A stretch of DNA of 64,000 nucleotides from Candidatus Dormiibacterota bacterium. Its GTDB lineage: Bacteria; Chloroflexota; Dormibacteria; Aeolococcales; Aeolococcaceae. This document shows, in pieces, positions 1 through 64,000 of the stretch (positions are counted from its first letter, which is position 1; every line of letters starts with the position of its first letter). The translations under genes were made by a program, and so were the position numbers. Under the pieces are notes generated by a model. It did not search any database and was not told the origin of the DNA. It worked only from the letters and a program-made list of their open reading frames with translations. Location: positions 224,001-288,000 of the forward strand of contig CAVPXI010000007.1 in assembly GCA_963709585.1 (NCBI GenBank), written 5' to 3'.

Positions 1-419
1 GACCAGCGGACGCGGCAATGCTTGCAGCTCGAAGCCGAGGATGCGCAGCGGACACCACAGCAGAGTAGGCCAGCCCCTCTGTCGTCGCGCAAACACTCGG
101 TGGTCCATCGGTAACAGAACCGGTACGAACCGATGGTTACCCAGGTTAGATGTAGTGCCAAATTTACCGGTTTGTTTATGCCGCCGAAAGTGATCACCGG
201 ATTCGTGTTTTGCGGTTGACCGGAGGGTGAGCCGGTACCCAGAGCGCATTGGCGACTGCCTTGCACGCGTTCATTCTTTCGATCGAGTCATCGAACGCTG
301 TGGCCCCACATTGTAGGTCGAGACGATGACCGTCTCGTGAAAACAAACGCGGCGGTCGTCACGTCAGGACTTGACTGGTTGCAACCCCCAGGTGGCATCG
401 GATGGGGTCGTGAGCGCGG

Positions 420-3400
420 TTACTGGAACCAGCCGTCGACGTCGAGGGCGGCGTCGATGCTGCCCGCGGCGTTGAAGAGGTCGATGTCACCGAGATTCGC
501 GCCTGACGCCAGGCCCACCACCACCAGGTTGGGCACGGCGATGCCCGGGCGCACGTTGAGGTCCGAGGCGTTCGGCTTCGGGCTCATGCCGGCCGGATAG
601 ACCGTGAGGTAGGTCATCTGGCTCCCGCTCACCGCGGTCAGCGTGGCGATGATCGCCACCGAGCCGCTCCCCGGGATCCCGCCCACGCCGGCAACGGCCA
701 CGAGCAGGGTGCCGCCGGAGGTCAGTTGGTGCCCCGAGCACAGCGTGCCGGTTCCGCTCCGCGTGTCGCAGATCCGGGTCGGCCCGATCGCCTGATACTG
801 CGCGCCGGTCGGCGGGGTCCCTGAGCTCGAACCGAACCAACCGCCGGCATCCAGGACGACGTTGATGGTCCCGGCAGCGTTATACACGCACACATCGGTG
901 CTCGGCCCACCGCCGTGACCAGGGCCGAGCGGCACCATCACGCGATTGGCCAGGACCGCGCCGGCGGAGACATTGATGGTCGACGAGCCAGGAAAGCTGG
1001 TCAGGCAGGTGCCGTTGCTCTCGGTTGGAACGACGCTCAGCCACGTCGCTTGGCTGCCCGCCACCGCGGTCAGATTGAGCACCGCCGCTCCTGCGCTGCC
1101 ATTGGTTGGGATGCTCGCCGGCGAGCCGCTCACCCCGCTCGGGATGCCGCTCACGTTCACCCGCATGACCTGACCGGGACCCAGCCTATTGTCCGTGCTG
1201 TGCCCGAGGTTGCAGCCGTTGGCCGGCTGTCCAGCCCGGGTGTCGCAGACCCGCAGCGGCGCGATTGCGTGGAACTCCCCCGCCGGATTGCTCGACGCCT
1301 GGGGCACGAAGTACCCCTCGACATCAACCACGGCATTGAGCGTGCCCATCGCGTTGTAAATGTTGACTTCACGTTGGGCGTCGGAGACGTCGGTCTGGCC
1401 AAGCGCCACCGTGACGAGATTGGCGACGTTCACATGGGCGTTGAAGTTGAGGTTCGACGCGAGCGGACGTCCGGTACCGCTGGGGTAAACGGTGAGCAAG
1501 CTCGACGACGAGCCGTTCACCGCCAGAACGTTGAGCACCACCGCCGTCGCGTTGGTGGGGACCGACCCACCGGTGCGCGCATCGGTGTACCCGGTGACCT
1601 GGAGGCTGAGCGTCTGTCCAGTGCCGAGCGAGCCACACGTGTGGATCCCGCAGAGCCCCGAGCGCGTATCCAGGACCCGGAACGGGGTCAGCGGGATGTA
1701 GCTGCCGAGCCCGCTGTAGATGTACCCGGCGGCTGCGGTGAGCGCGCTCGCTCCCGCGACAGCGGTCACCCGAACCTGGTCGTACCCGGCGGTCTGTGCC
1801 GGCGTGGTGAAGCTGAACGAGGTGGCGGTCACCCCCGACGGGGTCACCGCAGTACCGCCGATGGTCGCGGTCATGCCGGCGACAAACCCGCTGCCCGCCA
1901 CCGTGACCACCTGGCCGCCGCTCACCGGCCCAGCCGACGGGGTCACCGCGCTGATCGTCGGCAGACGGCCGTACGTATAGTCGTCTGCCGACGTGAGCGC
2001 ACTCGCACCGATCAGGGTGGTCACCTGGACCTGGGCCGTCCCGGACGGTTCCGCCGGAGTGGTGAAAGTGAACGAGGTGGCAGAAACTCCCGAGGTCGTC
2101 ACTGCGGTGCCGCCGATGGTCGCGGTCATCCCCGCCGTAAACCCAGTCCCGCCGACCGTGACCGTCTGGTCGCCGGTCAACAGGCCTCCCGGCGGGGACA
2201 CCAAGCTGATCACCGGCAGGCTCCCGTACGTGTACTCGTCCGCCGCCGTGAGCGCGCTCGAACCGAATAGCGTTGTCACCTGGATGTCGACCTGCCCTGC
2301 GCCCTCCGCCGTGGTCGTGAAGGTGAACGACGTCGGCGTCACGGCCGCTGGCGTCACCGCGACCCCACCGACGGTCACCGTCATCCCCGCCTCAAACCCA
2401 CTCCCGGTCACGGTCACCACCTGACCGCCGCTCACCGCCAGGCGTCCGGCGTCACCGACCCCGTTGTCGGCCCGTTGCCATAGCTGTAGTCGTCCGCAGA
2501 GGTGAGAACGCTTGCCCCGTCCACGGTCGTTACCTGAAGCTGCACGAGGCCTGCCGGCGCGGCTGGAGTGGTGAAGGTGAACGAGGTGGCAGTCACGCCA
2601 GAGGGCGTGATCGCCGCACCACCGAGGGTCGCGGTCATTCCGGCTTCAAACCGAGTCCCCGCAACCGTCACCGTCTGGCCGCCACTCACGGGGCCCTCGG
2701 CGGGGGTCACCGACGCGATACCTGGCAGGTCGCCATAGGTGTAGTCGTCAGCCGCCGTGAAGCCACTCGCTCCGGCCCAGGTCGTCACCTGGACCTGGGC
2801 GATGCCTGCCGACTGTGGCGGAACTCGTGAATGTGAACGAAGTGGCAGAAACTGCCGAGGGCGTGACTGCGACGCCCCCAAGGGTCGCGGTCATCCCCGT
2901 CTCAAACGCGGTCCCCGTTACCGTGACCGCCTGGCCTCCAGCCACGGGGCCCTCCGACGGGGCAACGGAGTCGATGACCGGCGGATCACCGTAGGCGTAA
3001 GCGGACGCCGGCGTGGGCGTGCTCCTACCCTCGGAGGTTGTGACCTCCACTTGGTCGCTGCCAGCGGGCTCGGCTGGAGTCGAAAACGTAAACGATGTGG
3101 CAGAAACCCCTGAGGGTGTAATTGGGTTGCCCCCGATCGTTGCAGTCATTCCAAGTTCGAAGCCGGTTCCAGCGACCGTAACAACCTGTCCGCCACTCAC
3201 CGGGCCCTCAGCCGGGGTCAGTGAACTGATGACCGCCGGCCCGCCGCCAAATGCCGTGATCCCGTTCGGCGTGCCCAGCCCAGTCGGGCCGTCCCAGCCG
3301 ATCCCAGCGGTGCACAAGGCATTTCCTCCGCAAAACGCCCCAGACGACTGCCAGTTCGCATTTGAACCGCTCGTAACATCATTCAATCCCCCCGTGTCGC

Positions 3401-4532
3401 CATACAGGTAGGCAGCCGTCGTCGCCGACGCAGTGCCTGCCAGTGCCAATACCGAAGCGATGATCGGCGAGGCCGCACTCGTGCCGCCGTAGACCCCCCA
3501 CGCGGATGAGCCATTGCTGTCGTACACCGCCACTCCGGTGGTGGGATCGGCCACGGCCGAGACGTCAGCTACGGCTCGCATGGTGCAGCCGGTACCGCTG
3601 ATGTTGGCGTTCGCCGCCTGCCAGGCGGGCTCGTTCTCGTACGCGCTGCACCCGCTTCCGGTCGCGCCAGAGAAGTCGTTCCAGACACTCTCGCTCCACC
3701 CTCGGCTGTTGCTCGCACAACTCAGCGACGTGCCCCCAACAGCAATCACGGACGGCGACGAGGCCGGGTACAGGAGACCGTAGCCGTAGTCGCCAGCTGC
3801 CACCGTGACGGCAATGCCGGGATGAGTGAAGTAGGGGTCGTATGACGGCGCATAGGACCCCTCCGGACCGCCCCAGCTGTTGCTGATGGCAAAGACCCCC
3901 AGCGCTGCCGCCTCGTTGACCCCTAGCCCCAGATCGTACATCGAGTTACTGCTCGCCTCCACCAGCAGGATGTGGCAGTGAGGGCAGATCGCCGACACCA
4001 TGTCCACGTCGAGACTGATCTCCACCGACCAACCTGGGTCAAAGATGGGGTAGGTCGAACCGCCCGTCTCGTTTACTTTTCTGAAGCAGCCGTTGGCCGT
4101 CGTACAGGGGGGGAGCCCGAACTCAGTCCGATAGGCTGCGAGATCAGACTCCGCCCTGGGGTCGTCGTAGGCATCGACGATGGCCACAGTCTGCCCGCTG
4201 CCGGCGACGCTCGAGGGTAGATTGTAGGCACTCTGCAAGTCGGTTGGACCAAAACCACTGGGAGTCGTCCCGGTTAACGCCTGAGCTCCCTTCGCGTTCA
4301 CGACCTGGAGCGACAAGCAGCGAGCGAAACCCGCTGGCACCGAGCCGCACACCGCGTGAATGGACTCACCCCCTGCGGCGTCCGCGACGCTTGTTGTGGT
4401 CGGACCCCACGTGATCGCCGCCGACAAGAAGCTGGCGAGTAAGGAGACGCAGAGGATACGTCGGCCACGCGGTTCGCGATGGGTTCGGATGGAAAACACC
4501 TTCCTGACGTTCAGAGTTCTATCTACGTTCAC
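420..4532 (-). CDS. Secreted S53 (sedolisin-like) serine protease with six IPT/TIG domains and three C-terminal 'RxxDTR...AVVLN...DVxGYF' repeats; split into 3 ORFs by two 1-nt indels (~2822, ~2437)
   Basis: Signal-peptide-like N-terminus; S53 motifs EISLDVD, SNSWGG, AAGDYG, DVSAVAD, GGTSAASP; six 'P.I.SV.P..GP..GG..VTV.G.GF' repeats continue across ORFs 2748-4532, 2432-2881 and 420-2435. Confidence 0.85.
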
Positions 4533-5220
4533 ATCCTTGGCGATGCGTTGTGCCTAACGCCCCCACATCCGGTTACTAAAGGTGGCGAAGCGAGGTACGA
4601 ACAACCCGAGATTTGCAGCCGCTTCAGAACTCCCACCCGTGCCCGTAGAGCAGATGAGCTATTGAGCGTCGAGAAGAAGCTCTCCGCGGCGACGTCGTCC
4701 CAGCCGTTGCTCTTTCAGCCCGGCACCTTCGACGGTTGCCGTCCGAGAGGACCTCACCAATGACGGCCGGGTGATGCGCCAAGGCCGACGTCGATACCCG
4801 ATCGAGCCGACCCGCTTCAGAGGGTTGTCGCGTGAGTGTGACGAGCGCCTCTGGCAAATGCGAATGCCCTGGCGAGCTATGGCGATGTTGGGCACAAGTC
4901 ACGCACGGTCGCTCAGTGGTCACGAAAGTTCAAACGATGAGATACCTGGCACTCCAAAGGTCAGGGACGGAGAGATTCTGTGACCAGTCAGATGAAACCG
5001 AGATTGAAAGGGGACGCGCACATGGCTCCCGAACGCGCCGCCTCGACCCTGAACCCAGGAGGCGGTTTGCGGGAGTTGACCCGTTTCTTCGCGCACGTCT
5101 CGACGTTCCGAATCCACGACAAGTCGACCGCGCTGCGGGTCGTCTGAACCCGAGCGCAGCGTCATGGAGGGGAGGGTCACGCCGGGGTCGACCGCATTGA
5201 GCGGAAGTCGGGTCAGATCT

Positions 5221-8200
5221 GTGAGCGCGACGCGTCATCGCGGCACGAGGGTCGTTCGCCAGGTCGGCGCGGCTCTCACCGCCGGGGCGCTCTCGCTGTT
5301 CTCGGGCGGGATCATCGGCCACGCCCTCTCGGCCTCGACCACGACGCTGACCTCAGGCACCAATCCATCCGTCTGGGGGCAGTCGGTCCTCTTCACCGCG
5401 ACGATCACCCCGGTCGCACCGGCGCCAACTGGGACAGTCACCTTCCAGGATGGTGGGACCAACATTGCCGGCTGCGTCAGCAGGGCGATCGCGGCTCGGG
5501 TTGCCACCTGCACGACCGCCGCCCTGGCGGTCGGATCGCACAGCGTCACCGCCGTCTACAGCGGCAACCCGACTTACGCAACCAGCACCTCAGCCCCTGT
5601 CACACAGATGGTCACGGTGGGATCCACAACGACGGTCGTCGCCGCATCCGTCAATCCGTCGGTGAGCGGGCAGACAGTGACGTACACCGCCACGGTCAGC
5701 TCGGTCGCGCCCGCCTCTGGGACACGTACCGGGACCGTGGCGTTTCAGGATGGCGGCGTCGTCATCGCCAGCTGCGCTGCCAAGGCTGTGGCGGTCAACG
5801 GCACGGCCACGTGCGCAATCGCTTACACAGGACCGGGGACGCACACCATCACCGCGATTTACAGTGGTGACGCCAATTTCACCACTTCGACAGCGTCAGC
5901 CATCACCCAGACTGTCAACCTCGGCCCGACCGCGGTCGCGTTGAGTTCGTCGGCCAACCCCTCGAGCACCGGGGCGAACGTGACGTTCACGGCCAACGTC
6001 ACGGCCACGGCACCCGCCTCGGGGGCGCGGACGGGGACCGTCGACTTTCAGGTTGGCGGCGTCAACATCGCGGGCTGCAGCGCGCAGGTCGTGCCGGCCT
6101 CGGGGAAGGCCACATGCGTCACGAACACTCTGACCGTCGGCGCGAACACGATCACGGCCATCTACAGCGGTGATGCCAACTTCGCGGCGAGCACATCGGC
6201 GCCCTTCCCGCAGACGGTCAACAAGGGCGCGACCACGACCAAAGTCGTGTCGTCGCTGAATCCATCGAGCACCGGTGTCACCGTAACCTTCACCGCGACC
6301 GTCACTGCGGTCGCCCCCGCATCGGGGACGCGCACGGGCACCGTCGCGTTCGAGGATGGCGGCATCGCCATCGCCGGCTGCGCGGGTCAGGTCATCGGAG
6401 CCGCAGGTACCGCGACCTGCGCGACCAACGCGCTCGCGGCCGGCGTACACACCATCACCGCGGTCTACAGCGGCGACGGCAACTTCACCACCAGTACGTC
6501 AGCGCCGCTCACACAGACCGTGCTCAGCGCGACGACGACAACAGTCACCTCCAGTGCGAACCCGTCGTTCTTCGGTCAGAGCGTTCAGTACACCGCGAGC
6601 GTCGCCGGCGGTCCGACGGTGACCGGCACGATCACGTTCCGCGACGGTGGCGCCAACATCGCCGGTTGCGTCGCTGTGGTGATGGCCGCCGGCTCCGCGT
6701 CGTGCACCGTGTCGCCGACCGTGGCGTCGCACGCGATCACCGCGGTCTACAGCGGCGACGCAAGCAACTCTGCGAGCACCTCTGCGGCAATGACCCAGGT
6801 CGTGACCGCCGACCCGACCACCACGGTGGTTACGGCGACGGTGAACCCGACGGTATTCGGCCAGTCGGTGACCTTCACTGCAACCGTGACCGCCAACGCT
6901 CCCGGATCGGGCACACCGACCGGCAAGGTGGCATTCGACAACGGCGCAGCCGCCATTGCGGGGTGCGGTGGGGTCACGTTGGTCGCCGGTGTCGCCACCT
7001 GCACCACTAACGCGCTGACGGTGGGTGTGCACTCGGTCACCGGCCACTACAACGGCAGTGCGAACTATGTGACCGGCACATCACCCGTCCTGACGGAAAC
7101 GGTGAACCAGGGGTCGACCACGACGATCGTCGGATCGTCGCTGAACCCGTCGGTGTCCGGTCAGTCGGTGACCTACACGGCGACGGTCACAGTGGTCGCG
7201 CCCGCAGCGGGCACAGCCACCGGCACGGTCGACTTCGAGGACGATGGCGTCGCCATCGCGGGGTGCGCCGCGAAGGTATTGACTGCCGCCGGGACCGCCA
7301 CCTGTTCGTTCACGTATCCCGGAACCGGGACGCACTCGATCACGGAGATCTATTCCGGTAACCCCGATTTCGCAGGCTCGATATCGCCCACGTTGACGCA
7401 GGCCGTCAACCAGGCGTTGACGTCGACTGCTGTCGCATCGTCGGTGAACCCGTCGGTCGCCGGACAGCCACTGACCATGACCGCGTCTGTGAGTGTGATC
7501 GCCCCAGGAAACGGGACGCCAACGGGGACCGTGATGTTCCAGGATGGCGGGGTCACGATCACGGGCTGCGCCGCGCAGGCCGTATCGGCCGCGGGCACCG
7601 CCGTGTGTGCGGCGTCGTTGGCCGCCGCTGGTGGGCACCCGATCACGGCTGTGTACGGCGGCGATTCCAACTTCAGCGGCTCGACGTCGCCGATTCTCAT
7701 CGAGACGGTCACCCAGGGCGCGACCGCAACGGTGGTGACCTCGTCGGTGGATCCATCGGTATCCGGTCAGACCTTGATCTACACGGCGATTGTCACCGCA
7801 ACCGCGCCGGCTGCTGGGACCCCGACTGGAACGGTGACGTTCATGGACGGTGCCACCACCGTCAGCGGCTGCGTAGCGCAACCGATGGTCGGCGGCGTCG
7901 CGCCCTGCACCAGCATGTACGCCGGAGTGGGGGGGCATGCGATCACCGCCGTCTACAACGGTGATGGCAACTTCACGAGCTCGACGTCTCCCATCCTCAC
8001 GCAGACCGTCAACCAGGGAGCGACCTCCACCCTGGTGACCTCGTCAGCGGACCCCTCGGTGTCCGGTCAGGACGTCACCTACACCGCGACCGTCACCGCT
8101 CTCGCCCCCGCGAGCGGCACACCCTCGGGCACGGCCAGCTTCATGGACGGCGCCACCACCATCGGCGGCTGCATCGCGCAGCCGTTGATCGGCGGGGTCG

Positions 8201-10557
8201 CGACCTGCAGCGTCGCGTACCCCGGAGTCGGTAGCCACGCGATCACAGCCGTCTACAGCGGTGACCTCAATTTCGCGGGCTCAACGTCACCAATCTTCAC
8301 ACAGACCGTCACCCCCGCTTCGACGTCGACATCGCTCGCGTCCTCGGTGAATCCGTCGGTGACCGGGCAGTCAGTCACCGTCACTGCGACGGTGAGTGTG
8401 GTGGCACCAGGATCTGGAGCCCCGACCGGCACCGTTGCGTTCCTGGACGACGGCGCGACCATCGCCGGGTGCGCCACCCAGGCTGTGACCGGTGCGGGCG
8501 TCGCAACATGCGACGACGCATTCGTTGCGGCGGGCGCGGTGACCATCACCGCCGTCTACGGCGGTGACCCCGACTTCAGCACCTCGACGAGTGCTGCCCT
8601 GACTCAGACGATCAATCAGGGCGCAACCGCTACCGCGCTCACCTCGTCGGTGAACCCATCGGTATCAGGTGAGTCGGTCTCCTACGCCGCTTCCGTGAAG
8701 GCCGTTGCGCCCGCCGCCGGCACCCCCTCCGGCGCAGTCGCATTCTTCGACGGCGCCTTCGGCATCGCCGGTTGCAGCGCGCAACCACTGGTCGCCGGGA
8801 CAGCATCGTGCAACGTGATTTACGCCGGCGTCGGCACCCATGCGGTCACCGCGACCTACGGCGGTGACCCCAACTTCACCGCCTCGACATCGCCGGTTCT
8901 GGCCCAAACGGTCAATCCCGGTGCGACCTCGTCGGCGGTCACATCATCGGTGAACCCATCGGTGTCCGGCCAGGACGTCACTTACACGGCGACCGTATCC
9001 GCCGTCACGCCCGCAAGCGGGACACCGACCGGGACAGTCGAGTTCCTGGACGGCGGTGCGGGCATCACAGGTTGTGGTGCGCAGCCACTGGTCGGTGGGG
9101 TCGCGTCGTGCGATGTTGTGTACACCGAAGTCGGCAGCCACGCGATCACAGTCATCTACAGCGGCGATCCCAACTTCATCGGATCGACATCTTCCGTCGT
9201 CACGCAGACCGTCACCCCGGCTGCGACCTCGACATCGCTCGTATCCTCGGTGAACCCGTCCGTCACCGGGCAGCCGGTCACGATTACGGCGACGGTGATC
9301 GTGACCGCGCCGGGTTCCGGCACGCCGACCGGCGCCGTCTCCTTCCTGGACGGCGGTGCGACCATCGCGGGTTGCGCGGCCGACCCCGTGATCGGTACCG
9401 GCATTGCAACGTGCGCCGACGCATTCATCGCGGCGGGTGCGGATGCGATCACCGCCGTCTACAGCGGTGACCCTGACTTTCTCAGCTCGACGTCTCCCAT
9501 CCTCGCGCAGACAATCAACCAGGGCGCGACCGCGACTGTGGTCGCCTCGTCGGTGAACCCATCGGTGTCGGGTAAGTCGGTCTCGTACACCGCCGCCGTG
9601 ACTGTCGTCTCGCCCGCCGCAGGGAACCCCACCGGCACAGTCGCATTCTTCGATGGCACCGCCATCGCCGGTTGCGGCGCCCAACCACTAGTCGCCGGGA
9701 CGGCGTCGTGCAATATGAACTATGCCGGTGTCGGCACCCATGGCATCACCACCGTCTACAGCGCTGACGCCAACTTCATCAGCTCGACGTCTCCCATCCT
9801 CACGCAGACAATCAACCAGGGCGCGACAGCGACTGTGGTTGTCTCGTCGGTGGACCCCTCGGTGGCCGGCCAGGGCGTTTCCTACACCGCCACCGTGTCC
9901 GCCGTCGCACCCGCCAGCGGGACACCCACCGGGACAGTCGCGTTCCTGGATGGCACATCGACCATCGCCGGCTGCGCGACGCAAGCGCTGGTCGCCGGAA
10001 TGGCGTCGTGCACCGCGACCTATGCCAGCGCCGGCAGCCAAGCGATCGCCGACGTCTACAGCGGTGACCCCAACTTCGCGGGCTCCACCTCGGCGCCACT
10101 AGACCAGAACGTCGTGCTGGCTGACTCGGCGACCACGGTGACCTCGCCGGCCAGCACCTGGGCGGCAGGTCAAGCCGGGACGTTCAGGGCGACAGTGTCT
10201 CCGGTCTGGCCGGCACATGTCACCCCAACCGGGACCGCTGTGTTCATGGACGCCGGTGCCCCCATCCCCGGATGCGCTGCACAGCCGGTCGCCTCGGGGA
10301 CCGCATCGTGCAGTGTCGTATTCACGGGCACCGGCACGCACGCGATCACGGCGGTCTACAAGGGTGACGCGGCCCTGGCGGGCTCCACGTCGCCAACGCT
10401 AATGCTGTCCGTGTACGACGATCCGCCCACGCCGGCCACTGGAGCGAATTCCACGCCATCGGCGAACTGGGAGTATGTCGCCGTCGTCGGCGGCGCCTTC
10501 CTGGTGATCCTCGTGGGGTGTGTGCGCCTCCGGCGCAGGGAGATCGACAAGGACTGA
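5221..10557 (+). CDS. Large cell-surface protein with 17 bacterial Ig-like (group 3) repeats and a sortase-like C-terminal anchor
   Basis: 17 ~100-aa repeats (SS.NPS..GQ.V..TATV...GTV.F.DG...C...C...H.ITA.YSGD.NF..STS); N-terminal hydrophobic signal; C-terminal TPATG + TM + RLRRR. Start uncertain (5164-5221). Confidence 0.9.
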   Translation: MSATRHRGTRVVRQVGAALTAGALSLFSGGIIGHALSASTTTLTSGTNPSVWGQSVLFTATITPVAPAPTGTVTFQDGGTNIAGCVSRAIAARVATCTTAALAVGSHSVTAVYSGNPTYATSTSAPVTQMVTVGSTTTVVAASVNPSVSGQTVTYTATVSSVAPASGTRTGTVAFQDGGVVIASCAAKAVAVNGTATCAIAYTGPGTHTITAIYSGDANFTTSTASAITQTVNLGPTAVALSSSANPSSTGANVTFTANVTATAPASGARTGTVDFQVGGVNIAGCSAQVVPASGKATCVTNTLTVGANTITAIYSGDANFAASTSAPFPQTVNKGATTTKVVSSLNPSSTGVTVTFTATVTAVAPASGTRTGTVAFEDGGIAIAGCAGQVIGAAGTATCATNALAAGVHTITAVYSGDGNFTTSTSAPLTQTVLSATTTTVTSSANPSFFGQSVQYTASVAGGPTVTGTITFRDGGANIAGCVAVVMAAGSASCTVSPTVASHAITAVYSGDASNSASTSAAMTQVVTADPTTTVVTATVNPTVFGQSVTFTATVTANAPGSGTPTGKVAFDNGAAAIAGCGGVTLVAGVATCTTNALTVGVHSVTGHYNGSANYVTGTSPVLTETVNQGSTTTIVGSSLNPSVSGQSVTYTATVTVVAPAAGTATGTVDFEDDGVAIAGCAAKVLTAAGTATCSFTYPGTGTHSITEIYSGNPDFAGSISPTLTQAVNQALTSTAVASSVNPSVAGQPLTMTASVSVIAPGNGTPTGTVMFQDGGVTITGCAAQAVSAAGTAVCAASLAAAGGHPITAVYGGDSNFSGSTSPILIETVTQGATATVVTSSVDPSVSGQTLIYTAIVTATAPAAGTPTGTVTFMDGATTVSGCVAQPMVGGVAPCTSMYAGVGGHAITAVYNGDGNFTSSTSPILTQTVNQGATSTLVTSSADPSVSGQDVTYTATVTALAPASGTPSGTASFMDGATTIGGCIAQPLIGGVATCSVAYPGVGSHAITAVYSGDLNFAGSTSPIFTQTVTPASTSTSLASSVNPSVTGQSVTVTATVSVVAPGSGAPTGTVAFLDDGATIAGCATQAVTGAGVATCDDAFVAAGAVTITAVYGGDPDFSTSTSAALTQTINQGATATALTSSVNPSVSGESVSYAASVKAVAPAAGTPSGAVAFFDGAFGIAGCSAQPLVAGTASCNVIYAGVGTHAVTATYGGDPNFTASTSPVLAQTVNPGATSSAVTSSVNPSVSGQDVTYTATVSAVTPASGTPTGTVEFLDGGAGITGCGAQPLVGGVASCDVVYTEVGSHAITVIYSGDPNFIGSTSSVVTQTVTPAATSTSLVSSVNPSVTGQPVTITATVIVTAPGSGTPTGAVSFLDGGATIAGCAADPVIGTGIATCADAFIAAGADAITAVYSGDPDFLSSTSPILAQTINQGATATVVASSVNPSVSGKSVSYTAAVTVVSPAAGNPTGTVAFFDGTAIAGCGAQPLVAGTASCNMNYAGVGTHGITTVYSADANFISSTSPILTQTINQGATATVVVSSVDPSVAGQGVSYTATVSAVAPASGTPTGTVAFLDGTSTIAGCATQALVAGMASCTATYASAGSQAIADVYSGDPNFAGSTSAPLDQNVVLADSATTVTSPASTWAAGQAGTFRATVSPVWPAHVTPTGTAVFMDAGAPIPGCAAQPVASGTASCSVVFTGTGTHAITAVYKGDAALAGSTSPTLMLSVYDDPPTPATGANSTPSANWEYVAVVGGAFLVILVGCVRLRRREIDKD

Positions 10558-10695
10558 GCCTGCGCGAACGCTCGCGAACGGCCGGAGGGCATCGGCGCGA
10601 GGATAACTCTCGTTACACCCTCGCCACAAGCGCTGCAACGCGGCACTTAGCATGGTTCCACACCGACAGTCCGCTCGATCACGTAGGTCAAGAGA

Positions 10696-11637
10696 ATGCT
10701 GAGGTGGCGAACGGGAACGGTCGAGCAGCACCCCACTGCCGGCCGGGACGGCGCCAGGACGGACGACGACGTCTCTCGGCGCCCGGAGACCGCGCTGGGC
10801 AATCAACCCTGCTCCGCCCTCCGCTGCTCGTCGTTGGTGGGCATGCCGTGTGGCTACTTCGACCGGCGTGGACGTCGTTGTAAGACGGCATGGTGCCCGG
10901 CCGACCGCACGGTTGTGGAGGGAAAGATATATTGCGCGCTCCATGCCCATGCGATGCAGGCACTCGAATGGGAGTTCGGCGCCGCATCGCACCCGGACAT
11001 CGACAGCCGTACCGTGCCAATCCTGCAGTGGATCTCGTCAGCGGCGGCAGACGAGGTCATTGCAACCCTAAACGTCTTCTGCGCCCTGAACGGCGAGATG
11101 CTCGTCGCGGAACCGGTGCGCCGGAGGTTCAACCCGGTCGACCACAGTCGCGTCTGGGAAAAGCAGTGGAAGACGCTGTCACCGACGAGCGTCACCATCC
11201 GGGTGTCCATCAGCTCCGACGAAGCCCGCCCCACAGAGATTCACATTACCGTGAACGGACACGACGTGAACGTCGTGCCACCACCATTCAACCGTGAGCT
11301 CAGCACTCCGACAGCAGCCGACATACGGTGGCTCGACCAGGAGGTGCTCGCGCCCATCAGTGCGGCTGTCGCGCGCTGGATGGCGCAGGTGGCTGCGAGC
11401 AAGGACCTCGGCTACATCCCGGTCGGCGGCGGCATCGACGATGCCGATGCGCTACTCGTGGCGCGGCCGGTCGGCGGCGCCGAAATAGTCACGGCGTCAG
11501 CATCGAGGAACAGTGTCGACGACGCGGCGCTCGATGACGTGCTCAGAGCTCACTTCCTCTATGGGCTCGAGGAGATCCAGGCCATCGCCGCTCTATCGCC
11601 AGCTACTGCGCCTGCACCGGCTCGAAGCGCGCTGTGA
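10696..11637 (+). CDS. Hypothetical protein with N-terminal Cys/His cluster (possible zinc finger)
   Basis: 313-aa ORF; CSALRC...C...RRCKTAWC...YCALH; 3' end overlaps the convergent tnaA. Confidence 0.6.
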   Translation: MLRWRTGTVEQHPTAGRDGARTDDDVSRRPETALGNQPCSALRCSSLVGMPCGYFDRRGRRCKTAWCPADRTVVEGKIYCALHAHAMQALEWEFGAASHPDIDSRTVPILQWISSAAADEVIATLNVFCALNGEMLVAEPVRRRFNPVDHSRVWEKQWKTLSPTSVTIRVSISSDEARPTEIHITVNGHDVNVVPPPFNRELSTPTAADIRWLDQEVLAPISAAVARWMAQVAASKDLGYIPVGGGIDDADALLVARPVGGAEIVTASASRNSVDDAALDDVLRAHFLYGLEEIQAIAALSPATAPAPARSAL

Positions 11638-12982
11638 AGTGGCGCAGCGCGGGCGACTCCTCGACGATCCGGTATCCAGGAAGGTCTCCGGCGTGCGTCG
11701 CCACCTCGCCGCACACCGCAATGACGTAGTCGATGTGGCTCTGAGTGTAGGTGCGCCGCGGGATCGCCAGTCGGACCAGGTCCATATCCGCTGGCCGCTC
11801 TGAGCCGTCAGGTTGCCGACCAAACATCACCGTGCCGATCTCACAGCTGCGGATCCCGCCCGTCTCGTAAAGGGCAACCGCCAGGGCCTGACCTGGATAT
11901 TGCAGTGGATTGATGTGCGGCAGCAACCGGCGCGCGTCGATGTATATCGCGTGCCCCCCAGGCGGCTGGACGATGGGGACACCGAGGCCGGTCAACGCCT
12001 CACCGAGATACGCCGTTGACCGAATGCGGTAGCGCAGGTAGTCGTGCTGCACCACTTCGTGCAGACCTTGGGCGATCGCCTCCAGGTCGCGCCCCGCCAG
12101 ACCACCGTACGTGGGGAAACCCTCAGTGAGGATGAGCAGGTTGCGACACCGCGCCGCGAGGTCATCGTCGTTCATCGCGAGCCAGCCGCCGATGTTGGCG
12201 AGCCCGTCCTTTTTGGCGCTCATGGTCATGCCGTCCACGAGCCCTGCCATCTCGCGCACGATGTCGCGCACTTCGCTGTCCTGCTGACCTGGTTCTCGCT
12301 CGCGGATGAACCACGCGTTCTCGGCGAACCGGCACGCGTCAAGAAACAGCGGAACGCCGTAGTGGTCGCACACTTGACGCACTGCACGCAGATTCGCCAG
12401 GGACACTGGCTGGCCGCCTCCCGAGTTGTTCGTGACCGTGATAAACACGACCGGAACGGAGCCTTTTTGAGCGTGGAGGAACTCGTCGAGCCGGTCGACG
12501 TCCATGTTGCCTTTGAACGGATGTTGTGCCGAAGGATCGTGGCCCTCCGCCACGAGCAAGTCGACCGCTTCTCCCCCTGTGAACTCGACGTTGGCGCGCG
12601 TGGTGTCGAAGTGCGTGTTGTTCGGCACACTCTTGCCTGGTCCGCAGATGGCGGTGAAGAGGATCTTTTCCGCGGCCCTCCCTTGGTGCGTCGGGATGAC
12701 ATGCCGGAACGGGAAGAGATCCTGGACGGCTTCGAGGAAGCGAAACCACGACGGGGAGCCCGCGTAGCTCTCGTCGCCGTGCTGAATGGCCGCCCACTGG
12801 TCGCGTGACATCGCGCCCGTGCCTGAGTCGGTGAGCAGGTCGATGAGCACGTCATCGGAATGCAACGCGAACAGGTTGTAGCCGGCAACGAGCACGGCCC
12901 GCTGACGTTCCTCCTTCGTCGTCATGCGAAGCGGCTCAACGGAATGGATGCGGAAGGGCTCGATGATGGTGTGGAGCGGCAT
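11603..12982 (-). CDS. tnaA: Tryptophanase (PLP beta-eliminating lyase)
   Basis: EPFRIHSVE, DLLTDSGTGAM, THQGRAAE, SAKKD (PLP Lys); C-terminal LRHF as in TnaA rather than LRFF as in tyrosine phenol-lyase. Confidence 0.9.
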   Translation of the reverse strand: MPLHTIIEPFRIHSVEPLRMTTKEERQRAVLVAGYNLFALHSDDVLIDLLTDSGTGAMSRDQWAAIQHGDESYAGSPSWFRFLEAVQDLFPFRHVIPTHQGRAAEKILFTAICGPGKSVPNNTHFDTTRANVEFTGGEAVDLLVAEGHDPSAQHPFKGNMDVDRLDEFLHAQKGSVPVVFITVTNNSGGGQPVSLANLRAVRQVCDHYGVPLFLDACRFAENAWFIREREPGQQDSEVRDIVREMAGLVDGMTMSAKKDGLANIGGWLAMNDDDLAARCRNLLILTEGFPTYGGLAGRDLEAIAQGLHEVVQHDYLRYRIRSTAYLGEALTGLGVPIVQPPGGHAIYIDARRLLPHINPLQYPGQALAVALYETGGIRSCEIGTVMFGRQPDGSERPADMDLVRLAIPRRTYTQSHIDYVIAVCGEVATHAGDLPGYRIVEESPALRHFTARFEPVQAQ

Positions 12983-13147
12983 AGGCGGCATCATGCGCGC
13001 CGATGAGACCGGCCGGCCACGCTGGGACGCCGAACGGTAGTGGTCACCCCGTCTATGATTCCCGACACCGCCCTTGTATGTCGATGCGCTCACCACGCCG
13101 GGTCGCTCAATCGTGACGCGCCAGGCCGTAACATCGTCGGCGAGCGG

Positions 13148-13786
13148 ATGTTGACCTACCGGGAGGAGATCCGGCGGCTGGACAGCCTGGCGACACCAGC
13201 CCCCTGGGCCAGCGACGGAGAGCTCTACGGCGTGCGAGCGAGCGGCTCGTTCATGCCCCTCGGCTTCGCACCGCACCGCCCGCTGGACGGCCGCCTCATC
13301 GTGGTCTATCGGTCGGCCTTGATGCACCTGCTCGATGCCGTGGATGCCGTCGAAAGGCTCGCGCTGCGCGCGAGCGCGGACTTGTCGGTGCCGGCGGCCA
13401 TCGGCATCCGCCAGATCCTGACCATCCTCGACGCTACTGATGGCGCCAGGGCGTCCTTCCTGGAGAGCTTGGCGGAACTCGACCGCACGACGACGCCGCC
13501 GCCGTGGGATCCCGGACACCTGGTGCTCGGCATGGAGCTCGATGCCGAGCTTCGGTCATCGCTCGGAATTGCCACTCCCAAGGCCGGCGACTGTCAGCTC
13601 ATCGCCGTGGCCCGTGTCGCGGTGCCGCGGGCACTCGAGTTCGTCGCTTTCGCCGCGGCGGTTGTCTTGCAGCACGCGCATCGCGACGGCTCTCTCGGCC
13701 GCGAGGGAGCGGCGGTCATCGCGGCAGCGGTGTCTGCGTTCGACCAGCATCGCGCCAGCGAGGGACGTGGGACAGGCACCGTCTGA
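13148..13786 (+). CDS. Hypothetical protein with two internal Ead/Ea22-like repeats
   Basis: ATPAPW...DGRLIVVYRSALMHLLD and TTPPPW...DCQLIAVARVAVPRALE. Confidence 0.55.
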   Translation: MLTYREEIRRLDSLATPAPWASDGELYGVRASGSFMPLGFAPHRPLDGRLIVVYRSALMHLLDAVDAVERLALRASADLSVPAAIGIRQILTILDATDGARASFLESLAELDRTTTPPPWDPGHLVLGMELDAELRSSLGIATPKAGDCQLIAVARVAVPRALEFVAFAAAVVLQHAHRDGSLGREGAAVIAAAVSAFDQHRASEGRGTGTV

Positions 13787-13876
13787 GGGTGCTTCGATAC
13801 GCCAAGGTCGAATGGCCATGACACAAGACGTCCTTCGGCTCTGGTCGCCCGTATACGCCTGAGCCATTCTGGGCAG

Positions 13877-14188
13877 ATGGATCACGATCACCCGATCGTC
13901 ATGCTTGATCCCACGACGGATCAGGTTCTCGCGGAATGCGACGGTCCGGATGCGAGCGGCCGGTGCCCGATGGCCGACCGCCCCCCTTACCTCTGCGCGG
14001 GGTTGCACCTCATCGGCACCGGGGATGGCTCCGGGCACGGGTCATTCATGGTCACGAAGATGGAGCCTGGGCGCTGTCCGATCGCCGTCGTCAACGAGCC
14101 TCGCGCGAGCCGCAAGGACGGAATGCTCGAGACCGAACCAGTGAGCCGGTTCGCACCGACCGCGACCGCTCGAAGAGGAGAGATATGA
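13877..14188 (+). CDS. Small Cys-motif hypothetical protein
   Basis: CDGP...GRCP...CAG...GRCP; stop overlaps the next ATG (ATGA). Confidence 0.55.
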   Translation: MDHDHPIVMLDPTTDQVLAECDGPDASGRCPMADRPPYLCAGLHLIGTGDGSGHGSFMVTKMEPGRCPIAVVNEPRASRKDGMLETEPVSRFAPTATARRGEI

Positions 14189-14645
14189 GTCCGGAGAGTG
14201 CGCAGATGAGTGAGCTTTACGAGCCCCACCTCACGACCCTCACGCGAGAGGAATGCCTTGAGCACTTGCGGGGAGCGGTCGTCGGCCGCATTGGTTACGT
14301 GGCAGACGGCATGGCGATCATCATTCCAGTCAACTTCGCGCTGTTGGGCAGTGACATCGTCTTCTGTACGGCAATGGGGAGCAAGCTCAGTTGGCTGAGC
14401 CTCCGCGAACGCGTGGCTTTTGAGGCCGATGAGAGCAGGCGGCCGATCATGAAGGCTGGAGCGTGCTTATCCAGGGTGTCGCCCGAGAGGTAACCCGTCC
14501 GGAGGAACTCGCGGTCCTCCGTCGTGGCCCCGTGCGTTCCTGGTTGCGGTCGCCGCACGAGCACTGGGTGCGAATCAGCATCGAAGCGATGTCCGGCCGA
14601 GCACTCCATGGTGCCCCAGCCACCGACTAACTCATGCGAGCCTGA
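14185..14645 (+). pseudogene. Pyridoxamine 5'-phosphate oxidase-like FMN-binding protein, copy 1 (1-nt deletion ~14440)
   Basis: 461 nt versus 462 nt for the intact paralogue; GCAGGCGGCC versus GCAGGCCGGCC. Confidence 0.75.
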
Positions 14646-14682
14646 TCCCGAACGCGCGATGAGGATACGGACCCGCGGCGAG

Positions 14683-14940
14683 TCACGGCTTCCTGGTCAG
14701 GGCAACCAGCGCGTCGGTTCGCTTCCAGTTTTGGGCGTCGAGAAGATCTCGCCGCTGGTCGGCTGACATCTCATCCTGCCCGAGGCCGCGAACCCGGTCG
14801 AGCTCTAGATCTGCCTCAATCAGGTTCAGGACACCGGGGATGGCCTCCTGGATCGCTCGGAGCTCGGCGCCAACGGCAGCCGGGCTATCGCGCAGCCGCA
14901 ACAGCAATGAATGGGCCGATTCGGGATAGGGATGGCTCAT
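14683..14940 (-). CDS. Hypothetical protein (85 aa)
   Basis: Strong RBS GGAGGAGGTG before ATG; helical-looking composition. Confidence 0.6.
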   Translation of the reverse strand: MSHPYPESAHSLLLRLRDSPAAVGAELRAIQEAIPGVLNLIEADLELDRVRGLGQDEMSADQRRDLLDAQNWKRTDALVALTRKP

Positions 14941-15421
14941 CAACTCACCTCCTCCGCCGCCGGATCAGGTCGGGGTGGCACCTGGCTAAGGACACCGCCG
15001 GACGGCGTCCCCCACCAGGCCAGCCCGATTCGTACTGTGCCCCTCGACCCAAGGTCCGACCCAGGAATACCGCCAAAAAGAGAGTCCGAGTATGGGCGGC
15101 TGAAGACAGGAACTGGTGGTTCTGCCAACACCGACCATTCGCCGGTAGCGTCCGCGACCGTCATGGCCCATGAGGCCGTGGAACGTTTCGGAGGCCACGA
15201 CACTCGACAACGGAGAGTGGATTGGACCCTGTGATCGCCTCATCATACTAGCACGGCGGCGCAACAAATATCGGGACAACCTGCTACGTTGTGAGGGTCC
15301 CAGGACCGAGGCGAGAGCAGTCAAGGCGCCGGTCGGGGCGACCTTCTCAGGGGTTGTCAGCCAGTTCCTCCACGTTTCTTCTTGGCCCTCCAAACGCGCA
15401 CTCCGTTGGAGGAGCACCCAC

Positions 15422-16918
15422 ATGGCTGTTGCAACCCGCCCCACCGAGAAAACTCGGTTTTTCACGTCGTCGCCTCGCGCGCTGCTCATAAATGGCAAAT
15501 TCGAGCAGGCCGAGAGCGGCAAGACCTTCGACACGCTGAACCCGGCCACCGACACGGTGCTCGCCAGCGTCGCCGAGGGCGACGCACACGACATCGATCG
15601 CGCAGTGCGAGCTGCTCGCCGAGCATTCGAGAACGGCCCGTGGAGCCACATGACTCCCTCAGAACGCGGCCAGATCATGCACCGCATCGGCGACCTGATC
15701 ATGGAACACGCAGACGAACTTGCGGAGCTCGATTGCCTTGACAATGGCAAGGCGCTCGGCGTGGCCCGCGCTGCTGATGTTCCGCTCGCGGCCGACCTGT
15801 TCTGGTACATGGCAGGTTGGGCCACGAAGCTGAACGGCGGCACCATCAACCCGTCGGTGCCCTACCTCCCCGGCGCCGAGTTCCACGCCTACACACTGCG
15901 CGAGCCGGTCGGCGTTGTCGGCCAGATCATCCCCTGGAATTTCCCACTGCTGATGGCCGCATGGAAGCTGGGTCCGGCATTGGCGACGGGTTGCACCGTG
16001 GTCCTCAAGCCTGCCGAGCAGACACCACTTTCGGCCCTGCGCTTGGGCGAACTCATGCTCAAGGCCGGCCTCCCCGACGGGGTGGTCAACATCGTCACCG
16101 GATTCGGTGAGACCGCCGGCGCCGCGCTCGCTGCACATCCTGGTGTCGACAAGATTGCCTTCACCGGCTCCACGGAGGTCGGCAGACTGATCGCAACGGC
16201 TGCCACCGGCAACCTGAAGAAGGTCTCGCTGGAGCTCGGTGGCAAGTCGCCGAACATCATCTTTTCCGACGCGGACATCGACGCGGCTGTCGCCGGCGCG
16301 GCACAGGGAATCTTCTTCAACCAGGGCGAGGTGTGCTGTGCGGGGAGCCGTCTCTTCGTGCAGCAGGACCGCTTCGATGAAGTGGTGGAGGGCGTCGCCA
16401 AGGCGGCGAAGAAGATCAAGGTCGGACCTGGCATGGATCCGGACACGGATATGGGCCCGCTGGTCTCTCGCGAGCAGTTCGATCGGGTCACCGGGTACCT
16501 CGCCAAGGGTGAGCAGGCGGGCAACCGCGCGCTGGCCGGCGGCCACGCGCTCGACCGCCCGGGCTACTTCGTGGAGCCGACCGTGTTGGTGGACGTCCAA
16601 CCCAACGATGTCGTGCTGCGCGAAGAGATCTTTGGACCGGTGATTGTCGCGTTGCCGTTCAGCGACGTGGACGACCTTGCCCGCCAAGCCAACGACACCG
16701 TCTATGGACTGGCCGCGGGAGTGTGGACCAAGGACATCTCGAAAGCCCATAAGCTCGCCAGGCGCATCAAGGCAGGCACGGTATGGGTCAACACCTACAA
16801 CGTGTTCAGCGCGGAACTGCCGTTCGGCGGCTTCAAGCAAAGCGGCTGGGGCCGCGAGATGGGCGAGGAGGTCCTCTCCAGCTACCTCGAGACCAAGTCG
16901 GTGATCGTCCAGCTCTAG
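15422..16918 (+). CDS. NAD(P)-dependent aldehyde dehydrogenase
   Basis: GQIIPWNFP, FTGSTEVG, LELGGKSP, catalytic GEVCCAG, EEIFGPV; RBS GGAGGAG. Confidence 0.95.
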   Translation: MAVATRPTEKTRFFTSSPRALLINGKFEQAESGKTFDTLNPATDTVLASVAEGDAHDIDRAVRAARRAFENGPWSHMTPSERGQIMHRIGDLIMEHADELAELDCLDNGKALGVARAADVPLAADLFWYMAGWATKLNGGTINPSVPYLPGAEFHAYTLREPVGVVGQIIPWNFPLLMAAWKLGPALATGCTVVLKPAEQTPLSALRLGELMLKAGLPDGVVNIVTGFGETAGAALAAHPGVDKIAFTGSTEVGRLIATAATGNLKKVSLELGGKSPNIIFSDADIDAAVAGAAQGIFFNQGEVCCAGSRLFVQQDRFDEVVEGVAKAAKKIKVGPGMDPDTDMGPLVSREQFDRVTGYLAKGEQAGNRALAGGHALDRPGYFVEPTVLVDVQPNDVVLREEIFGPVIVALPFSDVDDLARQANDTVYGLAAGVWTKDISKAHKLARRIKAGTVWVNTYNVFSAELPFGGFKQSGWGREMGEEVLSSYLETKSVIVQL

Positions 16919-16937
16919 TCTGGGTTTCCTCTGCGAA

Positions 16938-16971
16938 CGTCGCCGTCGGGTTTCCTAACCCGGCGGCGACG
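16938..16971 (+). terminator. GC-rich hairpin after the aldehyde dehydrogenase
   Basis: CGTCGCCGTCGGGTT-TCCT-AACCCGGCGGCGACG; no U-tract. Confidence 0.5.
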
Positions 16972-17005
16972 CACTCGCGACCGAAGAATCGGGGTTCGCG
17001 CTTCC

Positions 17006-17602
17006 CGCCAAGGTCGAATGGCCATGACACAAGACGACCTTCGGCTCTGGTCGCCCGTATACGCCTTGGCCATGCTGGGCTCCAGGCCGAACCAATGAGC
17101 CGGTTCGCACCGACGGCGACCGCTTGAAGAGGAGAGATATGAGTCCAGAGCATGCGCAGATGAGTGAGCCTTACGAGCCCCAGCTCACGACCCTCACGCG
17201 AGACGAATGCCTTGCGCTCTTGCGGAGAGCGGTCGTCGGCCGCATCGGCTACGTTGCAGACGGCATGGCGATCATCATTCCAGTCAACTTCGCGCTCTTC
17301 GACGGTGACATCGTCTTCTGTACGGCAAGGGGGAGCAAGCTCAGTTGGCTGAGCCTGCGCGAACGCGTGGCTTTTGAGGCCGATGAGAGCAGGCCGGCCG
17401 ATCATGAAGGCTGGAGCGTGCTCATCCAGGGGGTCGCTCGAGAGGTAACCGATCCGGACGAGCTCGCGGTCCTCCGTCGTGGCCACCTGCGTTCCTGGTT
17501 TCGGTCGCCACACGAGCACTGGGTGCGAATCAGCATCGACGCGATTTCGGGCCGAGCACTCCATGCTGCCCCATCCACCGACCGAATCATGCGAGCCTGA
17601 TC
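17006..17602 (+). repeat. Segmental duplication, copy 2 (lacks the ~250-bp small Cys ORF)
   Basis: Aligns by eye to 13800-13873 and then directly to ~14126-14647. Confidence 0.9.
17139..17600 (+). CDS. Pyridoxamine 5'-phosphate oxidase-like FMN-binding protein
   Basis: LTRDECLALL...VGRIG...PVNF...VAFEAD...GWSV..QG.A; RBS GAGGAG. Confidence 0.85.
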   Translation: MSPEHAQMSEPYEPQLTTLTRDECLALLRRAVVGRIGYVADGMAIIIPVNFALFDGDIVFCTARGSKLSWLSLRERVAFEADESRPADHEGWSVLIQGVAREVTDPDELAVLRRGHLRSWFRSPHEHWVRISIDAISGRALHAAPSTDRIMRA

Positions 17603-17654
17603 TCGAATGCACGACGGGCGGGACGCCTGAGCTCTGGACTACGATGGTCCGACT

Positions 17655-18440
17655 ATGGCTGTCGTCGAGCCGGCCGCCAGCGAAGCGGAGACACCGCGCC
17701 TCTTCTCTGGAAAGGTGGCCATCGTCACCGGGGGCACGCGCGGCATCGGAGCTGCGATCACCAGGGAGCTCAGTCGTCACGGCGCGCATGTGGCCGCCGG
17801 GTTCAACAGCGACGCCGAGTCCGCTACCGCCTTGCGCGACGAGCTTTCCGCTCAAGGTGGCTCGATCTCCGTGCACCAGGGCAATGTCGGGATCACCGAG
17901 GACTGTACCCGCGTCGTCGACGAGGTCTTGACTGGTTACGGTCATGTCGACTTCCTCGTCAACAACGCCGGGATCACCGTCGACAAGACCGTCCGAAAGA
18001 TGTCGGTCGAGGACTGGCACGCGGTGATGCGGATCAACATCTCGGGCGCGTTCTACATGATGAAGGCCGTTCTCGACCATATGCTCGAACGCGGCAACGG
18101 TCGGATCGTCAACCTGAGTTCCGTGATCGGACAGACCGGCAACATCGGACAAGCGAATTACGCTGCCTCAAAGGCAGCGCTCTTCGGACTCACGCAGAGC
18201 CTCGCACTGGAGACGGCCCGCAAAGGGATCACCGTCAATTGCGTGGCTCCTGGATTCATTGCGACCGAGATGGTGACCAAGATCCCGCAACCGATCCTCG
18301 ACGGCATCATCGAGAAAGTGCCGCTCCGTCGACTTGGCCGGCCCGAAGAGGTTGCTCGCGTGGTTCGTTTCCTCCTCGAGGACGAGTCGTCCTACATCAC
18401 GGGAGCCATGTACGCGGTGAACGGCGGCCTGTTCATGTGA
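17655..18440 (+). CDS. phaB: Acetoacetyl-CoA reductase (SDR)
   Basis: TGGTRGIG, NNAGIT.D, GQANYAASK, APGFIATEM; directly upstream of PHA synthase. Confidence 0.8.
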   Translation: MAVVEPAASEAETPRLFSGKVAIVTGGTRGIGAAITRELSRHGAHVAAGFNSDAESATALRDELSAQGGSISVHQGNVGITEDCTRVVDEVLTGYGHVDFLVNNAGITVDKTVRKMSVEDWHAVMRINISGAFYMMKAVLDHMLERGNGRIVNLSSVIGQTGNIGQANYAASKAALFGLTQSLALETARKGITVNCVAPGFIATEMVTKIPQPILDGIIEKVPLRRLGRPEEVARVVRFLLEDESSYITGAMYAVNGGLFM

Positions 18441-18447
18441 TCGGCTC

Positions 18448-20208
18448 GTGAGCACCGAAATGGGCGAGGACACGGCCTATGGGGCGCTGCTCGCCAAGGT
18501 GGACCAGAGCGATTTCGGAGGAGCCCTGCGCAGCGTCTTCCTCGATGACGCAATACGTCACCCACTGCACTTCGCGAAGGCCGGTCTGGATCTCTCGGCC
18601 GGGCAGGCGGGGGTAGCCGCGCGCGCGGCACGGCGCGCAGTTGGCCGTGGAAACGGTGACCTGGTTGCTCCGGGCGACAACCGCTTTGCGGACCGGACGT
18701 GGCAGGCGAACCCCGCCTTTCGAACCGTGGCCGAAAGCTATCTGAGCATGGTGCAGTGGGCGCAGCAGCTGGTCGATACGTCACACGCTCCCGCCGCCCA
18801 GCGTGAGAAGGCGCGGTTCGCGGTCAACCTCATGCTCGATGCGCTCGCTCCGACCAATGTGCCGTGGATGAATCCCGCGGTCTTGAAGGAGACGTTCGAA
18901 ACGGGTGGTCAGAGCCTCATCGCGGGCGCGAGCAACTTCGTCGACGACCTGCTGCACCATGGCGGACGGCCACGTCAGGTCGACACAACATCATTCAGCG
19001 TCGGCGAGAACCTCGCGGCAACCCCGGGGCGCGTGGTGATGCGCAACTCCTTGATCGAATTGCTCATGTATGAGCCACAAACCGATCTGGTCCACGCGCA
19101 ACCGATCCTGTGCAGCCCACCATGGATCAACAAGTACTACATCATGGATCTGGCACCCGGCCGATCCTTCATCGAGTACGCGGTGCAGCACGGCTTCACC
19201 GTGTTCTGTATCAGCTACCGCAACCCCGACGCGTCGATGCGGGAAGTGAGCTGGGACGACTATCTGCAGCTCGGGCTGATGGCGTCGCTCGACCAGGTCA
19301 GCGAGATCACCTGCTCACCAGTCGTGAACATCGTCGGTCTCTGTCTCGGCGGAACGATGTCGACGATCGGTTTGGCGCACCTTGCGGCCAAGGGCGAGGC
19401 CGCACGAGTGGGCTGGATGACCGTCACCAACACGCTGGTCGACTTCAGCATCCCCGGTACTCTCGGCGTCTTCGCCGATCGCAAGAGCGTGATGCGGCTC
19501 GAACAGAACATGAAGCAGCACGGCTACCTCGAAGCGTCCGCGATGGCGCAGACGTTCGACTGGCTGCGCGGCAACGACCTGGTCTGGAATTACATCATCA
19601 ACAATTGGTACATGGGCAAGACCCCACCAGCATTCGACCTCCTGGCGTGGAATGGGGACAGCACGAACATGCCGGCGGCGATGCACACGCAATACCTGCG
19701 AGCCTGCTACGTCGACAACCTGCTGATTCGCCCAGATGCGTTTTGGATCGCCGGCACCCCGATCGATCTCAGGAAAATCAAGCAGCCGATGTACGTTCTC
19801 GGCGCCGAGAACGACCACATCGCCCCGTGGAAGGGATCGTATCTGACCACCCAACACGTCGGCGGCGAGGTCCGCTACACGCTGACGTCGAGCGGACACG
19901 TTGCCGGCATCGTCAATCCGCCTGGCAACCCGAAGGCGGCGTTCTGGACTCGCCCGCATGCGGATCGCGGTGTCGATGCCGAGGCGTGGCGCGAGGGAGC
20001 AGAACGTGTGAGCGGGAGTTGGTGGGACGACTGGGTAGCGTGGGCCGCGGAACGCTCGGGGGAACTCGTCGTGCCCCCACGCGTCCCGCTCGGCGATCCG
20101 GCTCCTGGGAGCTACGCCAAGGGCGAGGAGGCTCGACCCTTCAAAGCGAGATCCTCGGCGCGCCGGTCCCAGCGTGCTCGAACCGGCGCAGCAGCGAAGC
20201 GTTCCTGA
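18448..20208 (+). CDS. phaC: Polyhydroxyalkanoate synthase (class I/II-like)
   Basis: PPWINKYYIMDL, lipase box GLCLGG, DHIAPW, SGHVAGIVNPP. Confidence 0.93.
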   Translation: MSTEMGEDTAYGALLAKVDQSDFGGALRSVFLDDAIRHPLHFAKAGLDLSAGQAGVAARAARRAVGRGNGDLVAPGDNRFADRTWQANPAFRTVAESYLSMVQWAQQLVDTSHAPAAQREKARFAVNLMLDALAPTNVPWMNPAVLKETFETGGQSLIAGASNFVDDLLHHGGRPRQVDTTSFSVGENLAATPGRVVMRNSLIELLMYEPQTDLVHAQPILCSPPWINKYYIMDLAPGRSFIEYAVQHGFTVFCISYRNPDASMREVSWDDYLQLGLMASLDQVSEITCSPVVNIVGLCLGGTMSTIGLAHLAAKGEAARVGWMTVTNTLVDFSIPGTLGVFADRKSVMRLEQNMKQHGYLEASAMAQTFDWLRGNDLVWNYIINNWYMGKTPPAFDLLAWNGDSTNMPAAMHTQYLRACYVDNLLIRPDAFWIAGTPIDLRKIKQPMYVLGAENDHIAPWKGSYLTTQHVGGEVRYTLTSSGHVAGIVNPPGNPKAAFWTRPHADRGVDAEAWREGAERVSGSWWDDWVAWAAERSGELVVPPRVPLGDPAPGSYAKGEEARPFKARSSARRSQRARTGAAAKRS

Positions 20209-20239
20209 CCGACGATCCTCAGCGGGACTTCGGCTTCGA

Positions 20240-20674
20240 TTAGGCCGGCGCCGCTTTGGATGGCTTGGCTGCGGCGGCCGTCTTGCGCCCCGGGCGCGAC
20301 GGTGTCGCGCGATTCGCGGGCGGCTGCTGATTGGCGATCAGGCCCCGGTAGACCTGGATCAACGCCTGCTTGGCTTCCTGCGTGAGCCGACCGTCCACCC
20401 GGATGGCGTCCTCGACGGTCAGGACGGGGCGTTCTACCGAGTTATCCAGAAGGCCGGCCTCCCGGTACAAGGTCTCGGCAGACATGTCGAGCGCGTCCGC
20501 GATGCCCTTGAGCACCTGGGCTGACGGCGTGTACACACCGCGCTCGATCTGACTGAGATACGGATTCGACACCTTGGCCAGCCCGGCGAGCTGGCGCATC
20601 GAGAGTGACATCAGCTCCCGCTGCGTTCGGATGAAGTCCCCGACTGACTTGAACGGTGGCGTGGGCTCGGACAT
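20240..20674 (-). CDS. XRE-family HTH regulator
   Basis: GDFIRTQRE...SMRQLA...VSNPYLSQIERG...PS..VL..IA.AL; Lys/Ala-rich tail. Confidence 0.9.
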   Translation of the reverse strand: MSEPTPPFKSVGDFIRTQRELMSLSMRQLAGLAKVSNPYLSQIERGVYTPSAQVLKGIADALDMSAETLYREAGLLDNSVERPVLTVEDAIRVDGRLTQEAKQALIQVYRGLIANQQPPANRATPSRPGRKTAAAAKPSKAAPA

Positions 20675-20680
20675 GAGCCA

Positions 20681-20748
20681 ATCCTAGCGCTTGGGGAGCC
20701 AAGCTGATGGAGGGTTGACATAAATAGCGACCGCTTGGTATACTAAGC
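20681..20748. promoter_or_regulatory. Divergent promoters with two GCTTGG-N4-CYAAGC operators
   Basis: TTGACA(20715-20)-N18-TATACT(20739-44); inverted repeats at 20689-20704 and 20733-20748; minus-strand TAGGAT 6 nt before the XRE ATG. Confidence 0.7.
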
Positions 20749-20783
20749 GCCATACAGCAGCCTCGATGCAAAGGAGACCACCA

Positions 20784-21056
20784 ATGACCGACTACCAGAC
20801 CCATGTGACCGACCTGCAGAAGCAGTTCCTGACCGCGATCCAGAAGGTTGGCGAGGTTCAGGTCAAGCTCTTCGAGGCAGTTCGCGAGATGCCCGCAACC
20901 CTCGAGAGTGGCCAGCTGACTCCCGCCGAGATGGTGGAGAAGTCGTTCGACTTCGCGACCCAGGTGCTCGACACCCAGCGCGACATGACCCTTCGGCTCA
21001 TCAACGCCGCTGGTGGGCCAGCGACCAAGACCCGGACTGCCAAGCAAGCCGCGTAA
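20784..21056 (+). CDS. Small amphipathic phasin-like protein (putative)
   Basis: RBS AAGGAG; 90 aa, helical, Ala/Lys tail; sits in the PHA locus. Confidence 0.55.
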   Translation: MTDYQTHVTDLQKQFLTAIQKVGEVQVKLFEAVREMPATLESGQLTPAEMVEKSFDFATQVLDTQRDMTLRLINAAGGPATKTRTAKQAA

Positions 21057-21061
21057 TCCCT

Positions 21062-21093
21062 CGATACGGGTCGGGGCAACCCGACCCGTATCG
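21062..21093. terminator. Hairpin between convergent genes
   Basis: CGATACGGGTCGGG-GCAA-CCCGACCCGTATCG, perfect 14-bp stem. Confidence 0.75.
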
Positions 21094-21144
21094 GATCCAA
21101 TGCCCAGCGACGAAGCCTGAACCTAACGCTCGGCCGTGACCCAC

Positions 21145-22468
21145 TTAGCGGGCGTGCGGGCGGCTGACGTTGGAGGCGACCGCAGCTTCAATATGCAGGG
21201 CCGCCGCCGCGACACCATTCCGGCTCCGGATTGTCTTGCCGATCTCGTCGAGGCGGATTCGCAGCGGCCCGTTGCGCAGGAGCCGGTCCAGCGCCTCGCC
21301 CATCTGCGCGTCGGTAAACGTGTAGGTATCGAGGCGGACGCCGAACCCGGCTTCGTGCACACGCTGGGCGTTGTCATGCTGATCCCAGAACAACGGCAGC
21401 ACCAGCATGGGCTTGCCGAAATGGAAAGTCTCCGTGACGGTGTTGTTGCCGCCATGAGTGATCACCAGGTCGACCAGAGGAATGACGCGCGTCTGAGGGA
21501 CGAGTTCCGCACCCCACATGTTTGACGCCAGCTCGTACTCGCCATGACGTGGACCCTTTGAGACGATATAGCGATGCGGGGTCCGCCCGAGCACATCGAC
21601 CAGGCGCCTCATGAGGTCGACATCGGCGCTCGCCAGCGATCCGAGCGAGAGGTAGATGAGCGCTGACCCGCGGTGGCGGTCGCGCATCTCGACGGGCAGC
21701 TCGAATGTGTCGTCCGTTTCCCGTACGCTCGAGTCGAGGCGGTGCCAAGTGGCATCCATCTGACGTCTGTCGATGTAGTCCATCACCTCCGGGTACACAT
21801 ACAGGTTCAGGAGGTCGGATGTGTGGATGAACTCGAGATCTGGAAGGGGCGGCGCGCCCTGCTCCTGCACCCACGCATTGAACGGTTCCCAGACCGGACG
21901 ATGCGTCCGTTCGTACTCGCCGCGAAACTCCATCCACGCGATGTGGTCGTCGCACCCGAGGCCGGAATAGGGTGGGGGTATGTCCGGCCCCCGGATCTCG
22001 AGTGGGTTGCACGAGACGATCCGCACGAAGGGCATCCCTGACGTCATCAGGGCTGGAAAGCACACCACGTTGTCTTGGACCACCACGTCCGGCTTGACAT
22101 CGGCAACGATCTCGCGAAGCTGAGGCTCGCAGAACCTCGCCCCGTCGATGAGCGCCTGCCACGTCGGCGCCATGAACGTCTCGAGCTGTTCGACCGTCGG
22201 CCGTCGGAACTCTTGGGCAGTGTCGCGAATGAAGTCCTTCCAGAACTGGCCGGCGTCCTGGGTTTCGGGATCTCCGGCTGGCGGGGCGAGGTCAACAAGT
22301 ACTTCGTCGAAACCAAGCGCGGCGAGCTTGCCTCTCCATGAGACCTCAGCTGCGAAGACCACGTGGTGCCCGCGCTGGCGCAGGAACTCGGCCGATGCCA
22401 ATGCAGTTGTTGGTCGGGCCATATGCCGACTCGGGCATCAAGAGAACTGTCATAGGCGACACGCTCAT
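21145..22468 (-). CDS. Family 1 (MGT/UGT-like) glycosyltransferase; +1 indel near 22391
   Basis: N-terminal MPESAYGPTNNCIGIG in a different frame after RBS AGGAGG; YLSLGSL, VPQ, THGGNNT, PLFWDQ.DNA. Confidence 0.85.
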
Positions 22469-22507
22469 GGACCTCCTGCCCGGTGGTGGTGATGCCTTGG
22501 CCGATGG

Positions 22508-23491
22508 TCAAACAACTCCTTTGCCAAAGGTCCCCTGCAACCCACCGACATGGGCAAGGTCGGCGCCGCGTGGTTTGGTTTGGCCATCCTGCGCTCGTGG
22601 CGCTGAGGTCAGCCCTCGAGAACGTCCAACCAAACCCAGCACACCCTCTGCCACCGGCCGAGCGGGAAGCGCGCGCAGCATGCGCCGGGAGACCTCCTCG
22701 ACTGAGCCGATTCCTTCGATCTCCGCGACCAGCCCTTGCTTGCGGTAGTGATCGAGCACCGGCAACGTCTTCTCCAGGTAGACCGCAATACGGCGCTGGG
22801 CGGTCTCCGGCCGGTCGTCCTCGCGCACGATGAGGTCCCTGCCGTCCGCCTCGCAGCCCAACGGTCGGGGCTGGTCAGCCTCGAACCCGTAGCTTCGTCC
22901 GCAGCCCGGGCAGGTCAGCCTGGTCGTGATGCGCCGGATCAGCTCAGCCTCGGGCACGTTCAGGTACAGGACGCGGTCGAAGCCAGTCGCCATCGACGCC
23001 GCCAGCGCGTCGAGCGCTCGGGCTTGCGGCACGGTGCGGGGGAAGCCGTCGAGTAGGAAGCCGTCCCGGCGGTCGCTCCCCCGTAGGCGCTTCCTGATGA
23101 TGTCGATCATCAGCGCGTCCGGAACCAGGTCGCCGCGCTGCATGTAGGCTTGGACGCGCAGCCCCAGCTCGGTCCGCTCGGCCAGCTCGGCGCGCAGGAT
23201 GTTCCCCGTCGCGATCGCGGGAATGTCGAGGCGCGCGGCTAAAAGGTCCGCCTGCGTCCCCTTACCACTGGCCGGCGCCCCGAGGAGCAGCAGATTCAGC
23301 CGCGGCCTGTCTCCGGCGACAAACGGTAGTGCTCGCTCCATCGGCCCGTCGCATTCGGTGGCACGAATTTCCGTATTGGGGAGTCCGGGCGCCTGGGGGC
23401 TGATGGCGGCTTCGACGACCAGCGGGGTTAGGACCGGTCGCTCCTCGACGATGAGTGCCGGCTTGAACCGGTGCACGACGGCAGCTTTCAT
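22508..23491 (-). CDS. adk: Adenylate kinase with atypical N- and C-terminal extensions
   Basis: GAPASGKGTQA, GDLVPD, FLLDGFPRT..QA, lid CPGC...CEAD, REDD. Confidence 0.85.
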   Translation of the reverse strand: MKAAVVHRFKPALIVEERPVLTPLVVEAAISPQAPGLPNTEIRATECDGPMERALPFVAGDRPRLNLLLLGAPASGKGTQADLLAARLDIPAIATGNILRAELAERTELGLRVQAYMQRGDLVPDALMIDIIRKRLRGSDRRDGFLLDGFPRTVPQARALDALAASMATGFDRVLYLNVPEAELIRRITTRLTCPGCGRSYGFEADQPRPLGCEADGRDLIVREDDRPETAQRRIAVYLEKTLPVLDHYRKQGLVAEIEGIGSVEEVSRRMLRALPARPVAEGVLGLVGRSRGLTSAPRAQDGQTKPRGADLAHVGGLQGTFGKGVV

Positions 23492-23619
23492 GGGGCAACT
23501 CCTCGCGAATCAGTTGGCTTCGTCCCGGCTTGGACGGATCCCAGTAAAACGCTTGTGGCCCTCACCGGACCAGGGCCGTTGGTCACGTGACCGGCGCCGA
23601 AGGTCTCGCAGTTTGAACA

Positions 23620-25160
23620 TCACCTGCCCGTCGTCGCCTCAAGGCGTCCCTGCTCGATGGCGGCGACGAACGCGGCGTAGTCCTCGTCGTTTTGGTGGGC
23701 GTACGCGGCGGCGAACGCGGTGATCGCGCGCACCAAGACATCAGACCGGCCAATGTACGCGGCGATCGCTACCGCGTCACCGGAGCGCGCGTGGCCGCGA
23801 GCAAGCGTCCACCCACACAGGAACGCGTAACCGGCAGCCTCGTTGGGCGCCAGGTGCTCGAGGTCAACTGAGCCTTTCCAGTCGCGGAGCTGGCGGACGT
23901 AGTAATCGGGCCGGCGGGGTCTCGCGTCCACCCCAGGAGGATGTCGCTCACGGCCTGCGTGAGACGCTGGCCCTCGACAACTCGCTGACCGTGATTCGTA
24001 TAACGGCTCGGCGCGAGATGCTCTTCGAGAACTGACGCCGCGGCCTCCTTCACCTGCAGGAAGAGAGGGTCGCCCTGGTCGCGTCCCTCTAGGAGCAGTA
24101 TGAAACAACGCGTGCCCACGCTCCCCACGCCAACGACCTTTAACGCAACGTCGACCGGTCTGAACCGATCGAGCACCACTCTTCGATCATCACCGATGGA
24201 TTGCTTATAGGATGTGAAGGCCGCGCGGACCGTGGCCTCGACTTCCGCCGTGTCGCCGAACTCGGGGATCTCCCGAAGGGGGAGCAGCAACGGCGGGTCG
24301 CTCCGGATTCGTGAGTGTCCCGCTTCCTGAACCGCCAGCCTTCGAAGGGCTTGCAGGTTGTCGCTGGATCGCGCGTGTTGCGCAAGTCGGCCGACCTGGC
24401 GCCGCATCGTCCGCTGCGACCACTCAGCGACTTCTCGCAGCTGATCGGCGGTGAGGTGGTCATACCACACGTCAAGCGTTCCCATACCGGCAGCCTCGGT
24501 CATCCCTGTGCAATATCCCTCCACCGCCCGCGCCGTCACCGACTCACATGTGGCTCGGTCGAACCTTCGATGGAGGCCGGCGATCATGCAGCTCGCTGCG
24601 AGGCGCTTGATGTCCCACTCCCACGGGCCAGGCAGCGTTTCGTCGAAGTCGTTCACGTCAAAAGCCAGCTGACGCTCGGGCGACGCGTAAACTCCGAAGT
24701 TCGCCAGATGGGCATCACCACATGCCTGGACCAAGAGTCCCGATGACGGTGTCGCTGCAAGGTCCGCGGCCATGATCCGTGCCGCGCCGCGATAGAAGGC
24801 AAACGGCGATACCCTCATGCGCCCATGGCGAATAGGTACGAGCCACGCAACGCGCCCGCGATTCTGCTCCTCGAGCAGCGTGACAGGATCTCGCCGTCTC
24901 GGCGCCGGGGCCCACTCCGCGTGATGCGTACGGGGCACCGCTTGACGCGCCGCATGTCCGTGCGCAAGCCGCTCAGCGGGGCTCAAATGCACGACAATCG
25001 ATTCCGTGCGCGTGTCTTCGGCGTGGACGCTCGTGGGGGCAGCAGCCAGGACTGCCGGTTGGCTCTGAGAGGCCTTGGGCATTGTCGGTAGATTGTTCAC
25101 TACCCGGGGGCTTTTCTGTTTGTCGTTGCGGGACTCACGTCGGCGTTCGAGCATGGACAC
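23620..25160 (-). CDS. DUF2252 family protein; -1 indel near 23910
   Basis: IRHGRM..SPFAFYRGAA.IMA.DL, CGDAHLANFG, FDVNDFDET, KVVGVGSVG; DYYVRQLRDWK...LARGHARSGD continues in the adjacent frame. Confidence 0.85.
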
Positions 25161-25895
25161 TCAATTGTTGCTGGGTCCTCCGCCGAGGCCGATCCTGTTC
25201 CATAGCCGATCCCTAAGCCGAAGCATCCAATGCGCGTCGCCGCTCCGCGCTTGCGCGCGCGCCATCTTCGCGGGGTCGCGCGTATATCGAAGTCGAGCCC
25301 AGGGCGAGGTTGGATGGGCAAGTCGAATCGACCCGACGATGGCGATCGGTGGGAAGAAGAACCCAAGGACACCCGTCGCCGGCTTGCCCTTCAACAGCGT
25401 GATGGCGACGAAGACGACGTTGACACCGACTGTCATCACGACCGTCAGCTGGCCGAGGGTGCCGGGATCGGACGTAATTCCGAGCGGGGCAATGCCGGTG
25501 ATGAGCAGAGCGGTGAAGAGGACCATCACCACCATGGCGTCGACGGACTGCCGCCCCTCGACCGACCAGTACACATCCTCCAGGTGAAGCAGGAGGGCGA
25601 ACTCGTCGACTGTCAATGCGGCGCCGATGCCGAAGACGACCGCAACAACATCCAGCCCAGGCTCCGAGAGCCGAAACGCGATTCCGACAATCCCCGCGAG
25701 GAGCATGGCGACCACGCCGAAGACGACATGGTGGATGTGGAGCCCTCCCGGCGCGATGTTGTGAAGGCCCCACTTGCCCTCGCGGATCTTCCGGGTGATG
25801 ACGCGCACGATCACGAAGGTCACGATCATCGCCAGCAGCATGAGAAGCGCTGGCAGTCGACCGCTGGCGACGATCTGGTCTACATATCGGCCCAC
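25161..25895 (-). CDS. Integral membrane protein, function unknown
   Basis: About 6 hydrophobic segments; HIHHVVFG, LTVDEFALLLHLEDVYW. Confidence 0.75.
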   Translation of the reverse strand: MGRYVDQIVASGRLPALLMLLAMIVTFVIVRVITRKIREGKWGLHNIAPGGLHIHHVVFGVVAMLLAGIVGIAFRLSEPGLDVVAVVFGIGAALTVDEFALLLHLEDVYWSVEGRQSVDAMVVMVLFTALLITGIAPLGITSDPGTLGQLTVVMTVGVNVVFVAITLLKGKPATGVLGFFFPPIAIVGSIRLAHPTSPWARLRYTRDPAKMARAQARSGDAHWMLRLRDRLWNRIGLGGGPSNN

Positions 25896-26095
25896 GGTGA
25901 CAGTGTGCGGGAGAGGTTAAGGATCCCATGCGAGGGCTGCTAGCCGGTCCCATCGCGTTGGGCAGGGATAGACGGGCGACGCACCGTGCCTCGCTGGCCT
26001 CGTAGCCACGTAGCTATGCTGAGGAGGATGACCATCCGGGCACAGGTGAACTCCCGTTTCGAGGTCATTGATGGCTACCAGGCGTCGGCAGCGCC

Positions 26096-27520
26096 ATGAG
26101 TCTTTTCGTGGTGCGCCACCAGCACTCCGCGGACCGGTGCCCCGCCGCCGACTTCGAAACGGGTGCCGGATTGCTCAACCATCTCAGCAAGACCAACGCA
26201 CGTCGCCACGGTGTGCGCATTCGCGGCGATGCCGTGCTCGCCGCCCACACGCTGCTGATCATCGCCGAAGCCGATAACGAGGATGTCCTGCATGAGTTCC
26301 TTCGGCCGTTCGAGGCAGCTGGTACCGTCAGCGTGGAGTCGGCGTCGACGTGCGCGCAGGTGGTGGCGGGGGGCGGATGTGAAGGGATCGCGCCTGCGCT
26401 CGACCCTGCGGTGCCGGCACTCGATCCTGAGGAAGCCTGCGAGGAGGCTCTCGACGCCGGCCTCGTCGTACACCGAGCCCACCCGCTCAACTGCGAGACA
26501 CCACTTCCTGCGCTGATGGGAGGTGTGGTCATGCCGAATGCCCGGTTCTACATTCGCAACCACTTCCAGATCCCAAACCTCAACTCGGCCACTTGGCAAC
26601 TCGAAATCAGCGGCCTGGTTGAGCGGCCGCTCTCGCTCGACCTTGCGCAATTGCGAGCCCTCCCATCCCAGAGCGCCGTCGTCACGCTGGAATGCGCCGG
26701 CAATGGTCGAGCCGGCTTCGAGCCGCGGGTGCCCGGCGAGCAGTGGGGTGTTGGCGCGGTGAGCACCGCAGAGTGGACCGGCGTTCTGCTGACAGAGGTG
26801 CTGGAACGGGCCGGTGTACAGCGCGCCGCCCGAGGCGTGGTGTTCCGGGGCAGTGACAGCGGTGAGGTCGAAGCACGCGTTGGCTCAGTGCACTTCGAGC
26901 GGAGCCTGTCCATCGATGAACTCACCACATCGGGCGCGCTCTTGGCGTATGCCATGAATGGCGAGCAACTGCCTGTACACCACGGGTATCCGCTGCGCCT
27001 CGTGGTGCCAAGCTGGTACGCGGTGGCCTCGGTGAAATGGTTGACCCACATCGAGCTGATCGACCGGCCCTTCGATGGCCACTTCCAGATCGACCGGTAC
27101 CACATCGACGGGGAGCCGCTGAGCCTCCTGCAGGTCCGAGCTCTCATCATTGAGCCGAGGCCGGGCCAGCCGGTCGAGCCGGGACAGGTGGTGATCCGAG
27201 GCGTCGCATGGTCGGGGGCCGCGCCCATCGAGCAGGTCGAGTTGAGCATCGATGGTGGCTCCTGGCAGCCGGCATCCCTGATTGGGGAGCGCCGCAGGCA
27301 CAGCTGGCAATGGTGGGAGCGGGCAGTGCGGCTCGACAGCATCGATGGGAACGTCGTGATTCGGGCCCGGGCAACCGATCTGGCAGGGCGGACGCAGCCT
27401 GACCACCCAAGCTGGAACCGGCTCGGCTATGCCAACAATGCTGTCCAGGAGGTGCACGTCACCGTGCGCTCATCGGTCGTATCAGCGGATCCGGCACAAA
27501 CTCAAGACGCAGATCGCTAG
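26096..27520 (+). CDS. Sulfite-oxidase-like molybdopterin oxidoreductase with extra N-terminal domain
   Basis: FYIRNH, TLECAGN (Mo-Cys), A.WTGV, HGYPLRLVVP.WY..ASVKW, RARATD..G..QP. Confidence 0.88.
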   Translation: MSLFVVRHQHSADRCPAADFETGAGLLNHLSKTNARRHGVRIRGDAVLAAHTLLIIAEADNEDVLHEFLRPFEAAGTVSVESASTCAQVVAGGGCEGIAPALDPAVPALDPEEACEEALDAGLVVHRAHPLNCETPLPALMGGVVMPNARFYIRNHFQIPNLNSATWQLEISGLVERPLSLDLAQLRALPSQSAVVTLECAGNGRAGFEPRVPGEQWGVGAVSTAEWTGVLLTEVLERAGVQRAARGVVFRGSDSGEVEARVGSVHFERSLSIDELTTSGALLAYAMNGEQLPVHHGYPLRLVVPSWYAVASVKWLTHIELIDRPFDGHFQIDRYHIDGEPLSLLQVRALIIEPRPGQPVEPGQVVIRGVAWSGAAPIEQVELSIDGGSWQPASLIGERRRHSWQWWERAVRLDSIDGNVVIRARATDLAGRTQPDHPSWNRLGYANNAVQEVHVTVRSSVVSADPAQTQDADR

Positions 27521-27546
27521 TACGCGCACTGAAAGGTCGGTCCCGC

Positions 27547-28077
27547 TCAAATCACCTCAATCGCGGCGGGATTGCGTAGACATTCAGCGTGGTCGTGATG
27601 GGCCGCGAAGGTCATGCCCGTGCCAGGCTCACCTGTACCAAAGAGGATCCCCGCATAACAAACGATGGCAACTCCCGTGGCCAGGGCCATGACGAGTGAC
27701 TCTCCATTTCCAGAGTCGCCAACAAACCGAGTTCCCGCCAGCCACGCGAGGAGGATGGCCAACAAGGCGGCGCCGGTGACCGTCATCAGCACTCCGCGCC
27801 GCAACAAACTCGCGCGCACAACCGCGGAGATGCCCGTGATCAGCAGCAATGTTCCCAGCAGTGCATGCAGAGTCAGCGCCACGGGTCCATTCGTTACCGC
27901 TGCGCCAAAAGCGGAAAGGAGAGTCTTACCGGCATCCGACGACGGAAGTGTTGAATACAGATTCACAGCAACACCGAGAGCAAACTCGATGACAAGCATC
28001 ACAACGGCTGCCAACGAGTTGGTGCGCAATCCGCTGATACGCGTTCTCTTGCTTGACGCGGGGCTAATCGCGCTCAT
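27547..28077 (-). CDS. Membrane protein
   Basis: Four hydrophobic segments; ATGA overlap with the SDR stop. Confidence 0.65.
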   Translation of the reverse strand: MSAISPASSKRTRISGLRTNSLAAVVMLVIEFALGVAVNLYSTLPSSDAGKTLLSAFGAAVTNGPVALTLHALLGTLLLITGISAVVRASLLRRGVLMTVTGAALLAILLAWLAGTRFVGDSGNGESLVMALATGVAIVCYAGILFGTGEPGTGMTFAAHHDHAECLRNPAAIEVI

Positions 28078-28868
28078 ACCATTACCTTGCCACCGGCGAC
28101 GTCGAGTGTCACGCCGGTAATCCACGATGATGCATCCGATGCAAGGAAGAGGGTTGCTGCTGCGACATCTTCAGGCTGGCCGATACGTCCCAAAGGGAAA
28201 GAAGCGCCAAGGGCGATGCGCTGTTCTTCGGATACCCACGATCGCATCCGGTCGTTTTCGATTGCCGATGGTGCGATGCAGTTGACACGAATCCCGGCAT
28301 TGCCGAACTCGCCGGCCAGGTGGCGCGTCAACGCAATAACGCCGGCCTTGGCGGCCGCATACGCGGCGGAAGACTTCGCCGCTTGCCTCGCCGCCGACGA
28401 GGCCATCGTGATGATGACGCCGGAATTGCGCTCAAGCATGCCGGGCAGAAACGCCGACACGGTGAGAAATGTCGACGTGAGATCCGTCTCCACGACCTCG
28501 CGCCAGTGCGCACCATTCTCCTGCTCCGTGGCAACAGGCATGCCATTCCCGCCGGCAAACGCCGCGAGAATGTCTGCGCGTCCGAACTCCGCGCTGACCG
28601 CTTGTTGAAGCGCGCCGACATCGGTATCCACAGTGCAATCGGCAATCACACCGAGTGCTTGACCCCCTGACCTGCGAACCGCCCGAACGCTGTTGTCGAC
28701 GGCAGCCTTGTCACGTCCGACAATGACGACGGAAACGCCGTTCGCGGCCAGAGCCAAAGCGGCGGCGGCGCCGATTCCCCGAGACCCTCCGGTTACAACC
28801 GCGACTTTGCCGTCCAGATCCGGATAGGTTGCCGATTTGAGCTGTCGCGGAGCGACCACCGGCGTCAC
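28074..28868 (-). CDS. SDR family oxidoreductase
   Basis: TGGSRGIG, YAAAK, NCIAP, DVAGG; GTG at 28868 follows RBS GGAGGAG (alternative start 28901). Confidence 0.9.
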   Translation of the reverse strand: MTPVVAPRQLKSATYPDLDGKVAVVTGGSRGIGAAAALALAANGVSVVIVGRDKAAVDNSVRAVRRSGGQALGVIADCTVDTDVGALQQAVSAEFGRADILAAFAGGNGMPVATEQENGAHWREVVETDLTSTFLTVSAFLPGMLERNSGVIITMASSAARQAAKSSAAYAAAKAGVIALTRHLAGEFGNAGIRVNCIAPSAIENDRMRSWVSEEQRIALGASFPLGRIGQPEDVAAATLFLASDASSWITGVTLDVAGGKVMV

Positions 28869-28901
28869 CGTGCTCCTCCGCGCGACGCCTCGTTCATTCA
28901 T

Positions 28902-28932
28902 CCTTTACAGTATACACTGTGTAAGGTAGAAT
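28902..28932. promoter_or_regulatory. TetR promoter with imperfect palindromic operator
   Basis: TTTACA(28904)-N17-TAGAAT(28927); inverted repeat ACAGT-ATAC-ACTGT within CCTTTACAGTATACACTGTGTAAGG. Confidence 0.6.
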
Positions 28933-28938
28933 ACAACC

Positions 28939-29571
28939 ATGTCCCCTCGCCCCTACCGGATGACGCGCCGCCAAGACCTGGTGGACTCGACGCGCGGCAG
29001 GATCCTGGACGCGGCTCTCGCGGTCCTCGTGAGCGGCAAGCGTTTCTCCATCGACGCGGTCGCACGAGAGGCCAAGGTGACCCGAGTGACCGTGTACGAC
29101 CGCTTTGGCACACGCGAAGCACTGGTGGAGAGCACGTTTGACCACCTCGCGGAGACCGGGGGGCTCACATTGTTGCCGCGAGCGTTCACGCCAGCGGATC
29201 CGCTGGACGCGCTCACGGACTTCGTCACCATCTTCTGCGGCTTCTACTCCGTCCACCGTGCCGCCCTTCGCCGGCTCCACGCACTCGGTGCCTTGGGACA
29301 GGACGCCGAACGGCACACGGATCGGAATACTCGTCGTCTGCGCGGCCTTCAGGTGCTTCTTGGACGAATCGCCGACGCGGGATTTCCTGGAGCACGTGAA
29401 CCCGAGGCGGCGCGCGTGGCACATGCACTGACCAGCTTTGCCTTCGTCGACGAGCTCGCCGGCTTCGCGCGCGACCCCGTAGAGGTAGCGCCAACCGTGG
29501 TGGCGCTCATCCACCACGCGGCTCACGTCGGTGATCGTGGCTCAACGCCGGTCCTAGAGATGAAGTCATGA
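28939..29571 (+). CDS. TetR/AcrR family regulator
   Basis: TRGRILDAA...SIDAVAREAKVTRVTVYDRFGTREAL. Confidence 0.9.
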   Translation: MSPRPYRMTRRQDLVDSTRGRILDAALAVLVSGKRFSIDAVAREAKVTRVTVYDRFGTREALVESTFDHLAETGGLTLLPRAFTPADPLDALTDFVTIFCGFYSVHRAALRRLHALGALGQDAERHTDRNTRRLRGLQVLLGRIADAGFPGAREPEAARVAHALTSFAFVDELAGFARDPVEVAPTVVALIHHAAHVGDRGSTPVLEMKS

Positions 29572-29978
29572 GCGCGACAGGCAAGAGCAAGAATGCATTG
29601 GCCAACGTCATTGTCGGCCTCCTCGTCGTGATGGCCATCACCCTTGCCACGGCCTCGACTATTCATTTCGGCGTGGCGGTCGCCGGCGTCGATGATCGGT
29701 TCCCAGGTGCCGCGTTGCCCGAGGCGATCATCTCCGTCGTGGTGCTGGCGGGCGCCGCAGTAGCAGCACTGCGCGTTTCGCACGCTTGGGGCTGGGCGTT
29801 GGCCGCTACGTTCGTCGCCATCGTGGGCTTTCTGGTGGGACTGCGTTTCACCCTTTTCGGAGGCCGCCCGGTGGTCTCCGGCGATGTCGCGTACCACCTC
29901 GCAGGACTGCTGGTCCTTCTCGCTATCGCTGGATTGCTCCTTTCCCCACGCGGGCGCGTGGCGCTTCGCAGAGCCTAG
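29568..29978 (+). CDS. Membrane protein
   Basis: Four hydrophobic segments; ATGA overlap with tetR. Confidence 0.65.
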   Translation: MSATGKSKNALANVIVGLLVVMAITLATASTIHFGVAVAGVDDRFPGAALPEAIISVVVLAGAAVAALRVSHAWGWALAATFVAIVGFLVGLRFTLFGGRPVVSGDVAYHLAGLLVLLAIAGLLLSPRGRVALRRA

Positions 29979-30117
29979 GCATGTAACGAGTGCCTTCCAA
30001 TCACCAGTGCGCGAAGATCGCATGCCGAGAGGGATCTTGTGGAACTGCCTAGCGAGGTAACGTGAGAGCCGTGGCGCCTCTGTCAATGCAGCAATTCAGG
30101 CGCGCGTGGAGGTTGGC

Positions 30118-30732
30118 ATGACGAGCATTGCGGTCATCGGCTCAGGGAAGATCGGCGGAGGATTGGCGAAGAAGTGGGCAGCCGCGGGGCACGCGGTGAC
30201 CTTCGGAGCGCGTTCCCCGAGCAAGCCCGCGCTCGTGGATCTGGCGGAGAAGATCGGGGCCAAGCGCGATGAGATAGAAGGTGCCGTCCGGCACAGCGAG
30301 ATCGTGCTCTTCGCGATACCTGGCAACGAGATGGCGGAGACCCTGTCGCGTCTGGGGAGCCTGCTCAACGACAAGCTGGTGGTCGATGCTGCCAACAACG
30401 TGAGAGCCGAGCACATGCACAGTGCGGTCGCAGTTGCGGAGGCGGCACCCGGGGCAGCGTACTACAGGGCGTTCAGCTGCTACGGATGGGAGCAAATCGA
30501 GCGACCGGATGTCGACGGAACTCAGGCCGACGGGTTCTATTGCGGACCCGATGGCGCCCCTCGTGTCACGATTGAGCAGTTGATCGCCGATGTTGGATTT
30601 CGGCCTGTACGGGTGGGCGGTCCAGAGGATGTCGATGTCGTGGACGGGTTGCTCCGTCTTTGGTTCACGATGGTGATGAAGCACGGGCACAGCCGGCGTT
30701 TGGCCTTCAAGGTGCTCGAGGAGAGAGGCTGA
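30118..30732 (+). CDS. NADP oxidoreductase, F420-dependent family (Rossmann fold)
   Basis: IAVIGSGKIG, VVDAAN, CGPD...LIADVGFRPV; RBS GGAGG. Confidence 0.8.
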   Translation: MTSIAVIGSGKIGGGLAKKWAAAGHAVTFGARSPSKPALVDLAEKIGAKRDEIEGAVRHSEIVLFAIPGNEMAETLSRLGSLLNDKLVVDAANNVRAEHMHSAVAVAEAAPGAAYYRAFSCYGWEQIERPDVDGTQADGFYCGPDGAPRVTIEQLIADVGFRPVRVGGPEDVDVVDGLLRLWFTMVMKHGHSRRLAFKVLEERG

Positions 30733-31108
30733 TCGCGGCCGAGGCTACGCCTTGGGTGCGCCCTCACGCACTATCGCCCTGGCCGACGCACGCCCGCGAA
30801 GCGCGGTTGGCTGATCCAGGATTCGAAGGCTTCATTCTGATTCGAACGCATTTCGTTGAACGGCGACTTCGATGCTCATGATCGAGTGCCTGATACCCAG
30901 CGGTGACTGAGGGTTTTCTGCCAAGCGTCGAGCGACTGGCTGACATCGATGAATGCCAAATTGTCCGCTCTACCGCCAGCGCCTGTCCAGGGGCCTGCTG
31001 AACTCCGGCGGGTGAGCTAACCCGACGACCCCGGTCTTGAGGATCGACTGATCCATGCACGCGGCGGTCATCGGCCTCCCAGGATGGCCACTCCCTGGCT
31101 CCGTGGCA

Positions 31109-31705
31109 CTACCGATGGGCAGCTGCCGCCGGGTCCTCGCCTGCGCCGCCCGCCGAAACCCAGTTCGAGGTGACGACGGTGGTCCGAGCGATGTCCGGAT
31201 CCGTGAAGACGTCGAGATCGTCACGGCTCTGCGTGGAGAACTCCGAGACGATCGCGCCGTCTGGTCCCGCCTGGAACCAGTGCAGCGTGTTCGGCGGGAC
31301 GAGGTGTTGCTCACCCGGCCGAAGGATCACCTCGTGCCAGACCGTGTACGCGCCCCGGTCTGCCTTTGCCGGCCAGCAGCTGGGCTGCTCCGCCGGCGGG
31401 CCCTCGAGGTAGAGGTACACCAGGCCCTTGCGGCATCGGAACGTCTCCTCCTTGCCGGGAGTGCCTTCGAAGGGGGGGTGGCGATGCTCGGGGCAGGTCT
31501 GTCCGGGGAACATCACGATCTCCTTGGCACAGACACGATCCGTGTTGACGTACACGACGACCTCCAGCCCCGTCTGATCCAGCTCTGAGAGGCCGAAGTC
31601 GGCCACCTCGATGCTGTCGCGCTCCAGGTCGGTGAGAACGAACCCCGCTTCGTCGAGCAGCTTCGCAGCTCGCCGCCGCGCGTCCTGGATCTGCTCGTGT
31701 GTCAA
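31109..31705 (-). CDS. D-lyxose/D-mannose family ketol isomerase (cupin)
   Basis: ADFGL, CAKE...PGQTCPEHRHP, GKEETFR, LHWFQAG, EFST; start approximate. Confidence 0.88.
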   Translation of the reverse strand: MTHEQIQDARRRAAKLLDEAGFVLTDLERDSIEVADFGLSELDQTGLEVVVYVNTDRVCAKEIVMFPGQTCPEHRHPPFEGTPGKEETFRCRKGLVYLYLEGPPAEQPSCWPAKADRGAYTVWHEVILRPGEQHLVPPNTLHWFQAGPDGAIVSEFSTQSRDDLDVFTDPDIARTTVVTSNWVSAGGAGEDPAAAAHR

Positions 31706-31722
31706 CACAGTTCGTGAATACC

Positions 31723-32658
31723 TTAGTGCGTTGCCATCTGCCGGAACACCTGCTGCCGATCCGGGATGCCAGCCGAGCAGCCCAGCGCGGTGCATGCGAG
31801 GGCGCCGACCTCACTTGCGAACATGAGTGACCGCTCCAAGGGCCAGCCCTCAAGGATGCCGGCGATCAGCCCCGCTGCGAACGCATCGCCGGCTCCTGAG
31901 CCGTCAACGACCTCCACGTTCGGAGCGGTGAGCTGCCGGCTGTAGGTCGCGGAGCGAACGAATAGCCCCTCTGAGCCCATCGTGATGACCGCGGTCTTGG
32001 CGCCAGCCTCGATGAAGCATGCAGCCTGACGCTCTGGGTCCTGCTCGCCCGTGAGGTGGCGGGCTTCATCGGAGTTGGGCACGAAGAAGTCAACGCTCGG
32101 CAGGATCGAGCGGAGGTCGTCCATTGACGCGTGAGTGTCTCCGGGGAGGACTACGTCTAGCAGCGTTTGCGCCCCCGCCCGATGCGCTGCGTCGAAGAGT
32201 TCGACCACCGCTTCAGGGGGGAGGCCGGGCAGCACCAGGTATCCACCGAGGTAGACCACATCGATACCGGACGTGGCTCCCGGGCCGAAGTCCTGTCCCG
32301 TGAGGTCCGCGTTAGCGCCCACGGTGTGGATGTAGCGCCGGTCTTCGCCGGCCACGGGAACGATCACTGTCTTTGCCGTGCCCATGGTCTCCGACTGCCC
32401 GATGAACGAGACGTCGACACCCAACTCCGCCAGCGAGGAGGTGACGAAATCGCCGAAGGAGTCGCGGCCAACCTTTCCCACGACCCGGGAGCCAACGCCC
32501 AATTTCGACAGGACCACCGCGACGTTGGCCGCGCAGCCCCCGGCCCCCATGAGGAAGTCGTCAGTCACCAAGAGCTCACCGGCCTTTGGCAGACGAGGAA
32601 GCGGCGGCACGAAGAGATCGCCGACGAGGATCCCCGCACAGAGGACGCGCGAGATCAT
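31723..32658 (-). CDS. PfkB family carbohydrate kinase
   Basis: GGCAANVA..L.KLG, G.VG.D.FG, PN..EA, DGSGAGDAF. Confidence 0.92.
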   Translation of the reverse strand: MISRVLCAGILVGDLFVPPLPRLPKAGELLVTDDFLMGAGGCAANVAVVLSKLGVGSRVVGKVGRDSFGDFVTSSLAELGVDVSFIGQSETMGTAKTVIVPVAGEDRRYIHTVGANADLTGQDFGPGATSGIDVVYLGGYLVLPGLPPEAVVELFDAAHRAGAQTLLDVVLPGDTHASMDDLRSILPSVDFFVPNSDEARHLTGEQDPERQAACFIEAGAKTAVITMGSEGLFVRSATYSRQLTAPNVEVVDGSGAGDAFAAGLIAGILEGWPLERSLMFASEVGALACTALGCSAGIPDRQQVFRQMATH

Positions 32659-33653
32659 GAGCGCGCTGAAAGTTCGAGCACGGTGCGCGCCGTGGACAGA
32701 TCGGTGACCAGGACGTTCACCATGCCGCTGCGCAGCGCACCGAGGATCGCGTCGCCTTTGTCGCGCTCGCTGCAGATCGCGACAACGCATTTGATGGCCT
32801 CGAGATCCGCTCGCCCGATCGCCACGACGCGGTCCCCGATGCCGTCGATAACGGTGCGGCCGCCCGCATCGAAGAACGAGCCGAGGATGTCGCCGACCGC
32901 TCCGCGATCGCGCAGCCTGCGCATCTCGGACACCGAGAAGCAGCCCATCCTCACGACCGCGCTGTCATCCCGAGCGTTCCCGATCCCGATCAGGGCGACG
33001 TTGGCCGCTCGAGCACGCTCGAGGACATCGCGCACGTCGTCGTGATTGATGAACGCATCGCGCACCGCCGGCGTCTCGGCATACGCAGGTGCATACAGCA
33101 CCTCGGCGGTGCCGGCAAACGCCTCGGCGAGGCGGCGACAGATCTCATTCGGGTTGACGCCCGTGTCCACCAGCGGCGACCCTCCGATGGCACTGACAAA
33201 CGTCGCAGCCCGAGGTGTAGGAGTGCCGACGAAATCGGGCACAGCGCCGACATTCCTGCCCATGCCCAGCGCAACCACGTCTCCGTCGCTGAGTTGACGC
33301 TTGAGGAACCCGGCGGCCGCCCGCGCCACTGACGCTCGCTGGCCTGCTTCGTCGCTCTGATCGTTGACCAGAAGGACCTGGTTAAGTCCGAACTCCGAGA
33401 CAAAGGCCGCCTCCACCTGGAGGCCGATGTCGGGGTGCACATTGACTGTGATCTCCACGATTCCAGTCATTCGGGCGCGATCCAGCAAGCGTCCGACCTT
33501 GGGCCGTGAGAGACGAAGAGAGCGAGCCACCGCTTCCTGTGTCATCCCCTCCAGGTAGTACTGCGAGGCGACGCGGGTCATCAGCTCGATTTCACGGTCG
33601 ACGCCCCGTACCCGGCTCATTGCGAAATGCGGTGTACCGTCACGCGTGCTCAT
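32655..33653 (-). CDS. SorC/LsrR-type sugar-binding transcriptional regulator
   Basis: VASQYYLEGMTQEAVA..L.LSRPKV.RLL; GIG; GAVGDI.G.FFD..G; VLVTD. Confidence 0.9.
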   Translation of the reverse strand: MSTRDGTPHFAMSRVRGVDREIELMTRVASQYYLEGMTQEAVARSLRLSRPKVGRLLDRARMTGIVEITVNVHPDIGLQVEAAFVSEFGLNQVLLVNDQSDEAGQRASVARAAAGFLKRQLSDGDVVALGMGRNVGAVPDFVGTPTPRAATFVSAIGGSPLVDTGVNPNEICRRLAEAFAGTAEVLYAPAYAETPAVRDAFINHDDVRDVLERARAANVALIGIGNARDDSAVVRMGCFSVSEMRRLRDRGAVGDILGSFFDAGGRTVIDGIGDRVVAIGRADLEAIKCVVAICSERDKGDAILGALRSGMVNVLVTDLSTARTVLELSARS

Positions 33654-35645
33654 CTAAATCACCCGCTCGTTGCCACCGTCGACCGGAACTTGCGCACCGG
33701 TGGTCTTTGCGAAGGCAGGCCCACACATGGCCGCGCACATCTGCGCGACGTCGTAACTCGTCACCTCCACGCGCAGCACGTTATTGGCTCGGTACTCCGC
33801 GGTACTCAGGCCGTACTCGCGCGCGCGCGCCTCGACGATCTCCTCCGACCACAGCGCGGTGTCGAAGACCGCGTTGGGATGGATCACGTTGACCCTGATC
33901 CGATCCGCGCCCCACTCGAGAGCGGCCACGCGCGCGACCTGGGTGAGTGCTGCCTTAGAGGCCGAGTACGCGGCCGCGCCGGGACCTGGGGCTGCGACGT
34001 TTTTCGAGCCGATCACGACAACTCTGCCACCGCGAGGCGCGAGTCGCAGCAGCGGGTGGAGGTGGTGCAGGAGGACGACCGAAGCTTCGACATTGACGTC
34101 CATGACCGCACGCCACGCTCCCAATTCCAGGGCATCAAGGCGCTGACTGGGCGGGAAGACGCCGGCGTTGAGGACGGCGATGTCGATGCCACCGAACCGT
34201 GTGATGCTGGCCTCGATCGCGGTCGTCACCTGTTCGGGATTAGTCACGTCGCACTGGAGGCCGAGCCATGCGGGTCCGCGGGTGACGCTTGCAACGTCCG
34301 GATTGAGATCCAGACCAACGACCGCGGCGCCTTGCTGCAGCAGGAGTTCCGCACAGGCGCGCCCGATACCAGACGCTGCTCCTGTGACCAGAGCGACCTC
34401 GCCAGTAAGTGGCGGCGGCGTGCCCTTTCCGAGCTTGGCCTGCTCCAGGTCCCAGTACTCGACATCGAAGACGTCCGCAGCTGAAAGGGCACTGTAACCA
34501 CCGAGCTCGGTTGCGTCGAGGATGATCTCGATGGTGTGCCGGTAGATGTCCGAGGCCACGGACGCATCGAGCGCGGATCGTCCTGCCGAGACCACACCGA
34601 TTGTTGGGTCGATGACGACGCGAGGTGCTGCGTCCAATATCCTGAGCGGCACTGCCGTTCTGCGCGCGTGTTCCGCGAAGTACCGCTCGTACTCGGTTGC
34701 GTAGGCCGCGACGTCACGCCCCAGGATCGGCAGCCGCTTGGTGCGGATCACGTGGTCGGGCGTCGCCGGACCCTGCTGAGAAACCACCGACACATCGGCA
34801 CGATTGGCAAAGGCAACCGCGTCCGGCCCATCGTCGACCTGCAGAATCATCGGCGTTCCGGCCACGTCCGAGAGTTCGCGCCGAAGGCCGGCGACTTCCA
34901 AGGATGAGTAAGAGCTCACTGCCGGCGCGGACGGTCGGCTCCTGCCTCGGACGTGCTCGTCTATGTATGACTCGGCCAGCGCGACCATGTCGATCATTCG
35001 CTCATACAACTCGCGAGCAGTCGGAGCCCAAGTGAAGATGCCATGGTTCATCAGCACCATTCCGATCGTCGCAGCGCCATGCAGCCGCGGGTACATGTCG
35101 GCGCACAGGGCGGCCAGCTTGAATCCGGGCATCACGTAGGGGATGCGCAGCAGATGATCGCCGTAGACCTGCTCGATCAACTCGGCTCCGTGCAAGGAAT
35201 TGGTGAGCGTCAGGAGCGCGTCCGCGTGGGTGTGGTCGACGTACTTGAACGGGACGATGGCGTGGAGAATCGCCTCGACCGACGGGGCAGGCGCGGTTGG
35301 GTCGATCATGCCGAGGCGGAACTCACGAGCCATGTCCACGTCGGAAAGTTCTGTGAGTTCGGCGAGCGATAACAGCTGCCCCATCCGAACTGGCGCGAAC
35401 CCGGCCGGCTCGATGGTGGCCAGATCCCAGCCACTGCCCTTGACCCAGAGGGTGTCCTCCTTGTCACCAAAGATGTTCGTCTCGGTGAGCTTCACCGACG
35501 TGTTGCCGCCGCCGTGGAGCACCAATCTGGGGTCCTGACCCAACAGGCGCGACGTGTATGCCCGCAGGTCCAGCACCGTCTGACACGCGGCTGCTTGCTC
35601 GTCGTCCCAGCGACTGGTCACCCGCGGCGGTGCGGTGGTGGTCAT
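33654..35645 (-). CDS. Bifunctional class II aldolase / short-chain dehydrogenase (RhaD-like fusion)
   Basis: LVLHGGGNTSVK, VKGSG.DL, PSVE..LH, HTH, TPDH..RTK, EYW.LE.AKL; SDR TGAASGIG, YSASK. Confidence 0.9.
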   Translation of the reverse strand: MTTTAPPRVTSRWDDEQAAACQTVLDLRAYTSRLLGQDPRLVLHGGGNTSVKLTETNIFGDKEDTLWVKGSGWDLATIEPAGFAPVRMGQLLSLAELTELSDVDMAREFRLGMIDPTAPAPSVEAILHAIVPFKYVDHTHADALLTLTNSLHGAELIEQVYGDHLLRIPYVMPGFKLAALCADMYPRLHGAATIGMVLMNHGIFTWAPTARELYERMIDMVALAESYIDEHVRGRSRPSAPAVSSYSSLEVAGLRRELSDVAGTPMILQVDDGPDAVAFANRADVSVVSQQGPATPDHVIRTKRLPILGRDVAAYATEYERYFAEHARRTAVPLRILDAAPRVVIDPTIGVVSAGRSALDASVASDIYRHTIEIILDATELGGYSALSAADVFDVEYWDLEQAKLGKGTPPPLTGEVALVTGAASGIGRACAELLLQQGAAVVGLDLNPDVASVTRGPAWLGLQCDVTNPEQVTTAIEASITRFGGIDIAVLNAGVFPPSQRLDALELGAWRAVMDVNVEASVVLLHHLHPLLRLAPRGGRVVVIGSKNVAAPGPGAAAYSASKAALTQVARVAALEWGADRIRVNVIHPNAVFDTALWSEEIVEARAREYGLSTAEYRANNVLRVEVTSYDVAQMCAAMCGPAFAKTTGAQVPVDGGNERVI

Positions 35646-35646
35646 G

Positions 35647-36186
35647 TCACGTTGCCCCACTCCTGAGGTCGTCCGCGACTACTGACGATTCCTGCCCGGC
35701 ACGCTCGACGTCGCGGACGGTGATGACACCATCCTGGCCAGTGCCGGCGAGAGTGGTCAGATCAATGCCAAGGGCGCTCGCCAGCCGCCGCGCGGCCGGC
35801 AGTGCCACGACTCTGCCTGGTGCTCTTTCTGGCGAGCGACGCTCGGGTTCCGCGCGCGGAGCGACCGTGGGTGCCGGGATCTCGCCGACCGCGACGGACA
35901 TCGGGATGTCGGCAGTACCAGTACCGGTGCCGTCCGGCACCGCTTCGCCTGGAACGCCGATATAAGCCACCGGCGAACCCGATTGCACAGTGTCTCCAGC
36001 ATCGCGGAGGACCTTCAGCAGCGTCCCGGCGGTGACCGACTCAACCTCGACCTGTGCCTTGTCGGTCTGCACCCTGAAGAGCGACTCTCCAAGTGCGACC
36101 GTGTCGCCTTCCTTCTTCAACCATTCGACGATCACCAGCTCGTCCGTCGTCTGACCTACCGCTGGCATGTCGATCCGGTGCGCCAC
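35647..36186 (-). CDS. Stand-alone lipoyl-attachment + E3-binding domain protein (no acyltransferase domain)
   Basis: MPAVG..., WLKKEGD.V, QTDKA (lipoyl Lys); PAARRLA...GIDL..L.GTG..G.IT..DV; stop shortly after. Confidence 0.85.
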   Translation of the reverse strand: MAHRIDMPAVGQTTDELVIVEWLKKEGDTVALGESLFRVQTDKAQVEVESVTAGTLLKVLRDAGDTVQSGSPVAYIGVPGEAVPDGTGTGTADIPMSVAVGEIPAPTVAPRAEPERRSPERAPGRVVALPAARRLASALGIDLTTLAGTGQDGVITVRDVERAGQESSVVADDLRSGAT

Positions 36187-36194
36187 AGTTCTGG

Positions 36195-37241
36195 TCAGCC
36201 TTCGCAACAACGTTGGATCGCGGCCTTGATCCTCGCCATCGACGGCACGACCGTCTGCTCCATCACTGGGGCGACCGGCAGCGGAACGTCATGGCTGGCA
36301 ACTCTCCTGATCGGCGCTTCCAGCGAGAAGAGGCACTCCTCGGCGACCCGGGCTGCGAGCTCGGCCCCCCATCCTCCGGTCAGCGTGTCCTCATGGGCAA
36401 TCACCAGGCGGCCGGTCTTGCGGACTGACGCGAAGATCGTCTCCTCGTCGAACGGAAGCAGCGTCAGCGGATCGATCACCTCGCAGTCGATGCCGTCCTG
36501 GGCCAGCTCCTCGGCGGCCGCGAGAGAACGGTAGAGGCTCATGTGCGTTGCCACCACGGTGACCGAGGTGCCCTCGCGCTTCACCACCGCCTTGCCGATG
36601 GGAAAGAAGTACTCCTCCTCGGGCACGTGCGCGGTCAGATCCATGCCACCGGCCTGCTCGCGCCCCTTGCTCCCGTAGAGCAACTTGTGCTCAAAGAAGA
36701 GGACGGGATCATCGTCACGCACCGCGCTCTTCAGCAGTCCCTTGGCGTGATACGCGTCGGAAGCACATACGACTTTCACGCCGGGCACGTGCACGAAGTA
36801 ACTCTCCGGGCACTGACCATGCTGCGCCCCTCGATTTGCAGTGCCGACCGGGCAGCGCATGACCATTGGGACGCTCAACTTCCCGTTCGACATGTACCGC
36901 ATCTTCGCCGCCTGGTTGACCAATTCGTCCATGCACTCGAAGAGGAAGTCCGCATACTGGAGGTCCGCGATCGGCCGCATCCCCATAAGTGCGGCGCCGA
37001 CGGCGGCACCCGCAATCGCCTTCTCACTGATCGGCGTGTCGATGATGCGGTCGTGGCCGAATTCCTCGGGCAGGCCCAGGTACACGCCGAACGCGCCGCC
37101 GAACCCACCGGGGATGCCGACGTCTTCGCCGATAAGAAAGACCTTCTCGTCGTGACGCATCTCCTCGGCGATCGCTTCGCGCAACGCCTCGGCAATCGTG
37201 AGGCGGCGTTCGGACGTCGAAGGCGCCGCAGCAACGGTCAC
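36195..37241 (-). CDS. 2-oxoacid/acetoin dehydrogenase E1 beta-like subunit
   Basis: GEDVG..GG.FG, DTPISE, NQAAK, GAQH.Q, FEHK.LY. Confidence 0.92.
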   Translation of the reverse strand: MTVAAAPSTSERRLTIAEALREAIAEEMRHDEKVFLIGEDVGIPGGFGGAFGVYLGLPEEFGHDRIIDTPISEKAIAGAAVGAALMGMRPIADLQYADFLFECMDELVNQAAKMRYMSNGKLSVPMVMRCPVGTANRGAQHGQCPESYFVHVPGVKVVCASDAYHAKGLLKSAVRDDDPVLFFEHKLLYGSKGREQAGGMDLTAHVPEEEYFFPIGKAVVKREGTSVTVVATHMSLYRSLAAAEELAQDGIDCEVIDPLTLLPFDEETIFASVRKTGRLVIAHEDTLTGGWGAELAARVAEECLFSLEAPIRRVASHDVPLPVAPVMEQTVVPSMARIKAAIQRCCEG

Positions 37242-38266
37242 GGCGTTGCCTCCCTGCGGATCACGGTGGCGTACGCGTCCGTCAGCGCGTCTTCCGCGCG
37301 CGGAAGCGGTGAGTTCCTCGCGAATTCGATGGCGTCGTCAAGGGTCTCCTCGATCTCGGCGTCCGTTTCATCGAGTGCTTCTGCCCCGAACGTCGAGGCT
37401 AGGCGCTCGCGGAGACGAACGATCGGATCCCGCTCCTTCCATTCGGCCTCCTCCTCCCGGCTCCGATAGCCGCGAACATCGCCGCGACTGTGGCCGGCGA
37501 ATCGGTACGTCTTGAACTCGAGGAGGACGGGGCCAGCCCCAATTCGTGCGTCCGACACCGCACGGAGAGCCGCCTCGCGTACGGCGAGCACGTCCATTCC
37601 GTCGACGATCACTCCGCGCACGCCGTACGCCGCAGCGCGCGCCGCCACATCGGTGACGAGGCTGATCTGGTGGAACGGAGTCGATGCGCCGTAGAGGTTG
37701 TTCTCGCACGCGAACACCACGGGGAGGTGCTCCACCGCCGCGAAGTTCAGCCCCTCGTGGAAGGCACCCTCGTTGCTCGCCCCCTCACCAAAGAAGCACA
37801 CGGCAACCTGGTCGGTCCGCATCAGCTTGAATGCCAGCCCGAGGCCGGTGACCACCGTGTTGCCTCCCCCGACGATGGCGATCGCCGGGAGCATGCCGAC
37901 CGACGGGTCGCCGAGATGCATCGAGCCGCCCTTGCCGCCGCAGCAACCGGTCGCCTTGCCGTAGAGCTCGGCCATTGCAGCTCGCACGTCGACTCCCTTG
38001 GCCAATGCATGGCCGTGTGGTCGATGCGTGGAGGTGATCCAGTCAGTCGGTCGCAGGACGTCGCAGACACCCACCGCGACCGCCTCCTGGCCCTGGCTCT
38101 GGTGCAGCGTCCCCGGGAGTTCACCCTGCAGATAGACGAGATACACGCGCTCCTCGAATCGGCGGATCAACTGCATGCGGCGGTAGAGGTCGAGCTCGTG
38201 TTCAGCGTCGACCTCGTCGGCGATGTGGGTGGGGCCCAAGTCAGCTCTCCTGGTGCTGGAGTTCAT
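37238..38266 (-). CDS. 2-oxoacid/acetoin dehydrogenase E1 alpha-like subunit
   Basis: GQEAVAVG, STHRPHGH, GKGGSMH, TPP motif GEGA...ENN, TYRFAGHS. Confidence 0.92.
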   Translation of the reverse strand: MNSSTRRADLGPTHIADEVDAEHELDLYRRMQLIRRFEERVYLVYLQGELPGTLHQSQGQEAVAVGVCDVLRPTDWITSTHRPHGHALAKGVDVRAAMAELYGKATGCCGGKGGSMHLGDPSVGMLPAIAIVGGGNTVVTGLGLAFKLMRTDQVAVCFFGEGASNEGAFHEGLNFAAVEHLPVVFACENNLYGASTPFHQISLVTDVAARAAAYGVRGVIVDGMDVLAVREAALRAVSDARIGAGPVLLEFKTYRFAGHSRGDVRGYRSREEEAEWKERDPIVRLRERLASTFGAEALDETDAEIEETLDDAIEFARNSPLPRAEDALTDAYATVIRREATP

Positions 38267-39183
38267 TCGGCGCCCGCCTTCGACGCGACCACCGAGCGCC
38301 CGCTCCCGCCGTACTGCTTGATCAGCGAGCGGACCTTGGCGGTCATACGCGCCTGCGCCACGTGCATCACATCCGCGTCGTTGTGGGATCCGAGGAGCTT
38401 GTGCACGTCGGGAGGAGTACCGGCGGAGCGGACCACGGATTCCAGGCCACCCCAGAACGCGTGCTTGAGGACCGTGCCGACATTGAACTTCGCGACGCCG
38501 AGCGCGACCGCCGGCGCCACTCCGGCTGCGGGGAAACTTGTTCCGCCATGGATGACCAGCGGTACGTCGACTCGCTCGTGGATCGATCGCAGGAGTCCCG
38601 TATCGATCGTTGACTCTGCCCCCATCATGATGTGGACATTCCCGACTGAAACTGCCAGACAGTCCACACCGGTCTCCTCCACGAACCGTGCGGCCTCGTC
38701 TGGATCGGTGAGGCTGGCGTGACTGTGATCCACGCCTGACGCCGTCGCTTCCGCCGGACTGCCGAGTTCGCCCTCGACCGCCACGCCCAACTCGTGCGCT
38801 ACCTGGCACAACTCCTTCACCGCGACAATCGCTTTGTCCGGTTGCCAGGAGTGCGTGTCCATCATCACCGCGTTGAAGCCCGCGTCGATGCCACGCATGG
38901 CCTGGTCAAGGGTGTGGGCCTCGTTGAACAGCAGGGCCACATCGACGGAGCTTCGTGCCGCGTAGCTGCGTCCGACGGCACCGAGGAGCTCGATGCCACC
39001 GCGCTCAAGCCACGTCCCTTCCACCATCATTGCGCCGAAACCGAGAATCACCGGCGCGGACTCCTCTTCCGCGGCGGTGAGCACCGCCTCGAGCGAGCAC
39101 GCATCCCACGCCTCGAAGTACCCGACGGCGTAGCCGTCGGACCGTGCCTCGCCCAGCAATCGCTGGAGCGGGACGAGCGGCAT
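38263..39183 (-). CDS. Class II fructose/tagatose-bisphosphate aldolase family protein (atypical active site)
   Basis: YAVG.F, VEGELG, TDP.EA..FV..TGVD.LAVSVGNVH, LVIHGGTS, KFNVGT; HLDH motif replaced by LFNE. Confidence 0.85.
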   Translation of the reverse strand: MPLVPLQRLLGEARSDGYAVGYFEAWDACSLEAVLTAAEEESAPVILGFGAMMVEGTWLERGGIELLGAVGRSYAARSSVDVALLFNEAHTLDQAMRGIDAGFNAVMMDTHSWQPDKAIVAVKELCQVAHELGVAVEGELGSPAEATASGVDHSHASLTDPDEAARFVEETGVDCLAVSVGNVHIMMGAESTIDTGLLRSIHERVDVPLVIHGGTSFPAAGVAPAVALGVAKFNVGTVLKHAFWGGLESVVRSAGTPPDVHKLLGSHNDADVMHVAQARMTAKVRSLIKQYGGSGRSVVASKAGAE

Positions 39184-39241
39184 CTATTGGCTGTCCAACT
39201 CGAACACGTAAATCTCCCTAGGTCTCAATCGCGCGGGTGCC

Positions 39242-39291
39242 AGCATAGTGGGCCAAGTGAGCAAATATCAAGCGCTTGAGCATTTGCTCAA
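39242..39291 (-). promoter_or_regulatory. Operon promoter and palindromic operator
   Basis: Minus strand TTGATA-N18-TATGCT; inverted repeat TTGAGCA-TT-TGCTCAA at 39276-39291 and half-related TGAGCAAATATCA at 39258-39270. Confidence 0.65.
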
Positions 39292-39302
39292 CGAGGTGTT
39301 AG

Positions 39303-40253
39303 TTACCGACTTCCCTGCGCCCGGCGCTTGCCCTCGTGCATGGCTTGAACGCGAGCGACCGGGATGGATCTGCCCTCTTCAAGCAGCTCTGCCCCTAGCG
39401 GCTGTGGCGGCGGCATCCGCATTGCCCATCGGTCGGCATCGCCGAGGTGATGTACGGCGGTGAGCACCGTGAAGTCGGCAGGCGAAATCTCATCCAGCTC
39501 GTCCCAGTCCACTGGAAAAGACACAGGAGCGCCCGGCCGCACACGCGGGCTGTACGCAGCGGCAACGGTTGCCCCGCCGACGCGGGTCGAGTCGACAAAC
39601 ACTTTGCCTGCGCGGTCATCCTTCATGAACGCGGTGGTGACTGTGGCGGGATCCAGTCGCTCGGCTCGTGCGGCGATCGCCCGGGTGGCAGCTGCGGCCG
39701 CATCGATGGACACGGTGCTGTCGATGGGAACGAAGATGTGCAGGCCCTTGGCACCGCTCGTTTTGATGACAGCGTCCAGGCCTTCATCGATAAGGACGCG
39801 CCGTACAACCCGCGCGGCTCGCACGGCGTCGCGGAAGGCATCTCCGTGCGGGGGATCGATGTCGAGCACGAGATACGTCATGTGATCGGGGCTGTCGACG
39901 CGCACCAGCGCCGGGTGATACTCGACAGCGCGCTGGTTACCGAACCACAGCAGTGTCCGCCGGTCATTGCAAAGCGCGTAGGTGACCTCCCGCTTCGACG
40001 ACTCCGCCCACATCGTCACCCGCGGTACCCAGGGAGGCGTGTACGAGGGCAGGTTCTTCTGCATGAAGGCTTCCTGACCCCGGTGCACGCGGATCACCGA
40101 CAGCGCTCGCTCCGCGAGCTCCGGAATGATCCGGTCGGCCACGCTGTCCAGGTAAGTGATGAGGTCTCGCTTGGTTGCCCTCGCCCCTTCGAACAGCGAC
40201 TCGTCGAGGTTGGTCAGCGGCACGCCGAGCGAGGCAGCGTCTGCAAGGCCCAT
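39303..40253 (-). CDS. LigD-type primase-polymerase domain protein (stand-alone)
   Basis: TNLD..LF...TK.DL..Y, F.QK, EYH, LDIDP, KTSGAKGLHI, VF.D, AYSPR.RPGAPVS.P. Confidence 0.85.
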   Translation of the reverse strand: MGLADAASLGVPLTNLDESLFEGARATKRDLITYLDSVADRIIPELAERALSVIRVHRGQEAFMQKNLPSYTPPWVPRVTMWAESSKREVTYALCNDRRTLLWFGNQRAVEYHPALVRVDSPDHMTYLVLDIDPPHGDAFRDAVRAARVVRRVLIDEGLDAVIKTSGAKGLHIFVPIDSTVSIDAAAAATRAIAARAERLDPATVTTAFMKDDRAGKVFVDSTRVGGATVAAAYSPRVRPGAPVSFPVDWDELDEISPADFTVLTAVHHLGDADRWAMRMPPPQPLGAELLEEGRSIPVARVQAMHEGKRRAQGSR

Positions 40254-40357
40254 TAGACTGCCTACGGTACCCCCGCTGTACGGTGCAATCGGGGCTACCC
40301 ACAGGCCGGTAGTGCTTGTCGTTCACCGGATCGTCGACGACTGAGTAGGAGCTTGCG

Positions 40358-40853
40358 ATGACCCGACACCGACAGCGTCCTGGCGACGGTCCTCTTCACG
40401 GACATCGTGGGGTCCACGGAGCGCGCGGCAACGCTTGGCGATCGGGCTTGGCGAGACCTGCTGGAGGCGCACCACGCACTGGTACGACGTGAACTGGCGA
40501 TCCATCGCGGTATAGAAGTCGACACGGCCGGCGACGGCTTGATGGCCAGGTTCGATGGCCCCGCGCGGGCGATTCGTTGTGCTCAAGCCGTCGCTGCGGC
40601 GGTGCGATCGCTCGGGATTGAGATCCGGGCGGGCTTGCATACGGGTGAATGCGAGCTGACGGATGCCGGCCTTGCCGGCATCGCGGTGCACATCGCGGCT
40701 CGCGTCGCGGCGGGAGCGGGACCGAGCGAAGTGCGTGTCTCCAGAACGGTGAAGGATCTCGTCGCCGGATCTGGCATCCGATTCATCGATCTTGGCGCTC
40801 ACTCGCTGAAGGGCGTGCCCGGAGAGTGGGTCTTGTTCCGGGTGGAGCAGTAG
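40358..40853 (+). CDS. Stand-alone class III adenylate/guanylate cyclase domain; +1 indel near 40363
   Basis: RBS AGGAG + ATG one base out of frame with LATVLFTDIVGST; GDG, RAGLHTGE, VHIAARV, LKG. Confidence 0.8.
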
Positions 40854-40898
40854 CAGCACAGGATTCCGCCTCTCAGCGCGCTGAACAGTCGGCAATCG

Positions 40899-41820
40899 CT
40901 AGTCGGTGGCAAGGGCGGCGAACACCGGTTCCAACTGCTCGACCGTGTCGATCGAGGGCGGCCAGGGCATCACTTCCACTCGCGTGACGCCGACTTCTGC
41001 GAAGCGGGCGATCGTCTCGGTGATCTGATCGATCGAGCCGCTGATTGCCACACCGAACCCTGTTGCTTCGGCCAACTTCGCGTCACCCGGCTCGACGAAC
41101 GCGCCGACTGACCGACCGATGGTCGTCGGGTCGCGGCCGATGCTCTCGCAGATCCGATCCAGTTCCCCGGTCATCGTCGCAAAGGCTTCAGGCAGGCTGC
41201 TCGACGTTGCGTATGCGCTCCAGACGTCGGCGTACTTGGCTGCGGCAGTCATCGTGCGCGCCGAATGCCCGCCCATCATCAGCGGAATGTCTCCGGGTCG
41301 CGGCCCACGAGGACGCAAGACAGCGTCCTTGACACGATGAAACTCGCCGTCGAACGTCGAACTTGGCACACCGCGCAGCAACGGCACGATGATCTCCAAC
41401 GCTTCGAGGTAGCGCGTTATCGGCTTGTCGGCCGGATACCCGAATGAACTCGGCGCCACCGCCGTGGCCAGCACCCAGCCCCAGCACGAAGCGTCCACCC
41501 GATATCTCGTCGAGCGCCTCAGCGGCCCGGACGATCATCCCCGGGTTGTGCTGAAGCGCCGACATCACCCACGTTCCGACGCGAACCTTCGACGTGCTAG
41601 CCGCAACCGCGCCGGTCATGGCGAGGCAATCCCACCAGCCTCGGGGACCTGGCCAGTCTTCAACTCGCCAGAGAATCTCGTCCGCCAACCACACCGTGTC
41701 GGCGCCCAGTTCCTCGCCACGACGAGCCCATGTGCTGATGTCCGCCCACGTCGGTTTGCCGCCGTCGTCAGGCCGCTCGTGCATGGGCAGCACCAACCCG
41801 AGGGCGACGCCCTTACCCAT
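40899..41820 (-). CDS. LLM-class flavin-dependent oxidoreductase; +1 indel near 41453
   Basis: G.D.VWLAD, AA.TS.V.VGT.V, LDEISGGRFVLGLGAG; PLMMGG...AAKYAD.W in the next frame. Confidence 0.85.
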
Positions 41821-42054
41821 CGCTCCCCATCGCCACGGCGTGCGCTTGGCCACGGCGACGCATCGGTCCTGCCTCGTACTGCGTCGCGAGGGCTTCGCTC
41901 GACTGATCTTGGCGAACGCCCTTGTGCATCGAGCCGCAGTGTAGCTGCGACGCGGACGTGGCTTCAGCAGCCTGGGGCTCGATCACCGGCGTCCATACCG
42001 CTCCATCACCGATGACAGGTCCTTCTTGTACGCTGGCGCGCTGGAGGTGCGTGA

Positions 42055-42586
42055 ATAAGTCGTGATCCGTACGCCGATCTTCCTCAGGTGCCGTGGTTCA
42101 GCCTGTCGAGCGATGACATCAAGGACGGCAAGCAGTTGCCGTCGGCGCAGCGAAGCGGGATCTTTGGTGCCGGCGGAGAGGACGTGTCGCCCGCCCTCTC
42201 GTGGAGCGGCTTCCCCGAGGGCACGAAGAGCTTTGCTGTGACTGTGTACGACCCCGACGCGCCGACGGCAAGCGGGTTCTGGCACTGGGCCGTCGTCGAC
42301 CTTCCCAGCAGCGTCACCAGTCTGCCGGCCGGCGCCGGTGACCAGGCCGGTCAGCGCCTGCCATCGGGAGCCTTCCATCTTCGCAACGACGGAGGCCTCG
42401 CCGGTTACCTCGGCGCGGCGCCGCCGCCGGGGCACGGCCCTCACCAGTACCACTTCGTGGTGCACGCGGTCGACGTCCCGTCGCTCGGCATCGGCCCCGA
42501 ACTCCACGCCCGCGTTTCTCGGCTTCAATCTGTTCACGCACACGCTGGGCCGCGCGCGCATCGTCTCCTGGTACGAGAACAGCTAG
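42055..42586 (+). CDS. YbhB/YbcL (PEBP/Raf kinase inhibitor-like) protein; ATA start and +1 indel near 42497
   Basis: [30 protein letters not shown]; C-terminus TPAFLGFNL in the adjacent frame. Confidence 0.8.
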
Positions 42587-42602
42587 ATCCCATAAGTTGT
42601 TG

Positions 42603-43805
42603 TCAAGCTAATCCGGCGCTGCCATGCGCCGGATCGAAGTCCTTGTCGCCGCGCCACACGCCCCAGACGATGGCGAGCGCCTTGCTCATGCAGTGACCAA
42701 GGGAGTTCATCGCTGACTTGCCCGCGGCCCGCTTGCGAGCGTAGTGGGCGCGGATGATCGGGTTGTGTTGCACGCCGACCACCGCCATCCGGTACGCCGC
42801 CGCACGCAGATACGAGTTGCCGGTCTTGGCCATGGTCCAGCTCGTCTCGGGGTTCGCACCCTTCTTCCCTGAACTCTGCTCCTTGGGATGCACGCCTGCG
42901 TAGGCGAGCAACTGGTCGACATCGCTGAAGCGCCAGATGTCGCCGATCTCGGCCATGAGTGTGGCCGCGGTGGACGGCCCGACACCGGGAATCGAGAGCA
43001 GCCGCTGCGACACCTCGCCGTCGAGCAGGGAGGCGACCCGGGTGTCCGCGCTGGCGATCTGCTGGTCGAGCAGGTCGTGCTGCGCAATCAGGAGGCGCAT
43101 CTCGAACCCGACCTGCTGCGCGAGTTCCGGCGCAGCCACCGAGGTCTGAGCCAGCTGCTTGAGCTGGCCGGCCTTGAGCGGTCCGATCGCACGGCCACCA
43201 CCGCCCGGACGCTTGAGCCGAGCCAGGCGGTCCTGGTGCATGCGCGCCACGGCCGCGGCGGTCGGCGCGTGGCGGAGCACCGCCAGGGCGCTCACGCAGG
43301 TCGGGTCGTCCCAGACCTCGCGCAGCTCAGGAAAGCCGATGTCCACCAACCGCTGGATGCGCTGGCAGACCTGGGCCTGCTCACGCACCAAACGCATCGC
43401 GAACCGCGCCGCCTCCTTGAGCTCGGCCCCCACCAGGGGCTCGCTGATCCGCGGCTGGTCGTGCGTTCCCAACGCCGCCAGTGTGCGCGCGTCGGCCGGG
43501 TCGCTCTTGCTCCGCTGCAGCCGGCTCTTGGCGAAGTACTTGGCCTGCAACGGGTTCACCACCGCCACCGGATACCCCTGGCGACGCAGGTGGCTGGCCA
43601 GGTTGAACCAGTAGTGGCCGCTCGATTCCATCACCACCACCTCGATCGGCGCTTCCTGCTTCGTCATCCACGCGTCCAGTTCGCCGAAGCCCTTGCGCTT
43701 GGTGGTGATGGTGAGCACCTTCCGATCCGCCTCGCGCTCACCCTGGCGACACACCGCCGCCGCGCACTTGTATGCCCCCACGTCGATCCCCACCGCCAGG
43801 CTCAT
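42603..43805 (-). CDS. IS110 family DEDD recombinase/transposase
   Basis: [17 protein letters not shown] (RuvC-like DEDD); SIPGVG...AEIGD..RF...AYAG..P...SSG (catalytic Ser); RBS AGGAGG. Confidence 0.95.
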
Positions 43806-43844
43806 ACGCACCTCCTGTGTCGGGTTGCGACCCCAGGGGTCCTC

Positions 43845-44020
43845 GCCTTGCTTCGTCGCCGCGTGGGCTGATGCTCCATCACCGGTCACCGCCGTCGGAT
43901 CCCAATCACCGCTCGAAGACGAAGCACGAGGGCCGGTCACTAGCTCCATCGGTCCCGTCGCCGGATAGCTATGCGCCGGTCTCCCCGTCGAGGTCAGATT
44001 CCCCGCGATTCTGACCCTGC
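43845..44020 (-). ncRNA. Putative IS110 bridge RNA
   Basis: 5' hairpin GGTCAGA/TCTGACC; target loop carrying CGCATAGCT and AGCTAG; donor loop closed by TGCTTCGTC/GACGAAGCA carrying TGGGATC and ATCAG; ends approximate. Confidence 0.8.
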
Positions 44021-44035
44021 CAGGAGATATATCAG

Positions 44036-44779
44036 CTATCCGCTGAGCAGGAACTGTTCCGCTTCTCGATACTCGGGATTCTCGGCGACGTGGGTGCCGT
44101 GGGCGATGACCGGATGGGTCCGAAATGCGTCGGCGACGACGTCTGCGCTCAATGCTCTGGTGTCGTAGGGACACACGACTGACATTGGCGTCGAGGCGAA
44201 CGCAAGGTTGAACAACAACTCGTCAGCGAGTCCACGCGATGATCTCCGCGTCGGACCGACCTGCCCAGATGGGCTCCCCCAGGATGCGGACCCAAGATGC
44301 CCCGGCATCGATCTCCTGCTTCACCCATGCGCGATAGCGATCGAGGGCGGCGTTCGGCGAGGTCAGCCAGCCCACCGAGTCCGCGAAGACGACATGACCA
44401 GCGTCCGCCCCGAGTGAGACTCGCAGCAGCTCGATGTGCGCCGCGGACGTCACCGCAAGCGCAGGTTCGGAACGTTCGATTCCTTGGGCAAGGAACGGGA
44501 CGGCCATGGCCAGGAACTCGTCCTCCGACCTGTACGCGAGCACAAGGTGCTCAAGCAGCGGCGGCGAGATCGGCCGGCCCCGATCAGATAGTCGACGCTG
44601 ACGGACAACGCGGTCGCGAGGGCGGTGAGGCTGCTGAGCCGTACGTCCTGGCGCCTGCCCGATTCGATCTGCGCAATGGCCGTCCAGCTCATGCCCGCGT
44701 GGTATGCGAGCGCTTCGCGGCTCCATCCCAGGCGCACCCGAGACGCTCGCAGGGTTTCCCCGATTCGAGACGAAGTCAC
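44036..44779 (-). CDS. XRE HTH + MEDS sensor domain protein; two compensating indels (~44580, ~44223)
   Basis: LRASRVRLGWSREALA...AIAQIESGR; H.VL.Y.S..EF....VPFL..G..R.E; RILGEP.W; VCPYD...THP. Confidence 0.75.
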
Positions 44780-44862
44780 ACGCGCCTCTTTAGGCCTCCG
44801 TAGCCGCGCATTTGTCCCGCCAAACTCGCCAACCCCGCCAGTATGTCATATGCGCGTGTCAG

Positions 44863-44891
44863 TTGACACCGACGCCTTAGCCCCCAATAAT
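44863..44891 (+). promoter_or_regulatory. Sigma70-type promoter (leaderless)
   Basis: TTGACA-N17-AATAAT, 6 nt before in-frame GTG 44898. Confidence 0.55.
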
Positions 44892-44897
44892 CTACAC

Positions 44898-45353
44898 GTG
44901 GCCGTGGAGCGTCTTCGGGAAGGCTTGGATCTGGAGCCCTTGGGGGCGGAAGGGCGTGCGGGTCGCCGCCCCTTCCAGGAGTCTGGGTACGCGGCTTATC
45001 GCTCCTCGCCAACAGGCTCCGACCACGAGCAGCTTACGCAGCGTCCGAGCGACCGGGTTGCGGAGCTCGAGGCGCGCCTTCGGCGCATCGCTGCCGAGCT
45101 CAAAGCCGCAGGGGTGATAGACGGCATCGACACCCCTCCCCCTGCGACGGATTACCCCCAGCTCGACGAGCTCAGCAGCCGGCAGCGAGAGATCCTTATC
45201 CGCCTCCTCAACGCCCAACGCGTGTCGGTCATTGCTGCGGAGCTCTACGTCAGCCCGAGCACGGTGCGCAACCACCTGGTGACGATCTTCACCAAGTTCG
45301 GCGTGCACTCGCAGGTGGAGTTGCTCGCCGCCCTCCGCCGTCACCAGCGTTAG
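44898..45353 (+). CDS. LuxR-type C-terminal HTH regulator
   Basis: LSSRQREIL..L.....V..IA.ELYVSPSTVRNHL..IF.KFGVHSQ.EL; start uncertain. Confidence 0.8.
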   Translation: MAVERLREGLDLEPLGAEGRAGRRPFQESGYAAYRSSPTGSDHEQLTQRPSDRVAELEARLRRIAAELKAAGVIDGIDTPPPATDYPQLDELSSRQREILIRLLNAQRVSVIAAELYVSPSTVRNHLVTIFTKFGVHSQVELLAALRRHQR

Positions 45354-45389
45354 CTCTGTTCAGGTCATCGCGGGACGGGGAGAATCGAT

Positions 45390-45434
45390 TGGCTGGGGAG
45401 GGAGGATTCGAACCTCCGATTGGCTGATCCAGAA
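45390..45434 (-). tRNA. 3' fragment of tRNA-Gln(CUG), att-like; not a complete tRNA
   Basis: Minus strand TTCTGGATCAGCCAATCGGAGGTTCGAATCCTCCCTCCCCAGCCA: anticodon CTG, T-arm GGAGG-TTCGAAT-CCTCC, CCA end; upstream bases cannot form the D-arm, anticodon stem or acceptor 5' strand. Confidence 0.85.
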
Positions 45435-45857
45435 TTACTCGTTCCAGGTTGCACCTCCAAAACTCGCTCCGTGGGCCTCGACAACATCATCTAACCTTAC
45501 TCATCACGTGCTGTGCATCGACTAATCGGGTGCGGGGGGTCGATTTGGAGTGACTAATCAAGTGCAGCGCAACGCCCGAAAATCGCTCGAAATTTAGGAC
45601 CTGATGATACAAAATTAGCCGCTCCTCAACACGCCGCAAAAAACCCCGAGTCCAAGCTCCCGGATGTCGCCGGTGCATCTGTTCTAGCCATGCTTGTCGT
45701 GAACTTGCCTGCCGGGTAGGTTGGAGCGCCGGTCATCGCCGCGCACCCGCTGCTGATCGGGCGGATCGCTTCAGGCGTCCGCTGTGACCCCGGTCGCGAT
45801 GACGGTGGCGCTACAACTCCAACGTCGACGCCGGCGCTCTCTGGACGCTCGGCAACT

Positions 45858-46193
45858 CTAGGCTGTGATGTCGCGGTACCAGAAGCTCGCGCCAGCGACG
45901 ACCGACATCCCGACGGCGTAGAGACCCGCCATGATCAGCGCAGTTGTGTAGGACACGCTCGAGCCTGCCTCATTGAACACGCTCGCCTGACCGCCAGTCA
46001 GGACCACCGACAGGATCCGCCCCGGGAGGTATTGACCGACGGTCGGCTCGACCTGGTTGACCAGGCCTTCGATCACCAGCAACCATGCGATCGCGGCGCC
46101 AACCGCGCCCGCAGGATTGCGGACCAGCACGGCGACCAATGTGCCGAAGATCGTCCACCCAATGACCGCAAGCAGGTGGGATACGACCGGCAC
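45858..46193 (-). pseudogene. ABC-2 type permease C-terminal fragment
   Basis: LVRNPAGAVG...W..VIE.L...YLPG...F..RDITA; N-terminal half absent. Confidence 0.65.
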
Positions 46194-46199
46194 TACCGC

Positions 46200-46768
46200 C
46201 TACCTTGAATTCCTCGGCAACCTCGTGCATCGAGCGTCCGACTTCGTTGGGCGCTTCAATCTCGTCAGCCTCGATGCGGTCGAGGCGATATCCCAAACGC
46301 GCAGGCACTGCAGCACTCCGTACATTTGCCTCGTCGCAGTGGATCTCCACACGTATGACTTCCATCCAAGCCGAGGGCGGTGTCTGTCAGAAGCCGGGCC
46401 GTCTCGGTGACGAGGCCGCGTCGTACAAAACGTACGTCGATCCAATACCCTACTTCAAACCCGCTCTCGCCGACACGTGGATGGAGGCCACATCCGCCTA
46501 CAAACGTCCCGCTGTGTCGCATCGTGATCGCATAGTTGGCAGAGGAATCATCACCATAATCACTCGCCGCAAACGTAACAAAGTCACGCACTGACTCTTC
46601 GGTCGGCGGCGACTGAGCCCATTGCATCCACCCCCGCAAATGGTCAAAGCTGGCCTGGAGGGCGGCCAGCACCACGGGGGTGTCGTCGGGATAGCGGTAT
46701 CTGCGCAATACGACTCTTGACCCGGCGATCTCCTCGGGCGGGCGATGTATGCGCACGCCAACGATCAT
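46200..46768 (-). pseudogene. RimJ/RimL-type GNAT acetyltransferase, frameshifted ~46360 and 3' truncated
   Basis: S.DHL..WM.WA, VGGCGLH.R, EVGYW; VEIHCDEANVRSAAVPARLGY in the next frame. Confidence 0.7.
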
Positions 46769-47043
46769 ATGCGGACGACGCTCAATCCAAACCCGAACGC
46801 TCCCACGCGATCGCTCTCAGCGTGGACGCCACTTGCGTGCGTCCACGGGGACCCTGAAACCGGTAACCGCTCTGGAGCGCGCCCGCGGAAGGCTGCCGTG
46901 CGCAGAGCGATGGGTGCGGGGCTCGCTTCAAGATTCGAGCTTCGTTCCGCTGTCGGGAACGCGGCCGAGCGCAAGGCCATGAATCATGGATGCTATGCGC
47001 GCCGCGACGAACGCCAATTAGTGTCGCTGACGGGAGTAACGGC

Positions 47044-48297
47044 TCAGGCAGTGGCGACCACGATGGCGCTGGTGACCTTGGGCCTCCGGGGCGACGTTGC
47101 GGCGATCAGCAGCATGGCCCCGACACCCGCCGTTGTCTCGATCGACCCGCTCCACGGCACCCCCAACCCCGAAAGGACCAGGATCGTCACGCTGCCGGTC
47201 ACCATCCCGGCGAAGAGACACAAATAGACGAGCCCATTCACCCGACCGAGCAGCTCAGGCGCCGAGTGGCGCTGCATCGCGATATTGCCCCACACCTCCG
47301 AGACCTCAGCGGCGACGCCAGATGCGAGCAGGGCGGCGGCGCAGGCGAGAAGCATCGGGCTGAAGGGGAGTAGCGCGAGACTCGCCAGCTCGGCCAATCC
47401 CAACCCCAGCAGTGCGCGTCCAGTCAGGCGAGGGCGGAGCTTGAGACTAAGCGCCCCGCCGATGAGTCCACCGGCGCCGACGGCTGCGTAGAGCCAACCG
47501 ACCGAGCTCGTCGCACCGAAGTGCCCGGCCACGCCAACCAGCACCGCCGAGGTCACTGTGACGACCCCGCCGTTCACGAAGCTGAGCACAGCGAGACTGC
47601 GAAGCGTGCTGTCCCGAAACACGGGCCGCACAGCGGCAAACGGCGACGGCAGGCTGTGGTCAGGAGCACCACCCGTGCGACGGCCAGGCAGCGAGAAAAG
47701 CAGAGCTGCGGCGACTGCGAAGCTGGCGACGTCGACCCAGATGAGAGTTACCGGGGACATGATGGCAAGGGCAAGCGCTCCGAGGGCAGGACCAACGAGC
47801 ATGGCGCTGCTGTTGCCGATGCTGCGCAGCGAATTGACCCGGCTGAGGTGTTCCGGGCGCGCCACCAAGGGCACCAAGGCGCCCTCACACGGCGCCGACA
47901 ACGCGCCGGCTGCCTGGCCGAACCCGACTGCAATGCAGATGCCGACCACGGTGTCCTCCTGGGCGGCGACGATGATCGCCGCGGTGGCCACTCCCTGAAC
48001 TGCGTAGCCGAGGGCGGCGACGCGGGCCGGTCCGAAGCGGTCGGCGAGCGACCCCCCTAAGGTTGTTCCGAGGAGCCGAGGCGCCACGCGGGCGAACATG
48101 TAGGCGGCGGGTCCGGCGGGGCTCTGCGTAAGCCGATAGACGACCATCATGACGGCGACCGTGGTCAGCCAGTTCCCGGACTGGGAGAGAACGACCGCGG
48201 TAAGAAATCGACCAGCCGGTCCAGTGGGGTCCGAACGCCGAGCCGACACACCGGTCTCGATGCGGCTCGGCTCGGCCTGAGGCTTCGGTGCGGTCAT
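47044..48297 (-). CDS. MFS transporter (macrolide-efflux/DHA3-like exporter)
   Basis: About 12 TM segments; S..G.WL..VA, GGSLADRFG, L.RVNSL, GPALG, LLGRVNG; RBS GGAG. Confidence 0.88.
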   Translation of the reverse strand: MTAPKPQAEPSRIETGVSARRSDPTGPAGRFLTAVVLSQSGNWLTTVAVMMVVYRLTQSPAGPAAYMFARVAPRLLGTTLGGSLADRFGPARVAALGYAVQGVATAAIIVAAQEDTVVGICIAVGFGQAAGALSAPCEGALVPLVARPEHLSRVNSLRSIGNSSAMLVGPALGALALAIMSPVTLIWVDVASFAVAAALLFSLPGRRTGGAPDHSLPSPFAAVRPVFRDSTLRSLAVLSFVNGGVVTVTSAVLVGVAGHFGATSSVGWLYAAVGAGGLIGGALSLKLRPRLTGRALLGLGLAELASLALLPFSPMLLACAAALLASGVAAEVSEVWGNIAMQRHSAPELLGRVNGLVYLCLFAGMVTGSVTILVLSGLGVPWSGSIETTAGVGAMLLIAATSPRRPKVTSAIVVATA

Positions 48298-48366
48298 GGA
48301 TCTCTTGCTCCCTAATGAAGAGGGGAGGGAGCCCCGACACGCCGCCGGAACTCCGTCCGCACTGGT

Positions 48367-48543
48367 CTACCAATGGTTGTTGTGGCTGAACCAATGGCAT
48401 GTGTCACCGTCGCCGTCGCTGTGCCGCCACCCGCCCACGCTGGTGTCGCTATAGGTCCAGTGGCCGTTGTCGCCGTCGCTGTGGCCCCAGCGGCCGGTGT
48501 CGCTGACCGTGGCGCTGTGGCACCAATGTCCGTTGTCGCTCAT
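48367..48543 (-). CDS. 58-aa Trp/His/Asp repeat peptide (below the ORF-track cutoff)
   Basis: Manual translation MSDNGHWCHSATVSDTGRWGHSDGDNGHWTYSDTSVGGWRHSDGDGDTCHWFSHNNHW*; RBS GGAG 7 nt upstream; co-oriented with the MFS gene. Confidence 0.75.
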   Translation of the reverse strand: MSDNGHWCHSATVSDTGRWGHSDGDNGHWTYSDTSVGGWRHSDGDGDTCHWFSHNNHW

Positions 48544-48741
48544 CGTTGATCTCCGGCGAGGGTCCGTCTCCTCGAGGCGGTCCGACCCTCATCAGGTACG
48601 GCGCCAGAAGTCCTCTCGCGTTGTCAAAAACAGTCTGGCGACTTCCTTCTGCGAGCGGACAGCTGTCAAGGCTTGGGCGACTGGGACGTCACTCAGCACT
48701 GCGTTGATGGGACCCGTAGGTCATGTTGGTGTGCCGCTGCT

Positions 48742-50138
48742 GGTCAAGTCCCGCGTAGTGGTGTGAATTCGGTGGAGTTCTCACAACGTCGTTGAACTAC
48801 GCGACGAGTCCCTCCGTGAGCGGGTTGGTGAGCAAAGGCGGACCGTCGGGGTGCATCACACGAGCCATCGACTGCTGACTGAAGTGGCGACGTCCGTCCT
48901 GCCATTCGTCGTGCTGGTCCTGGAGCACCGCGGTGAACAGACGGAGCAGTGAGGCCGTGTTGGGGAAGATGCCCACCACCTTGGCGCGGCGGTCGAGCTC
49001 AGCGTTGACCCGCTCGATGGCGTTGGTCGACGAGATCGAGCGCCAGTGGTCGACCGGAAAATCCAGGTAGGCGAGCACATCGGCCTCCGCAGCGCGGAGC
49101 TTGGCTGCCACCGTAGGGAAGCGTGGCTCGAGCACGTTGAGCGCATGCTGCACGGCGTCACGAGCGGTCTCGCGAGTTGGCTGCAGGAAGATTGACTTCA
49201 CCACCGCGAGCACCGCCGGAGCGTGCAGCTTGGGCACGGCGCTCGCCACGTTGCGCAGGAAGTGCACCTTGCAGCGCTGCCAGGTGGCGCCTGCGAACAC
49301 CTGGGATAAGGCGCTGCGCAGTCCCTCATGGGCGTCGGAGATGACCAGCTGCACGCCGCTCAGCCCGCGCCGGGCCAGGCTGCGGCAGAACTCCAGCCAG
49401 AAGGCCTCGGTCTCGCTGGCGCCGATGGCCAGGCCGAGCACGCTCTTCTCGCCGGTCTCACGCACTCCCACAGCGACGACCGCGGCCTGGCTCACGATCC
49501 GAGCGCCCTGACGCACCTTCTCGTAGGTGGCGTCGAACCAGACGTACGGGTACGGCTCATCGAGGGGGCGCTCGCGGAACTCGGCGAGCTCCTCGTCGAG
49601 CAGCGCGCAGATCCGGCTCACCTCGCTGCGACTGATGCTGCAGCCTCCCAGCGCGGCCATGAGGCCGTCGACCTTGCGGGTGCTGATGCCGAGCACATAC
49701 GCCTCCTGAACCACCGCGAGCAGGGCGCGATCAATGCGCCGCCGCGGCTCGAGCAAGGTCGGGAAGAAGCTTCCAGAACGCAGCTTGGGGATCTGCAGCT
49801 CGAGGCGCCCCGAGCCGGTGTCGAGGATCCGCTCCCGGTAGCCGTTGCGGTACGTGGTCCGGTTCGCCGCTCGCTCGTGCGGGCCGGCGCCGATCTGGGT
49901 GGCCGCCTCGGCTTCGATCAAGCGCTGCATCGCATGTTCGAGGACGCGTCGCAAGACGTCCGTGTCTGCGCCTTGGAGTTGCTCGAGCAGTGCCGGGGGC
50001 ATCATCCTGTTCTGGGCCATCGTGGGTCTCCTGGTTTGGGTAAGAGCTTCCAAGAGAACTCCGCGGTGGCCTTCTTTGTCTACCTCGTCGGCAGCGCTGG
50101 GGTCACCCCGGATTTACACCACACTACGGGACATCACT
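48742..50138 (-). mobile_element. IS256-family element
   Basis: Imperfect terminal inverted repeats GGTCAAGTCCCGCGTAGTGGTGTGAAT / AGTGATGTCCCGTAGTGTGGTGTAAAT; no flanking direct repeat. Confidence 0.88.
48797..50020 (-). CDS. IS256 family DDE transposase
   Basis: YRNGYR.R, IPKLRSGSFFP, GISTRKV, WFDATY, ISDAHEGL, WQRCKVHF.RN, STNAIER.N. Confidence 0.95.
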   Translation of the reverse strand: MAQNRMMPPALLEQLQGADTDVLRRVLEHAMQRLIEAEAATQIGAGPHERAANRTTYRNGYRERILDTGSGRLELQIPKLRSGSFFPTLLEPRRRIDRALLAVVQEAYVLGISTRKVDGLMAALGGCSISRSEVSRICALLDEELAEFRERPLDEPYPYVWFDATYEKVRQGARIVSQAAVVAVGVRETGEKSVLGLAIGASETEAFWLEFCRSLARRGLSGVQLVISDAHEGLRSALSQVFAGATWQRCKVHFLRNVASAVPKLHAPAVLAVVKSIFLQPTRETARDAVQHALNVLEPRFPTVAAKLRAAEADVLAYLDFPVDHWRSISSTNAIERVNAELDRRAKVVGIFPNTASLLRLFTAVLQDQHDEWQDGRRHFSQQSMARVMHPDGPPLLTNPLTEGLVA

Positions 50139-50337
50139 ATCTCTGGTCGGAGTAAGACCTCTGGGCAGAGGAAGATCCCAGATCGGGTATCCGCGTGGAG
50201 TGCCTCCACCGGAGCTACGATCACCTCTCAAATGGCAGGGGATGGTCAGTTGGTCTCGGGGGTCAGGAACTCGGCTCTGAATGCCGGAGCATGTGGACTC
50301 GGGTTAGACCCGGTATAGGGAACTTAACGGCCTCACC

Positions 50338-50500
50338 ATGACCACTGCATTAGTCGCTTCGTCTGATCTCAATCAGTGGACCAACCTCCCGATTCAGCTA
50401 ACCCGTTTCGTCGGCCGCAGAGCCGACGAGATTGAGGAGGTGCAGACCTCCCTACCGGAGGCTCATATAGTCATGCTCACCGGAGCCCGTCGGGATTGCC
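50338..50500 (+). pseudogene. N-terminal remnant of an ATPase-LuxR/NB-ARC type regulator
   Basis: TNLPIQLTRFVGR..EIEEV...L....IVMLTG, breaking off at the Walker A position. Confidence 0.55.
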
Positions 50501-50594
50501 AATTCCCGCGGGAGATGAGCATGCCCGTTCAGGCGCCAACTCGCGGCACACCACGGAGAGCCAACCTCGAGGCGCCGCAGGGTTTGGCAATTTC

Positions 50595-53500
50595 ATGAGT
50601 GACGAAGGGCTGCAGCTGGGCCTTGAGGGTTTTGCTCACGCCAGCGAGCTAGGTCGTGGCGGCTTCGGGGTCGTGTACAAGGCCTGGGAAACAGCGCTCC
50701 GACGGTGGGTTGCCATCAAAGTCCTGGACATCGGCCGTCTCAACGGATCGGCCCGCGAGCGCTTCACCCATGAGCTGCAGGCAGCGGCCCGGGTGTCAAC
50801 CCACCCCAACATCGTCACCATCTATGGGCAAGGCTTCGATGTTGCGGAGCGCCCTTGCATCATCATGGAGTGGATGGCAAAGGGGGCTCTGCAGAGCCCT
50901 GAGGTCGCAGCTCATCCCTGGCCATGGCAGCGCGCGGCCGAGACCGGCGTCAAGCTGTGCGGAGCATTGCAGGCGGTGCATCGGAGCGGCATCGTGCATC
51001 AGGACGTCAAGCCTGAAAACGTGTTCCTCTCAGAATATGACGAACCCGCCATTGGAGACTTCGGTGCTTCCGTGATCCAAAGCGTGCGGTCCACAGACTA
51101 TGCCCACCGCTATCTGACCATTGCTCACGCCGCTCCTGAACTGCTCAGCGGGGCTGACCCTGATCCCCGCATGGACATCTATGCGTTGGCCTCGAGTTTG
51201 GTGGCTTTGCTCCGCGGGTTTCCCCCTTTCTCGAATGCGTCTGGCGACACACCGGCCCTGATCATCGAGCGCATTCGGAATTCAGAGCCGCCTGACTTGC
51301 GGCCGCTAGGTGTTCCTGATCCATTGTGCACCACGCTAGAGCGAGCCTTAGCAAAAAATCCCGGAAACCGTCCGCAGACTGCGGGAGAGTTTGGCGAGGC
51401 CCTCCGGAGTGCTCAGCAGGCGGTTGGATTGTCGCCGACGCCAATAGTGGTCTCCAATCTCCCACTGGAGGCACACACCGCACCCAAAACGACAACCTAC
51501 GAAATGATTAGGCGGCACTCGTTGGATTCTTCGCCGCGTGCGGCGAAACCCATTGCCACCACGCCTGCCGCTCGCGAGGAGCGCAAGGTGATCACGGTTT
51601 TGTGCGCCGAACTGGGCCGATTCAGGGCTGGCGACGCGCTGGATCCTGAGGATATGCGAGCGCTACTCGCTCCAGCCTTGGCGCGGCTGCGGGTTGACCT
51701 TGAGCGCTTCGGAGGCACCGTCGCGAGCGTAGTCGGTGACTCGGTCATGGCCCTCTTCGGCGTGCCGATCTCGCATGAGGACGACCCTGAGCGGGCAGTG
51801 CGGGCAGCGCTGGCGATTCGCGAATGGGTGCTCGAGGATGACGTACTCCAACTGATCATTGCCATTAATACCGACGAGGCATTGGTCAGCTTTAGCCCCG
51901 GCTCCACCGATCGTGAGGCGGTGGCAGAAGGCGAAGTGATCACAGCGACCGCTCGCCTTCAGGCAGCGGCGCCGGACAACCACGTCCTGGTCGGCGAGAC
52001 GACGTATCGGGCGACATCACAGGTCATCACATACGGAGGCGTTGGGTCTCTCGCCGTCAAGGGCAAAGCTGAGCCGCTGCGGGTGTGGGAGCCACTCGGG
52101 GCGCGCTCTCGATTCGGCGTCGACCTTACGTCCGCGCTCCGCTCGCCGCTCGTCGGTCGAACTCATGAGCTGGGTGTTCTCGCGGACGCGCTCGAGCGGG
52201 TGCGACTTGAATGCTCCCCACGGCTCATCACTCTTGTTGGCGTTCCAGGAATCGGAAAGAGCCGCATGGTGGCTGAACTCTTCCGCACGATCGATGACAA
52301 CCCGAACGAAATCGTGTACTGGCGGCAGGGGCGCTCACTGCCGTACGGCGACGGGGTCACATTTTGGGCTCTTGGGGAAATGGTGAAGGCCCAGACGGGG
52401 ATCCTGGAGACGGACTCACAAGATGCGGCTGAGGACAAGCTGCGGACATCGGTTGCTGAGCTCATCCATGATGTGACAGACGCGCCGTGGGTCGAGGGCC
52501 ACCTGCGCCCTCTTGTCGGGCTCGGGAGTGGTGCGGCGGTCGGCAGCGATCGTCGGGACGAGGCTTTTGCGGCATGGCGACGCTTCTTTGAGAGGTTGGC
52601 CGAACTCAGGCCACTTGTGCTCGTCTTCGAGGATCTCCACTGGGCGGACGACAACCTTCTCGATTTCGTCGAATACCTCGTTGAATGGACCATCGGCGTG
52701 CCTATCCTCATCGTCTGCACGGCCCGCCCCGAGTTGTTCGAGCGAAGGGAAACATGGGCCGGAGGCACGCGGCACGCCACCACGCTCTCGCTCTCGCCCC
52801 TTTCGGACGAGGAGACGGCGCGACTGATCAGCAACCTCAGCGAGCGACCGGTGATGGCAGCCGCCACACAGCGGGCGCTCCTGAGCCGCGCCGGTGGCAA
52901 CCCGCTTTACGCCGAGCAGTACATCCGCATGCTCGCCGAACGCGGGGAAGCCGAGGAGTTTTCGCTGCCGGAGACGGTGCAGGGCATCATCTCGGCTCGG
53001 CTCGACGCCCTGCCCGCTGAGGAGAAGGCCCTACTGCAATCTGCGGCGGTTATCGGGAAGGTCTTCTGGCTAGGCGCGGTAGCGCGGGCGAGCGGAATGG
53101 ACCGCCGGGCTGCGGAGTTGCTTCTCCATGCCTTGGAGCGGAAGGACTTCCTCCAGAGAGCGCGCCGCTCGTCGGTAGCAGACGAGGCGGAGTACACATT
53201 TCTCCACGTCCTAGTCCGCGATGTCGCCTATGGACGGATTCCCCGCGGCGCTCGCGCCGAGGAGCATCGCCTGGCTGCCGAATGGATCGGGTCGTTGGGT
53301 CGGGCCGAAGACCACGCAGAGATGCTCGCACACCACTACCTCAGTGCCATCGAACTGTGGCGAGCGGCCTCGCAACCCATCGATCCCGTTGTCGGCGAGC
53401 AGGCCCTGGCGAGTGTGTCTGAATCTGGCGATCGCGCGATGTCGCTAAGCGCCTATTCAAGCGCAGTCGGCTTCTACCAGTCCGCGTTGGAGCTTGCAGC

Positions 53501-54803
53501 GCAGGGATCGCGGGAGCGGGCGCAGTTGCTGTTCAAGCTCGGCCAGACACTGGACATCTCCGGGGATCCCCAGCCCGAACTCCTTGCCGCGGCCTGCGAG
53601 GAATTGGAGGCAGTCGGCGACACCGAAACAGCTGCCGAGGCTGAGGCGACCCTCGCCGATTTGCATTGGCATCGAGGGGACACCGATCGCTCCGCCGAAC
53701 ACATAAGCCGCGCCCGCGAGCTGGTGGATGGGCGGGAGCCGTCACGCGCAACTGCGTCGGTCATGAGCAGTATCTCGAGGCGCCTGCTGATGGCTGGTGA
53801 GAGTGCTGAAGCGATCCGCTTCGGTCGGGAGGCACTGGGTTTTGCGGAAAAGCTTGCTATAGACGAATTGCGCGCGCGCGCCCTGAACTACATCGGCGCC
53901 TCAAGGCTGGACAGCGGCGACCGCGGTGGCTTCGGGGACCTTGAGCAGAGCCTTGCGATTGCGGTGGAGGCGAATGTTCCGACCGCGATCTGCGCGGCGC
54001 AGATGAACCTCACTACGGCGCTTTTTCTTGACGGTCAACTCGAGCGTTCGGCCGCCTTAGTGCAGGCGGCGACCGAGACGGCTTCCCGATACGGTCTGAT
54101 CAGAGACCTGCTCTGGATACGCGGGGGGGAGGCTGCTGACGCCTTTTACCGCGGTGATTGGGACGGGGCACTGGCTCTGGATAACGAGTTCATCACCGGG
54201 ATCGAGTCCGGTTCGCCGCACTACTACGCCGCGTGTTGGTATTCCACGCGAGCTCAGATCCGGCTTGGACGCGTTGACGATCTGGGAGCACTCGGGGATG
54301 CCGAGTCCGCGCTAGGGTTCGCCCGTCTGACTAAGGACCCCCAGATACTTTTCCCGGCGCTGTCGGTGTGCGCGAACATATTCCGCGAAACGGGCGACGC
54401 CGAACGATCGGCCGGGCTTGCCGATGAACTACTCGCGCATTTGCGAGTCGGAACAGGGACCATCCCGGCCGTTTGGCCCTTCCACATCCTCGCTTGGACG
54501 CTGTACGCCCTGGGACGAGGAGAGGAGTTGATCGCCAATCTCCCGCAGTCGGATGTGCCCTGGGTGCGTGCAGCACTCGCGTTTAGTGGCGGCGACATGC
54601 GCCGGTCCGCGGACATTTGTGGCGAGATGGGCGCAGCCTCCGAGGAGGCGCACGACCGGCTCTGGCTCGCAGCGTCGCTGATCGAGCAGAACCGTCGCGC
54701 CGACGCGGACATTCAGCTGCAGCGGGCCCTCGCCTTCTACCGCTCGGTAGGCGCGACCCGCTACATCCGCGAAGCAGAGCGTCTGCTCACTGCGTGCGGC
54801 TAA
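50595..54803 (+). CDS. Ser/Thr kinase - degenerate class III cyclase - STAND AAA ATPase - TPR protein
   Basis: LGRGGFGVVY, VAIK, HQDVKPEN, DFG, APE; EERKVITVL, GDSVMALFG.P..HEDD.ERA; Walker A GVPGIGKS, Walker B VFEDLHW, GGNPLY; helical repeats. Confidence 0.9.
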   Translation: MSDEGLQLGLEGFAHASELGRGGFGVVYKAWETALRRWVAIKVLDIGRLNGSARERFTHELQAAARVSTHPNIVTIYGQGFDVAERPCIIMEWMAKGALQSPEVAAHPWPWQRAAETGVKLCGALQAVHRSGIVHQDVKPENVFLSEYDEPAIGDFGASVIQSVRSTDYAHRYLTIAHAAPELLSGADPDPRMDIYALASSLVALLRGFPPFSNASGDTPALIIERIRNSEPPDLRPLGVPDPLCTTLERALAKNPGNRPQTAGEFGEALRSAQQAVGLSPTPIVVSNLPLEAHTAPKTTTYEMIRRHSLDSSPRAAKPIATTPAAREERKVITVLCAELGRFRAGDALDPEDMRALLAPALARLRVDLERFGGTVASVVGDSVMALFGVPISHEDDPERAVRAALAIREWVLEDDVLQLIIAINTDEALVSFSPGSTDREAVAEGEVITATARLQAAAPDNHVLVGETTYRATSQVITYGGVGSLAVKGKAEPLRVWEPLGARSRFGVDLTSALRSPLVGRTHELGVLADALERVRLECSPRLITLVGVPGIGKSRMVAELFRTIDDNPNEIVYWRQGRSLPYGDGVTFWALGEMVKAQTGILETDSQDAAEDKLRTSVAELIHDVTDAPWVEGHLRPLVGLGSGAAVGSDRRDEAFAAWRRFFERLAELRPLVLVFEDLHWADDNLLDFVEYLVEWTIGVPILIVCTARPELFERRETWAGGTRHATTLSLSPLSDEETARLISNLSERPVMAAATQRALLSRAGGNPLYAEQYIRMLAERGEAEEFSLPETVQGIISARLDALPAEEKALLQSAAVIGKVFWLGAVARASGMDRRAAELLLHALERKDFLQRARRSSVADEAEYTFLHVLVRDVAYGRIPRGARAEEHRLAAEWIGSLGRAEDHAEMLAHHYLSAIELWRAASQPIDPVVGEQALASVSESGDRAMSLSAYSSAVGFYQSALELAAQGSRERAQLLFKLGQTLDISGDPQPELLAAACEELEAVGDTETAAEAEATLADLHWHRGDTDRSAEHISRARELVDGREPSRATASVMSSISRRLLMAGESAEAIRFGREALGFAEKLAIDELRARALNYIGASRLDSGDRGGFGDLEQSLAIAVEANVPTAICAAQMNLTTALFLDGQLERSAALVQAATETASRYGLIRDLLWIRGGEAADAFYRGDWDGALALDNEFITGIESGSPHYYAACWYSTRAQIRLGRVDDLGALGDAESALGFARLTKDPQILFPALSVCANIFRETGDAERSAGLADELLAHLRVGTGTIPAVWPFHILAWTLYALGRGEELIANLPQSDVPWVRAALAFSGGDMRRSADICGEMGAASEEAHDRLWLAASLIEQNRRADADIQLQRALAFYRSVGATRYIREAERLLTACG

Positions 54804-54851
54804 GCAGGCTCTAGTGCATGGGGCCGCCGCATATTGGAGCGGAAACTGATC

Positions 54852-55781
54852 ATGACCGGGAGCACCTTCCTCGAGATCCGATCGGGTAACGATTCTGAAA
54901 TCGTTCCACTAGCCGAAGACAACATCACCATCGGGCGTGCCTTGGGCAACGGTTTGACCATCGACGACCCCGGTGTGTCGCGGCTTCATGCGCGCATACA
55001 AAGGCTACAGTCGGGGTGGAGTGTCAGCGACCTTGGAAGCCGCAACGGGACCCACGTGAACGGACAACCCTTGTCTCGTCCGGCGGTTCTCCACGACTGC
55101 GATGAAATACAGATCGGAGGCACCACAATCCGTTTCCGAGAGACTACTGCAAGCCCCATCGCCATCACTCTACCTCTGTCGTCGAGGGCTGTTCATGACC
55201 AAGCCGCGGCCAATACCTTCGTGCGGGGGGGCGAATTCTGGTCACTGACCTACGGCGGTGTGGTTGCGCGCCTCAGGGACAGCAAGGGGCTGCGGGACAT
55301 CGCTCGGCTCCTCGGGACGCCAGCGAGGGAGGTGGCCGCGGTGGATCTTGCGGGGGGAAATCTTGTTGACATCGCGAGGCGGCCGGCGACGGTCGGAGAG
55401 CTTGAACTCGGGGTGGAAGGCGACGTAGGAGAGGCGCTCGACGCTGAGGCGAGAGCGCAGTATCGGACTCGCCTGTTCGATCTCGAGGAGGAGATCGCCG
55501 ACGCAGAGGCGAACAACGATCCGGAGCGAGCCAGCCGCGCGCGCGATGAGCGAGAGTTCCTGCTCGGCGAGCTCGGGACCGCGGTAGGTTTGGGCGGCCA
55601 CGCTCGACGGATGCTCGATCCTGCGGAACGGGCGCGCAAGGCAGTCACTGGACGGATCCGGGATGCGATCGGGCACATCGAGACGGCCCATCCGGAGTTG
55701 GGGCGGCACCTGCGCCGTTCGATCCGTACAGGCAGCTTCTGCGTCTACGACCCGCCCGAACCGACGGACTGGCAGCTATAG
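54852..55781 (+). CDS. FHA domain + C-terminal putative DNA-binding output domain
   Basis: IGR...VSRLHA...DLGSRNGT.VNG; C-terminal GEFW...SKGL...LD.EAR.QYR...GLGG...ERARKAV...IRTG.FC.Y.P. Confidence 0.85.
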   Translation: MTGSTFLEIRSGNDSEIVPLAEDNITIGRALGNGLTIDDPGVSRLHARIQRLQSGWSVSDLGSRNGTHVNGQPLSRPAVLHDCDEIQIGGTTIRFRETTASPIAITLPLSSRAVHDQAAANTFVRGGEFWSLTYGGVVARLRDSKGLRDIARLLGTPAREVAAVDLAGGNLVDIARRPATVGELELGVEGDVGEALDAEARAQYRTRLFDLEEEIADAEANNDPERASRARDEREFLLGELGTAVGLGGHARRMLDPAERARKAVTGRIRDAIGHIETAHPELGRHLRRSIRTGSFCVYDPPEPTDWQL

Positions 55782-55892
55782 CCGCGGCGCCAGGGAAGGT
55801 GCCAGACCCGATCTGTCAGTGCTACCTGCGTTCTGGCGCCGTACTCGATGAAGGTCGCTCGCCAGGGCGATCACCTCGAAGAGGAGCGAGTA

Positions 55893-56108
55893 ATGGCCAC
55901 CACGAGCGCCGATCAGGAACAGACCGAATTGTCGGAAGCCGAGTTCGACGCGACGAACATGGCGGGATCCAACATTGACGAACTTGAGCGTGCCGCGATG
56001 GCGCGATACCGGAATTTGCAGGCTCTGTGGGAGACAGTCAGGCAGGCGGCCCGATGTGCGGACGCTCTAGCTCGGCTTGACGCCGCGCTCGCACGCCAAG
56101 CCGGATAG
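55893..56108 (+). CDS. Small hypothetical protein
   Basis: RBS GAGGAG; 71 aa, helical-looking. Confidence 0.45.
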   Translation: MATTSADQEQTELSEAEFDATNMAGSNIDELERAAMARYRNLQALWETVRQAARCADALARLDAALARQAG

Positions 56109-56240
56109 CGCGAAGCCGATTGTGACGTGCGCTGCCGGGCGCGCCGCGTCGCACTAAAGGTGTACGCGTGGGGTTGCGGCTCTGGCTTCCGCAGTTGACG
56201 TACGCTCGCTTAGTGACAGAGATTACGTCAGACTGACTGG

Positions 56241-57072
56241 ATGCGCATCATGTCCCTCGTTTGGGCGACGGATCTCGACGTGTTGCCAGCTGACCGTGTC
56301 GTTGAGCGGCGGGATGCGTATGTGCTGGTGCGGTCACCGAGCAATCCGGGTCATTACTGGGGCAATCTGTTGCTGTTTGAGGATCCGCCGGGCGCCGGAG
56401 ATGGTTCGCGGTGGGAACAGCGCTTTGATGCCGAGTTCGCTGCCGAGCCGCAGGTGCAGCATCGCACGTTTGCGTGGGACCGACTTGACGGGAGCTCGGG
56501 CTCCGTGGATGAGGAATTCGTCGGGCGCGGCTATGAGCTTGAGCAGACCGTTGGTTTGGTCGCATCCCTCAACGCCGTTCGGGCCCACCGCCGCGAGAGC
56601 AGGGACGTGCGGGTGCGGGCACTCGATCCCACTCGCGGCGCGGACCAGGGCCTTTGGGAGCAGGTTGTGGAGCTGCAGCTGGGTGGCCGCGACGAGCGTG
56701 AAAATAAAGCCAGCTATGAGACTTTCTGCCGGAGCCGGTTGGAGGAATTGCGAACGCTGTTTCGGCTCGGCCGAGGAAGTTGGTATGTCGCGCTGGACGC
56801 GAACGCTGACAAGGTTGTCGCGAGCTGCGCGATCGTCGTTACGAGCGGCCGGGGGCAGATTTCAATCCGTCGACACCGCAGCAGCGCACCGACGACGCGG
56901 CATTTGCTCTCGCCTCGTTGTTGAGGCGGCACGTCACGCCGCCCGTCAATGGCGCGCCGAACAATTTGTGATCGCCGCCGACCCCAGCTATCACGCCCTC
57001 GGCCTCTACGAATCACTCGGCTTTCGGCAGCAGGAACGAGTGTGTGGCGTCTACTGGCGTCCGTCCCACTGA
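56241..57072 (+). CDS. GNAT family acetyltransferase; +1 indel in a G-run near 56853
   Basis: VRSPSNP..YWGN; RFQSV.T...HRRRGIC..L, ALGLYESLGF in the next frame. Confidence 0.8.
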
Positions 57073-57554
57073 GCCCTTGGCCAATAGGCGCGCTCCAGGA
57101 AGCCGCGCTTCGGCAAGATCGATTTCGTCAGGGCCTTGCTCCCCAGGTGGGGGATGTAACGACGGATCGGTGCGATCCGGCCTTGGGCGGATCGTTGCTG
57201 GTGTGCCGGGTACGTGGATCCGTGCGCTCTGTGGATGGAGGATGCCGCTGGCTGAACTGACAGCGACCGTGGGGTTGTAGGCGGTTCCTTGTCTTCGGAC
57301 AAGCCGTTCTGACGTCCGACCGGTGAGATAGTGATAGGGGCATCGCGATGCGCGGATGCTTACGGGCGGCCCAACGCGGCGTTGTTCCGGTACATCTGAC
57401 GGCCATCGAGGGCGACCACGGCTGACTCGCAATACAGTGGGGCTCGGTTCGGAGGCCAGTTGTCCGTAGACGCGCCCGCCCCGAGTGCTAGTCGGTACGA
57501 CCAGCCGTCATGCCGAACGGCGCTGTGCTAACGCGCACCGGCCGAGCAAGGCGA

Positions 57555-57910
57555 TCACATGGCGCGCAAGGGAGCCACAACCACAGCGCCGTAGTGCTTG
57601 GCACAAGGCTTTGAGCCATTCAGCCGATCCAAGAGAAGTGCGGCTTGCTCGCCATTGAGGACCTGCATCTCCGTGCGTTGCACACTTGGCGGAGCTACCG
57701 CATCAGCGGGGTTCGTCGCGATGAGCTGCCAACGAACCGCGTGTGCGCGGGCCTCACGGAGAAAACTGTGGTGATGCAGCACAGTCCGGCGGGAGAGTCC
57801 ACCAGCGCCGCGCTTTCGTCCCCCTGCGAGCCACTGCCTCTCTCCAGAGAGACTGTGCGCCGGACGGAATTGATCTAGCCGGATCGAGCCGAGAGTCACG
57901 ACGAGACGAT
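57555..57910 (-). pseudogene. Tyrosine recombinase/integrase fragment (core-binding region only)
   Basis: LGSIRL..., GGLS.RTV...H..L..A...AVRW.LI.TNPA.AV.PP......MQVL..EQ...LL; catalytic R-H-R-Y region missing. Confidence 0.75.
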
Positions 57911-58327
57911 CTCGGACGATTCCCTCATCTTCACGGATGGCAACCCTAGCGGCACGGTAAGCGACGTCGTCGCCAGCATCAACTGGGGGACGGCAGCGCG
58001 CCAACCTATAGGAAGCGTCACCGGACCATCCGGAGGGGGCCGTTCACAGTCTCTGGCGCCGACGCGTGTCCGTCAACGCGCAGTTCAACGCGTATACCGT
58101 ACAAGCGTCCATCGGTGACGACGGGGGAGTACCGCCGCAGCTGGGACCGGTTGTCCAGTCATCGTTGGTAATGGTGCCTTCGTCATCGGTAGCACGTCAG
58201 ACAGCATCGGGTCTTATCGCTTGTGCTGCACTGCACCGTTAACTCGCAAGAAATCCACAAGACTCGAAGCGCACGTTTCACGGACTGCCGCTTCGGCAAA
58301 CGCGCGATCAGCTCGGCAACGCGCGCC

Positions 58328-58363
58328 AAAGGGCCCTCACCTGATCCAATCGGTGAGGGCCCT
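58328..58363 (-). terminator. Intrinsic terminator of the secreted-protein gene
   Basis: AGGGCCCTCACC/GGTGAGGGCCCT 12-bp stem followed by a short T run on the minus strand, ~12 nt after the stop. Confidence 0.75.
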
Positions 58364-58375
58364 GGCGACCTCCTA

Positions 58376-59110
58376 TTAGCAGCAGGAGCCGTAATAATGT
58401 GTGATGCCGTTGGCGTAGACGTCGAAGCGGACGTAGCCCCATGCCTTGTAGAACGGGGTCGTGTATGGAGACACCCAGAAGTTTACGCCAGCCATCGCTG
58501 GATTCCCGTTCCAGTAGCCGCACCAGCCCCCTTGGTCGTAGCCCCCGAAGTACGCCCCGGCGTGGAAGGGACAATCGGGACCCCAGTTCTTCCACACGGA
58601 CGAGTTGTTGCTACAGAACCCAACATTGAGTGACTGCACGCCAGCGAGCGACGTGCCTGAGAAGACGTACCAGTTCGTCCAGAAACCCCGGCACCCGGAC
58701 CACGCCGCAGCGTGCACTGGGGCGCCGGGGATGCTGAGATTTGACGATGCAGGTGTCGGCGTCAGCTGACGGTCGTGTGTCGTCCGCTCGACGGCAAGTA
58801 TGCGCACGTACCCGGCGCTGTTGTTGGCCGCGACCACGAAGTCCCCGGGACGGTCGATGACACCCGAAGTGACCACCACGGCGTTCGGCCAGTCGCGGTG
58901 TGCACGAGCCAGCACCGTCGCCGACATCGCGGTAGCCAGGTGGGCGCTAGCCGGGACCGGCTTACCGTGAGCAACGAACGTGGCGGGCTGGGTGCCGACA
59001 GCTTCCGCGTTGACCAGAGCGAGACTTCCTACAGACAGCATCGCTCCCAGGGCGAGGCGACGCGCGGATCTGAAGACCAGCGCACCCCTGCGCTTATGCG
59101 TCGAGAACAT
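58376..59110 (-). CDS. Secreted protein with Trp/Tyr/Gly/Cys-rich C-terminal domain
   Basis: RBS GGAGGT; Arg-rich + hydrophobic signal; C-terminal ~110 aa WSGCRGFW...YYGSCC; own terminator. Confidence 0.75.
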   Translation of the reverse strand: MFSTHKRRGALVFRSARRLALGAMLSVGSLALVNAEAVGTQPATFVAHGKPVPASAHLATAMSATVLARAHRDWPNAVVVTSGVIDRPGDFVVAANNSAGYVRILAVERTTHDRQLTPTPASSNLSIPGAPVHAAAWSGCRGFWTNWYVFSGTSLAGVQSLNVGFCSNNSSVWKNWGPDCPFHAGAYFGGYDQGGWCGYWNGNPAMAGVNFWVSPYTTPFYKAWGYVRFDVYANGITHYYGSCC

Positions 59111-60286
59111 AGATCTACCTCCGAGGAGGATCCGACCATCTTAAGGTCAGTCGATCCTCGTTGATAGCTGCGCTAGAAACCATCTCGCATCGTCAGAAAC
59201 GCTCTGGCGATTTCCGCGCTCGCGTTGCCAGAATCGGTCTGGCACTATTTACGACCGTGCCGCCACGGTTTCGGCTGGTGTCCTTGGAACCGCTCAAATC
59301 CTTCTAGCCGTGCCATCATGCCCAACTCGCCTATCCTGTTCTGTGCTGTTGATGCACGGCTGGTCAGTCTTGAGGCCAGAGTAGCAGTTCCTTCGAGGCG
59401 TAACCGTGCTCGGCGCAATACGGACGTAGAGGCGTCGCCAGCGGGGAGGCTACGATCCCCCGGTGGCCCTGGGGGAGGGTCGGGCGCTTTCGTGGCGGAG
59501 GAGATCGGCCTGATGGACGGAACTAGGCATGGGTATAGCCAGTCCCGCGAAGGGTAGTGGGAATACCATCGAGGTCCGCGAGTGTCGACGTGCTGAAGTG
59601 ACGGTACGGCCCAAACCCGGCCCGAGCAATCCTCCGCCCGGGTGAACAGCCGAAACGTCCGCTCCACGCTCAACGCGAGTTACCGCTCGCTCACCGGAGC
59701 TTGATCTCCACGCCAGGCTACCGAGTGTGAGCGCCCCGTTGATCGGGCCACCTACTCACTCGTCATCGGTCCACACCCTTGCAAGCCCCGATCGCCTGGC
59801 GGGGCAGCCGCTGCCTCGCGGCGGTTGACCATTCCTCTTACATCAAACGGTCGATTGGTGGTAGTTGTTGCCACGCTGACGACGACCTCCGATCAGAGCG
59901 ACACGTAGGCTCGGGGGCGTCGCCGGGACGACGAGTGGACACGAGGCGCGCCGCATCCGCGTCGCCGGCTCGCATCACCTAATGCCACATTAGCCACTCC
60001 TACTCACACCTCCGATTCCTGGATTCTGAACTCCTTAGCAGCGACTGAGCGAATCCTTTCCGATGACATCAGCGAGTAATTGGTTTGACTAGCGTGCCGA
60101 CCGCCGAGCATGCGGCCGCATGCTCAACCACGCGCTCTCGGGCCAATAGACGAACTAGTGGTGCGTCGCGGAGTTGATCTGGTGGAGTGCCCGGCGCGTG
60201 TCGGGTGGCGGTCGTCAGCGAGGACGTGGTTACAGGGCGCCCAGGTGCAACGGCGTGCCTCTTTGGGAGACTTGCGCTCTAGACGT

Positions 60287-60760
60287 TCAAGGCAGCTCGA
60301 GAATGGTCTCCTCGATCTCGACGGCCCGTCCCGGGGCAAAGGACACCTCCGTACCGATCGGGTGGAAGCCCGCCTTCTGAAGGACTCGTAGCGACCCAGC
60401 GTTGTCGCTCGCGGCACGGGCTCGGATCGGCCGAACCGAGATCTCCTCGAGGAGCAGGCCGAGCGCCCGGGTTGCAATCCCTTGCCCCCAGCAAGTGCGA
60501 TCTATCCAATAGGTGACCTCGGTCGCTCCGTCCGAGACGTAGCTCGCGATGGTGCCGACGAGTCGAGAATCGCAGATGATGGCCCGAAGCCTGTTCTCAG
60601 AGGAGGACATGACCTTCGCCATATGGGCGTCGAAGGCGCTTCGATCGTTCGGGTCCTCAGGTGTGAATGCCGCCATGCGTACTGAGTCCGGATCGCGCAT
60701 CTGCTCGAAGATCGCGTCGAGATCCCTTACTTCTACCGGACGAAGTGCAAACTGCGACAT
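60287..60760 (-). CDS. RimJ/RimL-type GNAT acetyltransferase
   Basis: LRPV...DL, EVTYWI....WGQGIATRAL, DN.GS.RVL.K.GF; RBS AGGAGG. Confidence 0.88.
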   Translation of the reverse strand: MSQFALRPVEVRDLDAIFEQMRDPDSVRMAAFTPEDPNDRSAFDAHMAKVMSSSENRLRAIICDSRLVGTIASYVSDGATEVTYWIDRTCWGQGIATRALGLLLEEISVRPIRARAASDNAGSLRVLQKAGFHPIGTEVSFAPGRAVEIEETILELP

Positions 60761-61305
60761 GCGGACGGTCCTCCTGGTTCCAGCAGCGTTCTGACAACCA
60801 ATCTCCGGACGCGACAAATTTGCTGCGGTGGTGCATCCGTTAGCATACCCGCCGCGGCACTGCGGGAAGGGATCAGCAGGTGGTCAGACTGAGACAGCTC
60901 CACGGCTTGGATCATCGCTCACCACTGTGAACTCATCCCCCTCAGACACAGCTGATGAGAAGGTATCCGTTCTAGTGGCGCCGGATGTTGGCGGTTCGCC
61001 TTCATCCATATCCGCTGACTCCCTATCCTCGATCATGAGCATCGAGTGATTTCGGCTCTCGCCAAACTCGAAACGCCTCATCCGTCGGCAGGTTATGATC
61101 GGGGAGAATCTGAGGAGGGCCATGTGTACAGGTCGTCGTCAGTCGATCGAACTGCCGGTCCCCAACGCTGCCTCGGGTCCCGAAGTACTCTTGGCTCACG
61201 ACAAGCAACCGACTCAGCCACCTGAGGTGGGCATCACCGCCTCCTGGCTGACGTCGTCTCCCAACCAAATGCTTGGGTTTTGCTACTGCGGAGGTAAACC
61301 GCAGC

Positions 61306-62442
61306 GTGGATCATAGAGCTCGACTCCTTGTCGTCGACGACACACCGGAGAACGCGCAGCTCCTCGAGGCTATTCTGTCCCCGCATGGATACTCGGTAGC
61401 TCTAGCCTCTTCCGGCGTCGACGGTCTCGAGAAAGTCCGCACCGGCGAACCTGACGTCGTCCTCCTCGACATTCTGATGCCGGATATCAGCGGCTACGAA
61501 GTCTGTCGCCGAATCCGCGCCAATCCCTCGACCCGACTGCTCCCTGTGGTGATGATGACCTCGAGTCGCGACCAGGACAAGGTCGATTCCATCGAGGCCG
61601 GGGCCGACGACTTCATCGCTCGACCGTTCGATCCACGGGAGCTGCTCAGCCGGGTACGGTCGCTGTTGCGCATCAAGGAATATCAGGATGCCGTCCAGGC
61701 TCAAGCCGCGCAGCTCGCCGAGTGGAACCTGACCCTCGAGCAACACTTTCAGAGGCAGCTGGAACAGCTCGAGGAACTCGATCGTCTGCGCCGCGTCTTC
61801 TCGCCGCCTATACAACCGATTCGTCCCGTCCGATATGTCCCAGGCGCGCATCAGGGCTCTGAACTGGAGGGGAGGTTCCGGCGGGAAGGCGAATACTGGA
61901 CCGTCGAGTACGAAGGGCGGGTCGTGCGCCTGCGCGACGGCAAAGGCATGCGCGTTCTTGCTCGGCTGCTCGCTGATCCGGGACGCCCGTTTGCCGCGCT
62001 GGATCTCGAGCGCCTCGGCCTACCAGCGGACACATCTACAGCCCGTGCGATTGCGGCGAGCAATGCCGGCGAACTTCTCGATGACGATGCGCGTCGAGCC
62101 TACCGGGTGCGTGTTGCGGAGTTGGGGGAGCAAATCGAGGCAGCGGAGACCGAAGGCAAGTCAGATGAGGCGGGTCTCATGCGCGAGGAGATGGAGTTCA
62201 TCATCCATGAGCTCAGCCGAGCCTTCGGTCTTGGGGGACGATCGCGCCGCGCGGGATCGATCGCCGAGCGGGCGCGCCTGAATGTGATGCGCGCAGTGAG
62301 GTCGGGGATGGAGCGCATTTCCCTTGCCGACGCTGGATTGGGAGCTCATTTCAAAGCGACGATCCACACGGGCACCGTGTGCGTATACACGCCAGATCCG
62401 CGGGCGCTTATTGCCTGGGATGTGACGGGCGGAGCCGGCTAG
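61306..62442 (+). CDS. Response-regulator receiver + coiled coil + same output domain as the FHA protein
   Basis: LLVVDD, LLDILMP..SGYEV, PVVMMT, GADDFI.RPF; C-terminal GEYW...GKGM...LDDDARRAYR...GLGGRSR...ERARLNV...IHTG.VC.Y.P. Confidence 0.85.
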   Translation: MDHRARLLVVDDTPENAQLLEAILSPHGYSVALASSGVDGLEKVRTGEPDVVLLDILMPDISGYEVCRRIRANPSTRLLPVVMMTSSRDQDKVDSIEAGADDFIARPFDPRELLSRVRSLLRIKEYQDAVQAQAAQLAEWNLTLEQHFQRQLEQLEELDRLRRVFSPPIQPIRPVRYVPGAHQGSELEGRFRREGEYWTVEYEGRVVRLRDGKGMRVLARLLADPGRPFAALDLERLGLPADTSTARAIAASNAGELLDDDARRAYRVRVAELGEQIEAAETEGKSDEAGLMREEMEFIIHELSRAFGLGGRSRRAGSIAERARLNVMRAVRSGMERISLADAGLGAHFKATIHTGTVCVYTPDPRALIAWDVTGGAG

Positions 62443-62550
62443 CGCGATTGAACATCCGTTCACCCCAAGTGAACGCACGATATGCGAAGCCGTATCGGCG
62501 GCCGAGCGCTCGTGGGGTGGGTCCCTGGGACCACGCACGGAGGTGGTGAC

Positions 62551-64000
62551 ATGCGCGTGATAAGGGCGGCTTTCCTGTCCGGAGCCGCGATTGGCGTCAT
62601 GCTGACGGCGGGCTGTGCGTCGACCGCTGCAGTGACGCCAGCCCACACCGCCACAGGCCCACCGGCGACCGCCGTTGCACCACCCGGGTGGGTCGCGCTC
62701 AGCGGCAGCCCCGGCGCTCCGGCGGTCAATCCGATGACAGCCACACTCTACGTGCCGATCCAATGCCCGACTGGAGCGTGCACGACCACGAGCGACGTTG
62801 TCGATGTCATCAGCACATCCCGGTGTAACGCCGAGGTCGCATCCGACTGCCGCGTGGTTGCCGAGGCTAGCGTCGGCGCCAGTCCCCTCGCCACCGCGAT
62901 CGACGAATCGACCGACACGATCTATGTACCCACCAGCTCGGGCACCACCTCGGTGCTCAACGGAGCGCGCTGCAATGCGACAGTGACCAGTAGCTGCGCC
63001 AAGCCGGTGGCGACCATCGGCGTTGGCGGGGTCGCCGCAGCCTTCAATTCGGTGACCCAGACGCTATACGTGGCCGACCCAGGGGCCGGGATCCACGTGA
63101 TTGACGGCGCCACGTGCAATGCGGTCAAAACCTCGGGATGCGGGCAACCGTCCAAGTCGGTGGCGGACGGCGCCGGTCCTCAAGCCCTCGACATCGACCT
63201 GGCCACCGACACGGTGTACGCCGTCAACAATGGATCGGGCAACGGGGACACCGTGTCGGTGATCGACGGGATGACCTGCAACGGGAGCGATGCGAGTGGT
63301 TGCGGCCAAACTCCGCACACGATCACCGTGGGCAGTGGAGCCTTTTGGGACGCAGTCGACCAAGCCACTGACACTGTCTACGTCACGAACAACAACGATG
63401 GGACGGTCTCGATCATCGACGGCGCTCAGTGCAACTCGACGATCACGTCCGGCTGCGGCGACGCACCGCCGGCTGTCCCAACCGGCGCCGGGGCAGCCAA
63501 CGTTGCGATCGACAGCTCACTGCACACGCTCTTCGCGGTCAACTCGGATAACGACACGCTGTCGGCAATCGACACGAGCACGTGCAACGGCGCGTCGACA
63601 GCCGGCTGCCCGAAGCTGGCACCCAGCGCGCAGGCCGGACCCAATCAGGGGCCAGGATACAATGGGTTCCCCCAGGCTATCGCGCTTTTCCCGCAGAGCG
63701 CCACCGCGTACCTGGTGAACGTCGGGGGATCAGACATCCTCGCGGCGGTGAGCATCAGCAGCTGCAGCGCGGCGGACACCTCGGGCTGCCGCGTCCCGGC
63801 CGCGAGTGTGACGAGCCCTGAGTTCGAGGCATCCATCGACACGTCTACCGACACCATCTACGCCAGCAACGACGCCCTGCCCGAGATCGACGTGCTCAAC
63901 GGCGCCACCTGTAACGGCACGCACCTGTTCGGGTGCGCTCCCGTCGCCGAAATCCCGATGGCGAGTCCCAGTGCCGCTCTCGGTGCGATCGATGACGCCA
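62551..64000 (+). CDS. Cys-rich YVTN/YncE-like beta-propeller lipoprotein (runs off the window)
   Basis: RBS GGAGGT, ATG 62551, lipobox-like LTAGC; repeats 'P...AID..TDT.YV.N....TVSVIDG.TCN.....GC'; no stop seen to the window end. Confidence 0.8.
   Translation, partial: MRVIRAAFLSGAAIGVMLTAGCASTAAVTPAHTATGPPATAVAPPGWVALSGSPGAPAVNPMTATLYVPIQCPTGACTTTSDVVDVISTSRCNAEVASDCRVVAEASVGASPLATAIDESTDTIYVPTSSGTTSVLNGARCNATVTSSCAKPVATIGVGGVAAAFNSVTQTLYVADPGAGIHVIDGATCNAVKTSGCGQPSKSVADGAGPQALDIDLATDTVYAVNNGSGNGDTVSVIDGMTCNGSDASGCGQTPHTITVGSGAFWDAVDQATDTVYVTNNNDGTVSIIDGAQCNSTITSGCGDAPPAVPTGAGAANVAIDSSLHTLFAVNSDNDTLSAIDTSTCNGASTAGCPKLAPSAQAGPNQGPGYNGFPQAIALFPQSATAYLVNVGGSDILAAVSISSCSAADTSGCRVPAASVTSPEFEASIDTSTDTIYASNDALPEIDVLNGATCNGTHLFGCAPVAEIPMASPSAALGAIDDA

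Follow-up and report, generated by a model that had tools for sequence, protein, structure and literature searches.

The 64,000-nucleotide stretch analysed here (the window) carries on its minus strand an insertion sequence of the IS110 group, which consists of a recombinase gene (P0001) preceded by a non-coding left end of 228 nt (44033-43806) and followed by a short right end, with 16 nt between the recombinase stop codon and the CT core. This layout is the one expected of the IS110 group and not of the IS1111 group. On the minus strand the element starts with GATAT (44033) and finishes with TATGGGAT (42587), and CT cores lie at 44035-44034 on the left and at 42586-42585 on the right. The left junction (44043-44026) reads CTCAGCGGATAG-CT-GATATATCTCC and the right junction (42596-42574) reads CTTATGGGAT-CT-AGCTGTTCTCG. 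The features assigned to the element are collected in Table 1.

Table 1. Features of the IS110-group element, its putative bridge RNA and its target in the window, with the basis of each assignment.
Feature	Position	Strand	Basis
IS110-group insertion sequence including right CT, 1,449 bp	42585..44033	minus	Copy comparison, flanks
Left target bases ATAG (LT -4 to -1)	44036..44039	minus	Covariation of LT -1 to -4 with guide
Left CT core dinucleotide	44034..44035	minus	Flanks; single CT at the L120 empty site
Extended -10-like element TGATATATC (core T, GA, TATATC)	44026..44034	minus	Invariance; putative role by IS621 analogy
5' stem-loop, GGTCAGA 44016-44010 / TCTGACC 43998-43992	43992..44016	minus	Fold; 37 of 38 versions
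5' arm of target-loop closing stem, GGGGAGACCGG	43976..43986	minus	Consensus fold; pairs invariant
Left target guide ATAG+CT, same sense as target top strand	43967..43972	minus	Covariation
Loop-1 inner hairpin, CGG ... CCG	43950..43963	minus	Consensus fold
Right target guide GAGCT+AG, reverse complement of CT-AGCTC	43940..43946	minus	Covariation
3' arm of target-loop closing stem, CCGGCCCTCG	43927..43936	minus	Consensus fold
5' arm of 9-bp donor-loop closing stem, TGCTTCGTC	43918..43926	minus	4 of 9 pairs changed on both sides
Left donor guide TGGGATC, equal to right-end TGGGAT + core C	43898..43904	minus	Right-end classes
Loop-2 inner hairpin, CGG CGGTGA CCG	43883..43894	minus	Consensus fold
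Predicted right donor guide ATCAG, reverse complement of left-end CT-GAT	43868..43872	minus	Complementarity
Candidate handshake base C, 3' of right donor guide	43867	minus	Tracking of LT-1
3' arm of donor-loop closing stem, GACGAAGCA	43849..43857	minus	Compensatory changes
3' hairpin GGACCCCTGGGGTC between bridge RNA and ribosome-binding site, without U-run	43829..43842	minus	Fold, terminator scan
Ribosome-binding site AGGAGG	43816-43811	minus	Sequence
Recombinase gene P0001, 400 aa	42603..43805	minus	Pfam, reading frame, IS621 alignment
TTGACA, putative -35 half of circle-junction promoter, overlapping recombinase stop TGA	42601..42606	minus	Spacing
Right-end terminal bases TATGGGAT (left donor)	42587..42594	minus	Sequence and donor-guide match
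Right CT core and right target AGCTG	42580..42586	minus	Flank reading

The reading frame of P0001 is intact over 400 codons and encodes an N-terminal RuvC-like DEDD domain (PF01548, E 3.9e-26) and a C-terminal Tnp domain (PF02371, E 3e-23). Among solved structures, the best matches were obtained with the transposases of ISCro4 (9t56, E 2.7e-26) and IS621 (8wt6, E 4.2e-24). Residues D8, E60, D102 and D105 align with D11, E60, D102 and D105 of IS621, and S312-G313 with S241-G242, so all five catalytic residues are kept; according to the structural work on IS621, its DEDD and Ser residues are essential (Hiraizumi et al., 2024, PMC11208158). With both domains, an open frame and the catalytic residues in place, the intact IS110 recombinase announced by the first-pass annotation, which had been made from the sequence of the window alone, is borne out. 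A second, distant IS110-family recombinase with 27% identity to P0001 is present in three copies outside the window (C7:92955-93782, C14:312850-313677 and C13:147393-148220).

Three identical copies of 1,450 bp were found in the genome, on contigs C7 (the window copy), C4 and C8, with left ends 100% and proteins 99.5-100% identical. Their flanks part exactly outside AG-CT ... CT-AGCT, reading GCGGATAG-CT (44043-44034) / CT-AGCTGTT for the window copy, and TCCGAAAG-CT / CT-AGCTCGG and GCTTATAG-CT / CT-AGCTCAG for the other two. Whether further copies have other ends or sit at unrelated sites, a point on which the first-pass annotation had made its reading depend, was thus looked at within the genome: all three have the same ends and lie at AG-CT/CT-AGCT flanks. 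An empty site was found in a genome of the same genus (L120), where both genes flanking the element in the window are present, the element is absent and the sequence reads ...GTGGATAG-CT-AGCTGTTC with one CT. This site (...GGATAG-CT-AGCTG...) equals the empty target predicted from the window save one base upstream, and both the CT core and the target proposed earlier are therefore real. A single CT at the empty site versus a CT on both sides of the occupied one shows insertion at the core without target duplication beyond the shared CT. In four further relatives the left neighbour at the corresponding place differs. In the assembly of a public DNA run the element forms a separate contig of 1,456 nt, whose boundaries show six or more different loose ends; an element present in several copies, each in its own context, is expected to assemble in this way. 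A metagenome contig (L044) carries a 99.5%-identical element with the right flank of the C4 copy (L002) and a different left flank, which suggests rearrangement or deletion beside the element in another strain.

The window copy sits between two convergent genes with abutting stop codons, and both stops survive the insertion. On the left, the TAG at 44038-44036 (minus strand) ends a piece of an upstream MEDS-domain gene; on the right, the TAG at 42584-42586 (plus strand), the complement of CT+A, ends a gene of the PEBP family. The PEBP-family gene (42088-42696, plus strand; PF01161, E 3.5e-36) shows a frame change near 42502, and its true C-terminus, ...YENS-stop, lies in the frame of the ORF 42338-42586. 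Four relatives of the same genus align over 499 bases against 500 in the window, and the DNA-run contig has one base fewer at 42502; the window gene thus has a 1-base insertion, being either a pseudogene or an assembly error. The MEDS-domain gene (44036-44726, minus strand) is likewise split into two overlapping frames, which match PF14417 positions 2-121 and 105-161. Two successive frameshifts beside the element suggest assembly indel errors rather than decay.

The strings listed by the first-pass annotation, namely the arms of the 5' hairpin, CGCATAGCT (43975-43967), AGCTAG, the 9-bp stem, TGGGATC and ATCAG, all lie on the minus strand where it had placed them, and it had arranged them as a bridge RNA with two internal loops. 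Bridge RNA has been described for IS621 of Escherichia coli (Durrant et al., 2024, PMC11208160; Hiraizumi et al., 2024, PMC11208158). Taken singly, the sequence folds to a minimum energy of -102.1 kcal/mol, which is not significantly below that of shuffles (z = -1.81; 8 of 200 did equally well). In this minimum-energy fold UAGCU of the left target guide (LTG) is paired over 5 bp with AGCUA of the right target guide (RTG), a consequence of the palindromic target AGCTAGCT. Only when the left ends of 50 relatives are folded to a consensus do the loops become visible; both guide pairs then lie unpaired in internal loops that each hold an inner hairpin of 3 bp. Thus the two-loop fold and the position of the guides in loops, both claimed earlier, stand at the level of the consensus and its compensatory changes; the single sequence yields neither a significant fold nor unpaired target guides.

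The structure that was tested comprised the consensus fold and the 9-bp stem of the first-pass annotation. In this structure 93.9% of 1,697 cells were paired, compared to 35-49% when the partners were slid, and 95 cells were changed on both sides versus 32.1 in shuffles, with none of 500 shuffles as high. Of the 9 pairs that close the donor loop, 4 show double changes, and the 5' hairpin refolds in 37 of 38 distinct versions with differing stem sequences. The closing stems of loop 1 are invariant among relatives, and covariation speaks neither for nor against their pairs. A pairing of GGTGAT with ATCAGCC in the consensus fold was excluded from the tested structure because ATCAG occupies the place equivalent to the RTG in loop 1; it could be an alternative conformation. 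An Rfam search of 42400-44300 gave no relevant match at E up to 1, only a chance C/D-box snoRNA match inside the gene.

Relatives were collected from several sources. Among 117 genomes of the same family, a protein search revealed full-length relatives with 67-94% identity in 6 other genomes and one decayed copy, while a genome collection yielded 24 loci, mostly from Candidatus Dormibacterota MAGs, and a metagenome collection 67 loci. The covariation set holds about 60 distinct insertions (protein identity 67-100%). Once duplicates had been collapsed, the set comprised 63 distinct combinations of guides and flanks, of which 61 had a usable left and 53 a usable right flank, with 31 LTG and 33 RTG versions among them; L023 and L054, in which the left guide was mis-parsed, were left out. 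Locus L010, from the unpublished genome G060, accounts for 1 of the 50 alignment rows and 1 of the 63 combinations; no claim depends on it alone, and the permutation results for the target guides are unchanged without its genome. The ends of the element are well conserved: CTGATA was found at the start of the left end in 79 of 83 loci with enough upstream sequence, and TTGAC...TGGGAnCT at the right end in 88 of 95, the exceptions being decayed or truncated copies. One relative (L008 = L028, 2,493-nt contig, 75% protein identity) has a left end of only 150 nt, in which about 12 bases replace the 5' hairpin and the entire target-binding loop, while loop 2 is kept and the site is CT-AG. It may have arisen by deletion, in which case a guide would have to be supplied in trans. 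In L007 and L018 (= L025, L027) the right end carries a 33-bp tandem duplication including TTGAC and TATGGGAT; two of the three copies of one genome have it, and the third (L014) does not.

The match between the target guides and the flanks of the same locus was compared with that between guides and flanks of different loci. For the LTG, the cognate match fractions at left target (LT) positions -1 to -9 were 0.90, 0.89, 0.80, 0.48, 0.18, 0.30, 0.39, 0.44 and 0.41, versus 0.84, 0.30, 0.27, 0.21, 0.25, 0.27, 0.39, 0.44 and 0.41 for non-cognate pairs. For the RTG, the fractions at right target (RT) positions +1 to +5 were 0.91, 0.91, 0.75, 0.85 and 0.70 for cognate and 0.87, 0.62, 0.25, 0.27 and 0.39 for non-cognate pairs. 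Taken together, LT -1 to -4 gave 187 matches out of 244 against a permutation mean of 103 and a maximum of 126, and RT +1 to +5 gave 218 out of 265 against a mean of 132 and a maximum of 156. None of 5,000 flank permutations reached the observed total on either side, although these figures overstate significance and are not true probabilities because related sequences are not independent. The neighbouring positions were at background, with 105 matches out of 305 at LT -5 to -9 (permutation mean 107) and 50 out of 265 at RT +6 to +10 (mean 53).

The same positions emerged from a mutual-information scan without prior choice, in which 175 RNA columns (61-235) were compared with 24 flank positions. 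The top four pairs were, in order, RTG/RT+4, LTG/LT-2, RTG/RT+3 and LTG/LT-3. Columns 112 and 113 paired with RT+4 and RT+3 gave the highest values, with complementary bases, and columns 86 and 87 with LT-3 and LT-2 were also among the four highest. All have the expected sense, the LTG being the same as the top strand and the RTG complementary to it, and nothing outside the two diagonals rose above a background of about 0.3-0.5 bits. As far as sequence comparison can tell, the LTG tracks three to four bases and CT, and the RTG tracks CT and five bases. The 9-nt left guide CGCATAGCT of the first-pass annotation was over-extended: ATAG-CT covaries with the targets, and the guide was cut from 9 to 6 nt because LT -5 to -9 match at background level only. 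Its right guide, AGCTAG, is retained within GAGCTAG (43946-43940), which covaries with RT +1 to +5. The covariation of guides and targets in relatives that the annotation had put forward as a check is thus observed for loop 1, where a change of guide goes with a change of flank.

Nine guide sets are carried by recombinases that are at least 90% identical to each other, all with the same loop 2; the left-guide string of L023, one of the nine, was mis-parsed, and its true guide still differs. From this natural variation, the target guides may be programmable, as the first-pass annotation had proposed. The target recognised by the clade is about 11 bp, (N)NNN-CT-A-NNNN, and since RT+1 is almost always A among relatives, targets nearly always carry CTAG or CTAA. 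L074 stands alone among the relatives in having T, not A, after the target core, and both its RTG (A-AG) and the base after its LTG core (CT-T) are changed to match. This single case hints that the left guide pairs one base past the core.

The donor guides of loop 2 were examined in a similar way. The left donor guide and the right end agree in 64 of 67 loci, in three classes (GGGAT, GGGAC and GGGTT) that vary at two positions, and the TGGGATC of the first-pass annotation, which equals the right-end TGGGAT and C, is supported by this covariation. Disagreement was found in L036, L084 and L085 (e.g. guide GGGTT with end GGGAT or GGGAG), which may be point changes or recombination products of different elements. 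ATCAG and the left-end CTGAT are both invariant among relatives, and the right donor guide is thus beyond the reach of covariation. The earlier assignment of ATCAG to this role keeps its place and its complementarity to CTGAT, with covariation adding nothing; it is a probable guide from that complementarity and from its position relative to the closing stem, which is that of the RTG in loop 1. The position following ATCAG holds G only in combination with C at LT-1 (3 of 3 distinct pairs, from two clades) and holds C in the other 57, which fits the behaviour of the handshake guide described in the IS621 structural work (Hiraizumi et al., 2024, PMC11208158). Two further candidates were rejected. 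The three bases past AG of the RTG (TGA, ACA and others) are not consistently complementary to the donor end and were not assigned a handshake role, and a discontinuous right-donor pairing as in IS621, between GGAG upstream of ATCAG and the left-end CTCC, is not kept by the relatives.

The guides also predict where the element is found in its own genome. The guide-predicted 11-mer ATAGCTAGCTC (ATAG-CT-AGCTC) matches the three occupied sites with 1, 1 and 0 mismatches; the window copy has G at RT+5 where the guide predicts C, and the C4 copy has A for T at LT-3. Among the approximately 352,000 other CT-centred 11-mers of the assembly, none matches perfectly, two have one mismatch and 95 have two, and thus three of the five best-matching genomic sites are occupied. 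CTAG is rare in this genome, with 1,219 occurrences in 3.52 Mb at 66.6% GC. An unoccupied site with the 11-mer of the window target, ATAGCTAGCTG, lies on the minus strand of C14 near 438206.

The two ends of the element would contribute the halves of a promoter upon circularization. The circle junction as read from the element ends is TATGGGAT-CT-GATATATC, and in this order TTGACA lies 18 nt upstream of TATATC, which is preceded by TG and lacks the consensus final T. CTGATATA (TGATATA) is invariant in 50 aligned left ends, and in 55 of 56 distinct right ends TTGACN stands at a distance of 14 nt from the terminus, although the ends had been located using these motifs. By analogy with IS621, in which the right end supplies a -35 and the left end a -10 (Durrant et al., 2024, PMC11208160), a junction promoter would be formed on the circle. 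The predicted bridge RNA transcript would be about 190 nt long, from near 44017 to near 43825. Scanning of the integrated copy revealed no sigma-70-like promoter and no terminator. The assembled contigs of public runs contain no circle junction and no excision joint, an absence which carries no weight because contigs drop rare forms. One RNA-library run yielded contigs of the stretch for 43836-44037 only, and one of them enters the chromosomal flank of the C4 copy; these may represent read-through transcription or DNA, and are evidence neither way.

Taken together, we are confident that the locus holds an intact, recently active insertion sequence of the IS110 group whose left end encodes a two-loop bridge RNA of the IS621 type. 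In the mechanism that we propose from homology to IS621, the element would be excised as a circle, and a recombinase tetramer would hold the RNA while it pairs with target and donor at once. On the 5' side of loop 1, ATAG-CT is identical to the target's top strand left of and including the CT core and can thus pair with the bottom strand, while GAGCT-AG on the 3' side would pair with the core and the five bases to its right. In loop 2, TGGGATC on the 5' side would act as a copy of the right end of the element and the first core base, and ATCAG on the 3' side as the complement of the core and the first three bases of the left end. Ser312 together with the DEDD site would cut and exchange strands at CT, and insertion would therefore occur without duplication except for the shared CT. 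After strand exchange, the C at 43867 would pair with the G at LT-1.

It could be argued that the left end does no more than form a structured 5' leader or promoter region of the recombinase mRNA, which controls translation or stability, and that the matches are coincidental or reflect ends recognised by the protein. The insignificant stability of the single-sequence fold would agree with this, as would the shortness of the individual matches (5-7 nt), an RNA that has no terminator and would run into the recombinase gene, and the lack of an Rfam match. A leader would not explain why, across dozens of relatives, guides and flanks change in concert, with precisely the register and strand sense of a bridge RNA and with nothing at neighbouring positions, nor why three of the five best genomic matches of the guide-predicted 11-mer are occupied. 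We thus regard it as hardly credible. In our view, the evidence beyond chance is comparative, i.e. the covariation and the genome census, and not that of the single sequence.

It is also very unlikely that the element, although a genuine bridge-RNA element, survives only as immobile relics, for example because self-pairing of LTG and RTG blocks DNA binding or because host factors are missing. That UAGCU of the LTG pairs with AGCUA of the RTG in the minimum-energy fold would be in line with such a state, and so would the contigs of public runs, without circle junction or excision joint, and the free site on C14 with the 11-mer of the window target. Against this, the left ends and proteins of the three copies are identical or nearly so, the frame and the catalytic residues are intact, and the 1,456-nt DNA-run contig has the several loose ends of a multi-copy element. 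We therefore retain the reading of a recently active element guided by its bridge RNA.

The positions of the insertions relative to genes deserve attention. In the C4 copy, a 358-codon frame that would end at the target TAG now ends at a TGA formed by the core T and the GA of the element, and in the C8 copy the TAG of the right junction terminates a frame of 211 codons. A coding-like frame (no stop in 60 codons, high third-position GC) ends at the target stop on at least one side in 20 of 56 distinct insertions, versus a baseline of 229 of 1,213 CTAG sites here; this enrichment at gene ends is roughly twofold by a crude test. We tentatively suggest, at somewhat less than an even chance, that the clade is a distinct natural bridge variant, with an LTG of 3-4 nt, an RTG of 5 nt and a near-fixed A after the core, aimed at CTAG or CTAA and with a built-in rule of harmless landing sites. 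The short LTG, longer RTG and near-fixed A would thus make its members aim at the rare stop-codon palindrome CTAG (or CTAA), often at the ends of genes. If so, the stops on both sides would be kept, as TAG at the right junction and as TGA in place of TAG at the left, and the at least nine natural guide sets on recombinases at least 90% identical would offer a ready-made series of reprogrammed orthologues from a high-GC lineage.

Bridge recombinases are under development as programmable tools for DNA insertion, excision and inversion. To these the element adds an orthologue that is well documented and comes from an uncultured soil phylum of high GC, and its relatives amount to a natural experiment, in which closely related recombinases carry many loop-1 guides, each at a matching site, while loop 2 is constant. 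This supports modular target choice outside the Proteobacteria studied so far.

The closest known system is IS621, and the following comparison draws on the two papers describing it (Durrant et al., 2024, PMC11208160; Hiraizumi et al., 2024, PMC11208158). Like IS621, the element has a recombinase with DEDD and Ser, whose five catalytic residues align, a long left and a short right end with a CT core at both, and an RNA with a 5' stem-loop and, after it, two internal loops that each contain a small inner hairpin. In IS621, each loop's 5' side pairs with the bottom strand and the 3' side with the top strand, with the core in both (PMC11208160), and the loop-1 guides of the clade covary with the target flanks in the same strand sense. 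Moreover, the left donor guide follows the right end and ends at the core C, the nucleotide that follows the right donor guide varies with target position -1, as a candidate handshake base, and a putative -35 lies in the right end and a putative -10 in the left end, their promoter role here being by analogy. The IS621-type bispecific bridge RNA with a CT core that the first-pass annotation had recognised therefore agrees with the covariation of loop 1 and of the left donor guide, the layout and the catalytic residues.

Other members of the family are less similar. The ISCro4 transposase (PDB 9t56) aligns with P0001 over both domains in a comparison of the proteins. The IS1111 group with its seekRNA shares the recombinase family and RNA-guided target choice, but its guide RNA lies in the long right end downstream of the gene, according to the legend of Extended Data Fig. 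10 of PMC11208160, whereas here the RNA is upstream. As to whether the element is already catalogued, which the first-pass annotation had left open, the answer is divided. In the searchable part of the supplements of PMC11208160, the conserved RNA 11-mer of the clade, the junction 15-mer and the name 'Dormibacter' are all absent. A limited literature search returned no paper with both 'Dormibacter' and 'IS110' and none linking bridge RNA with CTAG, although preprint orthologue screens (10.1101/2025.05.14.653916) may list the element. On the other hand, Supplementary Table 1 of Durrant et al. (2024) lists in its row 201 a protein from 'Chloroflexi' (00f0820605735e3975, in the tree of their Fig. 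1c) which has no ISfinder name and is close to P0001: judged by eye, its RuvC and Tnp strings share MESSGHYW and long surrounding runs. The clade has thus already been sampled in the published IS110 survey. For that protein the searchable supplements yielded no bridge RNA sequence.

The element is therefore a well-supported further example of a known RNA-guided recombinase, the mechanism and architecture of which are those of IS621 and not new. In comparison with IS621, the similarity of the protein is at the level of domains (E 4.2e-24; 400 aa here versus 326 aa), the base after the RTG is not consistently complementary to the donor, and there is no sign here of the discontinuous right-donor pairing. 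The differences that we consider noteworthy are the short left guide, the longer right guide and the near-fixed CTA. The split of guide lengths is reversed, since the LTG here comprises three to four bases and CT and the RTG CT and five bases, while in IS621 the LTG is A50-U58 (9 nt) and the RTG G77-G80 (4 nt) (PMC11208158), and unlike in IS621, RT+1 is almost always A, giving targets with CTAG or CTAA.
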